DNA of 64,000 nucleotides from an uncultured cyanobacterium (GCA_963710605.1 CAVQBA010000006.1:704001-768000), one strand, 5' to 3'. Positions 1 to 64,000 are shown, counted from the first letter of the stretch. Notes: generated by a model not told the origin, from the letters alone. A program made the numbers and translations.

Positions 1-276
1 TTAGGTACTAAATTTGACCATCCTGAAATTAAGCTTTTAAATGGTGGTGTTGTTGAGCATTCTTTGGATATTGATTGGAAGATTATGGAAACTGTCGATA
101 TGGATATTCCTAGCCGACAAATGTTTGCTTGTTTTGCTGAGGCTATGTTACTAGAATTTGAGCAATGGCATACTAATTTTTCTTGGGGCAGAAATCAGAT
201 TACTGTCGAAAAAATGGAACAAATTGGTGGTGCTTCTGTTAAGCATGGTTTTCAACCTTTACTTACTTTTTCTTGA
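1..276 (+). CDS. aar: Long-chain acyl-ACP reductase (alkane pathway), C-terminal part; 5' end lies outside the window
   Basis: Frame from base 1 reads [26 protein letters not shown]...[44 protein letters not shown], matching the cyanobacterial AAR C-terminus. Confidence 0.92.
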
Positions 277-604
277 TCATTATAAAAGCACCCGGTGTAA
301 CGCTGATGTTATCGCTGAGTTTGAAGTTGTAAAAAGCTTCTATTTGGTAGGGAGTGGCTCGATCGCCAATATTGTTTGGACTCAGCAGACTTGCTCCCTT
401 ACCTGCGGCTACCCGATGTATAGGTTGTCCTCCCAAAATACCAGCTAAGTTCCCTTCAATAAAGGCATCAGGGAAATAAAAACCAGCCATCCAACTAGTA
501 AGATTGGTATAAGCTGAACCTCCTGTTTCATCTACCATGGTGTAAGCCCCATAAGTCGTAAAGGATATTTTAGGGTTAATACGCCAAGTTAAAGTAGCTC
601 CCAC
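263..604 (-). pseudogene. Isolated fragment of a cyanobacterial carbohydrate-selective/iron-uptake porin (OprB/SomA type)
   Basis: WMAGFYFPDAFIEGNLAGILGGQP and YQIEAFYNFKLSDNISVTPG are porin C-terminal beta-strands; no signal peptide or SLH domain, and the terminal RTTFxF strand is missing; overlaps the aar stop. Confidence 0.75.
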
Positions 605-1060
605 AGAATTATAGTCTTAATTGTCAATAATTTTTACTTAAATAATTCCTTTTTAAATGTTATTTATTACTATTTATTGTTTCAAGCTTAAAATTGGGTA
701 GATTAATTAATACTTACTAGGCTTTAATTTTACTGTGATTAGCTTTGCGTTATTTACTTTTATTAGTAAGTAGAATTATTTATTTAAATCATTATTTTGA
801 CTAGAAATTCCTAATTTATTATTACTGTATAATTGTTTGAGAGCTTCATTTGGAGAATAATTTACTAGTGGCTCGTAATAATGAATAATGGCATTGTGAT
901 TGCTTGTTTGTCTGTTATTATTTGATTCACAATTGGACAAAAACAATTTATTAAAAGAGTAGGAAATAAAAAAATAAAGAATTAGATTGAATCAATAGTA
1001 TCAATTTCCGTTAAAATAAATATTACTATTGACCAACAACTTTTTTGTAGTGATTTATCA

Positions 1061-1381
1061 ATGTCAGCTAATGTAAATATCCTCAAACCTAAAGGAATAT
1101 TAGATAATAATAATACAATTCCGCTACGTAATCAAATCAAAGAATTAATCCAGCAAGGAAATAATGTAATTGCGATCGATTTTAAAAATGTTACTTTTAT
1201 GGATAGTTCGGGATTAGGTATTTTAATTATTATTCGTCGAATGATAGTTGATGATGAAGGGCAATTGTTTTTAATGTCTTTGAATGAACAAGTAAAAATG
1301 TTATTGTTTGAGTTAACTAATACAGGTCAGTTTTTTGAAGTTGTTGCTGATGAAAACGAATTAAACGCTATTTTAGGTTGA
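1061..1381 (+). CDS. STAS-domain anti-sigma-factor antagonist
   Basis: IDFKNVTFMDSSGLG motif with phosphorylatable Ser; 106 aa. Confidence 0.9.
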   Translation: MSANVNILKPKGILDNNNTIPLRNQIKELIQQGNNVIAIDFKNVTFMDSSGLGILIIIRRMIVDDEGQLFLMSLNEQVKMLLFELTNTGQFFEVVADENELNAILG

Positions 1382-1485
1382 CGATTAATTCTCGCAAGAA
1401 AAAAATTAATCGTTGCTTTTCAAAAACAAAGTATTATAAATACCAATTCGGTAAAACTGACTGATCACGATCGTATTAGGGTTAT

Positions 1486-2646
1486 TTATTGTTGATCAAT
1501 AATTTGGATTAAATCGTCTATTTCTGTTTCTGTAGTTAAATAATGTACACAGGCACGGATACAATAAGGATAAACTAATGTCCGTAGATAAAAACCTTTA
1601 TTTTCTAAATTTTGGACCATTTTTTGAGCATCTATTCCTGTACGAGGATAAAAAGAAACTAACCCTGATTGGGGTGGACTATTTTTGACACATTCGATGC
1701 GGGGTAGTTGATCTAACTTAATCCATAAATACTCGCTCAATTGACAAATACGTTGATAACGTTGTTCGATCGTTCCCCATTTTTGATGAATAGCGATCGC
1801 TTCGGTTAAACTAGAAAAAAGAGGATAAGCTGAAGTTGCTACTTCATAACGACGAGCATCTTCATGTAAAGGCATATCAGGTTGACTATAATTTAAACCA
1901 CGCCAACCAATAAAGGTAGCAGGAAATGAAGAGAGTAAATCGCTTCTAACATACAAAAAACCAACTCCACCAGGACCACATAACCATTTATGTCCTGTAC
2001 AACCATAATAATCTACTTCTGAATCAATCAGATCTACAGGTAAACATCCTGCTGATTGCGCACCATCAACTAATACTTGGGTTTGTTTTTCGGCTGAGTT
2101 GTTATGACAGGTTGAGACTATTTCTTTTAAGGGTAAAACTTGCCCTGTATTCCAAAGAATATGACTAATGACAACTAATCTGGTTTTAGGAGTTAGATGA
2201 TTTTTGATTACTTGAATCGGATTACCTTCATTAACTGTGGCAACTATTGGGCAGGTAGAAATTTTGACATCAAAACGACGAGCAATTTCTTCAATGATAG
2301 CAATCACCCCCGGATGTTCGGCATCGGTGAGTAATATTTCATCTCCTGCTTCCCACTTTATACCCCACAAAGCTATGTTACAACTACTGGTTACGTTTTC
2401 AGTTAAAGCGATCGTTTCTGGGGTTACTTTCATTTCATCAGCGATCGCTTTTTTCGTATCCTGAATATTTTCCATTACCCAAGTATTGATTTTTAGACCA
2501 AAAGGACCTACTTTATCGATATATTGATAAGTATCGATCATTTTTCCGAAGGCAGATTTAGGTAAAATTCCTTGCCCACCAAAATTGAAATAATGTTTAT
2601 CTTTTAAACCTAAAAATTCTTCTCGGTGTTGTTGTAAATCAGACAT
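1486..2646 (-). CDS. Class V PLP-dependent aminotransferase (cysteine/cystine lyase, C-DES-like)
   Basis: YFNFGGQG, VDGAQSAG and TGHKWLCGP (PLP lysine) motifs. Confidence 0.88.
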   Translation of the reverse strand: MSDLQQHREEFLGLKDKHYFNFGGQGILPKSAFGKMIDTYQYIDKVGPFGLKINTWVMENIQDTKKAIADEMKVTPETIALTENVTSSCNIALWGIKWEAGDEILLTDAEHPGVIAIIEEIARRFDVKISTCPIVATVNEGNPIQVIKNHLTPKTRLVVISHILWNTGQVLPLKEIVSTCHNNSAEKQTQVLVDGAQSAGCLPVDLIDSEVDYYGCTGHKWLCGPGGVGFLYVRSDLLSSFPATFIGWRGLNYSQPDMPLHEDARRYEVATSAYPLFSSLTEAIAIHQKWGTIEQRYQRICQLSEYLWIKLDQLPRIECVKNSPPQSGLVSFYPRTGIDAQKMVQNLENKGFYLRTLVYPYCIRACVHYLTTETEIDDLIQIIDQQ

Positions 2647-2647
2647 A

Positions 2648-2682
2648 AATAGTTAATAGTTAATAGTTAATAGTTAATAGTT
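2648..2682. repeat. Heptamer short tandem repeat (AATAGTT)n
   Basis: About 5 tandem copies just upstream of the aminotransferase start. Confidence 0.9.
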
Positions 2683-2961
2683 GAGAGTTATTTTAAGTAG
2701 CGATGAAACAATTTGTCGTTTAGAATCTTAGTTTAATTTATTAAACGATATCTATTAGCCTTGTTAATTCATTGCAAGGCGGTTTTAATATTCAAATTTT
2801 TCCTATTCATATTAATGTCTCATCTCGTTATCAAAATAAGGATAACAACTAATGCAATATAAAAAAGCCCAGAAATATAATTAAAATAATAACTATATTT
2901 TACTGAGCATTAAACAATATTGAGAACTATAGTCCTAACTACAATACTTCTTACTTCTTAA

Positions 2962-4410
2962 TTATTTGGTAATGGCTTCGCCACGACGATATAATTCACG
3001 AGCATAATCTGTCCATGTGCCTTGCCCCCAGTAACGGAAACAGCTAGTTTCGACAAGCAGGTTATAAAGAAGGGCTTCTTTGTAATCGTTTCGTTGTGTT
3101 ATGCTAGGATCTTCGGCTACAAGACGATCGAATTTTTGATGAAACATTGCACTTAACTTGTTCATCGGCTCAAGAACGTTTTCATACCCTTGTACCCAGC
3201 TTAAATCATTTGTCCATGATGCACCATCAGTATGGAATTGATGATCGTTTTCTTGTAAATCAGCGATCGCTTTTTCCACATTTTCAGTCGTAACTGTATC
3301 ACCAACTTTAGCCCAAATTTTATGTTGCCCTATAGGTTGACAAACAGGATAGTCTTCTTCTTTTACTCCCGCCTCTTCTAATAACTCTAAATATTCAGTG
3401 CCATTAAAACCAACAGTGCCACCACCGTTTTTAATTTCGTGCCAAACCCGATTATAACCACCGGGGAATTCATTCATCATTACCCCACCGTTTTCACCAT
3501 CAGCAATCTGACTAACACAAGAAGGAACAGAAATACCACCGATTTCTTGTCTGCCTCTACCCTTAGCTTCATAATAAGGTTGCATTTGAGCCACTAATTT
3601 AGTATCTGAGCCTTGAGTCTTAATTAATGCTGTAATACTAATAGTATCGCCATGGGAATTTTTAGCCACCAAACGATTAGGAATATATTTATTATCATGG
3701 TGTAACCCCAAGCCATCAATTTGTTCAACTGAATGCTCTTGTACTAACAACCAACGATAGCCACATTCTTTTAAAGCTTTGATATATTCATAGAAAGTAT
3801 CAGGATGATTGGGCATATGCATTTCTGGTGGTGAAAAACCCTTGACTCGACGTAATGCCTCTTCGCCAAACAGGGATAAAAATTGATGTTGCCATGCCAG
3901 AATATGTAACTTAAGATCAGGTATAGGAGTAGAAGAAGCCACAGCATGAGACCACATTGTACCTAACCATTCTACATTAGCAAAGTAACGTCGATCGCAA
4001 GTAATTTTCTTCAGATTATCAAGAATATCATGACGATTCATTTGCTCGAATCCCCAAAGTAAATTACCTGAATAATCCAACATGATACGAGGATTACAAC
4101 CGTTGTTAACTAATTCGGGGATAAATTCTCCCATACGTTTGTAACACCAAGCAAAAGGGTCAGCATTATGATTATCACCTTCATTCGGGTTTTCATACAT
4201 ATGTTGTAGATTACAAATTAAACTACCATCATGTCCTGCGGGAATAGTTGGTTGGTGCATATGTAATGCAGAAGCAAAACCTGAATTAATATTATCTAGA
4301 TTTAGGTTTGTATAGGGTAAAAATACACGATCGTTATGATTAACTATCTTTGATATCTTATCTTCTAAACCGCTAATTGGCGGTATGTTTACTATTGTTT
4401 GTGTTGACAT
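2962..4410 (-). CDS. Glycoside hydrolase family 57 protein
   Basis: ALHMHQP N-terminal motif, GFSPPEM and DGENGG; conserved cyanobacterial GH57 type. Confidence 0.85.
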   Translation of the reverse strand: MSTQTIVNIPPISGLEDKISKIVNHNDRVFLPYTNLNLDNINSGFASALHMHQPTIPAGHDGSLICNLQHMYENPNEGDNHNADPFAWCYKRMGEFIPELVNNGCNPRIMLDYSGNLLWGFEQMNRHDILDNLKKITCDRRYFANVEWLGTMWSHAVASSTPIPDLKLHILAWQHQFLSLFGEEALRRVKGFSPPEMHMPNHPDTFYEYIKALKECGYRWLLVQEHSVEQIDGLGLHHDNKYIPNRLVAKNSHGDTISITALIKTQGSDTKLVAQMQPYYEAKGRGRQEIGGISVPSCVSQIADGENGGVMMNEFPGGYNRVWHEIKNGGGTVGFNGTEYLELLEEAGVKEEDYPVCQPIGQHKIWAKVGDTVTTENVEKAIADLQENDHQFHTDGASWTNDLSWVQGYENVLEPMNKLSAMFHQKFDRLVAEDPSITQRNDYKEALLYNLLVETSCFRYWGQGTWTDYARELYRRGEAITK

Positions 4411-4978
4411 TAATTCTCCTTTTGTAATAAGTAAAGCAAAAACTATACTCTTTTTTGTAGTGATAATTTAGGAATAATAAATATTGCCAAAAACTAGCTT
4501 TTTCTTCTTTTTATATTATCTTAATTATCTCAGTGCTTCTTTTAATAAATAGTAAGTTATTTAAAGTTATTTTAATTATTTTTAAGTAAACTTAATCTTA
4601 TGATTATTTCAAGATTTAGTTTTTTAGACAAAACTTAATCTCAATAGAAAAATCGATCGAGATTGTTAGCAAGATATAATCTGTTAAAGTAATCTTTACT
4701 ATAATCTGTCAAAATAATTAGTTTTCCTGAAGAAATTATCCAGAAAAATAAACGAAATGTGTATTAAACATCTCCCATAATTATCGTCAAAATATGGTAA
4801 ATACTTTTTTTAAACAGAAGCTTTAGACGACATAAAATTAGTTGATACCGAAAGTTTATTCTCCTAAACAAATCTATCTTATTACAAATGTCGATAAAGG
4901 ATGAAACACGTGCTAAACTACTGCTGTTAAAGATTGGTAGTTAACATTAACTTTAAAATCAGTTTAATCTAGTCACAA

Positions 4979-6748
4979 ATGAGAACAATAAAAATATTTG
5001 ACAACTTTTATCGCCATAAATTTTGGTTTTGGTTTGGTCTTAGTTGTGCCTTTTGCTTATACTATGGCTTAATGTCTTTTTATCATGTATCTATTCCTGA
5101 TTATATAATTCAAGATGATGCCAGACAGCATGTTGTTTGGCTACAAAAATTTAGTGATGCTGAACTTTTTCCTAATGATTTGCTTGCTGATTATTATTTA
5201 GGTATTGCCCCATTAGGTTACAAAGCACTGTATTTTTTAGTTGCCAAAATAGGAATTCAACCTTTAGTTTTTGCGAAAATATTGCCGATAGTTTTAGGGT
5301 TAATAACTACTATTTATTTATTTTTATTTACTTTTGAAATATTTCCTTTTCCTTTCGGTTCATTTATAGTTACTTTATCTTTCAATCAGATTATTTGGCC
5401 AGAAGATAATTTAATTTCAGCAACACCGAGAGCTTTTCTTTATCCAATTCTTGCCGCATTTTTATACTATCTTAGTACTAAAAAAATAATTCCTTGTGTA
5501 ATAGTTATGCTTCTTCAAGGGATATTTTATCCTCAAACACTTTTAGTCGAAAATTCTATCTTATTCTTAAACTTATTTTATTTTAATCGACAGAATAAAC
5601 TTAGTTTAACTAATGATAAAAAAAAGCGTATTTTATTTTTTGCTAGTATTTTAGTTACTTTAATTATCGCTGTTTTATTACAGATAAAATCGCCAGAATC
5701 TCAAGATTTTGTTAGTTTAGCGAATATGAAGCAAATGCCAGAATTTAATCTTTATGGAAGAAATGAGTATTTTGGACATAATGCAATGTTTTTCTGGTTT
5801 GAAGGACGAAGTGGTATAAATATACCTTTTTTCCCACGAGAAGCTTGGATTTACAATACATTAGTTATCTTTTTGCCGATAATGGTTTGGTGTAGTCTTG
5901 TTTTACCTTTCTTACTAATTAAAAAAATAGGAATTACTAAATTAGTTACTAAAAATATTTTTATTTTAAGACATATTTTAATTGGTTCTTTTTCGTTATT
6001 TTTTATCGCCCATCTAGTCTTTCCCAAATTATATTTACCTAGTCGTTATACTTATCATAGTTCACGTTTTGTTATTGCTATTGCTTTTGGAATTATAGTA
6101 ACAACAATGATTGATTTGAGTTATACTTGGTTGAAAAAAAGATTAGAAAATAAACAACAAAACCGTTTACGAGAGAAAAGTTTAACTGGTTTGATTAGTT
6201 TATTTTTAGCTATTACGATTATTTTTCCTTTTATTTTTCCTGCTTTTATCAACTGGCATCGTCATTGGGAAATAGGAACACAAAAACCTATTTATCAGTT
6301 TTTAGCTCAACAACCTAAAGATATTTTAATCGCTTCAATTACTCCTGAAACCGAGAGCTTACCAGCTTTTACTCAACGATCGATTTTATTTGGTCGAGAA
6401 TTATCGATCGCTTATCATCCTCAATATTATAATCAAATAATCACCAGAGTAACCGATCTACTTAATGCCTTATACACAGATAATTACGAAGAAATGACCG
6501 CAGTTATTAATAAATACGATATAGATTATTTATTATTAGAAGACAATACTTTTTCGGCTGAATATTTAGAAAAAAGTAGTAAAGGTTGGTATGTTTACGG
6601 TTCTTGGCAAGACACTACTAAACAAATAATTACTGAATTAAATCAAGGAAAAACACCTGTTTTAACTAAGTATATAGAATCATGTAAAGTTGAATCTAGT
6701 AATAGCTTATATTTGTTAGATACTTCATGTATTTTAGAAAATAAATAA
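4979..6748 (+). CDS. Polytopic membrane protein, probable GT-C-type glycosyltransferase
   Basis: About 11-12 hydrophobic segments, IQDDARQH acidic motif in the first loop, soluble C-terminal domain; next to a GT2 gene. Confidence 0.6.
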   Translation: MRTIKIFDNFYRHKFWFWFGLSCAFCLYYGLMSFYHVSIPDYIIQDDARQHVVWLQKFSDAELFPNDLLADYYLGIAPLGYKALYFLVAKIGIQPLVFAKILPIVLGLITTIYLFLFTFEIFPFPFGSFIVTLSFNQIIWPEDNLISATPRAFLYPILAAFLYYLSTKKIIPCVIVMLLQGIFYPQTLLVENSILFLNLFYFNRQNKLSLTNDKKKRILFFASILVTLIIAVLLQIKSPESQDFVSLANMKQMPEFNLYGRNEYFGHNAMFFWFEGRSGINIPFFPREAWIYNTLVIFLPIMVWCSLVLPFLLIKKIGITKLVTKNIFILRHILIGSFSLFFIAHLVFPKLYLPSRYTYHSSRFVIAIAFGIIVTTMIDLSYTWLKKRLENKQQNRLREKSLTGLISLFLAITIIFPFIFPAFINWHRHWEIGTQKPIYQFLAQQPKDILIASITPETESLPAFTQRSILFGRELSIAYHPQYYNQIITRVTDLLNALYTDNYEEMTAVINKYDIDYLLLEDNTFSAEYLEKSSKGWYVYGSWQDTTKQIITELNQGKTPVLTKYIESCKVESSNSLYLLDTSCILENK

Positions 6749-6811
6749 TTAACGATCGATCGTACAGTAAACAGATAAAGTTAGTCTGATATTTAATTGT
6801 CAATTATTTAT

Positions 6812-6854
6812 CCTGAGCAGTTCGACAGGCTCACTGTATCACGTTAGTCGAAGT
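6812..6854. repeat. REP-like TTCGAC..GCTCA family element with a nested second copy
   Basis: CTGAGC[AGTTCGACAGGCTCACTGTATCAC]GTTAGTCGAAGT; related copies at 36686 and 49926. Confidence 0.65.
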
Positions 6855-6875
6855 ATCAATTATCAATTATTAATT

Positions 6876-7754
6876 ATGAATCTTGAAAACACTGAAAGTT
6901 TATTTCCATTTTCGATCGTTATTCCTATTTACAACGAAGAGAATAGTATAACTTCAACAATAGATCAACTTCATCAAGTAATGAGAGAGGCTCAGTGTGA
7001 ATATGAAATAATTGTAGTTAATGATGGTTCAACAGACAATAGTCAAAAAGTTTTAGCAATTAGAAATGATATTAGACTTATTTTACATCGCAAAAATAGA
7101 GGTTATGGGGCGGCATTAAAAACAGGAATTAGTCAGGCAACATATCCATTAATTGTAATTACTGATGGTGACGGCACTTATCCTAACCACATGATTCCTT
7201 ATTTAGTCAGTATGAGCCGAGATGCTGATATGGTGGTAGGCTCAAGAACAGGTGAGAATGTAACTTATTCTAATTTACGTAAGATACCCAAATGGTTTTT
7301 AGTTCGTTTTGCGGAGTGGGTGACAGATACAAATATACCTGATATGAATAGCGGATTGCGAGTTATACGAAAAACAGAAGTAGAAAAATTCAAAAAAATT
7401 CTTCCTAATGCTTTTAGTTTTACCACGACAATAACAGTTGCCTTACTCACTAATGGATATATTGTTAATTATGTACCGATTGATTATTATCATCGAGAAG
7501 GTAAAAGTAAAATTAAACCAATTCGAGATACTTTACATTTTGTTCAGTTAATTCTACGTACAGGGCTTTATTTTGCACCATTGAGAATCTTTTTACCCAT
7601 TTCAGGATTCTTTTTTAGTCTTTTTCTGTTTACTTTATATCGAGATATTGTTTTAAGACAAGATTTGACAGATAGAACATTAATATTACTGATTGCTTCT
7701 AGTCAAACTATCTTGTTAGCATTGATAGCGGATATGTTGGATAAAAGAACTTAA
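6876..7754 (+). CDS. GT2 glycosyltransferase (polyprenol-phosphate type) with C-terminal TM helices
   Basis: IVIPIYNEE, VNDGSTD, NRGYGAALKTG and DGDGTY motifs. Confidence 0.9.
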   Translation: MNLENTESLFPFSIVIPIYNEENSITSTIDQLHQVMREAQCEYEIIVVNDGSTDNSQKVLAIRNDIRLILHRKNRGYGAALKTGISQATYPLIVITDGDGTYPNHMIPYLVSMSRDADMVVGSRTGENVTYSNLRKIPKWFLVRFAEWVTDTNIPDMNSGLRVIRKTEVEKFKKILPNAFSFTTTITVALLTNGYIVNYVPIDYYHREGKSKIKPIRDTLHFVQLILRTGLYFAPLRIFLPISGFFFSLFLFTLYRDIVLRQDLTDRTLILLIASSQTILLALIADMLDKRT

Positions 7755-7800
7755 AGTTAATTTTTATCTTAGTATATAAAAACTAAAATGTTGTCATTAC

Positions 7801-7980
7801 AAATCGCCTTACAATAAATTGACAAGGCTAATAGATAACGTTCATTAAAATGAACTAATTACTTTTCTATTCTAAATTCTGGATGAAATTATAGTGGTTT
7901 AAAATAAAAAATTTTTTGTATTTGATTTTAGTTCAATTCATTGAACGACATTTATTAGCCGTATAATTCATTACACGGTG
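7801..7980. repeat. Inverted pair of double-hairpin REP-like units (TTAGCC family)
   Basis: 7801-7858 and 7927-7980 are approximate inverted copies; similar units at about 2728, 18551, 27545, 49862 and 58940. Confidence 0.6.
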
Positions 7981-8124
7981 GGTATTGGACTTATATCGGG
8001 AATTTGATTACTTACTTTCTGTGTAATCAAGTTATCAGCTTTGGATTTTTCACAACTGTATTTTCTGGGTGATACAGAAAAGGTATAATACTCATCGATA
8101 CTTATAAGAAAAATTGTATTATAA

Positions 8125-9007
8125 ATGACTAAAACGGCATGGGTATTCCCAGGGCAAGGCTCACAAACACCAGGAATGGAAGTAGATTTACTCGAATCTA
8201 GCATCGCTCAAGAAAAATTTAAACAAGCCGAAGAAATTTTGGGTTGGAGTGTAATCGAAAAATGTCAGGCAGATGAAGAGACATTATCTCAGACTCAATA
8301 TACCCAACCTTGTTTATATACGATCGAATCTATTTTAATCGATTTACTAAACGACAAAGGGAAAAAACCTGATTTAGTTGCCGGGCATAGTTTAGGTGAA
8401 TATGTCGCCTTATACGCCGCAGGTGTTTATGATTTTGCTACAGGTTTAAAACTCGTACAACGTCGTGGTGAATTGATGAGTCAAGCTGAAGGTGGCAAGA
8501 TGGTAGCCTTGATGAAATTTAAACGAGATATTCTAGAAACTACTATTAATCAAGCTGAAAATGTCGTCATTGCTAATGATAACAGTGATGGGCAAGTCGT
8601 AATTTCAGGTGAGGATGGTGCGGTGGATGAGGTAGTTGAAGCAGTTAACCCTAAATTGAAAGTACCGTTAAAAGTTTCGGGGGCGTTTCATTCTCCTTTG
8701 ATGGCAACAGCGGCGGCAGAATTTGCTTTGATGTTAGATGCGGTTGAGTTTAACGAGGCGACAATTCCTGTTTTAGCTAATGTTGATCCTACACCAACGA
8801 TCGATTCTGAACAAATTAAAACTAGATTAAAACAACAAATGACAGGCGGAGTACGTTGGCGTGAGATTATGTTACGTTTACCTCAAGAATCTGTTACTAG
8901 TGTAGTAGAAATAGGCACCGGGTAAAGTTTTAAGTGGTTTACTAAAACGTACTGTCAAGGAATTAGAATTATCTCAAGTCGGAAGCATCGAAGCAGTTGA
9001 TAGTTGA
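8125..9007 (+). CDS. fabD: Malonyl CoA-ACP transacylase; +1 frameshift near 8920
   Basis: FPGQGSQ, GHSLGEY and VSGAFHS; after EIGTG the shifted frame continues KVLSGLLKRTVKELELSQVGSIEAVDS*. Confidence 0.93.
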
Positions 9008-9085
9008 TAAACGTCTGTATTTAAAAGTCTCATTTTTAAATGCCTTAAAATATAATTGATAGTGATGTGATGTAATAGATAGTTT

Positions 9086-10267
9086 ATGACTACTGAAAAA
9101 GAAAGAATATATTGGTTAGCATGGTCGAAGATAAGAGGTTTAGGCCCTGTTTCACTCAAAAAAATCTATAATCATTTTGGTAGTCTAGAAAAGGCTTGGT
9201 ATTGTGCGGATAATCAATATTTACAAGTAGATGGTATAGGTAAAAAAAGTCTAGTCTCTTTGGTTGAAGAAAAAGCGAAAATTGAGCCTGAAAAACTATT
9301 TATTCAACATCAACAACAAAATCCTCATTTTTGTACTCCTAGTGATGCCGAATACCCGCAATTGTTATTAGAAATACCTAGTACTCCTGCGGTGTTATAT
9401 TATACTGGTGATTTAAAATTAGCTCAAACCGAAGGAGTCAATCATCTAATAGGGATTGTTGGGACAAGAAATCCGACCGAACATGGTCGTAGATGGACTT
9501 ATAATATCAGTCAGGCATTAGCAAAAAGTGGTTTGACGATCGTTTCTGGTTTGGCTAAAGGTATTGATACTGTCGCTCATCGTGCTTGTTTAGATGTTGG
9601 TGGAAAAACGATCGCTGTTTTAGGAAATGGACTCGATCGAGCTTATCCTTATCAAAACAAGAAATTAATGGCAGAAATAGCTGAAAAAGGGCTTATACTG
9701 ACAGAATATGAATATGGTAGTACCCCCGAAAGAGGAAACTTTCCTGCTCGTAATCGAATTGTAGCAGGGTTATCTAGAGCAGTATTAGTAATGGAAGCAC
9801 CAGAAAAATCAGGGGCATTAATTACCGCCCGTTATGCTAATGAATTTAATCGAGATGTATATACTTTACCTAATACTCCAGATAATTTACAAGCTAGAGG
9901 ATGTTTGAAGTTGATTCATAAAGGTGCAGAAGTTATTATCACTGAAGAAGAATTATTATCTAGTTTGGGTGATATTCCTAGTTTGACTCCTTCTGCTTCA
10001 CAACAATTATCTTTATTTAATTCGACTAACGAAACGACTAGCCAAACAACAACTGAATCTATACCTACGCCAACTAAATCAAATCGTCCTGATTTACAAC
10101 CGCCTTTTGCTACAGTCTATAATGCGATCGCTTCATCTCCAACTTCATTAGATACCATCGTCAATAATTCGGGATTAAATGCACCTGAAGTATCGGCTAT
10201 TCTATTGCAATTAGAGTTAGATAGTCTTGTGACTCAATTACCCGGAATGATGTACAAAATCAATTGA
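9086..10267 (+). CDS. dprA: DNA-processing protein DprA
   Basis: IVGTR, VSGLAKGID, FPARNRIVAGLS and SGALITA motifs; C-terminal winged helix. Confidence 0.95.
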   Translation: MTTEKERIYWLAWSKIRGLGPVSLKKIYNHFGSLEKAWYCADNQYLQVDGIGKKSLVSLVEEKAKIEPEKLFIQHQQQNPHFCTPSDAEYPQLLLEIPSTPAVLYYTGDLKLAQTEGVNHLIGIVGTRNPTEHGRRWTYNISQALAKSGLTIVSGLAKGIDTVAHRACLDVGGKTIAVLGNGLDRAYPYQNKKLMAEIAEKGLILTEYEYGSTPERGNFPARNRIVAGLSRAVLVMEAPEKSGALITARYANEFNRDVYTLPNTPDNLQARGCLKLIHKGAEVIITEEELLSSLGDIPSLTPSASQQLSLFNSTNETTSQTTTESIPTPTKSNRPDLQPPFATVYNAIASSPTSLDTIVNNSGLNAPEVSAILLQLELDSLVTQLPGMMYKIN

Positions 10268-10272
10268 TAATT

Positions 10273-10373
10273 GCGGTGGAAGCCCGCGTCGGCGAAAGAC
10301 GCAAGCGGTCAGAACCCGCGACGACTATAAGTCGCAAGGGAAGGCTGACCAAGACGGGAATGTCCACCAAGAC
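10273..10373 (+). mobile_element. ~50-bp structured mini-element with a second copy (10305-10355) nested inside it
   Basis: Outer GCGGTGGA...TCCACCAAGAC and inner GCGGTCAG...CTGACCAAGAC; third family member at 41050-41102 on the minus strand. Confidence 0.8.
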
Positions 10374-10604
10374 GAGAATTGAGAATTGATAATTAAAATT
10401 GTAGCAATAGTATTGTTTAATATCAGTTAACGCTCCGATTCTATTTGTAATCATGTGATACTCAAAAACAGTCGATTGAGGAAAACTTCTCCTCTCTCTT
10501 GAATTGATTTATAGCCTCAAACAAATAAATTCCTCTGTGTACTCTGCGACCTCTGCGGTTAATAATACGATAAAGTATAAAGACTCTAACCAATCCATTA
10601 AGTA

Positions 10605-11627
10605 ATGAAAATATTAATATTATCCACACCTGTAGGTGCATTAAGCTCAGGTATTGGTGGAGGAGTGGAATTAACGATTTATAATCTAATTGGGCAGTTA
10701 CTTGCACGTAATCATCAAGTTAGAGTAGTCGCCCCGAAAGGTTCACAATTTGATGGTGTTGATATTATTGGAATAGATGGTAATGTGCATATTCCTGCTC
10801 AAACCCAAAATCGTGATACACCTATCACCATGCCTGAAAATTCAGTTTTAGCTAATATGTGGGAATATGCTCGTCAAATACAATCAGATTATGACATCTT
10901 GGTTAATTTTGCTTTTGATTGGCTTCCTTTTTATTTAACTCCATTTTTCCAAACTTCGATTGCTCATTTTATTAGTATGGGTTCGTTATCTGATAGTCTA
11001 GACCAAATGATGACTCAAACTGCTTGTTTATATCCGCAAAATTTTGCAGTTTACACCCATGCCCAAGCACTCACTTTTCCTTTTGCCCAAGTCTGTCAAT
11101 CTTTAGGTAGCGGTATCGATTTATCTTTATACCAATTCCAGCCAGTCGCTACTAACAAATTAGCTTGGTTAGGTAGAATCGCCCCCGAAAAAGCCCTTGA
11201 AGATGCCGTTAAAGCCGCCCAAGTTACTAAGATACCATTACTAGTTTTTGGTAAAATTCAAGACGAAAACTATTGGCAAAATATCCTGACAGAATATCCT
11301 CATGCACCGATTGAGTATCAAGGTTTTTTATCTACTATTGATTTACAACGAGAATTAGGTAATTGTAGTGCTTTACTAATGACTCCTCGTTGGTTAGAGG
11401 CTTTTGGTAATGTCGCCATTGAAGCTTTAGCTTGTGGTGTTCCTGTCATTAGTTATGCTAGAGGAGGTCCAGCCGAGATTGTCATTGATGGGCAAAATGG
11501 CTTTTTAGTTACTCCTGATAGTGTAGAAGGTTTAGTCGAGGCAATCAAAAAAATTGACCAAATCGATCGAGAATATTGCCGTCAAATTGCCGAACAAAAA
11601 TACTCTTTAGATAGTTGGGGCGATTGA
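10605..11627 (+). CDS. GT4 family glycosyltransferase; stop may be about 10 codons premature
   Basis: LGRIAPEK and EAFGNVAIEALACGVPVI motifs; the frame continues FEAWLLSIDS* after the TGA. Confidence 0.9.
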   Translation: MKILILSTPVGALSSGIGGGVELTIYNLIGQLLARNHQVRVVAPKGSQFDGVDIIGIDGNVHIPAQTQNRDTPITMPENSVLANMWEYARQIQSDYDILVNFAFDWLPFYLTPFFQTSIAHFISMGSLSDSLDQMMTQTACLYPQNFAVYTHAQALTFPFAQVCQSLGSGIDLSLYQFQPVATNKLAWLGRIAPEKALEDAVKAAQVTKIPLLVFGKIQDENYWQNILTEYPHAPIEYQGFLSTIDLQRELGNCSALLMTPRWLEAFGNVAIEALACGVPVISYARGGPAEIVIDGQNGFLVTPDSVEGLVEAIKKIDQIDREYCRQIAEQKYSLDSWGD

Positions 11628-11755
11628 TTTGAAGCATGGTTGTTATCAATTGACAGTTGACAATGGACAATTGACAATTAATAATCAATTATCGATAATT
11701 AGCGACTCATAATCAACAAAATAATCCTGAAATCCCTTAATCCTCCAAATCCTGA

Positions 11756-12151
11756 TTAAAGCTGTTGAGTAAGTAATAAACCGAAGCTAATCAAACAACC
11801 AAATAATAATCCTAATACACTTAAACCACTAATCCCAAAACCGAGAGTTCTTTTTTCGGCTTGTTGATAATAACCCCAAGCATATAAAACTCGACCTAAT
11901 ATCCAAACACCACCTAAAATTGCTCCCCATAATTCACTGACATAATAAGAAAAAATCCAGACTAAAGGCAAAAACAAAACTAATTGCTCAAGGGTATTTT
12001 GTTGAACTCTTAATGCTCTTTCAAAATTAGCATCTCCTGTCATGGCAGGGGGTTTAACGTTATATTTGTTTCTAGCTAAACCAACAAAAATAACAGTTGC
12101 ATAATAAACTATTAATGCGGAAACGGTAATAATACTTGCTCCGAGTAACAT
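11756..12151 (-). CDS. MAPEG family membrane protein
   Basis: FERALRVQQNTLE and GRVLYAWGY motifs; four TM helices. Confidence 0.9.
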   Translation of the reverse strand: MLLGASIITVSALIVYYATVIFVGLARNKYNVKPPAMTGDANFERALRVQQNTLEQLVLFLPLVWIFSYYVSELWGAILGGVWILGRVLYAWGYYQQAEKRTLGFGISGLSVLGLLFGCLISFGLLLTQQL

Positions 12152-12184
12152 AAAATAAATTCCTTTTTTATTAAGATTAAATAA

Positions 12185-12535
12185 TTACGATTTCCAGTTG
12201 TTTTCCGCTTGACTTAAGACGTATTCGGCTACATTTTTTATTTCTGTTTCGCTTAAACGATCGTTATATGCCGACATATTATTCTTACCATAACTCACAA
12301 TTTCAGTAATAGTATCTACCGAATCGTAACCATATTTATGTAAAGCCTTGGTGCGTAAATTTTTACCTCTTCTGAGAATATTACCACCATTGACATGACA
12401 TCCTGCACAATGAACTTCAAAAACTTGTTCTCCTGAAAGACTAACTAAATTACTCTGGGCAATGGCACTCAAATTATGAGGAATAAAAAAACTTAAGCAA
12501 ATTGTGAATATTAAAACCAAAAAAATTTTGAACAT
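12185..12535 (-). CDS. Cytochrome c6-like protein (c6B/c6C, PetJ2 type)
   Basis: Signal peptide, CAGCH haem motif, GNILRRGKNL, GKNNMSAY axial Met. Confidence 0.85.
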   Translation of the reverse strand: MFKIFLVLIFTICLSFFIPHNLSAIAQSNLVSLSGEQVFEVHCAGCHVNGGNILRRGKNLRTKALHKYGYDSVDTITEIVSYGKNNMSAYNDRLSETEIKNVAEYVLSQAENNWKS

Positions 12536-12682
12536 CTAGTCAAATCTCTATTTAATTATCTTTGATATAAATCAACAATTAAGACGATGAAAATAGTTAT
12601 AGTTAACAAACTATAAAGCAATCATTTTTCTTTAATAACTTCTTAGTATAAACCATTAAGAGTTAATCACGATCGAGTAGTG

Positions 12683-12866
12683 TATAGCCGTTAATGTCTG
12701 TATTTAGGACATTTAGATCAAGTTTTCTTCTTTCCTCAAGAGGGTTTAAAGATACTCCTTTGATAGGCGTATTGAATTTTAATGATAGTAACGGTGCTAT
12801 TTTTTCTCATTACCTTTGCACGAGTGCTCTTTTGACAAAGTATTAATTAACTTGTTAGTTGCTATA
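12683..12866. mobile_element. MITE-like element with TATAGC...GCTATA ends
   Basis: Shares TTAATTAACTTGTTAGTTGCTATA right end and TTAG(G/A)ACAT.TAGATC left part with 23438-23599. Confidence 0.65.
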
Positions 12867-13050
12867 CGTACAAGTTAGAAATATTACTTTTACTTAACAA
12901 AAAAGAGGATTATTTTTAATAATTATTTACAATTGATGCAAAAATATCAAAAAATATAACTTTTGGTAGAGGAAATTTTTGTAAAATACTAAAATAGATC
13001 GTATAACGTAGAGTAAAAAAATCTTAATTATAATTTAAGGAGGGGAAACT

Positions 13051-13249
13051 ATGTTAGTCATTCTCCAAAAAGGAAATATTTTACCGACCACGTGCAATTT
13101 GTCAGCAATGTGTTTTAGCAAATCAAACAGGTAAACCTCGTTTAGCTGAAGGCAAATTAAGCTGTGGGCATTGTTTAACTGAAAAAAAATCCGATCAAGC
13201 TAAAATATACGAATGTCAGATGGGGTTTCGTCTTGCTAATATCGAATAA
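13051..13249 (+). CDS. Small conserved cyanobacterial Cys-rich protein (~65 aa), +1 frameshift near 13087; absent from the ORF track
   Basis: AGGAGG RBS; MLVILQKGNILP / AICQQCVLANQTGKPRLAEGKLSCGH...YECQMGFRLANIE*. Confidence 0.75.
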
Positions 13250-13283
13250 GTAAACTCAAAAAATTTAGTAGTTATTATCATAT

Positions 13284-13763
13284 ATGAATTGGAATAGTAC
13301 TAGCACCGATTGGAAAGATAAATTGTTTGCGGCTTTAGTTTATCTTTTTCCACTTTATTATGCTTTGGATTTTGGGATATTTTTGTTTAGACAATTTCCT
13401 TTTTTACAGTTAATCGCAATTCCGCTTACACCTTTAATTTTTGTCAATAGTATTCCTTTTGGCGGTTTAATCTTGTTTTTTGCTTTATTCGCCGCAGTAG
13501 TAAGAAACCCTAAAATTAGTCATTTTATTCGTTTTAATACTATGCAGGCAATTTTAATTGATATTTTATTAATTTTAGTCAGTTTGGTGGGTAATATTCT
13601 TTTAGGTGGTTTAGGGCAATCAATTCTTACAGAAACTGTTTATAACGCTATATTTTTAGGAACTTTAGCCGTTTGTCTGTATTCAATCATCCAATCAGCA
13701 ACAGGAAAATATCCTCAATTGCCAGCTATTTCTGAAGCCGCTTCTTCACAAGTGCCTTGGTAA
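13284..13763 (+). CDS. Tic20/Ycf60 family protein
   Basis: VVRNPKISHFIRFNTMQAILIDI motif; four TM helices. Confidence 0.9.
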   Translation: MNWNSTSTDWKDKLFAALVYLFPLYYALDFGIFLFRQFPFLQLIAIPLTPLIFVNSIPFGGLILFFALFAAVVRNPKISHFIRFNTMQAILIDILLILVSLVGNILLGGLGQSILTETVYNAIFLGTLAVCLYSIIQSATGKYPQLPAISEAASSQVPW

Positions 13764-13850
13764 AAAAAACTTAAGACACAAAATATTTGACAATTAGCGA
13801 GTTATGTGCATCTAATGTTGATCAACTAGTAATTTAAATACAGGTTTTGA

Positions 13851-14654
13851 TTATGAGATTAATTTTTCAACTTGAATCAATTCACCTTGGATAGAATTAG
13901 TTAATTTACCGATACTTTCAATTTCGATCGTGATTGAATCTCCTAATTGTAAAGGTGCAACACCTTGTGGAGTACCAGTTAAGATAACATCCCCTGGAAG
14001 TAAACTCATAATTTGAGAAATATAGTGAACTAAATATTCAGGAGAAAACACCATATCTGAAAGTAAAGCCGATTGTTTTACCTTTTCTTCATCATCATTA
14101 AGATAAGTTTGTAACCTAGCACCAGAAGTTAATTCTCGCACAATCCAAGGTCCTAAAGGACAAAAAGTATCAAATCCTTTAGCCCTTGTCCATTGCCCGT
14201 CTTTTTGCTGTAAATCTCTGGCGGTTACATCATTAGCGATGGTATAACCCCAAATTTTATTTTTAGCATCTTCAACCGAACAATTTTGAGTTAGTTCGCC
14301 TACTACTAAAGCTAACTCGCCTTCAAAATCGACACGTTGCGATTGTTTAGGGTAGATAATACTCTGTTCGTGGGCAATAATGGCAGAAGGGGGCTTCAAA
14401 AAAATTAAAGGCTCAGGTGGCACTTGTGACTCCATTTCCTCTGCATGAGCTGTGTAGTTTTTGCCTACCGCTATAATTTTAGACGGTGCGCAAGGTGGTA
14501 ACAAATAATACTCTGATTCTTCTAATATTTGTTCTGTTACTTTACCGTCTAACCAAGGAGGGGCATCTAAGACTTCTACTGTCCCATTTAATTGTAACCG
14601 ACCATAGTAAGTTTGTCCTGAGGTAGTTTTAACCCTCACATAACGTTGTGCCAT
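13851..14654 (-). CDS. Fumarylacetoacetate hydrolase family protein
   Basis: VGKNY, FLKPPS, DFEGELA, NDVTARD, KGFDTFCPLGP and GDVILTGTP motifs. Confidence 0.92.
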   Translation of the reverse strand: MAQRYVRVKTTSGQTYYGRLQLNGTVEVLDAPPWLDGKVTEQILEESEYYLLPPCAPSKIIAVGKNYTAHAEEMESQVPPEPLIFLKPPSAIIAHEQSIIYPKQSQRVDFEGELALVVGELTQNCSVEDAKNKIWGYTIANDVTARDLQQKDGQWTRAKGFDTFCPLGPWIVRELTSGARLQTYLNDDEEKVKQSALLSDMVFSPEYLVHYISQIMSLLPGDVILTGTPQGVAPLQLGDSITIEIESIGKLTNSIQGELIQVEKLIS

Positions 14655-14787
14655 AATAATAAAGATAAAAGTGGAAAAAGTGTTAATAATTATGAAATAA
14701 ATTCTTTTTCTGCTATAAATATATAAGCACTATTGCCCAAAAGGATCAATTAATTTTAGATCTAATTTAGTGTTAAGCAAATATAAA

Positions 14788-14834
14788 CCTTGCTTCTGTT
14801 GGCTATTTTAGAAGCCGTTTTAGACCAAAAGGAG
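14788..14834 (+). promoter_or_regulatory. Putative S6:S18 autoregulatory leader RNA
   Basis: CTTCTgTTGG can pair with CCAAaAGGAG (the RBS), enclosing a CCG-containing loop, directly upstream of rpsF. Confidence 0.55.
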
Positions 14835-14845
14835 AATCTAATCTA

Positions 14846-15412
14846 ATGACTGATGTAATTAATGTTTACGAAATGATGTTTATCTTGCGTCCAGACTTAA
14901 ATGGAGAGCAAGTTAATAAGCAGTTACACAAATACAATAATTTTCTTAAAGAAAATGGAGCGAAGAAAGTTTCCCTTGAAGTTTGGGGTAAACGTCGTTT
15001 AGCTTATCTGATTCAAAAATTTCAAGATGGAATTTATGTTTTAGCTTACTACACTGGTGATGGTACTCAAGTGGCTAAAATTGAACGAGATATGCGTTTT
15101 AGTGATGATATATTACGTTATTTAACCATCAAACTAGAACCTGATTTTGAATTTGAGGAAAAAAACATTCCTGAATTACAAACAGTTTCTGTTGAGCCGA
15201 AGGAAGAAGTTACTATTGCTAGTGATAATAAGCCTGAAGAAGCTACTCCTACTCCTGCTACTCCTATTGTAAATCAAACTCCTACAGAACCAGAAGAAGA
15301 AGTTACTGAGGAAACAACAACAACAGAAGCTACTTCTGAAACTGAAGCTACTCCTGAAACTGAAGCTACTCCTGAAACTGAAACTGAAGAAGAAGTTACT
15401 GTAGAAGCATAG
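14846..15412 (+). CDS. rpsF: 30S ribosomal protein S6 with long acidic C-terminal tail
   Basis: [19 protein letters not shown] and DILRYLTIK motifs. Confidence 0.95.
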
Positions 15413-15439
15413 TTTTCAATCATCGAAAAGGTAGATAGC

Positions 15440-15808
15440 TTGATTAAATATGGTAAAGGATGGCGTTTAGGTTGGAAATCATCCCCTCTTGTCTATAAAG
15501 GATTAATTGGGGCTGATGATTGGGCAATCGAATTAACCCAAGCTGAGATGAAAGACTTTATTCGTCTAATTTTACAAATTGATCAAGCTATCATTGATAT
15601 TCATCAACACCTCATGGACGAAGAAACGATCGAAATTGAGGTGGAAAGTGAATTGATCTGGTTAGGTGCTAAAGGATACCCTGATAATTACTCTCTACGA
15701 ATTATCTTATCGCAACAACGTGGATGTGAAGGTACATGGTCAGAAAATGCGATTAAATCTTTAATTAACGCTACTCAATCTTTAGATTTTGATTCGGCTA
15801 CCTTTTAG
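15440..15808 (+). CDS. DUF1818-like conserved cyanobacterial protein
   Basis: GKGWRLGW, GLIGADDWAIELT and RGCEGTW motifs. Confidence 0.75.
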   Translation: MIKYGKGWRLGWKSSPLVYKGLIGADDWAIELTQAEMKDFIRLILQIDQAIIDIHQHLMDEETIEIEVESELIWLGAKGYPDNYSLRIILSQQRGCEGTWSENAIKSLINATQSLDFDSATF

Positions 15809-16425
15809 TTGGTTTAAATGATTGATACAAGTATTAAACTAATTAATTAGTTTAAGTTTTTTTACTCATAGCTAGGTTGACAAATCATATTTTAATTTAA
15901 AAATAAGATGAACATTTTTGCTTTCAAAATTAAGTTATTAACTATTTTGTAACTACTTATTCTTTATTTACGCACGATACTGAGGCTTTAGCGTATAGTT
16001 TTGACCTAAACTGGAGCAGAAATTATTAGTAAATTTAATTTACTATTTTTTTTGGTAGCATATTAGTTTAATATTGATTATTATATCAAATCTCTATTTT
16101 AATACCCGAGATAATTAGTTTGTTAATAAATATTAATAAACTATCATATCTACTTAATATTTATTATACTTTTATCACAAAGAGTAGTAGTTGGTATTAT
16201 TAATTAATCTTTAATTAGTAAAAATACTTAGTTACTAAAATTAAATAAATAATTTAAACTTTTCTAGTACTTTCGTTTTTATCTACAGACTTAATACACT
16301 ACCTAAAAACTATTTATTAGTACTTACTCATTATTAAGTAAGATCGTCTATGATGGAAAAATAAAGGTAATCACGATCGTGTATTTTAAACTACAAATAA
16401 AAATCTTTGCAGTAGCAGACAAAAG

Positions 16426-18345
16426 ATGAAAATACTTTTAGCAGAGGATGATCACATTTTAGGAAAACTAATCAAAGATTACCTAATCTCAGAATCAGAA
16501 TTAATTAATGTTGTCAATACAGGTGAAGGCATTAAAGAGCAACTAGTATCGGAAAATTATGATGTTTTGATTTTAGATATGATGTTACCGAAAAAAAATG
16601 GGATTGATATTTGCCGAGAATTAAGAGCCGAAAAAATCGATATAGCTATTTTATTTATTACCGCATTAAACAACCAAAGTGACAAAATAAAAGCCTTTGA
16701 ATCAGGTGCAGACGACTATCTAATTAAACCTTTCGATTTACAAGAATTGTTATTAAGAGTTCAAGCTTTAACTAGAAGAAAAACCGAACTAGTAACAGAA
16801 AATTTGGTTTTGAAATGGGGAGAATTAATGATGATTCCTAACGAGAAAAAAGTTTATTATCATGATCTCAATCTTAATTTAACCCCAACAGAATACAAAA
16901 TATTACAAATTTTTTTAGAATCCCCTAAACAAGTATTTAATCTTGATAATATTATCGATCGATTATGGGATTTAGATAGTATCCCTACTTATAATACATT
17001 TCGATCGCATATCAAATCATTAAGAAAAAAAATTGCCAAAACTGGTTTAGATAGAGATTTTATCGAAACAGTTTATGGTATGGGTTATAAATTAAAAGAG
17101 CAACTTAACCAAAAGCAAACAGTCTTCTCTAATATAACCACTAATACAAACCAAGCAAATTCTCAAATTACACAAGCTAGCAAAATAGCTAAGAACCTGC
17201 AAAAAGAAGTAGAATTAGAAACATTAATTGAAGAAATTTGGTTTGATAATCAAGTTGCTATTTATCAGAATTGCCAACAGATAAAAGATTATATCGCTCA
17301 ACATAATCACCCTTTAAATACAGAAGAAATCATACGTATTATTCACAATTTATCAGGTTGTCTAGGTAGTATAGGTTTTAAGACAGGTACGATAATTGCT
17401 AAACAGATAGAAAGTTTGTTACGAAATAATAATGATCATCTTTGTAATTCTCAGGTTAGTAAACAAGTTGCTAAATTAGCTGACGAATTAGAAAAAACCT
17501 TATTTCCTGATGGTAAACCTCTACTAGAAGCCACAAAATCAACTCAAGATATACAAATTAATCAGCAAATAAATATTTTAGTAGTTAATGAAGATCAAAA
17601 ATTAACTAATAAACTAATTCTTTTTATTGAACATCCTCAAATAAATTTGTCTTTCGCATATACTATTTCATCAGCAGTCGAATATTTAAAAGAGCAAAAA
17701 TTTCAGATTATTTTAGTTGAGACTATTTGGCAAAATCAGTCGATCGAACAATCTAACATTTTATCAGCTTTGATGAAAAATAAAGCTCAAAGTCAAATTC
17801 TGATTTATACCCAAGAAGATAGTTTAGAAAATAGATTATATTGTAATAATTATCCTATTTTTGCTTTTCTAACTCAAACTAATTGTTTAGATATATTATG
17901 GAATAATCTAAAAAATATTATCTTAAATACTGAGCTTAATTCTTCAGTAAAAGAGCGACTTTATGACTTATTGATAATTGATGATGATCAGATTTTTATT
18001 CGATTACTAGAAAATAAATTGAAAATTCAGCAACTACCAATTAATATTTATAGTATTAGTAATAGTGAAAAATTTTTAGATACAATTAAAGAAATTAAAC
18101 CTCAACTAATTATACTAGACTTACAAATGCCAAAATTAAATGGTTTAGATATTTGTAAAATTATCAAAACCGATCCTTTTTTACAAAAAATACCTGTCAT
18201 CTTTTTAACGGGTAATTTAACTCCTGAAGCAATTGAAGCATTTGTTAAAGTAGGTGCAGATGATTTTATTAGTAAATCAAAAATAGATGTAGAATTATAT
18301 CCTCGAATTATGACTCATCTCAAACGGTTTCAATTCGATAACTAG
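16426..18345 (+). CDS. Multidomain response regulator (REC, OmpR-type winged helix, Hpt, degenerate REC, REC; RcaC-like architecture)
   Basis: ILLAEDD/ILDMMLP/GADDYLIKPF, LTPTEY...IETVYGMGY, IHNLSG Hpt His, C-terminal IILDLQMP. Confidence 0.85.
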   Translation: MKILLAEDDHILGKLIKDYLISESELINVVNTGEGIKEQLVSENYDVLILDMMLPKKNGIDICRELRAEKIDIAILFITALNNQSDKIKAFESGADDYLIKPFDLQELLLRVQALTRRKTELVTENLVLKWGELMMIPNEKKVYYHDLNLNLTPTEYKILQIFLESPKQVFNLDNIIDRLWDLDSIPTYNTFRSHIKSLRKKIAKTGLDRDFIETVYGMGYKLKEQLNQKQTVFSNITTNTNQANSQITQASKIAKNLQKEVELETLIEEIWFDNQVAIYQNCQQIKDYIAQHNHPLNTEEIIRIIHNLSGCLGSIGFKTGTIIAKQIESLLRNNNDHLCNSQVSKQVAKLADELEKTLFPDGKPLLEATKSTQDIQINQQINILVVNEDQKLTNKLILFIEHPQINLSFAYTISSAVEYLKEQKFQIILVETIWQNQSIEQSNILSALMKNKAQSQILIYTQEDSLENRLYCNNYPIFAFLTQTNCLDILWNNLKNIILNTELNSSVKERLYDLLIIDDDQIFIRLLENKLKIQQLPINIYSISNSEKFLDTIKEIKPQLIILDLQMPKLNGLDICKIIKTDPFLQKIPVIFLTGNLTPEAIEAFVKVGADDFISKSKIDVELYPRIMTHLKRFQFDN

Positions 18346-18665
18346 TTTAACTATAATATTTTTGCTTAATTAAGAAATTTGATTTGATTTATCTTAGCGT
18401 CTGTATCATCAAATGAGTAGTTATTCACAAATAATTTAAGGTACTAACGTACAAAAAATAAACTAACAATTTTTTTAGAGAAAGGCACTATTTAATGTAA
18501 GACACATTTTTAATTTTAGGTTTCTAGTTAACTTTAGTTAACGTGCATGGTTAGCCTTGAACTTAAGTTCAAGGCTAAGATAAAATCGTTCAATAAATTG
18601 AACTAAAATTATGGCAAACTTAGAAGAATAATGAAATTATCGTGAGGTCAAAGATTTATTTTAGC

Positions 18666-19115
18666 TTATTTACTTAAAGCTTCAATTAAAATAGCTATAT
18701 TCTCCTCATTATTAACATCAAAAATATCGTTATTAAACTCTATATACTTAACATCGATCGAATCAAAATATTGAACTAATTCCCAATAATCTAACTTATC
18801 TTGTTGACTACAAATACCCTGATGAATATCGATCGTCTTTCCTGATTTTTCTTCAGTAAAAGAAATACCAATTCCATGACGTTGGAAATACCATTTTTGC
18901 CTCTCTATTTCGATTGCTCCTTGACGAGGGCAATCTGATAAATATTGTAAGTCTTGAATATGAGAAAAAGATTGAAGAAATTTTTGTTGTAAGTTATTTC
19001 TTAATAAAATAAACTCATTAATTAATTGAGGTGCGTGAGGAATGGTAGTTGAATTTTTCACGGGTAAACTTATCCTTAGCCTAGTAATCTCTATTATATT
19101 TTTGTGCGTCAGCAA
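18666..19115 (-). CDS. Hypothetical protein, DUF6896-like, candidate immunity protein
   Basis: WYFQRHGIGISF motif; overlaps the end of the upstream ParB-like gene. Confidence 0.55.
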   Translation of the reverse strand: MLTHKNIIEITRLRISLPVKNSTTIPHAPQLINEFILLRNNLQQKFLQSFSHIQDLQYLSDCPRQGAIEIERQKWYFQRHGIGISFTEEKSGKTIDIHQGICSQQDKLDYWELVQYFDSIDVKYIEFNNDIFDVNNEENIAILIEALSK

Positions 19116-19392
19116 CGTCCACTAAAAATTGTTTAGCTTGAGAATCACAAACTATCTCTTTGATAATAGGAATTTTGGTTAATCTTAATTTTTTGACTAC
19201 TTCTACTCGATGATGTCCATCTATAATAACTAATTGATTTTCTATTTCTGCTACCTTTACAGGATGATTAACATCAAATCCCTCATTTTTAATTTTTTTA
19301 CGTAATCTTTTAATTTTGCTACCCGACATTTCTGAGGGTGTTTGTCGAGATATTAAAATCTTCGGATTAACATAAATAATACTTTCTTCCAT
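19081..19392 (-). CDS. Stand-alone ParB/sulfiredoxin-like domain protein
   Basis: PVKVAEIENQLVIIDGHHRV motif; no HTH; ATG at 19392 preferred over the TTG at 19407. Confidence 0.8.
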   Translation of the reverse strand: MEESIIYVNPKILISRQTPSEMSGSKIKRLRKKIKNEGFDVNHPVKVAEIENQLVIIDGHHRVEVVKKLRLTKIPIIKEIVCDSQAKQFLVDVADAQKYNRDY

Positions 19393-19414
19393 CTTAAACA
19401 AAGGCAATAAAATA

Positions 19415-20173
19415 ATGAATCTTCAAGCCATTCTTAAACTATATTCTCAAGGTATCAGAGATTTTACTAGTATTAATTTATCATATGAAAATCTCAGCGA
19501 GATGAAATTAAGAGATGTTGATTTGACATTGGCTTACATCAAAGCAAGTAATTGCCGAAATAATAAATTGGCAAACGTAAATTTTTGCAAGGCAACTCTA
19601 ACAGAAGTTGATTTTAGTCAAGCTGATTTACAAGAATGTAATTTTACTGGTGCCGACTTAAGAGGAGCAAATTTTACTGATACCAGATTATGGAAAGTTG
19701 ATTTTACGGGTGCCGATTTAACAGATGCCATTTTTGAGGATGCTGAATTAAAAGAATGTAATTTAAGAAATACTAATATTAGTAATAGTAATTGGAGTTT
19801 AGCATATATAGCTCATTGTAATTTTAGTGGAACTGACTTTACAACTTGCTTAAATATGGATGAACTAGATAATGGTTTTCAAGGTATTGATTTAAGTGAA
19901 GCAAATTTGAGCGGAATTGATTTTTATCGTACAAATTTTTTAGGTTGTAATCTAAAAAATGCTGATTTATCAGAATGTGATTTAAGTAGGACTCTTTTTT
20001 TTAATTGTAATATGGAAAATGCAAACTTACAAAATACAAAGTTGATCGAATCTATTTTCGATAATTGTAATTTTATTACAACCAATTTTCGTAATTCTAC
20101 TTATGGTGCTGATTTTCATAATTGTTATTTTAAGAAAGCTATAATGCAAGATGGCACAATAAGAGATAGATGA
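19415..20173 (+). CDS. Pentapeptide repeat protein
   Basis: Tandem ADL/ANF/VDF pentapeptides; typical LYxxGxRDF N-terminus. Confidence 0.92.
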   Translation: MNLQAILKLYSQGIRDFTSINLSYENLSEMKLRDVDLTLAYIKASNCRNNKLANVNFCKATLTEVDFSQADLQECNFTGADLRGANFTDTRLWKVDFTGADLTDAIFEDAELKECNLRNTNISNSNWSLAYIAHCNFSGTDFTTCLNMDELDNGFQGIDLSEANLSGIDFYRTNFLGCNLKNADLSECDLSRTLFFNCNMENANLQNTKLIESIFDNCNFITTNFRNSTYGADFHNCYFKKAIMQDGTIRDR

Positions 20174-20280
20174 ATCAGATATATAGTAATAAATCTCGAT
20201 CGTCAACAGCTATCTGGTAATAATTAATCTCAAAAATGAGGGTTAAAACCCTCACTACAAACAAAGTAATAAATATTGTC

Positions 20281-20310
20281 TAACTCTAAACTCTAAACTC
20301 TAAACTCTAA
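20281..20310. repeat. Heptamer tandem repeat (TAAACTC)n
   Basis: About 4 copies abutting the asnS stop. Confidence 0.85.
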
Positions 20311-21701
20311 AATTCAGCATTCATCGGCGTACGAGGGAAAGGAATCACATCACGAATATTATCCATCCCTGTCATAAATTGGACTAGTCTTTCAAAACCT
20401 AACCCGAATCCTGCATGAGGCACAGTGCCATAACGACGTAAATCAAGATACCACCAAATATCATCTGCTTGAATATTCATTTCGGCAATTCTCGATTCTA
20501 AAACATCTAGTCTTTCTTCTCGTTGAGCGCCACCAATTATTTCACCGATATTCGGGGCAAGAATATCCATCGCCGCTACCGTGTTACGATCGTCATTTAA
20601 ACGCATATAAAACGCTTTAATATCTTTAGGATAATCAGTCACAATTACAGGTTTTTTAAAATATTCTTCAGCTAAATAACGTTCGTGTTCGGATTGTAAA
20701 TCGATTCCCCATTCTACAGGAAACTCAAATTTTTTACTAGTTTTTTCTAATAATTTAATAGCTTCAGTATAAGTAACTCTGGCAAACTCATTATTAATAA
20801 TATTATCGGCATTACTTAAGACTGTTTTGTTGATTCTTTTGTTAAAAAACTCTAAATCTTCAGGACATTTTTCTAAGACAAAATTGAAAATATATTTCAA
20901 AAATTCTTCAGCTAAATCTTGATCGCCTTCTAAATCACAAAAAGCCATTTCTGGTTCAACCATCCAAAACTCAGCTAAATGGCGTGATGTATTTGAATTT
21001 TCTGCCCGAAAAGTAGGTCCAAAAGTATAAACATTTTGAAACGACATTGCCATGATTTCGGCTTCTAACTGACCGCTAACAGTTAAATAAGATTTCCGTC
21101 CAAAAAAGTCTTTTTGATAATCTACGCCTTCTTTTTGTTCTGCTACTAGCTTATTTAGATCATAGTTGGTAACTGTAAATAATTCTCCTGCACCTTCACA
21201 ATCACTAGCAGTGATAATAGGTGTATGAGCCCAGAGAAAATCTTTAGATTGAAAAAATTGATGAATCGCAGTAGCACAAGCATTTCTAACTCGCATAACT
21301 GCCCCGATCGTATTTGTTCTTCCTCTTAAATGACCGATCGTTCTCAGAAATTCAAAAGAGTGACGTTTTTTCTGTAAAGGATAGGTTTCAGGGTCACAAT
21401 CACCATAGATTTCGACATTAGTGGCTTGTAACTCTACTCTTTGCCCTTTAGCTGGAGATTCTACTAACTTGCCTTCGACACCAACTGAAACTCCTGTATT
21501 TAGTCTTTTAATCAAGTCATCGTAGTTGGCTAAATCTTGATTTAAAACTACTTGTAAATTAGCCAAGGATGAACCATCACTAACTTCCATAAAGGCAAAT
21601 TCTTTTAGTTCTCTTTTGGTTCTAACCCATCCAGTAATTTCTATTTGTTCGTCTATTTTTCCTGTTTTTAATACTTTAGCTATTCTACTTTTATTAGTCA
21701 T
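20307..21701 (-). CDS. asnS: Asparagine--tRNA ligase
   Basis: [25 protein letters not shown] and GFGLGFERL motifs. Confidence 0.97.
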
Positions 21702-22029
21702 TATTTGCCTTTATATATATGACAATCTTTTGGTGTTTGATTATAACATCAAATATGAGTAATTAGTAAGTAATTATCACACTTAAGTTAAAAAAAGTTT
21801 TTTTGACAACTGAGTAAGGGAAAATAATTGAAGATATTTCACCCATTATAAAATTTTGTTTAATTTAACATTAATAAAAATAATATTCTTAATTAAAACG
21901 ATCGCTAAAAAGAATCGAAAAAATGGAGAAGAAAAAGAAAATATCTCAAAATAAAAATTAGAAATAAGACTGAAGATAGCTAATAACTTTAAATTAGTTA
22001 ATTTCCTACTTAATGACTCTAAAAACAAA

Positions 22030-22138
22030 TATAGCGTTTATCATCGTTAAGAAGTACAGTTAAGATTGGTAAGTCCCCTTTTCTAAGGGGGACCCGTGGG
22101 GGATTAGTCTGTGTTTCATGATACTGATAATTGCTATA
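22030..22138. mobile_element. 109-bp MITE-like element with TATAGC ends and an internal CCCC..GGGG hairpin
   Basis: Inverted homologue of 33199-33307, same length. Confidence 0.7.
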
Positions 22139-22299
22139 GTTATACTTAATAATATTAATCTGAGATAAAAGATAATATTTTCTGCTGATAATTATTTTGC
22201 AAGCAAACTGAAACAAATTAGTTTCAAACTACGTCTTTAAAGATAGTTAATCATGATTAATTGTTTGATTATTCTATATTTAATCTAGAGAAAAAACAA

Positions 22300-22668
22300 A
22301 TGTTAAAAAAGTTTATTACCATTTCTAGTCTAATTGCTACCTTTTCTATGTCTCCTCTGGTAGTAATACCACAAGCGAGTGCAAACTCAAACATTGTTGA
22401 TAACACGACTCTGGCACAAAAAAAGACTGAAAACACAGGAGTTTTAAGAGCTAATAATCCTTATAGTAGAATCAATCTGCGATCGAAACCGACAATTGCG
22501 AGTAAAGCTTTAGGTTATGGTTTGACAGGTGACGGTGTAGAAATTATTGGTTGTTCGAGTGAATATGGAGACACTTGGCTTCAAGTTAGATTTATTAAAC
22601 CTCCTTATGCGACTGGTTGGATTAGAGCAGATTTAATTCGGACTTCAGTTTCTTTACAATATTGCTAA
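22300..22668 (+). CDS. Secreted SH3b-domain protein
   Basis: Signal peptide; INLRSKPT, GDGVEI, WLQVRF and GWIRAD motifs. Confidence 0.8.
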   Translation: MLKKFITISSLIATFSMSPLVVIPQASANSNIVDNTTLAQKKTENTGVLRANNPYSRINLRSKPTIASKALGYGLTGDGVEIIGCSSEYGDTWLQVRFIKPPYATGWIRADLIRTSVSLQYC

Positions 22669-22922
22669 TTTTTTCAGCAGGTGAGAAAATAAGAGTTGCT
22701 TTTTTTACTTTTGCTGTTTTGGATTATAAGTTTAGATCAATATTATTCATCGCCAATAATACTTATTTTGATTAACTAAAAAAATCTGCTTATATTTAAG
22801 TTGATGAGGCATAATCAGCTAATTAAATTCATAGTTTAGTTTAATCGATCGAGCTTTAAATCAAAATTAATTTTTACGGCAAAATTTTGAGTTAATCGTT
22901 GTCTGTTGATTGCTCAACTGCG

Positions 22923-22951
22923 TTGACAGTCTCTTTTGTTTTAGTTATAAT
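22923..22951 (+). promoter_or_regulatory. Consensus sigma70-type promoter of tRNA-Pro
   Basis: TTGACA (22923-22928), 17-bp spacer, TATAAT (22946-22951). Confidence 0.85.
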
Positions 22952-22976
22952 TGTATCTTGTCAGTTTAAAAATTGG

Positions 22977-23050
22977 CGGGACGTAGCGCAGCTTGGTAGC
23001 GCACCACTTTGGGGTAGTGGGGGTCGTAGGTTCAAATCCTATCGTTCCGA
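22977..23050 (+). tRNA. trnP: tRNA-Pro(GGG); CCA not encoded
   Basis: CGGGACG acceptor stem, CCACT-TTGGGGT-AGTGG anticodon arm, GTTCAAAT T-loop. Confidence 0.96.
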
Positions 23051-23118
23051 TATTTAAATCATATTTAACAGTGGTAGAGACAATGAATTTGTATGCCACT
23101 ACAAGATGACATTGATTA

Positions 23119-23419
23119 TTATTTTTCGTCTTGCCAGTTTTCTAATTCTTCCTTAATAAAATAGTGAACTCTCATCACGATACATTTTTTCAATTACATC
23201 TGGGTTTAATTTTTCTTCTTCTGCCCAAACTCTTCTTTGAGACAGCATTAATTTCAATCTTTCTGGTGCTTTGACACTGGTTTCGCTAGTTTTATATTTA
23301 GCGGCGGCTTTGACATATTCAAATCTTTTACCTAAGATGGCGATCGTTTCTCGATCTAATCTATCAATTTCTGTTCTAATTTCTTTGATATTCGAGCATT
23401 CATTTGGTTGTTTCATCAT
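23119..23419 (-). CDS. Isochorismate-pyruvate lyase / chorismate mutase type II (PchB-like); frameshift near 23170
   Basis: IRTEIDRLD, RFEYVKAAAKYK, VKAPER and RRVWAEE; shifted frame ends VHYFIKEELENWQDEK*. Confidence 0.8.
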
Positions 23420-23437
23420 CAAAAAGAAAAAATATAG

Positions 23438-23599
23438 TATAGCGCAAATACGAGTAAGGAGTAATTTAGAACATCTAGATCTATTTCCCCTCCTTATGAA
23501 GGAGGAGGGGCTGTCATCTGAATTTAATTCAGATGAATGTCAACGCCCCGTAGGGTTAGGGGTGGTTACAAAATGTTAATTAACTTGTTAGTTGCTATA
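23438..23599. mobile_element. MITE-like element with TATAGC ends carrying a nested hairpin insert (23506-23551)
   Basis: Ends shared with 12683-12866; core shared with 45903-45981. Confidence 0.7.
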
Positions 23600-23732
23600 T
23601 CTAAATTTTTCGCATTTGTACTGAGGTAGTAAGATAACTTACGTCTAATACATTGCCAGTTTTATTTTTAATGGACTTATCATATTTTGATGCAGATAAT
23701 TAAAAACTAAATTGTCATCAGCTTTAAAAAAA

Positions 23733-24762
23733 TTAGTCTTCAGCAAAAATATAACGATATAGCTCACTAGGATCTGGTTCTGGACTATTTTCAGCAAATT
23801 CTACCGCTTCAATGATTTCTTTTTCTATTTTTTTATCGATCGCATCTAGTTTGCTTTGATCGACAATATTATTAGTTGTCAAATAACTAGCGAATGTTTT
23901 GATCGGATCTTTTGCATTCCAAAACTCTTTTTCTTTCTCATCTCTTAGCTCATCAGGATCGGCTAGAGAGTGACCACGGAAGCGATAGGTTAAGGCTTCA
24001 ATTAAAGTAGGCACCTTCCCCTGCTCTAGCACGAGCGATCGCTTTTTGGGCTACTTCACGTACCGCTAACAAATCCATACCGTCAACTTCATAACCTTCC
24101 ATATTAAAGACACTGGCTTTTTTATAAATTTCAGGTTGAGATGTAGCACGATCGTGTGCCATACCGATCGCCCATTTATTATTTTCGACAACAAATAAAA
24201 TTGGTAATTTCCACAACGCCGCCATATTTAAACATTCAAAAAATTGACCATTATTACTAGCACCATCACCAAAGAAACAAACACTTACTTGATCAAAATC
24301 TTTTTCTCCTAATACCTTACGGCGATACAAACTCTGATAAGCCGCACCTGTAGCTACAGGAATTCCTTCAGCCACGAACGCATAACCACCTAATAACTTA
24401 TGTTCAGCCGAAAACATATGCATCGAACCACCACGCCCTTTGCTACAACCTGTAGCTTTTCCAAATAATTCAGCCATAACCTCATTTGCTGGTACACCAC
24501 TACTAAGAGCATGAACATGATCTCGATAGGTACTACAAACATAATCAAAATCAGGACGTAAAGATTTGACAATCCCACTAGAAACAGCTTCTTGTCCGTT
24601 GTAGAGGTGAACGAAGCCAAACATTCGACCACGATAATACATTTCGGCACATTTATCTTCAAATAAACGTCCTAGTACCATATCCTCGTAGTACATTAAA
24701 CTTTCGTCAACTGATATTTTTACTTGAGAGTTATCAAATTTAGGAACTATTCTTTCTGCCAT
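23733..24762 (-). CDS. pdhA: Pyruvate dehydrogenase E1 alpha subunit; +1 frameshift near 24011
   Basis: [16 protein letters not shown]...ENNKWAIG, and [12 protein letters not shown] in the second frame. Confidence 0.95.
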
Positions 24763-25090
24763 AGTATTTTATTTTAATTATCCATAGATAATAATTATTG
24801 ACGATCGTTGACGATTAATCAATTTGTCCTTGACAATTATACCAAAGGGCAACTAATAACGATGAAACAGATAACGATCAAATCAATCAATAATTATTAG
24901 TTGAGAACTTGTTAATTGTTAATTATCATTCATCCTTCATATTTAGGTATAATCAATCTGTGTGTATTATAAATTCAATTATATTAACCTTAATCGTTTA
25001 AATCATTAAAACAGCAATATTAATCATTAGTTAATTCATTTTTTTATTGTAGCTACAATATATCTCTAGCAGTTAAGCCAACATTTAGCC

Positions 25091-27406
25091 GTGCAAATTT
25101 CTCTAGATTATTACCGTATTTTGAGTGTGCCGATTCAGGCAGAATTGAGTTTAATTCAACAAGCCTACGAAGATCGAATTGTACAACTACCTCATCACAA
25201 TTATACTGAATATGCGATCGCATCTCGAAAAGAGTTAGTGACCAAAGCATATCAAATTTTAAGTGATGAACAAGCTCGTTTAGATTACGAATCATCGTTT
25301 TTTCAAAATCCACAAGAAACACCAGTAGCAACAGGAGAAGTTTTTCGGGAAGTTAGTATTACGATCGATGATCATTTATTACTTGGTAGTTTAATTATTC
25401 TACTAGATTTGGGAGAATACGAATTAATTTTGCGTATTTGTCAACCTTATCTCCAAGACAAGATTAAAGCGAAGAAATTAGCCAGAAGTCAAGCCCAATT
25501 TAATCTTTTATGGCAAGACTTAATCTTAACTGTTGTTTTAGCTCATTTAGAACTAGCTAGAGAAAAATGGCATGAGCAAGAATATGATTCCGCCGCTGAT
25601 TCTTTAAAGCAATCTTATCAACTTCTATCAAAAGAGCGTTTATTTGCTAATATTTGCAAAGAAGTCAAACAAGATTTGGCTAAACTACGCCCATATCAAA
25701 TCTTAGAATTACTCACTCAAAATCAAGTCGATTTAGAAATGAGAAATAAAGGCATTTATTTATTAAAAGAAATGCTTAATAGTAGAGGCGGTATGGAAAG
25801 TAAGCAAATTGATGAATCAGGATTAAATATTGATGGGTTTTTACGCTTTATTCAACAAATTAGAGTATATCTAACTGTAGAAGAACAACAAAAATTATTT
25901 GAACAAGAAACTAAACGCCCTTCTTCTGCCGCCGCTTATCTTTGTGCTTCTGCTTGTATTGCTAGAGGAGTCAATCAAAAAAATCCTGAATTAATTGTTC
26001 AAGCTAAAAACTACTTAATTTCTCTTACTCTTCAACAAGATGTTTATTTAGAACAAGCTATTTGTGCTTTATTATTAGGACAAACAGCAGAGGCTGAATT
26101 TTCTTTAACTCAAAGTAAAGAAGAAGAAATTATTCAATATATTAAAGAGCTTTCTGAAAATTCTCCTGATTTATTACCTGGGTTATTTGTTTATAGTGAA
26201 AAATGGTTACAGACAGAAGTTTTTCCACAATTTAAAGATTTAAGAAATACATCGGTTTCTTTACAAGAATATTTCACTAACGATTCAGTACAAAAATATC
26301 TTGATAATCTTTCTCCTCCTTTACAAACGGACAATAATGACGAGCCAGCCGATTTAGAATTTCCTCGTTTAGAGATTGATAATTCTTTATCTTTGTTATC
26401 AAACCAAGATGATGAGCAAACAATCTTGATATCTAAAACTGAAGTACAATCTTCAGATAATAACTCTGAATTTGATCAGCAATCTATTGCTTTAAACGAC
26501 GAAAATATCACATTTATTCAGCAACAGCAACAAAATGACGATCGTGTAATAATAACTAAAGTCAATGATAATCAACCAGAAAAGGAAGAAGATTTAATTG
26601 TTTTTGAAGACTTTTTAAGTGCCGATATGACTTTTGAAAAATCGGCTTCAGGAGAATTAGAAGTTTCTTCTCTAACCACAAATGAAACTGTTACACCAAC
26701 TAATGATGAAAATCAAACTCAGGTAACTACAACTTCAAAATCAGTAGAAAAAAAGGCAACTTCTAATGATAAAAGTAATAATTACAATTCATGGAAAATT
26801 GGCGACAAACTAATTGTTTCAATGTTAGTGGCTTTAGTTTCTTTAATTGTGCTTTTACTGTTAGGTTTTCTAGCTTGGCAGGCATGGTCAAAAATTAAAA
26901 ATAATGATCAAGAAGCCGAAAATTTGACGATTTCTTTATCACAACCGATCGTTAATTTTCCGATTCCACCAGATGTATTGACCCCTGTTTCTCCTAATCA
27001 AAATCTACCGACTATACTTAACAACAATACAGCTTTAAACATCGTTAATCAATGGTTAGAAGCTAAAACTCAAGCAACAGGTCCTGATTATGATTTTACT
27101 AAACTTAATCAAATCTTAACAGAACCACAGTTATCTTTATGGTTAGTTAATAGCAAAGCCCTACAAGCGGATAAAGCCTACCGACGTTACGAACATGAAG
27201 TCGAAATTTTATCAGCAAAGACTAATCCTCAAAATGAAACCAAGGGTAAAATACAAGCTAGAGTAAAAGAAAAGTCTCAATATTATGTCAATGATACTTT
27301 ATTGGCTAATTCTTCTTATGAAGATAATTTAGTCGTGGAATATAATTTGGTTCAACAAACAAATAAATGGTTAATACAAGAAATACAGGTGATTAAGACA
27401 AACTAA
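25091..27406 (+). CDS. ftn2: Cell division protein Ftn2/ZipN (ARC6 homologue)
   Basis: LDYYRIL J-like N-terminus, DLLPGL..Y.EKWL..EVFP motif, single TM helix, C-terminal IMS domain. Confidence 0.9.
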   Translation: MQISLDYYRILSVPIQAELSLIQQAYEDRIVQLPHHNYTEYAIASRKELVTKAYQILSDEQARLDYESSFFQNPQETPVATGEVFREVSITIDDHLLLGSLIILLDLGEYELILRICQPYLQDKIKAKKLARSQAQFNLLWQDLILTVVLAHLELAREKWHEQEYDSAADSLKQSYQLLSKERLFANICKEVKQDLAKLRPYQILELLTQNQVDLEMRNKGIYLLKEMLNSRGGMESKQIDESGLNIDGFLRFIQQIRVYLTVEEQQKLFEQETKRPSSAAAYLCASACIARGVNQKNPELIVQAKNYLISLTLQQDVYLEQAICALLLGQTAEAEFSLTQSKEEEIIQYIKELSENSPDLLPGLFVYSEKWLQTEVFPQFKDLRNTSVSLQEYFTNDSVQKYLDNLSPPLQTDNNDEPADLEFPRLEIDNSLSLLSNQDDEQTILISKTEVQSSDNNSEFDQQSIALNDENITFIQQQQQNDDRVIITKVNDNQPEKEEDLIVFEDFLSADMTFEKSASGELEVSSLTTNETVTPTNDENQTQVTTTSKSVEKKATSNDKSNNYNSWKIGDKLIVSMLVALVSLIVLLLLGFLAWQAWSKIKNNDQEAENLTISLSQPIVNFPIPPDVLTPVSPNQNLPTILNNNTALNIVNQWLEAKTQATGPDYDFTKLNQILTEPQLSLWLVNSKALQADKAYRRYEHEVEILSAKTNPQNETKGKIQARVKEKSQYYVNDTLLANSSYEDNLVVEYNLVQQTNKWLIQEIQVIKTN

Positions 27407-27409
27407 ATA

Positions 27410-27505
27410 GTTAAGAGTTAAGAGTTAAGAGTTAAGAGTTAAGAGTTTATAGAGTTAAGAGTTAAGAGTTAAGAGTTAAGAGTTAAGAGTTAAGAGTTAA
27501 GAGTT
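27410..27505. repeat. Heptamer tandem repeat (GTTAAGA)n, about 13 copies with one interruption
   Basis: Direct reading; the same unit occurs inverted at 44726-44762 and as a variant near 49960. Confidence 0.95.
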
Positions 27506-27715
27506 ATTTCAAATAACAATGAGACAATTTTTCCTCTAAAATATTAGTCGCAGTTCAGTGGATAGCGATACTTATTAGCCGTGAAATTCATGACACGAGG
27601 GGCAAATAGCTCATATATTTAAGCTGATTATTACTGTCTCAGCCCAAAAAATTGAAATAACTATAATTAACCTTTAATATTTTATTGTCAATTGTCAATT
27701 GTCAATTGTCAATTA

Positions 27716-27752
27716 TAAAAGGATGAACGATCGATTATCATTCATCCTTTAA
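27716..27752. terminator. Inverted repeat between convergent ftn2 and typA
   Basis: AAAGGATGAA...TTCATCCTTT with A/T-rich flanks. Confidence 0.55.
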
Positions 27753-27781
27753 AAACAATTATTAATTAGTAACTATCTAAA

Positions 27782-29576
27782 TTAACGTTTAACTAATTTT
27801 TTATTTTTTACTTTACGTAAGCGAATTGATTCTGGAGTAACTTCAACTAGTTCATCAGGACCAATATATTCTAAAGCTCTTTCGAGGTTCATTTCGATTG
27901 GTGCTTGTAATTGGACTAATTCATCACCACCTGCGGCACGATGGTTAGTTAATTGTTTAGTTTTACAAACATTAATTTCCACATCTTGAGGACGATTACT
28001 TTCACCAATAATCATGTGTTTATAAACTTTAGTACCGGGTTCAATAAAGAAAACACCTCTGTCTTCAGCATTTTTCATCGCATAGAAAGTAGAAACACCT
28101 TCTTCAAAAGAAGTAAGCACACCGTTATAACGATTATCTAATTCACCCACTAAAGGACGATATTCGTGGAAACTATGGTTCATGATACCCTCACCCTTAG
28201 TCATCCGAATAAAGTCACCACGGAAGCCAATTAAGCCACGAGCAGGAACGATAAACTCTAACTGAGTACGACCATTGATACCACCTTGCATATCTTGCAT
28301 TTCGGCTTTACGTTGTCCTAAACGTTCGATACAAGAGCCTTGACCCCATTCTGGAACATCTAAAACTAAATATTCAAAAGGTTCGTAAGGTTGACCATTC
28401 ATTTCACGGAAAATAACCTGAGGTTGTGATACTTGAAACTCAAAACCTTCACGACGCATATTTTCAATCAAGATACCTAAATGTAATTCACCACGCCCTG
28501 AGACAATAAATTGATCGGTAGTTTCACCGTCTTCTATTCTCATGGCTACATTAGTTTCTAATTCACGATATAAACGATCGCGTATTTGACGAGAGGTGAC
28601 AAATTTACCTTCTAAACCAGCAAAGGGAGAATTATTAACTGAGAAAGTCATTCTCAAAGTCGGCTCATCTACTTTAATTAAAGGTAAAGCTTGAGGCTCA
28701 TTCGGGCAAGTAATTGTTTCACCAATATTGGCATCACCAAAACCTGCTACAGCTACTAAGTTTCCTGCACTTGCTTCGGGGATTTCGACTCTTTGTAAAC
28801 CTTTAAAACCTAATAATTTGTTCACACGGGTTTTGACCATGCTACCATCTTCTTTCATTAAAGCGGCTTGTTGCCCTGCTTGAATAGTACCGTTTTGGAT
28901 TCTACCGATAACGATTCTACCTAAATATTCTGAGTAATCTAAAGTCGTTACTTGTAACTGTAGAGGTTTTTCAGGATCACCTGCTGGGGGTGGAACGTGG
29001 TGTAAGATAGCTTCAAATAATGGTTTCATATCTTTATCTTCATCTTCTATCTCATCTTTAGCAAATCCTGCTAAACCAGAGGCATAAAGAGTTGTAAAGT
29101 CACATTGGTCATCATCTGCACCTAATTCCACGAAATAGGTCAAATACTTTATCTACCGCACTATCTGGATCGGCACGAGGGCGATCGATTTTATTAACAA
29201 CCACGATCGGGCGTAAACCTTTTTCTAAAGCTTTTTTAAGCACAAAACGAGTCTGGGGCATAGGGCCTTCATTAGCATCAACGATGAGTATGCAACCATC
29301 TACCATTCCCAATACACGCTCGACTTCACCACCAAAATCGGCGTGTCCGGGAGTATCAACAATATTAATTAATGTATCTTCGTAAGTTACTGCTGTATTT
29401 TTCGATAGAATTGTGATTCCTCTTTCTCTTTCAATGTCATTAGAATCCAAGACACAAGTTGGTACTTCTTCTCCTTCTCGGAAGATACCTGATTGCTTTA
29501 AAAGTGCATCTACTAAAGTTGTTTTACCGTGGTCAACGTGTGCAATAATCGCAACATTGCGAATAGGTAGAGACAT
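27782..29576 (-). CDS. typA: Translational GTPase TypA/BipA; +1 frameshift near 29134
   Basis: [19 protein letters not shown] and NKID motifs; GRGELHL and [11 protein letters not shown] in the second frame. Confidence 0.95.
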
Positions 29577-29818
29577 ATAAGTTTTTTATTTAATGTAATA
29601 ATTATTCATAGTGTCTTTTAATTCTAACTGATGAGTGTTATTTTTTGTAAATTCTCTGGCTAATATAGAAATTTTTAGTTATTAATACACTACATAATTT
29701 GGGAATTACTTAATGTCGGGATGTTGCAATGCAATGTCTTTGCGAGTAAATTAATATTTATCAGAATCGATCGTCTTTAATGCTCGATCGCACTTTGTTA
29801 AATTTAAAATGTATTTAG

Positions 29819-29948
29819 TAAGTAGTAACGCAAAATTAATTGTGTATTTTGATTATGCTTTGACAACCATAAAACCTCAACTGAATCAAGGGTGCAAACC
29901 TTGCACCCCTACAAATAAATATACAAACAATTTTGTACAGGTACTTAG
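29819..29948. mobile_element. MITE-like element with TAAGTA..CAAAATT / AATTTTG..TACTTA ends and an internal GTAG-type REP (29888-29912)
   Basis: Imperfect terminal inverted repeats; homologous to 40963-41165. Confidence 0.7.
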
Positions 29949-29982
29949 AAGCGATTTAGATAATTAAAAATAAAGATTAGAG

Positions 29983-30228
29983 TTATCTTCTTTTTTTGCG
30001 TTTACGGTTAGTAACTAGCACTGGCGTACCTAAACAAGAAATTGAACCACAATGACAAGTTATATGATTGATTTGATAATCATTTGGATTTAAACGCTTT
30101 AGTTGAGAATTAACGACGCTTTCTTCCCATCTTATTTCACGCATACGCCTTAGAGGAATATAAGCTGAATCTCCATCACAAATATGATTCTTTTTACGCT
30201 CAGTTATTTGACGATATTTCTTTCTCAT
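29983..30228 (-). CDS. Small basic hypothetical protein with CHCGSISC motif
   Basis: 81-aa ATG ORF; no family recognised. Confidence 0.4.
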   Translation of the reverse strand: MRKKYRQITERKKNHICDGDSAYIPLRRMREIRWEESVVNSQLKRLNPNDYQINHITCHCGSISCLGTPVLVTNRKRKKRR

Positions 30229-30416
30229 CTTTTTGTTTCAAAGTATTCTTTATTTAAAATAGTAAGAGAAGAAACGATCGATCTATTTTTTCTGTGGTTC
30301 GATCGTCATCATAAGCCAAAGGTTAAAGGTTTAGTTAGTAATAAAAACGGACATAAGCCGTGCGACAAGGAAAAGCACACGTATAAAGCTCATGCCTGAG
30401 AGTTAATTATTAGTCT

Positions 30417-31304
30417 TTATTTAAGAGGAAAATAAATCAGCGGAAACCAACTACAATTAAGCATATTATTAGAATCGTTACCAACGGTTAGGTTAAGAAT
30501 ACGATCGATTACATTACCCTCTCGATCGTTAGCAACCGCAATCGCACTAATATTAGAAGTAAAAGCAGTTTCAAAAATCTCTTCTAAACGATTACCTGTT
30601 TTAACAATAGTTTCTACTTCAACTCCAGCAGATTCTAAATCTTCTTTGTATTTAGCTAATTTTGTTTGAGCTTCATGCAGATGATTTTCCATTAATATTT
30701 TTGAGCGAGAAACATCTTCAACTACTGTTATCAAGAGACATTTAGGTGGATTACAACTACCTTTACCGATAGCACAAGTTTTAATTTTAGTTAGTAAATC
30801 TCGATCGTGTTCATGATTTTGGTAAGGTATTAGCCAATAATCATTTAAACTACTTAGTCTTAAAGCTATCTCTTCTTCACGATAAACAGAAACTAATTGA
30901 GGGCGTAACACCATCATCGGTACATTTAATCTTTTGGTTAATTTAGCAGTAGTTGAACCAAAAAGTAAATTTTGCCACGAACTACTTAAGGGTGTTCCTG
31001 TAATAATAAAATCAATCTCATATTTTTTGACAGTTGCCAAAATATTATCTGCCGCATTACCAGATAAAACTTCTATATTTACCTTCATTCCTTCAGGGAT
31101 ATTCTCTGATGCAGGTGCTAATTTTTCTTTGGCTTCTGCCATTCTTTCTTTATCAACACGAGGTATTTCGCCTTCTTCCCAAAGGGGAACACTATGAAGA
31201 AATGTTACCTGTTGAAATCCTCCTTCTTTTAATGAGGAAACAAAGTGAATTATTCTTTGTAAACCATCGGTAAAATCAGTACAAATTAAGCAATTTTTAA
31301 ACAT
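30417..31304 (-). CDS. Universal stress protein (tandem USP domains)
   Basis: LICTDFTD and LLFGSTT motifs. Confidence 0.88.
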   Translation of the reverse strand: MFKNCLICTDFTDGLQRIIHFVSSLKEGGFQQVTFLHSVPLWEEGEIPRVDKERMAEAKEKLAPASENIPEGMKVNIEVLSGNAADNILATVKKYEIDFIITGTPLSSSWQNLLFGSTTAKLTKRLNVPMMVLRPQLVSVYREEEIALRLSSLNDYWLIPYQNHEHDRDLLTKIKTCAIGKGSCNPPKCLLITVVEDVSRSKILMENHLHEAQTKLAKYKEDLESAGVEVETIVKTGNRLEEIFETAFTSNISAIAVANDREGNVIDRILNLTVGNDSNNMLNCSWFPLIYFPLK

Positions 31305-31423
31305 TATCTTTACAGTTTTTTATTCTTTATTCTTTATAATCTATTATCTATTATCGCCTAAAGGTATCAGCTATTGACTTATCGATTTATATAAATAGAT
31401 AATTAGTATAGTTAGTTAAAATT

Positions 31424-32029
31424 TTAAGTCACTATTTTTTCACCACTTAAAATAAAAATAGGGGCAACCGCCGCAAATACTTGACTCAAGCCTCTTTTTT
31501 CTAATCGATTCAATGATGATTGGACTACTTCAATATTACACGCTCTGAGGTATGCCAAAGTCTCGGATATTTGATACAAATTTTCTAGATTATTTGCCGA
31601 TGCTACTATTCTGCCTTCTGTCGGTAGATGTTTCCATCCTTTAAGTAAAATATCTTTGATTGATTTACCGCCACCGATATGAATTCGATCGGGTTTTTGA
31701 GGCAATTTTTCAAAACAATCAGGTGCATTTGCTTCTATTACAGTTATATTATTTACACCAAATCGATCGCAATTTTGATTAATTAAATCTACCACTTCTG
31801 GATCTCTTTCGACGGCGATAATTTGAGTTTGTGGACAAAGTAAAGCAATTTCGATCGCAATTGTACCTGTACCTGCACCAATATCCCAAACCACAGAATT
31901 TTCTTTTAGTCTAAGTGCGGACAAAATTAAAAGCCTAACTTCTTTTTTCGTTAAAGGAATACCAGGCAATCTAGCAAATAATTCATCGGGAATACCGGGA
32001 GTTTTGTACTGCCAAACCATGATTTTCAA
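31424..32029 (-). CDS. cbiT: Precorrin-6Y C5,15-methyltransferase subunit CbiT
   Basis: PGIPDELF, IPLTKKEVR and WDIGAGTG motifs. Confidence 0.92.
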   Translation of the reverse strand: MKIMVWQYKTPGIPDELFARLPGIPLTKKEVRLLILSALRLKENSVVWDIGAGTGTIAIEIALLCPQTQIIAVERDPEVVDLINQNCDRFGVNNITVIEANAPDCFEKLPQKPDRIHIGGGKSIKDILLKGWKHLPTEGRIVASANNLENLYQISETLAYLRACNIEVVQSSLNRLEKRGLSQVFAAVAPIFILSGEKIVT

Positions 32030-32215
32030 GAATTGAGAATGGAGAATTGAGAATTGAGAATTATCTCTGACATGAAAAGAAGAAGAAGATTGATTGCTAC
32101 TTTTTTTTCTTGTTTCTTTTTTTCAAGTAGAGGCTTTAAACCTTAATAATACAGTAATTAATAATTAATCATGAATAATTAAGAAGATTTTGTCAAAGTT
32201 TGCTCTTTTAAAAAA

Positions 32216-32554
32216 CTAGAATTTTTTATTCTTACTTAAATTTTTACTCCAAACACTGGTAATTAAGGCAAAACAAGTAATTAGATAAGTAGTGGTTAGT
32301 ATCCCATTCATGTATAGTAATTTGAGTGACCATAAATCCCCACTGAGATTCCCACCGAGGCTAAGACTACTATAAATAATTAACCAGATTAAAGTTACTC
32401 TAACTGATAAACGACTAGTTTTAATTTCTTGAGAGTCTAAATTGTTAGATGATTTGTTCGCTAATCTAATTCCTGCCCAGATAGCACCGACAAAAGGCAT
32501 GAGATACAGAGATAGTTGAAGTTTATCTAAATTGTCTTGACGATCGTCTTTCAT
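32216..32554 (-). CDS. Conserved membrane hypothetical protein
   Basis: Three hydrophobic segments; downstream of smpB on the same strand. Confidence 0.65.
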   Translation of the reverse strand: MKDDRQDNLDKLQLSLYLMPFVGAIWAGIRLANKSSNNLDSQEIKTSRLSVRVTLIWLIIYSSLSLGGNLSGDLWSLKLLYMNGILTTTYLITCFALITSVWSKNLSKNKKF

Positions 32555-32587
32555 AGCTAAATTATGATTAATAATAACATCGATCGA

Positions 32588-33052
32588 TTAAAAACGTTTC
32601 ATTGCCCGAGCCATTTCTCTTTGGTCATCTCTACGCTTGACTGTTTCTCGTTTATCATGAAGTTTTTTACCTTTACCAACTCCTAGAAGTACTTTAACCC
32701 AATCTTTTTTAAAATACATTTTTAAAGGTACTAAAGTCAAACCTTTTTCTTGTAATGAACCGATTAACTTATTGATTTCTTTTTTGTGTAATAATAATTT
32801 ACGATCGCGTGTAGGTTCGTGATTAAAATACTTACCGCTGATCTCATAAGGCGAAATATGCACATTAGCCAACCAAGCTTCACCATCACGAATAAAAGCA
32901 TAACCATCACGTAAATTTACTCTACCCGCACGGATTGATTTTACTTCCGTACCGACTAATTCAATACCAGCTTCGTAAGTATCGCTAATATGATACAAAT
33001 ATCTTGCTTGACGATTGTCACTGATAGCTTTTGTACGGGATTTATCACTCAT
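32588..33052 (-). CDS. smpB: SsrA-binding protein
   Basis: NRQAR, EAGIELVGTEVKS, RKLLLHKKEI and GKKLHDKR motifs. Confidence 0.97.
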   Translation of the reverse strand: MSDKSRTKAISDNRQARYLYHISDTYEAGIELVGTEVKSIRAGRVNLRDGYAFIRDGEAWLANVHISPYEISGKYFNHEPTRDRKLLLHKKEINKLIGSLQEKGLTLVPLKMYFKKDWVKVLLGVGKGKKLHDKRETVKRRDDQREMARAMKRF

Positions 33053-33198
33053 TCAACCAGACCAATTAAAACGTAAATATTTTTGTAATTTCAAACAGTT
33101 TTTCTATTATAACGACAAATCAAAGAGATTAGGAAACAAAATATTTTTAGTCAAGGGATTTACTTACTTTTTGCTTTGATTTACTTGAAAAATAAAAC

Positions 33199-33307
33199 TA
33201 TAGCAATTATTAGTATTATGAAGTGCTTGCTCGATCCCCCTAAATCCCCCTTGACAAGGGGGACTTACAAATATAAACCGGACCTTATAAATGTGGGAAA
33301 CGCTATA
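33199..33307. mobile_element. 109-bp MITE-like element with TATAGC ends
   Basis: Inverted homologue of 22030-22138; contains TCCCCCTAAATCCCCCTTGACAAGGGGGA. Confidence 0.7.
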
Positions 33308-33385
33308 TCATATTAAATAAATGTTAGATAATCGAACACCTTTAAAAATAACTGACCGTTTATTGGTCAAACTACTTTTCAATTC

Positions 33386-35102
33386 TTATCTACTTCTTTG
33401 CCACCATGTTGTGATAGCGGCGACTAAACTCAAAGCAGGAATAATTAAAAGTGCTAACCAACTAATTAAAATCGATTTGTTTCTACTCATATTCAAACGG
33501 CGATTAGTGGCTTGTTTAGGACTTATTGAAAGGGTTTGCTCGTTTTCGTTAGCTAACCAAGCGATCGAATTTAAGAAAAAATCACTATTGAGTTGTTGCC
33601 CAAACCAACCATCGGTGGCAAAATTACTATTACCAATTACAATCATTTTTTGAGTTGGTTGATTGTTGGTAATATTTTGCTCTGGAATTGCTGGTTTTTA
33701 TTGGCTGATTCGGGGTTTTTAGATCAGGTGGTTCTGGCAAATCATTTCCTCCTAAAGCTAAATCAGGAGGTGTTTGTGTTGATGTGGGCGGAGTATCTAT
33801 ATTTGGTTCTACTTCTTGTTGTGATTGATTTTCAGGTGTTGATGTTGATTCTTCTGTCTTAGTTTTGACAGAGGCAACAGCTAAAACTAATGGTGGTGGG
33901 ATGTCTTCTGTGGGATTAAATTCGACATTTTGTTCTTCTAAATCTGTTTCGCCCCATGATTGGTTGGTGGTGATGAGTAGTGGCGTAGTTTCAATATTAG
34001 CCATAGCAGTGGTTATAATCGGTTTTGCCCAAGGAAGAATTACCAAGCCTTCATCAAAACCTGTGGTGATAGGATGATCATTATAATTAAGGATAATGCT
34101 AATTGAAGGACCAAAACCAAAGACATCACCTGTACCCGAAGAATCGATCGCTAAACTATCATTAAGATTAATTCCCCATTGATTTAAGATATCGCCTAAA
34201 CTATTAGTACTTTGAGCATTAGACATGAGCAATAAGTTACCGCCTCGATCGATATATTGCTCTATTTTTTCTTTTTGCACTTGAGATAATTGTCCTTCTC
34301 CATCACTAACTAACAAAATATTAGTTGTAGGAGGTACAAGAGGTGATGTGGTTAAATTAAGTGGTTCGACGATATAACCTCGTTGGCTTAAACTTTCTAC
34401 AAGTTGAGCAAAACTTGTTTCTCCTCCTTGTTGTAATAGAGGTTCGCCATTTCCTTGTAAAATAGAAATCGTTGCTTGATTTTCTTTTTGAATAAATGCG
34501 ATCGCTTCTGTTAATTTAACTTCAGAAAGTCGATTTTCAGCCGAGACAATTTGGACTAGTTTACTTCTATTTTCGTATTCGAGATACACATCACCATTAC
34601 GAGTAACATTAAATTTTTGAGCTAAACTAATATCAACTTGAGGATCAACAAATTGATATTCAAATAAATTATTTATAGCTTGATAATCTTCGAGTATTTG
34701 TTTGTCTATTTCATTAATTGGTCGATCGAAAACATATACCTGTAAAGGGGCAGGAAGATTTTTGACTAACTGTTGGGTTTGAGGAGAAAGTGTAAAAAGT
34801 TGGTTTTCGGTTAAATCAATCTTGAGAGGATATTTAATTGCTAAAAAATTAATTAAGATAATAATTAAGACAATTGAAGTAGCAGAAACTATACCGTTAG
34901 TTGCTACTTCAGTATAACGCATTTGCCAAAAGCCTTTACTAGTAGAAACAAATAAAACTAAACTTGCTATAATGCAACCTATACCGATAACGATCGTTGT
35001 GACAATAACAGCAGAAGAACTATTGATAATTTGAATCGTGACAATTCCGATAAAAAGTAAAAAGATTCCTAATAAAAAAAGAAGATTGATATATATTTTC
35101 AT
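33386..35102 (-). CDS. GldG-family ABC transporter auxiliary protein; frameshift near 33697
   Basis: IDLTENQLFTLSPQT and NDHPIT; second frame gives VIGNSNFATDG...NSDFFLNSIAWL and a C-terminal TM helix ending WWQRSR. Confidence 0.85.
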
Positions 35103-35458
35103 ATTTACTCTAAACAGTCAACTTTACCCCTAATAAGATACGATCGTTTTTTGGCAAAATTATTAACTATTAAACAAAAACAAATTAATAATATAGTCAT
35201 TTTATCTGAGTTATGAAAAGTATTGACATAGATATTAATAATTTAGCCTGTAAATTACTCTAATAGTTGATATTTAATCACTGAAGTATTTATGAATTAA
35301 TAGTATATATTTGTTAACATCATAGTGCAAATTAGGCTTTTAATTATTAAGCTAAGAAGAGAATAAATTTGATGAGTGAGAAGTAATAACTAATAAATAG
35401 AATTAATTAATCTGAATTTTTTTCCAATAGTCAACTACTCCACTATTTTTAATTGACA

Positions 35459-36613
35459 ATGGCAACTATTTTAATCATAGACGATGATCCTACAGTGCAA
35501 ATGCTTTTGAGTAGAGCATTAGCTAAAAGTGGTTATGAGATACAAATTGCTAAAAATGGATTAGAAGGATTAAATCTCGCCAATCATTTAAAACCCGCTT
35601 TAGTTATTTGTGATTGGTTAATGCCTGAGTTATCAGGTTTAGAAGTCTGTCAAGAGATTAAAAAAAATGCTGATTTAGCTACTACTTTTTTTATTTTAAT
35701 CACCTCTCGTGTTTCTATTCAAGATCGAATACAAGGTTTAGATGCCGGTGCGGATGATTTTATTTGTAAACCGATCGATTTACAAGAATTAAAAGCCAGA
35801 GTTAGGGCAGGCTTAAGGTTACACCAATTAAGTGAAGATTTACACAAACAAAAACTACTTCTAGAAACAGAATTAAACGAAGCCGCAGAATATGTCAGTA
35901 ATCTTTTACCTGAGCCTTTTGAGGATGAAAAACTTAAAGTTGATTTTCGTTTTATTCCTTCTCGACAATTAGGTGGTGATATTTTTGATTATTTTTACTT
36001 AGACCAAGAAAATTTTGTCTTTTATTTATTAGATGTTTCTGGACATGGTTTAAAAGCCGCTTTACCTTCGATTTCGATCGTTAATTTATTAAGAAGTCGT
36101 AGTTTGGGTAACACCAATTATGCCCAACCACGTGATGTTTTAGCACATCTGAATGATTACTTTCAAATGACTATTAAAAATGACAAATATTTTACTATCT
36201 GGTATGGAGTCTATAACACGATAACCCAGAAACTTACATTTAGTAGTGCAGGACATCCACCTTGTATTGCAATTCATCTATCAAACAATAATCAGCCAAA
36301 TACTTATCAACGTTTAAAAACAAAAGGTATTCCTATAGGTATGTTTCCTAACCTTACCTATCAACAATCAAGTATCTATATTTCAAATACTACCGATTTA
36401 TACTTATTTAGTGATGGAGTTTATGAAATTCATAATCAAGCTGAAGAACTATTAGGTCTCAATAACTTTATCGGAATTTTGCAACAAAGTCATCATAACT
36501 TGCCAGAAATTTTGACAACTCTTAATATTTATAGCAGTAATTCTTATTTTCATGACGATTTATCAATTTTAAAATTAAGCCTTAACAATTTACCAGTAAT
36601 GAGTAATGAGTAA
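35459..36613 (+). CDS. Response regulator with PP2C/SpoIIE phosphatase domain (RsbU-like)
   Basis: REC domain; LGGDIFD, DVSGHG, FSDGV and DDLS motifs. Confidence 0.92.
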   Translation: MATILIIDDDPTVQMLLSRALAKSGYEIQIAKNGLEGLNLANHLKPALVICDWLMPELSGLEVCQEIKKNADLATTFFILITSRVSIQDRIQGLDAGADDFICKPIDLQELKARVRAGLRLHQLSEDLHKQKLLLETELNEAAEYVSNLLPEPFEDEKLKVDFRFIPSRQLGGDIFDYFYLDQENFVFYLLDVSGHGLKAALPSISIVNLLRSRSLGNTNYAQPRDVLAHLNDYFQMTIKNDKYFTIWYGVYNTITQKLTFSSAGHPPCIAIHLSNNNQPNTYQRLKTKGIPIGMFPNLTYQQSSIYISNTTDLYLFSDGVYEIHNQAEELLGLNNFIGILQQSHHNLPEILTTLNIYSSNSYFHDDLSILKLSLNNLPVMSNE

Positions 36614-36745
36614 CGTCTTAAGAAGAGGATTCGAGAATCTTAGACAGAAATATGTGAGTGTTTCTTTTCGCCTTCAAAAATGGTTACTGAGCGGATTTGA
36701 GAAGTTCACTGTATTACGTTGTCGAAACTCAGCATAAATTCTCAA

Positions 36746-37645
36746 TTATTCCCCTAGACTAATTACATCATGAAAATTATTATCTTCGATGTAACGAGTA
36801 CCACTACTAGTCATTTTGACAATATCAACAAAACGATAATCCCACAAAATATCTTCAGCTAGATAAATATGACGACTGTGAATTGTTTGTGATACTGTAG
36901 CATCAATACCAACTAAAGTGATAAATATTTGGTAATCTCCTTCAAGGAATGAATCTTTACTGATAGCAAACAAAGGGCTGTGTTCATCAATTGGGTGCAT
37001 AATAACCCATGTTAAAGCCAGAAAAGGACTTTCATTTCTAACTAAAGGTAAATCATAAAGACGACGCATTTTATGCCCTTCTTTAGTAATTTCATCGGGT
37101 AATAGCAAACTAACTCGAATTTGAGCTTCTACAATCCAGTTATTACGCATATTAGCAACCCTAAACATCAAAGTTGAAATACCATTGTAAGGGCAAACAA
37201 CAGCCACATTACTAAACATCATCCTTGCTGTCGGGCGAGAAAAACGAGCAAACATCAAACTTGTCGCCATTGCAATTAATAATAAACCAAATAAGACCTC
37301 GATCGAGACTAAAAGGTGTGCATAACGAGTTTGAGGATACATTGCACCATAACCGATAGTAGCCATTGTCTGGACACTAAAAGCAAAAGCATCAAAAAAA
37401 GAAACTGCACTTTCGTGAGAAATAGAATCAGGTTGCAGTAAATAAGCACAGGCAAAAATACTGTTGAGTGAAAAGTAAACTACAGTAATTAAACAGAGAA
37501 ATTGCCACAACGGGATAGTTAATAAAAAGTGATATATATCATCCCAATCAAAAAAAGTTTCTCCTAATTTAACAAACTTATCGCCTTTTTTTCTTACAAC
37601 AATTGTTTTTGGTTTATTTTGTTGTAAGCGTTTTTTTCGCCCCAT
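36746..37645 (-). CDS. Inward-rectifier potassium channel (KirBac type)
   Basis: FSVQTMATIGYG selectivity filter, FARFSRP and HPIDEHSPL motifs. Confidence 0.93.
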   Translation of the reverse strand: MGRKKRLQQNKPKTIVVRKKGDKFVKLGETFFDWDDIYHFLLTIPLWQFLCLITVVYFSLNSIFACAYLLQPDSISHESAVSFFDAFAFSVQTMATIGYGAMYPQTRYAHLLVSIEVLFGLLLIAMATSLMFARFSRPTARMMFSNVAVVCPYNGISTLMFRVANMRNNWIVEAQIRVSLLLPDEITKEGHKMRRLYDLPLVRNESPFLALTWVIMHPIDEHSPLFAISKDSFLEGDYQIFITLVGIDATVSQTIHSRHIYLAEDILWDYRFVDIVKMTSSGTRYIEDNNFHDVISLGE

Positions 37646-37666
37646 TTTGTTTTAAAAAATTGTAGA

Positions 37667-39889
37667 TTATTGTGGTAGTAAATTATGTTGAATCAGACAA
37701 ATTTGAGATGCCATTTGTTTTGCTTCTTTTTTATTTTTACCGTATCCTATTGATTTTAATGTTTTTTGATGGTGGATGAAGGTAAGTGTACAAACAAAAA
37801 GGTTGTCAATCTCTTCAAATTGATAACTTAGTTTATCTTCAGGATTTAGTTGCGATAATTCGTTTAATTGAGATACCCAATTGTTGACATTAGGTTGAGC
37901 AAACTTAGGAGTAAAATTAATTGACAACTGTGTATTATCTAAAACTGCTGAATCAATTTCTGCGACAGGTTGAGGTTGCTTGATTAATTGCTGATTAATA
38001 TATGCTTGAATATAAGCTAACGCCGCTTTTTGTTTAGCTTGGCTTTTTTTAGTATCTAACCTTGGTATTGGATGAGTTAAGCCATCAATATAACAATAAG
38101 CAGAGTATTGTTTGGTTTGGGCTAGATAATCAATTTGATAGTCAATTTGGGTATTAGTTAGTTGTGAATGAATAAAGACAACTGAAATACCATCTATATT
38201 TGGATAATCAAAAAACTGATTAATTTTGGCGGTAAACCAAATTTTGTATAAATCTTTTGGCGGTAGTTTTTCTATTCGTTGCTCGATCGCTTTTAATACG
38301 TTATCATCATTAAGATCTGATTTAAGATAACGATCGATTATTTTTGAGAACTCTTTATCATCAATATTAGCCTTATTTTTAATCTGATCAAGATTAGTTT
38401 TTGTTTTTGTTTTTGGTTCAATAGTTAAAGGTTTAGTGATTAAATTATCTTCAATGTATCCTTTAATTGTTGCTAAAGCCGCTTTTTGTTTTGCTTTACT
38501 TTTTTTACTGTCTGCGACGGCTTCAATCGTCGTCAACCCATCAAGATAACAATGACACAAATGTATTTGTTGCGATTCAATATGTTTGTAAGTATAACTT
38601 ACCACTGTATCGTCTAATTGAGATCTGACTAACAAGACTGAAACTGTATCTATCTCTTCTTGCCAAAAATCATTTATTTTACCGACAAACCAAAGATAAT
38701 AAAAATCTTTAGGTTGTAATTCTTTAACTCTTAATTTTAATTGAGGAATAATAGTTTTTATTGTTGATTGATTAACACAATATTTTATTAAGTCTGACAA
38801 CTCTTCGCTGGATACATTAGCTACTTTTAATCGTTCTAAATTACTATACTTATATTCTAATTCTTGTTTTCTTCTTCCTTTTAAATAATTAGCTTTATCT
38901 AATTTTAATTGATTAGTATAATCATTAATATAAGTACAAATATCGCTTAATTCTAATAATGAATAGGGGGAAGATTTTTTTTGAAGAATTTGTTTTAAAA
39001 TACGATGATTTACTAAATCGACAAAACGGCGTAAAGGACTAGTAAAGTGAGTATAATTAATTAAACCTAAACTAACGTGAGACTTTGATATCGGTTCGTA
39101 TTGAGCAGGCACTAAACAATGCCCCATGTTTTTAATCGCTAATTTAAAATTGAGTGTACCAACATCTTGGGTTCGATAGATGGCTTGAATATCTTTTTGG
39201 GCTAAAAAATCAGCGATCGTTTTATTAGTTAAAATCATCAATTCAGCAATTAATTGATGGGCGTTAATATTGTCTTTAATTAAATTACCATCTTCATCTA
39301 TATAACCTTCTTCAGTTAAAATTCCTGACTTTCCGCCTCTATTTTTACTTATCAATTGCGATATTTTTTGCAGATTACAAAGTATTTTATGCTCAGGAAT
39401 CTTTTGTGGATTTTGCAGAATATTTTCTACTTCTTGATAACTAAAAGCTTTTTTGTTTGTAAAAATTGTCTCTTTTATTTCATAAGAATTAATCTTACCG
39501 TGACGATCGATAATAAAAAAAACTGTCATCGCTAAAGTCGGTTTATCTTCATCTAGCGAGCCTAAATTCGTACTAATTTTATGAGGTAACATCGGTGTGG
39601 GTGGCTGAGTATGATATAAAGTTACCACTCTTTGATTTGCTTCTAAATCGATCGGTGAATCTTTATTTACTAATTCAGAGACATCAGTGATACTAACTTG
39701 TAATTCATATTTATCGTCATCAAGAGGGATTAACCAAATACCGTCATCTCTATCTACTGTCGTCATATCATCAATTGTTATTCCCCATACAGGTAAACGA
39801 TGATGATAGTCATTCAAATTCAAGTTTATTTTTTGAGCTTGTACAATATGTTGTTGATCAAATTTTCTAGGTAGAATATTCACTTTCAT
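37667..39889 (-). CDS. RNB-domain (RNase II family) ribonuclease with C-terminal dsRBD-like modules
   Basis: TIDDMTTVDRDDGI and YTHFTSPLRRFVDL; three KKxxAKQxA helices. Confidence 0.85.
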   Translation of the reverse strand: MKVNILPRKFDQQHIVQAQKINLNLNDYHHRLPVWGITIDDMTTVDRDDGIWLIPLDDDKYELQVSITDVSELVNKDSPIDLEANQRVVTLYHTQPPTPMLPHKISTNLGSLDEDKPTLAMTVFFIIDRHGKINSYEIKETIFTNKKAFSYQEVENILQNPQKIPEHKILCNLQKISQLISKNRGGKSGILTEEGYIDEDGNLIKDNINAHQLIAELMILTNKTIADFLAQKDIQAIYRTQDVGTLNFKLAIKNMGHCLVPAQYEPISKSHVSLGLINYTHFTSPLRRFVDLVNHRILKQILQKKSSPYSLLELSDICTYINDYTNQLKLDKANYLKGRRKQELEYKYSNLERLKVANVSSEELSDLIKYCVNQSTIKTIIPQLKLRVKELQPKDFYYLWFVGKINDFWQEEIDTVSVLLVRSQLDDTVVSYTYKHIESQQIHLCHCYLDGLTTIEAVADSKKSKAKQKAALATIKGYIEDNLITKPLTIEPKTKTKTNLDQIKNKANIDDKEFSKIIDRYLKSDLNDDNVLKAIEQRIEKLPPKDLYKIWFTAKINQFFDYPNIDGISVVFIHSQLTNTQIDYQIDYLAQTKQYSAYCYIDGLTHPIPRLDTKKSQAKQKAALAYIQAYINQQLIKQPQPVAEIDSAVLDNTQLSINFTPKFAQPNVNNWVSQLNELSQLNPEDKLSYQFEEIDNLFVCTLTFIHHQKTLKSIGYGKNKKEAKQMASQICLIQHNLLPQ

Positions 39890-39904
39890 CAAAATTTAAA
39901 ATAT

Positions 39905-40867
39905 ATGAACAAATATCGTCTTTTAAATCTATCTATTTTTTATTTCTTTACTATAAATACGATCGTTTTGATTTTACTTTCTTTATTAGGATATTTAGGA
40001 AAGTACAATATGTATTTAGAATTACTAACAAATTTCAAATTGCAATTATTTTTATTATCTTTAATTATCTTAGTCTTTTTTCTTTTGAAAAGGCATTTGT
40101 TAGGAATATTTTTAGCTTCTTTTTGTCTTTTAATAAACTCATTAGTAGTTATACCTTGGTATATTGGTTCATCTAATTTGAACTACAACTATAACAGTGA
40201 TCTTAAAGTTCTTGTGTTCAATGTTTTACATAACAACAAAAAATATGCCAACACTATTTCATTAGTAGAAACAGAAGTACCTGATATTGCTGTGTTTTTA
40301 GAAGCCAAATCTAGTTGGGTTGAATCCTTAGAATTATTATCTCCTAATTATCAATACCATTTGAGTTACCCAAAGTTACAAATAGAAATTTATAGTCAAA
40401 TACCTTTAAATAATACTCAAGTTGATGTGTATGGAGATTACCGAGGTGTAGTGACATCAAACTTTAATATTGCCGGAAAAGAATTAGTATTTATTGCAAC
40501 TCACGCTTATCCTCAGCTTTATTATGGCGTAGAGGGTTTTCAAATCAGAAACGATCAATTACTACAAGGTATAGGTAATTATGTTAATCAAATCTCAAAA
40601 CCTGTCATTTTAGTAGGTGATTTGAATGCGACAATGTGGTCACCTTTTTATCAAGAAATGATTAAAAATTCAAAGTTAAAAAATGCTCGTCAAGGGTTTG
40701 GTATATTACCAACTCAATCAAGTATTTCTCCTGATATAAGTTGGTTATCCATACCTTTAGATCATTGTTTAATTAGCGAGAAGATTCAAGTAAAAAATAT
40801 CAAAACAATCAGTAATATGGGTTCAGATCATTTACCTTTAATTATCGAATTAGGAATCAGTAGTTGA
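39905..40867 (+). CDS. Membrane-anchored endonuclease/exonuclease/phosphatase family protein
   Basis: Three N-terminal TM helices; FNV, GDLNAT, LDH and SDHLP motifs. Confidence 0.88.
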   Translation: MNKYRLLNLSIFYFFTINTIVLILLSLLGYLGKYNMYLELLTNFKLQLFLLSLIILVFFLLKRHLLGIFLASFCLLINSLVVIPWYIGSSNLNYNYNSDLKVLVFNVLHNNKKYANTISLVETEVPDIAVFLEAKSSWVESLELLSPNYQYHLSYPKLQIEIYSQIPLNNTQVDVYGDYRGVVTSNFNIAGKELVFIATHAYPQLYYGVEGFQIRNDQLLQGIGNYVNQISKPVILVGDLNATMWSPFYQEMIKNSKLKNARQGFGILPTQSSISPDISWLSIPLDHCLISEKIQVKNIKTISNMGSDHLPLIIELGISS

Positions 40868-40962
40868 TAATTAGTAATTGGTAAAAGGCTAGGCATGACG
40901 GCGTACTTCCTTCACCGCAAATGACTTCAGGTAAGCATGCAAAGGTAAATTTTGCTCGAGAA

Positions 40963-41165
40963 CGTAGTACCACAAAATTAATTGGATGTAGTGATACTTC
41001 AAAGTTTTATTGTGAGCAGAAGCATTTTCTCTCGTCGAGGGTGTAAGCCGTCCTGGTGGACATCCCTTGCGGGCGTGTAGCATCTGAGCGGAATTCCACC
41101 GCTTACACCCCTGCCTTTGAAGGGGAGGATTCGGGATTATACAAATAATTTTGCATAGGTACTTA
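40963..41165. mobile_element. MITE-like element (29819 family) whose REP loop is interrupted by the 53-bp mini-element at 41050-41102
   Basis: GTAGTACCACAAAATTAATT left end, AATTTTGCATAGGTACTTA right end; GGGTGTAAGCC|insert|TTACACCCCT. Confidence 0.7.
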
Positions 41166-41313
41166 TAGCCAATTAAATAAATTTAAGATTTAATTCTCCT
41201 AATTATAGCTCATCATCAATAAAAAAATCTTGCTAATCCTAACATCCCCAAAATCCTGATTAAGACAATGAGGAATTAAGTTATTACATCTGTGGCATAT
41301 CTCAACTAATTAA

Positions 41314-43863
41314 TTAGAATTTTTCACCAATACCAAAGTGAATACGGCTATCACCTTCATCATTAATCGCATAATCAATCCGAATTGGTCCTACAGGGGA
41401 TTGCACTCTCACACCTAAACCGTAACCAAAACCATCACCATTTAAACCTCTAACTTTAGCAGGTTTACCGATAACCGAATCGGCTGTACCCAAATCAGTA
41501 CCATAATCAAAGAAAATAGCACCGCCTAGAAAAGAGATGATCGGAAAACGATATTCAGCAGTAGCTTGAAAATAAGCACGACCATTACCCAAATCTCCTT
41601 CACCATAACCTCTAACTGAGTTACTACCACCTAAAACAAAAGCTTCATAAGGAGGTAAATCACCGATTACAGTTCCAGCTTGAAAATTCAAAGCTAATGC
41701 TTGAGGTCCTTCAGTAAAATCAAAATTGATTAGTTGTAAAGGAAGATAATAACTATAACTAGCACGCAGACGGTTATATAAAATACCTGTAAGAGGAATT
41801 GTTTGTTCTGAACCTAAAAGTAATAAACTACCACTAGTAGGACGTAAGGAACTATTACGAGTATCTTGAGAAGCATTTAATCTTAAAGAGATGATATCAT
41901 CAACCCCACCATTGTTAAAAGCTAGTTTTTCTGAACCAAATCTATCGGCAGAACGACTAGAAGTATCTCCGTCTGAGTTTTGAATTTCGATGTGTTGATA
42001 TTGCAAACCAGCACTAACATTCCATTCGGCTTTTGTAAATGGATCGTCTGATAAAGGACGAGAGAAAGTTATACCTGCACCTGTACGAACGACTCTAGGG
42101 GTATCATCACCATTCTCGGTACGGATTGTATCTGTGTCGATACCATCATAAACTAAAGATATCGATCGACGACGGAAACCGTTGACAAAATAAGAAGTAC
42201 GGTATGGATCTCCTGCTATCCAAGGATCTCGGAAACTAAGGTCAAATAATAACTCTCTTTCTCCTAACTGAAATTCAGCACCGATCGTTTGATTGTTTCC
42301 ACCAAGGTTTTTTTCTTGATAACTGATTGTACCAAATAAGCCACTACTAGAACTAATCCCTGCACCTGCACCTAATGAACCAGTATTACCTTCAACTACA
42401 TCAACATTCATCACTACCTCAGCAGGATCTTCCCCTGGGCTAAAAGATAGTCTGACATCCTCAAAAATACCTAAACCAAAAATTCTCTGTAAATCTTGCT
42501 GAGCGGTGGTTCGATTAAAAGTATCACCTGGATCGAGTCGCATTTCTCTGGTGACAATAAAATCTCGTGTACGCCCGTCAACTTCTTCATCTTCTTCATT
42601 AAAAAATCGAACTTGAATATCTTCTATTTTCCCTTCAGCAATAACTAAAGTAACAACTCCATCATCACTAATTTGAGGTGCACCTACTACTTGAGCTAAA
42701 TCATAACCGTTGTCGGTGTACCATTTATTAAGTTCGGTGATACCTTCTCTTAAATCCCGTAAATTCAATATCTCGTTATATTGATCAGCAAATGCTTCTT
42801 GAATTACTTCTTGGGGTATTAGATAATTGTTTTCCGTATTTTCAGGGATTGTTTGAATAGTAACTCGATTTAAAATTGGGTTGGGTTCAACCTGATAAGT
42901 AATTCTGACCCCAAATTGTGTATCTTCTGGAGTTACATTAACATTACTAAAAAAACCTGTAGCGTAAATTGCTTGTACGTCTTGTTGTAGTCGAGAACGA
43001 GTGGTGGTGCGACCGGGGTTGGTTCTGATAGCATTATAAACTATATCTTCTAATTCCCCTTCTACTCCTGAAACGAATACTTCGGAGACTAATACTCTAG
43101 GTTCGCTTTCTTGTGTTTCTTCTGTATTTGTATTTTCTTGGGTGGGAGTGGGAGTTGTATTTTCTTGAGTTGTATCTTCTTGAGTTGGTATTGTATTTTC
43201 TTGAGTTGGTATTGTATCTTCTTGAGTTGGTATTGTATCTTCTTGAGTTGGTATTGTAGTTGGGTTTGTATTCTCTTGGATTTGAGTAATAATTAAGTTA
43301 ACTGCTGAGGATGAAGTATTTTCGTTTAACTGTTGATCTGTTTGTGTAACAACTACAGGATCATTTTCAGCTAATTGTGACTCTAACTCAGTCGTATTAG
43401 TCTGATCACTAACTATTTCTACTTCAGCAGTATTAGTCGTCGTAACCTCGATCGTTTCTGTAACAACTACAGGGTCATTTTCAGCTAATTGTGATTCTAA
43501 CTCAGTCGTATTAGTCTGATCACTTACTATTTCTACTTTAGCAGTATTAGTTATCACCTCTACTTCTACTGATTCGATCGAGTTTGATGTTGTTTGTGTA
43601 GATGAAGAGACAGGAATCTCGATACTTTGAGCGGAGGTTTGCTCTTCGGGGTTTACGAATGGTGTCGCAAAGACGATCGTATTATGAGCTAAAGTTAAAG
43701 TTAAACTTCCAAGTATTGTCGCAACCGCTTTTTGTTGCCATTGAGAATTTAAGTTAACTAAACTAGATCTATTTTTTTTATTCAGTTTAGATGGCGACGA
43801 AATATTCATCGGCAAATCATTTTTAGCCTTCTTGCTTTTCTGTTTGTTGTTGTTCACTACCAC
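41314..43863 (-). CDS. bamA: Omp85/BamA outer-membrane protein assembly factor
   Basis: POTRA domains, GGSNSVRGY motif, C-terminal IHFGIGEKF. Confidence 0.93.
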   Translation of the reverse strand: MVVNNNKQKSKKAKNDLPMNISSPSKLNKKNRSSLVNLNSQWQQKAVATILGSLTLTLAHNTIVFATPFVNPEEQTSAQSIEIPVSSSTQTTSNSIESVEVEVITNTAKVEIVSDQTNTTELESQLAENDPVVVTETIEVTTTNTAEVEIVSDQTNTTELESQLAENDPVVVTQTDQQLNENTSSSAVNLIITQIQENTNPTTIPTQEDTIPTQEDTIPTQENTIPTQEDTTQENTTPTPTQENTNTEETQESEPRVLVSEVFVSGVEGELEDIVYNAIRTNPGRTTTRSRLQQDVQAIYATGFFSNVNVTPEDTQFGVRITYQVEPNPILNRVTIQTIPENTENNYLIPQEVIQEAFADQYNEILNLRDLREGITELNKWYTDNGYDLAQVVGAPQISDDGVVTLVIAEGKIEDIQVRFFNEEDEEVDGRTRDFIVTREMRLDPGDTFNRTTAQQDLQRIFGLGIFEDVRLSFSPGEDPAEVVMNVDVVEGNTGSLGAGAGISSSSGLFGTISYQEKNLGGNNQTIGAEFQLGERELLFDLSFRDPWIAGDPYRTSYFVNGFRRRSISLVYDGIDTDTIRTENGDDTPRVVRTGAGITFSRPLSDDPFTKAEWNVSAGLQYQHIEIQNSDGDTSSRSADRFGSEKLAFNNGGVDDIISLRLNASQDTRNSSLRPTSGSLLLLGSEQTIPLTGILYNRLRASYSYYLPLQLINFDFTEGPQALALNFQAGTVIGDLPPYEAFVLGGSNSVRGYGEGDLGNGRAYFQATAEYRFPIISFLGGAIFFDYGTDLGTADSVIGKPAKVRGLNGDGFGYGLGVRVQSPVGPIRIDYAINDEGDSRIHFGIGEKF

Positions 43864-43906
43864 ACACCAATTATTAATTTTTAGGTAATATAAAGATTTA
43901 AAGATA

Positions 43907-44650
43907 CTAGCTATTTTTTAGCTTTTGAATTTGAGTTAATACTCTTTGTTGAACTTGTTCATAAGCAGATTCAATTTCACCTAAATCACGACGAAAGCGA
44001 TCTTTGTCTAAGACTCTTTTAGTTGTATCTTGTTCCGTGGCATCCCACAAGCGACAAGTATCAGGGCTAATTTCATCTGCTAAAATAATTTTATTTTGGT
44101 TATTAAAACCAAATTCTAGCTTAAAATCAACTAATATTATTCCGCACAAAGCAAAAAACTCTTCTAAATGCTGATTTATTACTAAAGCGTAATCTTTTAA
44201 TTGTTTTATTTGATCATTAGATACTATATTTAATAAATCAAGACGATCGTAAGTTAATAACGGATCATTTAATTCATCATTTTTGAGATAAAATTCAACT
44301 AAAGGAGAAGACAGTTTTGTCCCTTCGATAATACCTGTTTGTCGGCACAAACTACCTGCGGCGATATTTCTAATTACAACTTCGAGGGGAATAATATCAA
44401 CTGCTTGAACAAGCATTTCTCTTGGTGATGTTTGTTCAATAAAATGAGTTGGAATATTTTTGGTGTCTAGTAATTGTAATAAAGCAGAAGAGATAGTACA
44501 ATTGATTTCTCCCTTACCAACGATCGTACCTTTTTTTTGAGCATTAAAAGCGGTAGCATCGTCTTTAAAATAGGTAAGATAGACTTGCTCGGTATCTGTA
44601 GCATAGACAATTTTTGCCTTGCCTTCATATAATTTAGCAGAAGTTGTCAT
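43907..44650 (-). CDS. purC: SAICAR synthetase
   Basis: LYEGKAK, FKDDATAFN, LVDFKLEFG, ADEISPDTCRLWD and DKDRFR motifs. Confidence 0.96.
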   Translation of the reverse strand: MTTSAKLYEGKAKIVYATDTEQVYLTYFKDDATAFNAQKKGTIVGKGEINCTISSALLQLLDTKNIPTHFIEQTSPREMLVQAVDIIPLEVVIRNIAAGSLCRQTGIIEGTKLSSPLVEFYLKNDELNDPLLTYDRLDLLNIVSNDQIKQLKDYALVINQHLEEFFALCGIILVDFKLEFGFNNQNKIILADEISPDTCRLWDATEQDTTKRVLDKDRFRRDLGEIESAYEQVQQRVLTQIQKLKNS

Positions 44651-44725
44651 ATTCCCCAATTGTTTCTGATAACAAAGATTCACATATCACAATATCACAA
44701 TTTAGAATTCGGAATTCGGAAACAA

Positions 44726-44762
44726 TTAACTCTTAACTCTTAACTCTTAACTCTTAACTCTT
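44726..44762. repeat. Heptamer tandem repeat (TTAACTC)n
   Basis: About 5 copies directly before the holB start. Confidence 0.9.
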
Positions 44763-44765
44763 ATC

Positions 44766-45706
44766 ATGCGTCCATTAAAAGAATTAACAGGGCAACGATT
44801 AGCCGTCGAACTATTAGAAAGAAGCAAAAATAATCAAAAAATTGCTCCTGCTTATTTATTTGTGGGCCAGAAGGTGTCGGTAAAGCCCTTGGTGCTAGAA
44901 TGTTTGCACGAATGTTATTAATTAATGCCAATGAAGATTATCAGACTGCATCTGTCAAACTCGATCGAGGTAATCATCCTGACTTTTTATGGGTTGAACC
45001 AACTTATAGCGAAAAAGGGGAGTTATTAACCGTTACTCAAGCTCAAGACAAAGGAGTAAAACGTAAAACCGCCCCCCGTATCAGAATTGAGCAAATCCGA
45101 GAAATTAGCCAGTTTTTAAGTCGTCCTCCTTTAAAATCAGAACGGTGCTTGGTGGTAATAGAATCGGCTCAACTAATGGCAGAATCGGCAGGAAATGCTT
45201 TATTAAAAACCTTAGAAAATCCCGGAAAAGCCACGATAATTTTAATCGCCGAAAGTAGTGATTCTATCTTGTCAACTTTAGTTTCTCGTTGTCAAAAAAT
45301 ACCCTTTTATCGTTTGAGCGAACAAAACCTCGAAATGGTTTTATCTCGTGCTAATTTTGCTGAAGTGATGGATTATCCTCAATTAATTAAACTAGCTCAG
45401 GGTTGCCCCGGTAAAGCGATTCGTTATTGGCAAAACTTAAAACAAGTACCGAGTGAATTATTGAATCAATTAAAAACATATCCTGATGATGTGATGACTG
45501 GATTTGATTTAGCCAAGCAAATTAGTAGTAGTTTAGAATTAGAATTGCAAATTTGGCTAGCTGATTACTTACAGTGGTTGTATTGGGAAAAAAAATATTC
45601 TGTTGATTTAATCGAAAGATTAGAAAATAGTAAGAAACTTCTACAACGTTATGTACAACCGAGGCTGGTTTGGGATTGCTTTTTTTTGGCTCAGAATAAA
45701 TATTAA
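44766..45706 (+). CDS. holB: DNA polymerase III delta-prime subunit; -1 frameshift near 44865
   Basis: MRPLKELTGQRLAVELL...APAYLFVG / EGVGK, then HPD, IRIEQIR, NALLKTLE and TLVSRCQ. Confidence 0.92.
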
Positions 45707-45731
45707 GTAGGGGTGCAAGGTTTGCACCCTT
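45707..45731 (+). repeat. GTAG-type REP hairpin
   Basis: GTAGGGGTGCAAGGTTTGCACCCT; inverted copies at 29888-29912 and 48402-48425. Confidence 0.8.
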
Positions 45732-45833
45732 TTGAATCGAGGCTCGGTATCAATCATCCTAAATGCCTGACCCCTCTGCCTTCTGCAGTTCTCCTTCAAA
45801 GGGGAGACTAAAAGACTTATTGATAATAACTGT

Positions 45834-45981
45834 GATAGCAGTAAAAGAATTGCTTAGGACATTTATCACAGTAAACGAGTTGTTTTGAACAGTTCAATAG
45901 TGTTCCCCTCCTTTGAAGGAGGAGGGGCTGTCATCTGAATTGACTTCAGATGCTTGTAAGCCCCGTGGGTTAGGGGTGGTT
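45834..45981. mobile_element. Partial TATAGC-family MITE with nested hairpin insert (45923-45966)
   Basis: Core nearly identical to 23485-23566. Confidence 0.65.
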
Positions 45982-45988
45982 GATATGT

Positions 45989-48298
45989 TCACGCCTTACT
46001 TTCACTGAAATAACTGGTGGGTAAATACAAACTATCCTCTATCTCCTGCCTCACTTCACGACTGACATAACATTCACTAGCCAAACAGTCTTCTAATAAC
46101 TTATTTGCTTTTAAATACTTCAAGATTAACTCTTTTTGTTGTTCATTGAAATTCCATTGATGACCGATATTACGATACTTAATGATTAAACTTCGCCATT
46201 TTTCTTGCCAAGCTGAAAAATTAGAACATTCTCGCCATTGCTTAAATTTTGTTCTATTTTCATTTCGATTAGGTATTTGTGCTAGTAAGTTTTCTACTTC
46301 TGCGATAAATTCTGGATTGAGATTAAGTTTCTTAAATTGGTCGGGCTCAAAGTTTCTTAAAATGTTGAAATTTGGGTCAAGGTTGAGGTAGAAGTAGAAG
46401 ATTACATCGAGATACAAGTTTGGATTATTTGTGTATAAGTTTCGGTAGAAGAAGTTTTGGTTGAGGTACAGAAAAAAGTAGTAGAAGAAATCGAGGTCGA
46501 GATTGAGGTATAAATATCGTATCTGAAATAATTTTAATGTAGTATCAATGGAATTGGTTTTAACTTCTACCCACTGAAGCCACTTCTGGATTAGCTCGTC
46601 TTTGGCTACCAACTCATCGATTGTTTGTTTCATCGCTTTTAACAAGCTATCGGCATTAGTTTGCATTTCTACAGCTAACAAAAATACTTCTCGCCAACGC
46701 TCTTCGGTAATATGTTTAGTAAAATTAATTAATGCTTGTCTATCTAAAGACACAATTTGAGAGAGAATCTGTTTGGCTGTAAAATATTCATGAAAAGTTA
46801 AATGAGAAAAAGAAAATATACTCTTTGCTCTTTCTACTAACAAACCATGTTGGCTTTGAATCGATTTTAATACTACTTCGCTATCCACTAATAAGGCATC
46901 AGGATCAGTTTTAGCATCGGGTAGGTTACGAATATAATCAGCGATATATTGTTCTGCATCCCTTTGTTTAAAAAAATAATCCCCTCGCTCAAAAGTTATC
47001 TGAGCGATATGAGCGAGTAAATCTTCTTTACGTTTAACCGATAGCCTTTTGTAAACTATGTCTCGTTCGATGTTACGTTTACCATCCCATTTTTTTAACA
47101 AGACATCGATTCCTTCTTTGTAAAGTTCGGCTCGACTAGCAGGGAAATCAGCATTTTCACCAAAAACCGAACAAAGTAAAGTTAGTAATAAGGGATTACT
47201 AGCTAATTCTTTAATCGGTTCATTATTATCTAATTTTTCGAGCAGTTTTTCTGCTTTGACAGGATTTTTGAGAATAGCAAACCATTTGCTGACAAAATTT
47301 TTGATTTGCTTATCATTAAAATCAGCTACTTCTACTTCTTTAAAATCATTAAAAGTATATTCTCGGGCGGCGATACGACAAGTGATAATTATATAATTAG
47401 TGCGATATTGATAAGCACACTGTTTAATCTGTTCGACTACCTTATAGCAATATTCTTCTCTGACTTCATCCAAACCATCCAGTAAGATTAAAGCTTTACC
47501 AGAGTTGAGTAATTCTTCAGTTTCCGTCTGTGTCACCGATCGAATTGCTAACTGTTGTTGAATAAAGTTTTCTAAATTAATTTGTTCGGCTTCATCGGCA
47601 AAGGTTTTCAGCGTTACAAAAATAGGCACATAATTTTTCAATAATTTTTCATTAATACATTGAATCGCCAAATATTTTAAAAAAGTAGTCTTTCCTGCTC
47701 CGGGTTTACCCCAAATCATTAATTTACGGTGTTTATCGACGGCGGTTAATCCTGATATTCGATCGCCTGTTTTTCTACCCAAGCCAAAACGATCGAAGTT
47801 TTCCCAGTTACAAGCCTCTTTTAATTGAGCGATACTATATCTCGATCGATTAGTAATGTCTTCTAGAATATTGACATCGGTATAAATATCATCCAAACCG
47901 ATCGATCGTGTCATATCCAAGACCTGCATCTTACCACAGCGATCTTCAATATCTGCTTTTGTTTTTTTGCGGATTGTTTGAACTAATTGACCAAGATCGA
48001 TTTCATCATTAATCGTCCGATCAAGAATTTTATTTTGGTTGTATTTTTGATATTCTTCAACTAGAAAGTTATAAAGTTCATGAGCTTTTCCAGGATGATT
48101 TCCACTAAGACCAAACTTTTGATAAATTCCTGTTTTACGGGTGCGTAAAGTACTTTCTTCTATGCCAAGAGATTCAGCAATTTTCCACGTTTCTTTCTTT
48201 TCACTGGTATAGATAGTAATAAAAGTTTTTTCTTGTGTTAAAGACAACTTCTTGATCTTAGCTATTTGATTTAAAAACGGCTCAGGGAAAGATTGCAT
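45989..48298 (-). CDS. NACHT (STAND) NTPase with N-terminal HTH and C-terminal helical domain
   Basis: Walker A GKPGAGKTT, Walker B LLDGLDE, IITCR, NPLLL and FSHLTFHEYFTA; N-terminal KIAESLGIEESTLRTR HTH. Confidence 0.92.
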   Translation of the reverse strand: MQSFPEPFLNQIAKIKKLSLTQEKTFITIYTSEKKETWKIAESLGIEESTLRTRKTGIYQKFGLSGNHPGKAHELYNFLVEEYQKYNQNKILDRTINDEIDLGQLVQTIRKKTKADIEDRCGKMQVLDMTRSIGLDDIYTDVNILEDITNRSRYSIAQLKEACNWENFDRFGLGRKTGDRISGLTAVDKHRKLMIWGKPGAGKTTFLKYLAIQCINEKLLKNYVPIFVTLKTFADEAEQINLENFIQQQLAIRSVTQTETEELLNSGKALILLDGLDEVREEYCYKVVEQIKQCAYQYRTNYIIITCRIAAREYTFNDFKEVEVADFNDKQIKNFVSKWFAILKNPVKAEKLLEKLDNNEPIKELASNPLLLTLLCSVFGENADFPASRAELYKEGIDVLLKKWDGKRNIERDIVYKRLSVKRKEDLLAHIAQITFERGDYFFKQRDAEQYIADYIRNLPDAKTDPDALLVDSEVVLKSIQSQHGLLVERAKSIFSFSHLTFHEYFTAKQILSQIVSLDRQALINFTKHITEERWREVFLLAVEMQTNADSLLKAMKQTIDELVAKDELIQKWLQWVEVKTNSIDTTLKLFQIRYLYLNLDLDFFYYFFLYLNQNFFYRNLYTNNPNLYLDVIFYFYLNLDPNFNILRNFEPDQFKKLNLNPEFIAEVENLLAQIPNRNENRTKFKQWRECSNFSAWQEKWRSLIIKYRNIGHQWNFNEQQKELILKYLKANKLLEDCLASECYVSREVRQEIEDSLYLPTSYFSESKA

Positions 48299-48401
48299 CA
48301 GAGGAAAAAAGATAGATATTTTGCATAAGTATAGTTTTATTATCGCTAATTAAGATGTTTATTTCATTGCAATTAACGCTATAGCGTTAAAAAAAAATAA
48401 G

Positions 48402-48425
48402 AAGGTGCAAACCTTGCACCCCTAC
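48402..48425 (-). repeat. GTAG-type REP hairpin
   Basis: Reverse complement of the 45707 copy. Confidence 0.8.
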
Positions 48426-48634
48426 ACAAATCGAAATTGTCATCATTAAAAACATAAAGCACGATCGTTTTATCTACCTAAATCCTGTTAATCCAATAAT
48501 CCTGTCAAATCCTGATGAAGAGAAGAGGATGTCAGGCTATGTCTGTTATGTCCGTTATGTTTGAGAGCTATGTCCGATAAGTCTTTGAGAAGATAAAGAT
48601 ATAACTCAATAGTCAATGGAGACGATCGAGAATC

Positions 48635-48799
48635 ATGAAAAATAATTTACCCCAATTCAAAGGTATTCAAATAATTACGATGCTAACCATTTTGTGTACT
48701 ACAATAATAATCTTAAATAAAACAACAGTAACTAACAAAGGTGAACTACATTTATGTATTTGGCAAGAGCATACTTGTTTAAAGATTAAGGGCAAATAG
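48635..48799 (+). CDS. Unannotated 54-aa microprotein with a hydrophobic segment
   Basis: MKNNLPQFKGIQIITMLTILCTTIIILNKTTVTNKGELHLCIWQEHTCLKIKGK*; GGAG upstream; divergent from the NACHT gene. Confidence 0.5.
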   Translation: MKNNLPQFKGIQIITMLTILCTTIIILNKTTVTNKGELHLCIWQEHTCLKIKGK

Positions 48800-48855
48800 A
48801 CTTATATCAAGGTATTGACGATCGTATTTTCTTTCCCTTAAAATTAAGATAAAAA

Positions 48856-49749
48856 ATGAATTCAGATCGCAAACAGAATTGGTTTGAAATAGCTTTGAGC
48901 TTAGAAGGTTCGGTTGTTAAAACTATTTTACCGACAATTTTAATTTTTACTTTCTTTACAACTTTTGTTTGTCTAGTTCGATTTTTTGTTCCTAGATCAG
49001 ATTTTATTGTCCATATTGGCGATTTAGTCGGTAATGTTGTTTATAGTCTAGTTTTAGGTTTACTCTTAGTTTTTCGGACTAATACTTCTTACGATCGTTT
49101 TTGGGATGGGAGAAAGTCTTTAGGTATTATCGTTGTCAATATTCGTAATTTAGCTCGTTACATCAAATTAACCATTCCCGAAAAACTCACCGAAGAAAAA
49201 GAAGCGAAATTAGCCGTTTTTAATCTTTTAATTGCCTTTGCGATCGCTACCAAACTTCAACTAAGAGGAGAAAAACCGAATGCCGAACTTAAAAAACGAC
49301 TCAACGCAAAACAAGCACAAGAAATAGATTCAGCCAAACGGATGTCATTACAAATAACCTTATGGATTGGTGAATATCTGCAATCTCAACTCGATCGAGG
49401 TGTAATTGATACGGTACAAAAAATGGAAATGAATAATTCACTTAATAACATGATTGAAGGGTTAACCAGTTGTGAAAGAATTGTTTCTACACCATTACCG
49501 ATTGCTTATCGTATTTATCTTAAACGTTTAATTTTAATTTATTGTTTTGCTCTACCATTTAATATTATCGAGAAAATGCAGTGGTGGACAATACCTGTAG
49601 TCGCAATTATTAGTTTTATCTTACTTGGTTTAGAACAAGTCGGCAAAGAGCTAGAAAATCCTTTTTTATACGGCAAAAATGATATACCGATCGATAAACT
49701 TTGTGCTAATGTTGCCACAGATGTAGAAACGATCGCACAATCTAATTAA
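48856..49749 (+). CDS. Bestrophin family anion channel
   Basis: LLVFRTNTSYDRFWDGR, CERIVSTPLP and ELENPF motifs. Confidence 0.92.
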   Translation: MNSDRKQNWFEIALSLEGSVVKTILPTILIFTFFTTFVCLVRFFVPRSDFIVHIGDLVGNVVYSLVLGLLLVFRTNTSYDRFWDGRKSLGIIVVNIRNLARYIKLTIPEKLTEEKEAKLAVFNLLIAFAIATKLQLRGEKPNAELKKRLNAKQAQEIDSAKRMSLQITLWIGEYLQSQLDRGVIDTVQKMEMNNSLNNMIEGLTSCERIVSTPLPIAYRIYLKRLILIYCFALPFNIIEKMQWWTIPVVAIISFILLGLEQVGKELENPFLYGKNDIPIDKLCANVATDVETIAQSN

Positions 49750-50001
49750 TAATTTGAGAATAGAGATATTTTGTCTTTGACTAACCCAACAACAGATTTA
49801 ACAGATAACAATAATGTACTTAAGTTGACATAATTTACAGCAGTAATAATGTGATTTTTCAACCCGCCTTGGGTATAAATTGACAAAGCTAGTATAAAGA
49901 ATGGAGAATGGAGAGAGTGCGAGAATACTTCGACTGACGCTCAGTACAAGTGGAGAATGACTTTTAACTTTTAACTCTTAACTCTTAACTTTTAACTTTT
50001 A

Positions 50002-50871
50002 TCACCATTTCATAACTTGCTTAATCATATTTTGAGATTGATATTCATATCCACCGCCAAAAATATTAAAGTGATTAAGAATATGATAAAGATTATAAAG
50101 AGTTTTTCTTTGCTGATAATCATCATCTAAAGCATATTGTTGATTATAGCCTTGATAAAAAGAGGCAGGAAAACCACCAAATAATTCCGTCATTGCTAAA
50201 TCTACTTCACGATCGCCATAATAGCAAGCCGGATCGAATATAATCGGGTTTCCATCGGCGGTAAAAGAAGCATTTCCTGACCACAAATCTCCATGTACAA
50301 GTGCAGGTTTAGGGTTATGTGTAGCTAAATAATCCCTAACTTTTTCTATTACTGTCTGACTATCATTGAAATTACCACCGTTACGTTTAGCTAATTTTAA
50401 CTGATAACCAATTCTTTTTTCGGCGAAAAAATCTGCCCAATTATCATACCAATCATTAGGTTGTGGTGTCGAACCGATCGTATTACTCGTTTGCCAACCG
50501 AAGCGATCGCATATACCTTTTTGATGTAATAAAGCCAATTGCTTACCCATTTGTGTCCACGATCGACTATTATTACTTCTACCTAGTTCAATATATTCTA
50601 AAACTAAATAACTCTTATCCTCAGCTATACCATAACAAATAGGTTGAGGAATAGTAATAGTCTTGGTATTATACATTTGTTCTAAACCCAAAGCCTCAGC
50701 GGTGAACATATCCGCTTTTACCGCACTATTTAACTTAACAAAATATTCTGTTTGATTCCCAATTAACTGATATGCTTGATTGATACAACCTCCACCAATA
50801 CTACGAGTATTGACTAATTGAAAATCAGTTTGCGTCTTTTCCTTAATTGCTTCAATAATTGGTTGCCACAT
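50002..50871 (-). CDS. Fructosamine kinase family protein
   Basis: GGGCIN, LVHGDLWSGN and FDPACYYGDREVDLA motifs. Confidence 0.93.
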   Translation of the reverse strand: MWQPIIEAIKEKTQTDFQLVNTRSIGGGCINQAYQLIGNQTEYFVKLNSAVKADMFTAEALGLEQMYNTKTITIPQPICYGIAEDKSYLVLEYIELGRSNNSRSWTQMGKQLALLHQKGICDRFGWQTSNTIGSTPQPNDWYDNWADFFAEKRIGYQLKLAKRNGGNFNDSQTVIEKVRDYLATHNPKPALVHGDLWSGNASFTADGNPIIFDPACYYGDREVDLAMTELFGGFPASFYQGYNQQYALDDDYQQRKTLYNLYHILNHFNIFGGGYEYQSQNMIKQVMKW

Positions 50872-51024
50872 AATAAGAGTTATCGAGAATAGATAATAGT
50901 AATTCTAATGTTGCTAGTATCGAGCAAGGGTCAAAAGTATATTTATAGTAATCTAAACACACCTAATAATATAGTTAAGTATATTCAATTATTAATTATC
51001 AATTATTAATTATCAATTATCAAC

Positions 51025-51642
51025 TTACGGTGCAGGAGGCTCACTTGGGGGTTGCTCAGGAATCGGCACACCTGGCAGGGTAGAAGGCTGTTGTTGTTGG
51101 TTTTGAGGTGGAGTGTAATAAGGATTAAAAGGGGTAGCTGTTTGTGTTGGAGCGGAAGATTGCCCTGGTGTTGTCGCTAAAGCAACTTTTTCTCCACCTA
51201 CTTCTTTGAGCATATCTAATACTTGAATTACCTCACTGTATCTTACTTCTTGAGAAGCGTGAAGTACCATCAAACCCTCAGGATTGAGGCTATTATAATT
51301 TTTAGCCGCACTATAAAGTTGTACTTGACTAACTGGTCGTTGCTCTAGATATAATTGTCCTTGGTTATCTAAACTGACTACCAACATTTCTCTCATTTGA
51401 GGTGTGCCAGTTACCGCTTTTGGTAAATTTAAACTAATTGCCTGCTGACGAGAATAACCTACTGCCGCTAAGATAAAAAAGGTCAAAATACAGAAAATAA
51501 CATCAATCATTGGTACAATCTCAATTCGTACTTCCTGTTGACTTTGAACATCCTGCCAGAGCTTAAATGGTTTAATGGGTGATGGTTTTGGTAGATTTTG
51601 TGGCTCAGGGTTTTCGTCTGGTTTAGTAAATAGCTTTGTCAT
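51025..51642 (-). CDS. exbD: ExbD/TolR biopolymer transport protein
   Basis: IVPMIDVIFCILTFFI TM segment with the conserved Asp; Pro/Gln-rich tail. Confidence 0.9.
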   Translation of the reverse strand: MTKLFTKPDENPEPQNLPKPSPIKPFKLWQDVQSQQEVRIEIVPMIDVIFCILTFFILAAVGYSRQQAISLNLPKAVTGTPQMREMLVVSLDNQGQLYLEQRPVSQVQLYSAAKNYNSLNPEGLMVLHASQEVRYSEVIQVLDMLKEVGGEKVALATTPGQSSAPTQTATPFNPYYTPPQNQQQQPSTLPGVPIPEQPPSEPPAP

Positions 51643-51766
51643 TATATAAAAAATTAAAATATGATTAATTAAAGAAGATTACCTCTAAATCTAATCAAGA
51701 GGTGAAGATAATTAACGAGAATTGAACACAAATTATTAATTATTAATTGTTAATTATTAATTAATT

Positions 51767-52408
51767 TTAAACCATTAACTTTTGTCTTTGATTCCATCGT
51801 TGGCGATAAATCACCTCTAAATCACTAGCGGCTTTACGAAAAATACGTACTTGATTAAACCAAAAAGCTTGAAAAAGTCGATAAAAAACAACACTAATAA
51901 TTGCCACAATCAAACCAACAGCAGTTGAAATTAAAGATTCGCCAATCCCTAGAGTAACTCCGCTAGTTGAAGCTGTACCTAAATCTTCGATCGAAATTGA
52001 GCCTAATGAACGGATTAAACCTAAAACTGTACCTAGTAATCCTAATAAAGGTGATAATGCGATAATACCTTCTAAAACCTTGTCTCCTTTACGCATCAGT
52101 GCTAGCTCATCATCTGCCCCTGTTTCTAAAGATAAGTGAAAAACATCAGGATCTGGATTTTCTAATTGTAAAGGTTTGTTGAGTAGTTTACCTACGGGAT
52201 GATGACGGTAACGAGAGGCAATTTCTCCTGCTTTAACCCAGTTTGTGGTGGCGGCATCCATAACACTATTTAGTATTTGTTCTTCTTTTATCAAGACTCT
52301 TGACCAAAACCATAAACGTTCTAAAATAGTACCTATCGCAATAATAGATAAAAATAGTAACGGCCAAATAGAAACACCGCCTTTTTCAATTAACTCAGCT
52401 AAAGTCAC
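51767..52408 (-). CDS. exbB: MotA/TolQ/ExbB proton channel
   Basis: [12 protein letters not shown] and [13 protein letters not shown] motifs. Confidence 0.92.
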
Positions 52409-52562
52409 CTTGTCTAAATCTCCTGTATCAACAACTAATTTTTATTCTAAACACGAATAATTTTTGATCATAACAATTATTCATTTCTGGTTAAAATTGT
52501 AACCGAATTTTTACTTAAAGGTGTTAGTTAATTATTCATCCCTAATCCCTAACCCCTAATCT

Positions 52563-53729
52563 CTAATTCCTAATTTCTTCACTGCTAAATATTTGGCGGA
52601 AAAACTGTTGTCTTTGCTCAACTGACTCATCACCAAAATTCCATAAGCTCTCGTAGAAAAAGAAGGATACCCCTGCAAAGCCTTCTTCGTGCGAACGATC
52701 GATTTGCTGTTTTAATAGTTTTAGATTAGTAGGACGACCTTTTAACCCTGAGAGAATACCGATCGCTGTCGGGATATGAGCTTTGGCTAATTGCAAATCT
52801 TTTTGAGCTAATTCCCGATTAAAAGCTTCCATATTATTACGATATAACTGGACAATCAATTCTTCTACTAAACCTTTTCTTTCCCATTTTGCCCAATCTA
52901 ATAAAAATTCTTCTTTGGAGAATACCTGCGGATTAGGAGAAACCGAAATAACAACATTATTTTTAACTGCTTTGATTTGTCTAAATAACGTTTCCATATA
53001 AGCGGTGATTTTATCTGCTCGCCATTGTATCCACTCAGAATTTTTCTCGTCTGTTGGCGGTAATTTGCCATCATGTTCTTGTTGATAAAGATTGACGGTA
53101 TAAGCATCGTAACCTAAAACCGAAGGATAACCAAAATGATCATCAACTTGAATACCATCTATATCATAATTACGAACTAACTCTAAAAGTAAATCACTAA
53201 TAAAATTTTGGACTTCAGGATGGAGCGGATTTAACCAGACTCTTTCGTGTACTTTTCCTTCTAACCAGATAGTACTACCATCAACTCTTGTGGTTAACCA
53301 TTCAGGATGAAGTTTAGCTAATTGCGAATCTGCTGGTGCCATAAAGCCAAATTCAAACCAAGGTATCACCTTCATCTTTTTTTGATGCCCTTGTTCGATA
53401 ATTTCGGCTAAGACATCACGATTTTGTAATCCTTCGGTTGGGTCGATTTCGTACCCTGTAACTGATGAAGCTACTTGACTAGGATATAGTGTATGTCCCC
53501 AATTCCAAACCGTTGGATAAAGTCGATTGAACTGGTGTTTAGCAAGAGTCGCGATCGCTTCTGTGGTGTTTTCTGGGCTAAATAATATTTCACTATCAAT
53601 ATTTGTTAACCAAACACCTCTTATTTGTTTTTCGTATTTTGAAGTTTGAGCTATAGTATATCGTTGGGAGGTGGTGTAAATTACAACTACAGTCAGACAA
53701 AACAGAATAATTAATTTAAGCAATTTCAT
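52563..53729 (-). CDS. Glycoside hydrolase-like 10 (GHL10/YddW) family protein
   Basis: IRGVWL, IPWFEFG, WLNPLHPEVQ and DGIQVDD motifs; N-terminal signal. Confidence 0.88.
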   Translation of the reverse strand: MKLLKLIILFCLTVVVIYTTSQRYTIAQTSKYEKQIRGVWLTNIDSEILFSPENTTEAIATLAKHQFNRLYPTVWNWGHTLYPSQVASSVTGYEIDPTEGLQNRDVLAEIIEQGHQKKMKVIPWFEFGFMAPADSQLAKLHPEWLTTRVDGSTIWLEGKVHERVWLNPLHPEVQNFISDLLLELVRNYDIDGIQVDDHFGYPSVLGYDAYTVNLYQQEHDGKLPPTDEKNSEWIQWRADKITAYMETLFRQIKAVKNNVVISVSPNPQVFSKEEFLLDWAKWERKGLVEELIVQLYRNNMEAFNRELAQKDLQLAKAHIPTAIGILSGLKGRPTNLKLLKQQIDRSHEEGFAGVSFFFYESLWNFGDESVEQRQQFFRQIFSSEEIRN

Positions 53730-53913
53730 GATGAATAAATAACGATCGCACTACAATGATATTTGTTGTTCTAGTAGATGTTGAATTAATTGTAAAAGTT
53801 TCGTGATAATGAATAATGAATCATTGTTTTAACTATTATGGCTTCAATTGAGAACAAAGAAGGCGATGCACTACCTACTGTAATCTTAAACATCATCACA
53901 ATATACTATTGTT

Positions 53914-54861
53914 CTAGATTTTGATTTGGGAATTTTGATTTAGGTGTTCTGAGTTTTGGGCTTCAGATTCTAGGTTTTGAGTTTGATTAGAATCGATCGA
54001 TAAAAATGGTTGATGTAAACTAATTAGATAAGCCAGAGTTTTTTTCAATTGAGTCCGAGAAACGATCGCATCGACAAAACCATGCTTGAGTAGATATTCC
54101 GCAGTTTGAAAATCATCAGGTAATTTTTCTCTTAAAGTTTGCTCAATCACTCTTCTACCAGCAAAAGCAATCATCGCACCGGGTTCGGCTAAAATCAAAT
54201 CTCCTAACATAGCAAAACTTGCTGTGACACCACCTGTAGTCGGATGGGTTAAAACAGGAATATATAATAATTTTTGTTCTTGATGGCGTTGCAAAGCACC
54301 TGAAATTTTTGCCATTTGCATCAAACTCAACATTCCTTCTTGCATTCTCGCCCCACCAGAGGCACAAACAATGACGACAGGAAAAGAATTAGCCGTAGCG
54401 TGTTCAATCAAACGAGTGAGTCTTTCACCCACAACCGAACCCATACTACCACCCATAAACCGAAAATCCATTACGCCTAAAGCGATCGGTAAACCATCAA
54501 TTGAGCCTATCCCCGTTTGTACCGCATCAGTTAAAGTTGTTTTGCTGTGTAAATCTTTAATTCGATCGCTATAACTTTTACGATCGTGAAAATTAAGTGG
54601 GTCAGTTGGTAACAAATGGCTATTAAGCGGTTGCCATGTCTGAGAATCAACTAATTGAGTAATTCGTTCATCGCTGGTTACTATCATATGATGCTCACAC
54701 TTAAGGCAGACCATATTATTAGTTTGTAAATCTTTGGTATAAGCTACCTCATTACATTTCGGACATTTTGTCCATAAACCATCAGCTATTTCCCTCTCTC
54801 GTTGTGGTTGTATCTCGGGTTCTGGTTTTCTCAAATTGTCGAACCATTCAAGTAAAGACAT
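53914..54861 (-). CDS. accD: Acetyl-CoA carboxylase carboxyltransferase beta subunit
   Basis: LWTKCPKC...CLKC zinc finger; [21 protein letters not shown] and [10 protein letters not shown] motifs. Confidence 0.97.
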
Positions 54862-55376
54862 GATTTAGGATTTTTTTGTCAAATTAAATTAAAAGAAACA
54901 CTTTGATACTTACAATTAAGTGATCCTCGAGTTGATGTTATTATCATTCAACTAATTCATTTTAATACAAATTGGTCATGCAACAATTGATAAGACTACT
55001 ACAAGTATTATTGCTAAGCTCTTCAATATTAATCTAATCAAGCATGAATTGGTCTTTATTTAGGGAAATTTTTTAAAGTATAGTTGGTTAAGCCCGATCG
55101 TTATCGACAACAATAGATAAACAAATATTTTCAACAATCATTGTAAGGCTTGCACCATCACCGTCTTTGTCATAACCAAAAATATTTAAAACGTAATTAC
55201 AATTTTATTTTTAACCTCTTTTCTCTTTTGATGATTCTTAATAATCCAAAATAGGTAATTGCGGTTAAACTAACAGCAATAAGTGATAAAAACTTCATCG
55301 TCTTCATTAAAAAAATCAGGTTAATATTAATACCTTGCCAAGCAAATAATCAAATTAACTACTTGGCAAGTAGTAC

Positions 55377-56544
55377 TTAAACCAGTTGTAAGTTATTAAT
55401 AAAGTTAGCCGAATTATTTACAGAAATAGGATCGATATTATTAATCGTCACTAACAAATTATCCAATTGATCAAAAATATCGGCATTACTTCCACTAGCC
55501 ATAATACTCAGATTCGTAAAAGTCAAACTATCTGTCAAACCTAAGCTATCAATACCTAACTCAAAATCAAAGATAAAATCTGAGCCTGTAACTGATTCGA
55601 GTGCGAATATATCCGCACCACCATTACCCGTGAGGGTGTCATCACCTTCTCCACCAAAGATAACATCGTTACCCGCACTGCCTATGATTTGGTCGTTTCC
55701 TGCTCCTCCTAAAAGAATATCGTTCCCATCGTTACCGCTAATGTAATCGATACCGCCGTCACCATCAATGTAATCGTCACCGACACCTCCAAAGAGATAA
55801 TCGGCATCTTCTCCGCCTTCGATGTTGTCATCTCCACCGTTGGCTAAGACGTAATTAACTCCATTGTTGGTGATAATACTTTCGTTTGCATTTCCTCCCG
55901 AAGCAAATTGATTATCTCCCACCACAGCTAATGGTTGAGTCACAATTATTTGAGTTTCAAGGGTTGTACTATCTTCCCCATCACTGGCTTGGATAGTTAG
56001 AGGTTCGGTAGAAGGGTTTGATTGTGCCGTACCTGTTAACTGTCTTGTTTGACTGTTATAACTTAACCAGTTGGGTTTTTGAGTTACATCGATCGTTAAT
56101 TCGTCTCCATCGGCATCGGTAAACAGATTAGAGGGTAAAGTGTAACTGTAGGATTGATTAATATCTGCTTGTAGATATATCAGAAGTTAATGGATCTGTA
56201 CCATACTGAGAAATTTTTATGAGAAAATCGTTTTCTTCTAATTCTATAATTGTGTTATTAGAATTAGAAATATCGGTTAATGTAATATTACCATCTGTTA
56301 CAATTTCATATATACCATCAGGAATATTTGTGCGAAAAAATTTATCGACAACCCCAAAAACAGATGGATAAGCATATCGACCACCACCATTAGTGAGATA
56401 ACTAGACATATTTAAAACAATAGGCTCAGGTCTAGAACCTGGTGCTCTAATATGTTGATTATAATCAGTCGTTGAAGGGTTACTTGTTCCAAAAACAAAA
56501 CGTCTTGTGAAATCTATTTCATCATAATCAATAAAGTTAGACAT
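55377..56544 (-). CDS. Secreted protein: unknown N-domain, He_PIG/cadherin-like Ig domain and RTX Ca-binding repeats; frameshift near 56175
   Basis: Frame upstream of 55943 reads QSYSYTLPSNLFTDADGDELT...PNWLSYNSQTRQLTGT; GGxGxDxL nonapeptides; DFIFDFELGIDSL. Confidence 0.75.
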
Positions 56545-56679
56545 ACTTATTAATATCTTAGTCTTGTAAAATTCATTAATTTTGATTTTATCATCTTAAT
56601 CATCTAATCATAAATTAGATCAACAAAGAATATTTGTACTTGTAATCATAATCATCTTTAACTACCGATATAAGTAAAA

Positions 56680-57711
56680 ATGAATACAATATTAATTTTA
56701 GTAAATACAATTTTTATATTTTTTATAGCATCATCTGTACGGGCAAAATCTTTTAATTCTTATTGTCTTTCAGAAATTACTAACAACATTGGAGCGATCG
56801 AAAATGAAAGAAAAAAAAGTAAACAAAAAAGCTCTATTTTTAATCAGTATATCAAAAATGTAGATGATAAGCTTTTGCAAATCAGACAAAAATATGAGTT
56901 GCCTGAATTATATGATAGTAGATGTTCTTATTTTATGAGGTGGTTAGGAGAGTGTAAATTTTCTACCTCAATTATATACAGCCCTAGTTTAGATCGAGTA
57001 TTTATTACTGGTTATTCGGCAATGATGTTTGGGCTTTCTCACAAAGTGACTTATGAAGTAACAAAAACTAATACCAAACTTTTACCTGAAAACATAAGTA
57101 AAAGTAAATTTTTAATTAATGATTTTCCTTCTTTAAATGGAGTTCTTTTTATCAGTTTTAAATTAAATCAAATTTTATTTTATGATGGCAAACAATTTTC
57201 CACTGTAATAGATAACTCTTTCTTTTTATATAATTCTCTTAAAAAAGAACAAGAAAATAAAACAAATAAAAATACACAACGAAATTTTAGTTTATACAAT
57301 GCCCAAAATAGAAGGGTTTTTCTTGTCAATAAAAATAACATTGCTTTTTTATGGGAAATAAAACCTAATCTCGATCTTAAGAAAATTTCGATTATAGAAA
57401 ATGAATCGAAACACTATCTGAATGAATTTTTTCTCTTCCCTAATAATTCAGAAGTTTGGGCAATACCACAATCGAGAAATAAAATATTTGTAGAAAGCGA
57501 AATAGGTTTACAGAATATTATTTCTATCTCAAAACCTTACATCATCGATCGTAATCATGGCATTTGGCAATCTAATGAAGATATTATTTATTTTGTTCTT
57601 ACAAACGATTCTTCTAAATCAAAGCGATATTATGCTATTGCTCCAAAATCTTTGGTTGAAAGTGAATGTATAGATGTTTTAGATACAGATAATCCTATTT
57701 CTATACCATAA
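56680..57711 (+). CDS. Hypothetical exported protein
   Basis: Signal-like N-terminus, very AT-rich; paralogous remnants downstream. Confidence 0.65.
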   Translation: MNTILILVNTIFIFFIASSVRAKSFNSYCLSEITNNIGAIENERKKSKQKSSIFNQYIKNVDDKLLQIRQKYELPELYDSRCSYFMRWLGECKFSTSIIYSPSLDRVFITGYSAMMFGLSHKVTYEVTKTNTKLLPENISKSKFLINDFPSLNGVLFISFKLNQILFYDGKQFSTVIDNSFFLYNSLKKEQENKTNKNTQRNFSLYNAQNRRVFLVNKNNIAFLWEIKPNLDLKKISIIENESKHYLNEFFLFPNNSEVWAIPQSRNKIFVESEIGLQNIISISKPYIIDRNHGIWQSNEDIIYFVLTNDSSKSKRYYAIAPKSLVESECIDVLDTDNPISIP

Positions 57712-57761
57712 CTTAAAAATTTTAATTCAAACATAAACCGATCGATAAGTAAATAGCTTTT

Positions 57762-58169
57762 ATGCCTTTGTTTCCCAGAATATTAATATTAACCACATTT
57801 GCTCCAGCTATACTGATTATTGGAGTATTCCTTATAATTTTATTAACACCCTTTTTTCTTAGTTCACCTTTGTTTTTACTGGCACAAAAAATAGATAGTA
57901 TCAAAAATTTGTATATTTATTCTTCGCTAATCGGTGTAATTCTTTTTTCTTTGAGTTTTATACTATTTAGAATCCCCTTGAATCAAAATCATGCTCTATG
58001 GGCAATTTATCTATATCATTTAGATTTATCATTTTTATTTGGAATAGGTAGTAAGTATTTAATCCTTAAAAAAGTTAATGTGAAAAATGTTGAACGAAGT
58101 AAAAAAATTGCTAATGATCATTTTAAATTATTAGCAATTGTATCGGTAATATCATTAATATTTATCTAA
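57762..58169 (+). CDS. Hypothetical membrane protein
   Basis: Four hydrophobic segments. Confidence 0.5.
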   Translation: MPLFPRILILTTFAPAILIIGVFLIILLTPFFLSSPLFLLAQKIDSIKNLYIYSSLIGVILFSLSFILFRIPLNQNHALWAIYLYHLDLSFLFGIGSKYLILKKVNVKNVERSKKIANDHFKLLAIVSVISLIFI

Positions 58170-58273
58170 TTTTAATTGTTATAAATATATTATAATTTTT
58201 TTTGTATTTTTCCTTTTTATAATTGCTCGTTTAAATACATATAACCCTCTTTCTATACCATAATTGTAAATAA

Positions 58274-58740
58274 TTGAATGGTGCAATTTTTATTAATAAT
58301 GAATTAGAAGTTTTGCTTTATAATGGCGAAACAGCAACCAAGTTAATAGATAATTCTTTTGTTTCAAAAATAACCGATCGATCGAGAGAAGAATTTAAAA
58401 AAAAAATTCAACTTATTCTTGGTCTATACAAATTATCAATCAACGAGTTTTCATGTATAACCGTTATCTCAAAAGATATTTATTTGAGATTAAAGAAAAT
58501 CAAGAAGTTATTAAGACCAAATTGCTTAATTACAGTAAAAAATATGGTTTTCCTTTCATGACAACTTTTGCTAAAGACGATCGAATATGGTTATTTTCAA
58601 GTAATGATATATCAGTTGAAACAGACAATGGTTTACAGAATATAATTAGTATTGACGATCCTTTTTTAATTGATAATTGGAGTTATGGTGATATTTGGTA
58701 ATCGAATGAGAATATAGTTTATTTTCGTCTTAAAAATAAA
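58274..58740 (+). pseudogene. Decayed paralogue of the 56680-57711 gene
   Basis: NGAIF..LLYNG..LIDNSF vs NGVLF..LFYDG..VIDNSF; GLQNIISI shared; DIW*SNENIVYF vs GIWQSNEDIIYF. Confidence 0.75.
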
Positions 58741-59030
58741 AACTCTTCTTTGAAAGAAAAAAGACATGGCAAATTGATTCAAAACAACTGTTACTTTACT
58801 TTTCCTAAATTGAATTGATTTAATTGTGTAGGGGTTTATGCCATAAACCCTAATCTAATTTGTAAATTTCAAACAAACTTTTAAATTTTTCTTCCTTTAA
58901 CTTCTTTATTATTCAGTATTACGATCGATCGTCAATAAGATTAGCCCCGAAACGAATTTCGGGGTAAGTAATAAACCTCATTAAGTATGGTAGAAACTTC
59001 CCCTAGATATTGGTTAAGAGAAAGAACTTT

Positions 59031-59864
59031 TTACAATTGAGGCTCTAGACGAGCGTAAAATACACCACGAATTTTGACTTCTTCAGGCTCTTCTGCACCT
59101 AAGTCAGTAGAAGAAGGTTGCTCACTTTGAAACACACCTGAAATTTCACCTGTATCTGAATCTACTTTAGTAATTTGTAAAGAAATTTCACCTTTACTTG
59201 TATCAACTTGTTTGATGTTACTACGAGTGTAATCACCTTTATCTGAACCTGCGGGTAAAGCAACAGCGTTATCATAACCAGAGCTTAAACCACGACCTTT
59301 AGGATCTAAGAAAGTTGCACCACGATAAGAAGGAACTTTAAATTTACCTTCAAAATCAGCCGAAGTATTAATAGAAGTAAAACCGGGTTCACTAGTGGCA
59401 ACTAATTTTTTAATGGTAAAAAAGAACGGTACTTCTTCACCACCTGGTAGTAAGACAGTTGCAATTTGGAAATCAATACCATCAAATTCAGTGAAGGTTA
59501 AAACACCACTTTCATCGATGGTTAAACTTCCTCTCATTTGTTCTAAGCTACTGGTATCTCTAGTTAATAATTTACCTTCAACAAACTTAGCGTCTTGTCT
59601 TTTGTTAGTTGGTTCTTCTTTAACAAAATACTGTTGTGGTTCTAAACATAAATCAATAATGTCTAAAGGTTCATCGATGGAAATAGAAATACTACCACGA
59701 GTAAACTCAGAAATTTGAGGACATTTGTTAGCTAGTCCTGTATTGACAATTTCATCATAAGTATTAATTTTAGGATCATATGCTTGTGCTGGACCGTCAC
59801 CACAAGCGGTTAGAAATCCTGCGCATACCATCACCAAAGCAATTAATAGGCTGCGAAACCTCAT
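59031..59864 (-). CDS. psbO: Photosystem II manganese-stabilising protein
   Basis: TGLANKCP, DPKGRG, GYDNAVALPA and QPSSTDLGA motifs. Confidence 0.97.
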   Translation of the reverse strand: MRFRSLLIALVMVCAGFLTACGDGPAQAYDPKINTYDEIVNTGLANKCPQISEFTRGSISISIDEPLDIIDLCLEPQQYFVKEEPTNKRQDAKFVEGKLLTRDTSSLEQMRGSLTIDESGVLTFTEFDGIDFQIATVLLPGGEEVPFFFTIKKLVATSEPGFTSINTSADFEGKFKVPSYRGATFLDPKGRGLSSGYDNAVALPAGSDKGDYTRSNIKQVDTSKGEISLQITKVDSDTGEISGVFQSEQPSSTDLGAEEPEEVKIRGVFYARLEPQL

Positions 59865-60340
59865 TGTTCAACCTCTCTTTGTTAATTTTCGATTTTATTT
59901 TAATCTTAAGTGGTACTTATCCTGTATTATTATGTCCCCTTGAATTAATCAAAGGTTGAAATGAACAAGTATAGTTAGATTTATCGAGATCTACTTTACC
60001 AAATTAAGAGTCCTTATTAACAAAATTTATGGTATTTATTAATCATTTTTTACTTTCATCAGTTTTTTTGCTCAATAATTACAATTTTTAGCTGATTCTT
60101 GGTTTGGGAGCAACTAAAATCTTTTTTACTTTTATTTTAAATCTTTCAGATACACTGCCCTACTATTTTTTAGCCTAATAAATAACAAATTATCTTAATC
60201 TCTTAAATTAAAAACACGATCGATTTGATCTCAACTAACACTCAGCGGTTTTACCTCTATCTAGTGTTGATATCCTGTTTTATTACTTTGGTTACAAAAC
60301 TTTACTAAAATAATCAAAGTGAATTAAGTAAAAATACTAT

Positions 60341-61357
60341 TTATTCAGGTGTAGGTTGTTCTTCTAGATGTTGTAAAAATTGAATTAATTGTTGATCAGA
60401 TAAAAGGTTACGAGATTTTTTACCATAAACTGAGACTAAATGTTTTTTACCATCATCGATCGTCCAACCTAAACGTTTCATTTCCAAAGTCGTTTGAGCC
60501 ATAATTTGATTAAAATCGACGTTAACAACTGCTTGTGTTGGTTCGTCGCTGGTAGTATTGTTTTGTTCTACAACAGGTTGCTTTTCTTCTTCGACATGAT
60601 TAATTTTATCTGTTGTACCATTGCCATTACTAGAGACATTATCAACTACAGTCAAATCTTCATTTGTGGTGGTTGAATCATCATTAGTAACCGAAAAATC
60701 TAATTGCGGTTGTACATCGTCGGTGTTGTCTTCCTCTTGATTAGTAATTTCAGTGGTGGGAGAAAATAAATTATCATCAACTAGATTGACAGGAGTTGTT
60801 AAAGAATTATCGATCGGAGTCGGTTTTGGTAATGTGTTACTCTTCAAATCAAGATTTGAAGGTTTGCTATCTTCTGTCTTTGTTGGCTCTACTACCTCTA
60901 ATTGAGCCGTAGAAAGTCGATCGTCTTTATTAACGACGGGGGAATTGTTTGGGGTGGAATCTACCTGCTCAGGCTCTTTTGTCTTTTGCTGAGCGACCGC
61001 TGGTGGTGGTGTAACTTCTGTTTGAGTTGTTGGTAATTTTACTTTGTCGTCGTCGGCTTGACTTCCTTGAGAATAAGTCGTTTGAGTTTTAGTTGTCGGT
61101 ACATTATTGGTTTGAGAAGGAGGAGTAATGGTTACTGCCTCTTGGGTGCTAATACTGGTCAAATTTAAATCAGTAGCCGATCGAATTAAAGACATAACTC
61201 TTCGACGGGCGTTATCTTCAGCTTTTTCTACCGTCAAATCACCTGCTAAAGCTGTACCTAAAATTACTTGATTAAGTTGAGCTGTTACCTTGACAATATA
61301 CTTGCCATGATCGATTATTACTAACTCACTAGTTAAAACTAATTGTGAAATACTCAT
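60341..61357 (-). CDS. Conserved cyanobacterial hypothetical protein with long disordered linker
   Basis: LTSELVIIDHGKYIV...VEKAEDNARRR N-domain; EMKRLGWT...YGKKSRNLLSD C-domain. Confidence 0.75.
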   Translation of the reverse strand: MSISQLVLTSELVIIDHGKYIVKVTAQLNQVILGTALAGDLTVEKAEDNARRRVMSLIRSATDLNLTSISTQEAVTITPPSQTNNVPTTKTQTTYSQGSQADDDKVKLPTTQTEVTPPPAVAQQKTKEPEQVDSTPNNSPVVNKDDRLSTAQLEVVEPTKTEDSKPSNLDLKSNTLPKPTPIDNSLTTPVNLVDDNLFSPTTEITNQEEDNTDDVQPQLDFSVTNDDSTTTNEDLTVVDNVSSNGNGTTDKINHVEEEKQPVVEQNNTTSDEPTQAVVNVDFNQIMAQTTLEMKRLGWTIDDGKKHLVSVYGKKSRNLLSDQQLIQFLQHLEEQPTPE

Positions 61358-61790
61358 CTTTTTTTCTTTTTATTATTTCGGTAAATTAATTATGGCAATA
61401 CAATTATACTATCAAAACTAGGGTTAAGATTTAGAATGAAGCCAAAATAGGATATATTTATAGCAATGGGTAGTTAGTGACCATCAATTTAGAAATACGG
61501 AAGTTAGATTCAGTTACTTTTTATTATTATGAATTGAAAGTACACCAAAATGTCTGATAATAAGTGAGTAGTTTTTCATGAGGCAAGTCCTTAGCAAACA
61601 AATAAGCCAAAATCTTAGTTGACAATCGATAATTTGCGATCGTTTCCGTTTCGATAGAAACTATCAACTTAAATGTGTCTATTCACGAGCAAAGACTTAG
61701 TTATCAATAATCAATTATTGTCAGATTGCTCACTAATTAACATAACCATAATTTCAGAAATAATATTAAAGACAAGGATATTTATAGTAA

Positions 61791-64000
61791 ATGGAGTTTT
61801 CAATCGCTACAATACTGTCTCTTCTAAACCCTGAGAAACTAGTACCGGGAAAAGCACTAGAAAAAAAATTAGGCTGTGAAGATGAGCAAGAAATAGAAAA
61901 ACTGCAAATAGCCCTCGATGTATTAGAAAAAATTGGCGTTGTCACCAAGGAATTCGGTAAATATCGTCGTTTAGTCGAAGATGATGTCGTTGAAGCTAAG
62001 TTGCGTTGTTCGAGTAAAGGTTTTTGTTTCGCTATTCAAGATGAGGAGGATGCAGATGATATTTATATCCGTGAAACTCATTTAAGTAATGCTTGGAATA
62101 GCGATCGAGTTTTGGTGAGAATTATTAAAGAAGGCACTCGTCGTCGCTCCCCTGAAGGAGAGGTTAAATTAATTTTAGAAAGAGCAAATCCTTCTGTTTT
62201 AGCCAGAGTAGTCGAAGACGAAACCAAACAACATTTAGCCGTACCTCTAGACGATCGTTTGTTGTTTGAATTAAAATTGAAACAAAATGGACTACAAATA
62301 GATGATGCAGTTAATCATTTAGTTCATGTTAATATTTTGCGTTATCCCATCGGGCAAAATCCTCCCTTAGGTAAAGTTGTCAAAATCTTAGGTAGTGATG
62401 CAGAAACTGCCGCCGATACTGATATTGTCTCTTCTAAACACGATTTACCTCAAGAATTTCCCGATCGAGTTTTACAACAAGCGGCTAAAATTGATCCCAG
62501 TATTAGTGAAGAAGAAATCGCAAAAAGAGTAGATTTAAGAGATATTTTAACGATTAGTATCGAACACGATGTTTCTCAAGAGTTAGATTTGTTTGTGGAA
62601 AATGCTCTTACCTTACAACAAACCGAAGACAATAATTCTTGCTTAGGAATTCATATAGCTGATGTCGCTCATTTTATAGAAGCCGACACCCATTTAGAAA
62701 GAGAAGCCCGTAAAAGATGCACAACCGTTCATCTAGGGGACAAAATAATTGAGTTGTTACCTCAAGATGTTAAAAAATGTTGTTCTTTAGTACCAAATGA
62801 AGATCGTTTAGCCGTATCTGTTTTCTTTACTTTTGATGATAAAGGGCAAATTTTAGAATATCAAATCAAACCGACAATCATTAGATTAGATCATCAATTA
62901 ACATATAAAGATGTGCAGGCGATGATTGGTGAAGAAGAAAAAAACATCAAGCCTGAATTAAAAACAGCTTGGGAAATGCTTAATCATATAATCTTAAAAA
63001 TTAGTCCTTTAGTGAAAGCTCAAAGACTACAAAGAGGTGGTTTTGATATTAGCTTAGACCAAATTACCTCTTATTTTAAAGATGAAGGTAGGATAGGAGC
63101 GATCGCATCTTATTCTCGTTTACCAGTATTATCATTAATGACCGAATTAATGGTTTTAGTGGGAAAAGTTGTTGCTGAGCATTTAAATGCTTTACAAGTG
63201 CCGGGTATTTATTGCTCGCAAAGTAAACCAGATTGGGACGAGTTAGAAGACTTACTCAAATTAGTATCTAACCTGCAACTAGACTTTGAATTAGACTCAG
63301 AAGCCGAAATCCAATCTTTTGATTATTACCACTTAATCCAAGAATTTAGTAAATCTGAATACGATAAGGTATTACATTACCTATTGCTTAATTCTCTTAA
63401 ACCAAACAAATATATTCAACATCCCGCCCCTCATTTTGGTTTAGCTTACCCTATCTATACTCACTGTATTTCTCCTGGGCAACGTTTTATTGATTTACAA
63501 ATCCAAAGAGTCTTAAAAACCGTCTTTGAAGAAGGAAGAGATAGACGTAGCACAAGGGTAAAAAAAGGAGTTGACTTGTATAGTAATACCTGTCATGGGC
63601 AAATAGATTGGAATGTATTGCCTCCTGCAACCCAAAGTAACCTAGAAGCAGATTTACATTCACTAATTACTCATCTTAACGAAAGAGAAAAAATTGCCGC
63701 TGATGCCGAATCAGATTTAGCCGGGCTGAAAAAAGCCGAAGAAATGAAAGATAGAACAGGTAAAATCTTTAATGGTTTAATTACTGGTGTACAATCTTAT
63801 GGTTTCTTTGTGCAAATTGATGATTGTTTAGTCGAAGGATTAGTTCATGTTAGTTCACTCAAAGACGATTGGTATGAATATAACCTTAAACATACCTGCT
63901 TAGTTGGGCGTAAAAACAGAACAGCTTATCGTTTAGGTGATAAAGTAGATGTGGAAGTCAAAAGCGTTGATTATTATCGTCAACAAATTGATCTGGTTAC
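61791..64000 (+). CDS. zam: RNase R family protein, Zam-like; runs off the window end and is absent from the ORF track
   Basis: MEFSIATIL...KKLGCE, LRCSSKGFCFAIQ cold-shock domain, HFGLAY, and S1 domain GVQSYGFFV...EGLVHVSSL. Confidence 0.85.
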   Translation, partial: MEFSIATILSLLNPEKLVPGKALEKKLGCEDEQEIEKLQIALDVLEKIGVVTKEFGKYRRLVEDDVVEAKLRCSSKGFCFAIQDEEDADDIYIRETHLSNAWNSDRVLVRIIKEGTRRRSPEGEVKLILERANPSVLARVVEDETKQHLAVPLDDRLLFELKLKQNGLQIDDAVNHLVHVNILRYPIGQNPPLGKVVKILGSDAETAADTDIVSSKHDLPQEFPDRVLQQAAKIDPSISEEEIAKRVDLRDILTISIEHDVSQELDLFVENALTLQQTEDNNSCLGIHIADVAHFIEADTHLEREARKRCTTVHLGDKIIELLPQDVKKCCSLVPNEDRLAVSVFFTFDDKGQILEYQIKPTIIRLDHQLTYKDVQAMIGEEEKNIKPELKTAWEMLNHIILKISPLVKAQRLQRGGFDISLDQITSYFKDEGRIGAIASYSRLPVLSLMTELMVLVGKVVAEHLNALQVPGIYCSQSKPDWDELEDLLKLVSNLQLDFELDSEAEIQSFDYYHLIQEFSKSEYDKVLHYLLLNSLKPNKYIQHPAPHFGLAYPIYTHCISPGQRFIDLQIQRVLKTVFEEGRDRRSTRVKKGVDLYSNTCHGQIDWNVLPPATQSNLEADLHSLITHLNEREKIAADAESDLAGLKKAEEMKDRTGKIFNGLITGVQSYGFFVQIDDCLVEGLVHVSSLKDDWYEYNLKHTCLVGRKNRTAYRLGDKVDVEVKSVDYYRQQIDLV

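Follow-up and report, generated by a model that had tools for sequence, protein, structure and literature searches.

The island downstream of dprA

What is the short island that lies between dprA and an array of heptamers in this cyanobacterial genome, and how could it have got there? The window (the whole stretch of DNA analysed, 64,000 nucleotides, G000:C6:704001-768000) comes from an assembly, here called G000, of 3.93 Mb in 7 contigs, with 33% G+C and 85% completeness. A preliminary description had read the island as an outer element of 50 bp split by a relative of 51 bp, and a re-reading of positions 10273-10373 shows this parse to be exact (Table 1). The outer copy, hereafter a mini-element like the inner one, totals 50 nt (10273-10304 plus 10356-10373) and is split at CGCAA^GGGA by the 51 nt of the inner copy (here and below, the caret marks the point of insertion). 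The island is flanked by ...caattgataatt on the left and gagaattgagaattgataatt on the right, and its removal re-forms the run of GATAATT/GAGAATT units that had been predicted.

Table 1 Coordinates of the features discussed (positions in the window unless a contig is given)
Feature	Position	Strand	Basis or remark
dprA open reading frame	9086-10267		Pfam DNA_processg_A + DprA_WH
Left target flank, heptamer units AATTGAT/GATAATT beginning at the dprA stop codon	10261..10272	+	sequence
Outer mini-element, 5' part GCGGTGGAAGCCCGCGTCGGCGAAAGACGCAA: GCGGT, 5' arm of P1, CCC, whole P2 (GCGTC-GGCGAAA-GACGC), AA bulge	10273..10304	+	local cmsearch match 10286-10304 = model positions 14-32; nested fold
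Inner mini-element GCGGTCAGAACCCGCGACGACTATAAGTCGCAAGGGAAGGCTGACCAAGAC, 51 nt, complete, within the CGCAA/GGGA bulge of the outer copy	10305..10355	+	cmsearch 73 bits, E = 2e-18, full model
Outer mini-element, 3' part GGGAATGTCCACCAAGAC: GGG, AATG internal loop, 3' arm of P1 (TCCACC), tail AAGAC	10356..10373	+	
Right target flank, GAGAATT x3 heptamer array	10374..10394	+	Tandem Repeats Finder, period 7, 3.0 copies
GT4-type glycosyltransferase gene	start 10605		
REP-type host hairpin (GCAGGGGTGTAA ... GGCTTACACCC), its loop containing the third copy	41039..41114	-	empty form GTAGGGGTGYAAGGYTTRCACCC common in the genome
Third, diverged mini-element copy, 53 nt, ending ...CCAGGAC, between convergent genes	41050..41102	-	cmsearch 40.4 bits, E = 3e-9
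TnpB with a 17-residue insert between GKK and GYPQF	L209:85-1344 = G000:C6:583084-584343	-	

Folded as RNA, the 101-nt island adopts a nested structure of -44.4 kcal/mol (z = -5.6; 0 of 200 shuffles as good), in which the outer 3' part pairs with positions 10275-10280; the inner copy folds at -22.2 kcal/mol (z = -4.6). The fold of the island as DNA is weaker (z = -3.2). A second, identical version of the inner copy is found at G000:C7:445595-445645, and the split form of the outer copy recurs at 14 further loci of G000, with at least 15 more outer copies interrupted by an inner one. The third copy that had been claimed in the window was recovered as well. In Rfam, the only match of the whole window is a tRNA gene (22977-23050), and a search of 10200-10450 at E up to 10 gave two sub-threshold chance matches, ALIL with 17 bits (cut-off 50) and snoZ242 with 13 (cut-off 90). 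An empty version of the dprA spacer was sought in one congener, where the gene that borders the spacer is preceded by a different gene and no orthologous spacer exists.

A family of bulged hairpins

A covariance model (R1) was built from 31 copies of G000 matched by a regular expression; its search of that genome returned 50 matches at E <= 1, the best at 9e-18, and it found more in related genomes. The preliminary description had implied a family of three copies: the family is real, but it comprises about 50 copies in G000.

The mini-element follows the pattern 5'-GCGGT...ACCAAGA(C/G)(A)-3' and forms one bulged hairpin. Its consensus runs GC, P1 (GGTNNN), A-N, CCC, a variable P2, an AA bulge, GGG, A-A-N-G, P1' (NNNACC) and the tail AAGAC(A). 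P1 is a closing stem of 6 bp (GGTNNN/NNNACC), separated by a small internal loop (A-N versus A-A-N-G) from the CCC/GGG stem; the distal hairpin P2 carries the 2-nt AA bulge on its 3' side, and the tail, AAGA(C/G)(A), is single-stranded over 5-6 nt. Pairing in P1 brings the start of the element to its end and so sets the left and right target flanks side by side.

The co-variation of the stems, proposed from two copies, holds on much larger samples. Among the 31 copies of G000 (23 distinct), 96.6% of the cells are paired and 6 of 14 pairs changed on both sides; the corresponding values for 103 copies from other genomes (90 distinct) are 96.3% and 9 of 14. None of 500 shuffles reached the score in either set, counts that overstate significance because the aligned copies share kinship. 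When the 3' partners are slid by 1 to 3 columns, pairing falls to 24-39% in the first set and 26-55% in the second. The stronger argument for the predicted stems is the variety of pair types (GC, CG, AU, UA, UG) at the variable positions. RNAalifold, unprompted, returned an identical structure from the 31 copies of G000. In the alignment of 103 sequences, 32 cells are G-U or U-G versus 8 that are A-C or C-A, 23 of the 32 coming from one related subfamily; this excess indicates that the strand beginning with GCGGT is the one that folds.

Both ends and the core had been described as fixed. This is nearly so for the 5' start, which is GCGGT in 103/103 copies of other genomes and in 29/31 of G000 (ACGGT in the other two), but the 3' end and the core vary. 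Many copies of G000 end in AAGAC, copies elsewhere in AAGACA or AAGAGA (51 nt), and AAGA also occurs; the common core CGCAAGGGA has the variants GCTAGGG and GCTAAGG. Such variation at the 3' end would be unusual for site-specific cleavage and may count against it. Three copies (L016:51-101, L033 and one at G000:C4:~47223 on the minus strand) have the ends and the closing stem of the family (GCGGTCA...TGACCAAGAC) around an unrelated AT-rich interior, which suggests that the termini alone may be enough for mobility.

Target sites and empty sites

The sites of 31 contiguous copies of G000 were tallied (regular-expression matches, from which two chance matches and one odd variant had been dropped). 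Thirteen of them interrupt a second member of the family, which is split at CGCAA^GGGA in 12 cases and is degenerate in the remaining one, and 11 lie exactly between tandem heptamer units (GAGAATT, GACAATT, GTCAATT, ACTCCTT, GTTGATA). Five occupy the loop of a GTAG-footed REP (GTAGGGGTGYAA^GGYTTRCACCC) and two a second hairpin repeat (CCCCTCTCCT..GGA^GAGGGG). Nesting has recurred independently: one and the same inner sequence is present four times, distributed over three outer copies that differ.

The points of insertion are A^G or, more loosely, W^R. Of 84 unique non-nested sites in other genomes, among the matches listed, 70 have A just ahead of the element; its 3' terminus reads ACCAAGA plus C or G in 79 and a further A in 77, and 50 have G as the first base after it. 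These preferences define a target of roughly AA^GG. The bulge of the mini-element itself, CGCAA^GGGAA, is a good copy of this target, which accounts for the self-nesting. All these targets (heptamer junctions, loops of REPs and of other hairpins, A-runs and the bulge) are single-stranded or easily unpaired places.

Comparisons of filled and empty sites show that the insertion is precise. The REP arm GTAGGGGTGYAA occurs at 50 sites in G000, most of which are empty (GGYTTRCACCC), with about 11 among the forms listed filled at CAA^GG; at the second hairpin, 11 of 17 sites are empty and 6 filled. In these hairpins the additional block measures 50 nt (ending in AAGAC) or 51 nt (ending in AAGACA) and no target base is duplicated. 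Similarly, an IS1-like pair of the relative G019 (InsA zinc ribbon and IS1 DDE domain), with and without the mini-element, differs in the shared region by one base and by a 51-nt block that lies inside a run of seven A, again with no duplication. The ends, GCGGT versus AAGAC(A), are not inverted repeats of each other. The absence of terminal inverted repeats and of target duplications had thus been read correctly from the island, and further copies and empty sites, whose lack would have spoken against the preliminary description, exist in large number.

Several side observations concern these host repeats. G000 has several families of GTAG-footed REPs, GTAGGGGTGYAAGGYTTRCACCC with about 50 copies and also GTAGGTTGGGTT..., GTAGGGGTTGAACA... 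and GTAGGGTGCGTTC..., and at least three intact RAYT genes accompany them. TTGGGGGTGAGG often follows the second hairpin repeat, CCCCTCTCCT(C)GC(A)GGAGAGGGG, which has 17 copies (L005, L015, L031; for example G000:C4:140032-140181). One RAYT-like frame (G000:C7:534730-535337) is split around C7:534960-535014 by a REP hairpin in which a mini-element is nested (L026, G000:C7:534946-535097). In chimeric copies (L032 = G000:C6:367853-368023, L087, L111, L146) the 5' half of one variant runs straight into the 3' half of a second variant, and the orphan 3' half of the first comes next; such forms resemble the deletion products of recombination between the direct repeats within a nested pair.

In G000, 45 of 47 copies are intergenic. 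Relative to the neighbouring genes, 18 are co-directional and 12 opposed, 8 lie between divergent and 7 between convergent genes, which amounts to no bias; a crude open-frame test of genic insertions (18 versus 12) likewise shows no clear preference for sense or antisense. A strand bias relative to replication is a signature of ssDNA transposition. The copies of G000 number 29 on the plus and 15 on the minus strand, arranged in runs, and the GC skew is flat on all contigs.

Insertions in genes

Since the 51-nt form corresponds to 17 codons, it can be tolerated in coding DNA. An intact TnpB of G000 (420 aa, OrfB_IS605 and Cas12f-like TNB domains) reads through a degenerate copy that adds 17 residues, ADAIPRRRQAQGNAHQA, and exactly these 17 positions are missing from a paralogue at GKK^GYPQF. 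Different variants also occupy this site in Baaleninema and three further records (L106, L139, L159 and L171, among the matches listed), so it has been hit recurrently. As a separate observation, the insert-free paralogue (L216, G000:C6:936623-940321) is apparently split after about residue 124, with some 2.4 kb between the parts that hold a reverse transcriptase frame of 593 aa; this is probably a group II intron in tnpB, near the site of the mini-element. Other genic sites are a second one in TnpB (MVKN^HKLA, Okeania) and sites in IS630-like, IS5-like and IS701-like (DDE_5, G002) genes; at each of them the removal of 51 or 53 nt restores the frame. In the IS1-like pair of G019, the two frames overlap at the A7 run with a -1 offset, and the mini-element is present there in four copies (L035, L203). 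This run is probably a programmed frameshift site of the IS1 type.

In G002, 12/12 IS701-like copies that reach the site carry the mini-element, five of them being 100% identical over 350 nt, and the mini-element is far better conserved than the host gene. Two IS701-like subfamilies in L036 (G002:C1:1179105-1182154), 76% alike in the 350-nt flank, have a near-identical mini-element at the same codon. The complete occupancy and the near-identity across subfamilies imply that part of the copy number there is due to hitch-hiking or selection and not to transposition of the mini-element itself. The IS must also have multiplied after the insertion, and restored frames are obtained by removing 51 nt from IS701-like, IS630-like, IS5-like and TnpB genes, as would be expected if the mini-element were removed from the transcript like a tiny intron, or skipped by translational bypass, and the interrupted transposases stayed functional. 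Nevertheless, the IS copies of G002 have further frame breaks, look internally deleted and are probably non-autonomous, while G019 has an empty copy that could act in trans. The predominance of intergenic copies in G000, the lack of a ribozyme-like core and of an Rfam match, and the failure to find matching take-off and landing codons at the inspected sites also argue against removal from RNA, which we hold to be extremely unlikely.

Distribution among genomes

The model has matches in 8 of 40 relatives (4 of the 19 from the same family), and within one genus 23 copies in one species contrast with none in six congeners. In an even sample of the phylum, at least 4 of 150 further genomes match, all from the same order, a figure that is an undercount, since the filters of this search were tighter and the candidates that it scored were few. 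Named genomes, scanned with a degenerate pattern, yielded at least 119 loci, nearly all in cyanobacteria. Okeania, Moorena, Dapis, Xenococcus, Waterburya, Crocosphaera chwakensis CCY0110, Lyngbya sp. PCC 8106, Baaleninema simplex PCC 7105, Limnoraphis, Spirulina, Phormidesmis and others are among the matches listed, as are about six longer non-cyanobacterial ones that look like chance. Many genera among these matches have nested or tandem copies, or chimeric ones that are partly deleted. No Nostoc record appears among the matches listed for these loci, there is no match in Nostoc plasmids, and the 17 sampled genomes of one family (3.8 to 7.2 Mb) gave none in the search of the phylum sample. 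In a plasmid collection, four records from Chondrocystis and Stanieria carry the mini-element.

Viral contigs gave 11 loci. The clear copies are tandem arrays on one inspected contig (IMGVR_UViG_3300045998_000148), with 2-3 head-to-tail units at a period of 51 nt at four loci; the other matches measure 45-64 nt. The arrays L228 and L235 have a truncated unit at one end, and tandem copies are also present in L090, L100, L155 and L163. Such arrays, with their incomplete terminal units, are a hint of either rolling-circle copying or successive insertions at the A^G boundary that the element itself provides.

A structure conserved across genera, and a sequence that in G002 and in the TnpB copies of Okeania has changed less than the flanking DNA, could also be those of a regulatory or structural motif of the host (an RNA stabiliser, a terminator or a protein-binding site) kept by selection and spread by recombination. 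Yet the mini-element is precisely present or absent in otherwise identical DNA, it interrupts transposase genes and other repeats, its distribution is patchy and it shows no orientation preference relative to genes; at the dprA locus of the window, a terminator-like site is absent. A host function as the reason for its spread appears scarcely credible to us. In contrast, it is highly likely that the mini-element is, or recently was, a mobile selfish element.

Search for the mobilising enzyme

No copy holds a cargo gene between its ends: when 5' and 3' halves were matched within 6 kb, no split copy longer than 147 nt was found, and no nuclease, transposase or reverse transcriptase gene bounded by these ends was detected in G000. 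The genes between neighbouring copies of G000, inspected for an autonomous version, are ordinary. As no copy contains a gene, movement must take place in trans, which is also the natural reading of filled and empty sites that represent real insertions. The idea of a non-autonomous element moved in trans, put forward in the preliminary description, therefore stands as far as a dispersed, structured, non-coding and self-inserting repeat with no cargo is concerned, but is unproven for its suggested partner, as neither an HUH/Y1 nor a reverse transcriptase gene is bounded by the same ends.

The Y1 complement of G000 consists of seven IS605-type transposase genes and several RAYT-like genes. A subclass 1.2 Y1 enzyme was considered and rejected, since all seven strong Y1 proteins are of IS605 type. 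No link to IS605 was found either: the ends (RE ...TCAA; ...AGCTAAA) and hairpins of two resident elements do not resemble the mini-element. No match to the IS110-type transposase profile PF01548 was found in G000 (85% complete), the control matching 6 of 14 genomes; the IS91/Y2-type profile PF04986 gave no match either, but its control matched no genome.

The RAYT-like genes bring up another possibility, namely that the mini-element is the REP of a REP/RAYT system (REPtron), moved or maintained by a RAYT (TnpA-REP) nuclease. It is indeed a GC-rich hairpin repeat, mostly intergenic, in a genome with several such Y1 genes, and in-frame insertion of REPs into cyanobacterial genes is on record (PMC6006769). 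The diagnostic features are nonetheless missing, since neither strand of the mini-element has a GTAG (GT[AG]G) or CGTC foot. Of five Y1/RAYT-like frames, four are flanked by GTAG-footed REPs of other sequence, among them three intact RAYT genes, one by none, and none by the mini-element. Two RAYT types have homologues in 19/40 and 18/40 relatives and do not track the eight bearers of the mini-element, the first being missing from G002, G019, G022, G031 and G035 and the second from G001, G002 and G035. Moreover, REP loops are places into which the mini-element inserts, that is, REPs are its targets. Mobilisation by a RAYT is accordingly very improbable.

Reverse transcriptases are numerous in G000, with 18 RVT_1 matches and at least seven long open frames; nothing was found that links them to the mini-element. 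Seven reverse transcriptase matches fall within 20 kb of contig 5 (G000:C5:10000-30000). Spread through RNA would have the mini-element transcribed, folded as RNA, reverse-transcribed by such a resident enzyme and joined as cDNA into A^G sites. The abundance of candidate enzymes, the heterogeneous 3' end, the excess of G-U wobbles over A-C mismatches on one strand and the head-to-tail arrays of IMG/VR, whose partial end units fit rolling-circle copying of a small circular template, all agree with this route. Nevertheless, ssDNA tolerates G-T wobbles equally, every copy is full length at both ends, A-tails and target-primed duplications are both absent, and orientation is unbiased relative to transcription; judging from their length (573-634 aa), the reverse transcriptases look like ordinary group II intron proteins. 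Overall, an RNA route seems unlikely.

Proposed mode of movement

We find it fairly probable that the island consists of one copy nested in another of a non-autonomous mini-transposon, 50-51 nt long, that travels as a folded single strand with help in trans. The mini-element would be excised or copied as such a strand, ssDNA more likely than RNA; an enzyme acting in trans would recognise the conserved foot of P1 and the tail, and would join the folded strand into single-stranded A^G sites. A double-stranded circle of 50 bp is physically implausible. This, together with the wobbles on one strand and with targets made of loops, bulges, A-runs and slippage-prone heptamers, favours a folded single-strand intermediate, a component of the proposal that we regard as evenly balanced when taken separately. 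As to the chemistry, cleavage and joining by an HUH-type enzyme is the best guess, although a doubtful one. With only 2 nt on the 5' side of the stem there is no room for a guide of the IS608 type, so a classical Y1 mechanism does not apply in unmodified form.

A more daring version of the proposal can be formulated from the same sequences. The 51-nt hairpin would carry everything needed in cis (stem foot and 6-nt tail) and would be moved by a hitherto undescribed single-strand cleave-and-join activity, on DNA or RNA, at unpaired A^G, possibly with a small circular single-stranded intermediate and rolling-circle copying; the same machinery could then move the SDRs discussed below. In this full form the idea is on the improbable side.

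Comparison with known repeats

As the preliminary description had it, the mini-element cannot be assigned to a named family: it has no Rfam match at gathering score, and none of the full texts searched describes it or contains its motifs. Judged by the features tested here, it falls outside MITEs, IS605 derivatives and REPs of the RAYT kind.

By description, the closest known analogue is provided by the small dispersed repeats (SDR4/5/6) of Nostocaceae (Elhai et al. 2008, Genome Res 18:1484). The SDRs reportedly have a conserved secondary structure, nest and associate with tandem heptamers; their consensus sequences are said to be 21-27 nt long and to differ from the mini-element. Both are very small, non-coding and apparently mobile cyanobacterial repeats with precise insertion and no known enzyme. 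SDR5 inserts precisely between the third and fourth bases of HIP1 (GCG^ATCGC) (PMC4390886), whereas no insertion of the mini-element into HIP1 is seen among the matches listed, its targets being A^G with A at base -1 in 70/84. According to another report, SDR-like repeats were not found outside Nostocaceae (PMC5861425); the mini-element, in contrast, inhabits other lineages (Okeania, Moorena, Xenococcus, Waterburya, Crocosphaera, Lyngbya, Baaleninema and others).

REPs and REPINs resemble the mini-element as short GC-rich hairpin repeats that are mostly intergenic, have tens of dispersed copies and sometimes lie in frame within genes. The mini-element differs from them by its lack of a GTAG/CGTC foot and by being neither adjacent to RAYT genes nor co-distributed with them, as well as by its architecture, a single bulged hairpin of 50 nt with conserved single-stranded ends that inserts into itself and into REP loops. 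With IS200/IS605 elements and PATEs it shares the absence of inverted ends and of target duplications, hairpin recognition, a single-strand logic and a short target motif. Yet it has one hairpin in place of separate left and right ends, 2 nt before the stem and a target, A^G, that is not a fixed tetranucleotide, and the ends of two resident IS605 elements are unrelated to it. MITEs such as Nezha of cyanobacteria are also non-autonomous, short, structured and dispersed, but they have terminal inverted repeats, target-site duplications and an origin from DDE insertion sequences, none of which applies here. Finally, the Rickettsia palindromic elements (RPE) are palindromic selfish repeats of about 100-150 bp, restricted to Rickettsia, that lie in protein-coding genes and add a peptide in frame. 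The 17-residue insert in TnpB recalls them, whereas most copies of the mini-element are intergenic. Its in-frame residence in genes also resembles that of REPs inserted into RAYT genes (PMC6006769).

Conclusions

The mini-element offers a clean example of a mobile element that is defined by sequence, widespread and much smaller than MITEs, with a defined target, both filled and empty sites and a structure supported by compensatory changes. It makes the old question of how tiny cyanobacterial repeats move directly testable: the covariance model yields copy numbers across genomes for phylogenetic profiling, and a 51-nt oligonucleotide is usable as bait or substrate. In its hosts, the mini-element disrupts or extends genes, as seen in transposases of five families and in the 17-residue insert of TnpB; it also breaks assemblies and repeat annotation, and marks horizontal exchange among marine and benthic cyanobacteria. 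If a new hairpin-specific activity does move it, the mini-element would be among the smallest transposable units, and that activity may also explain the movement of SDRs.
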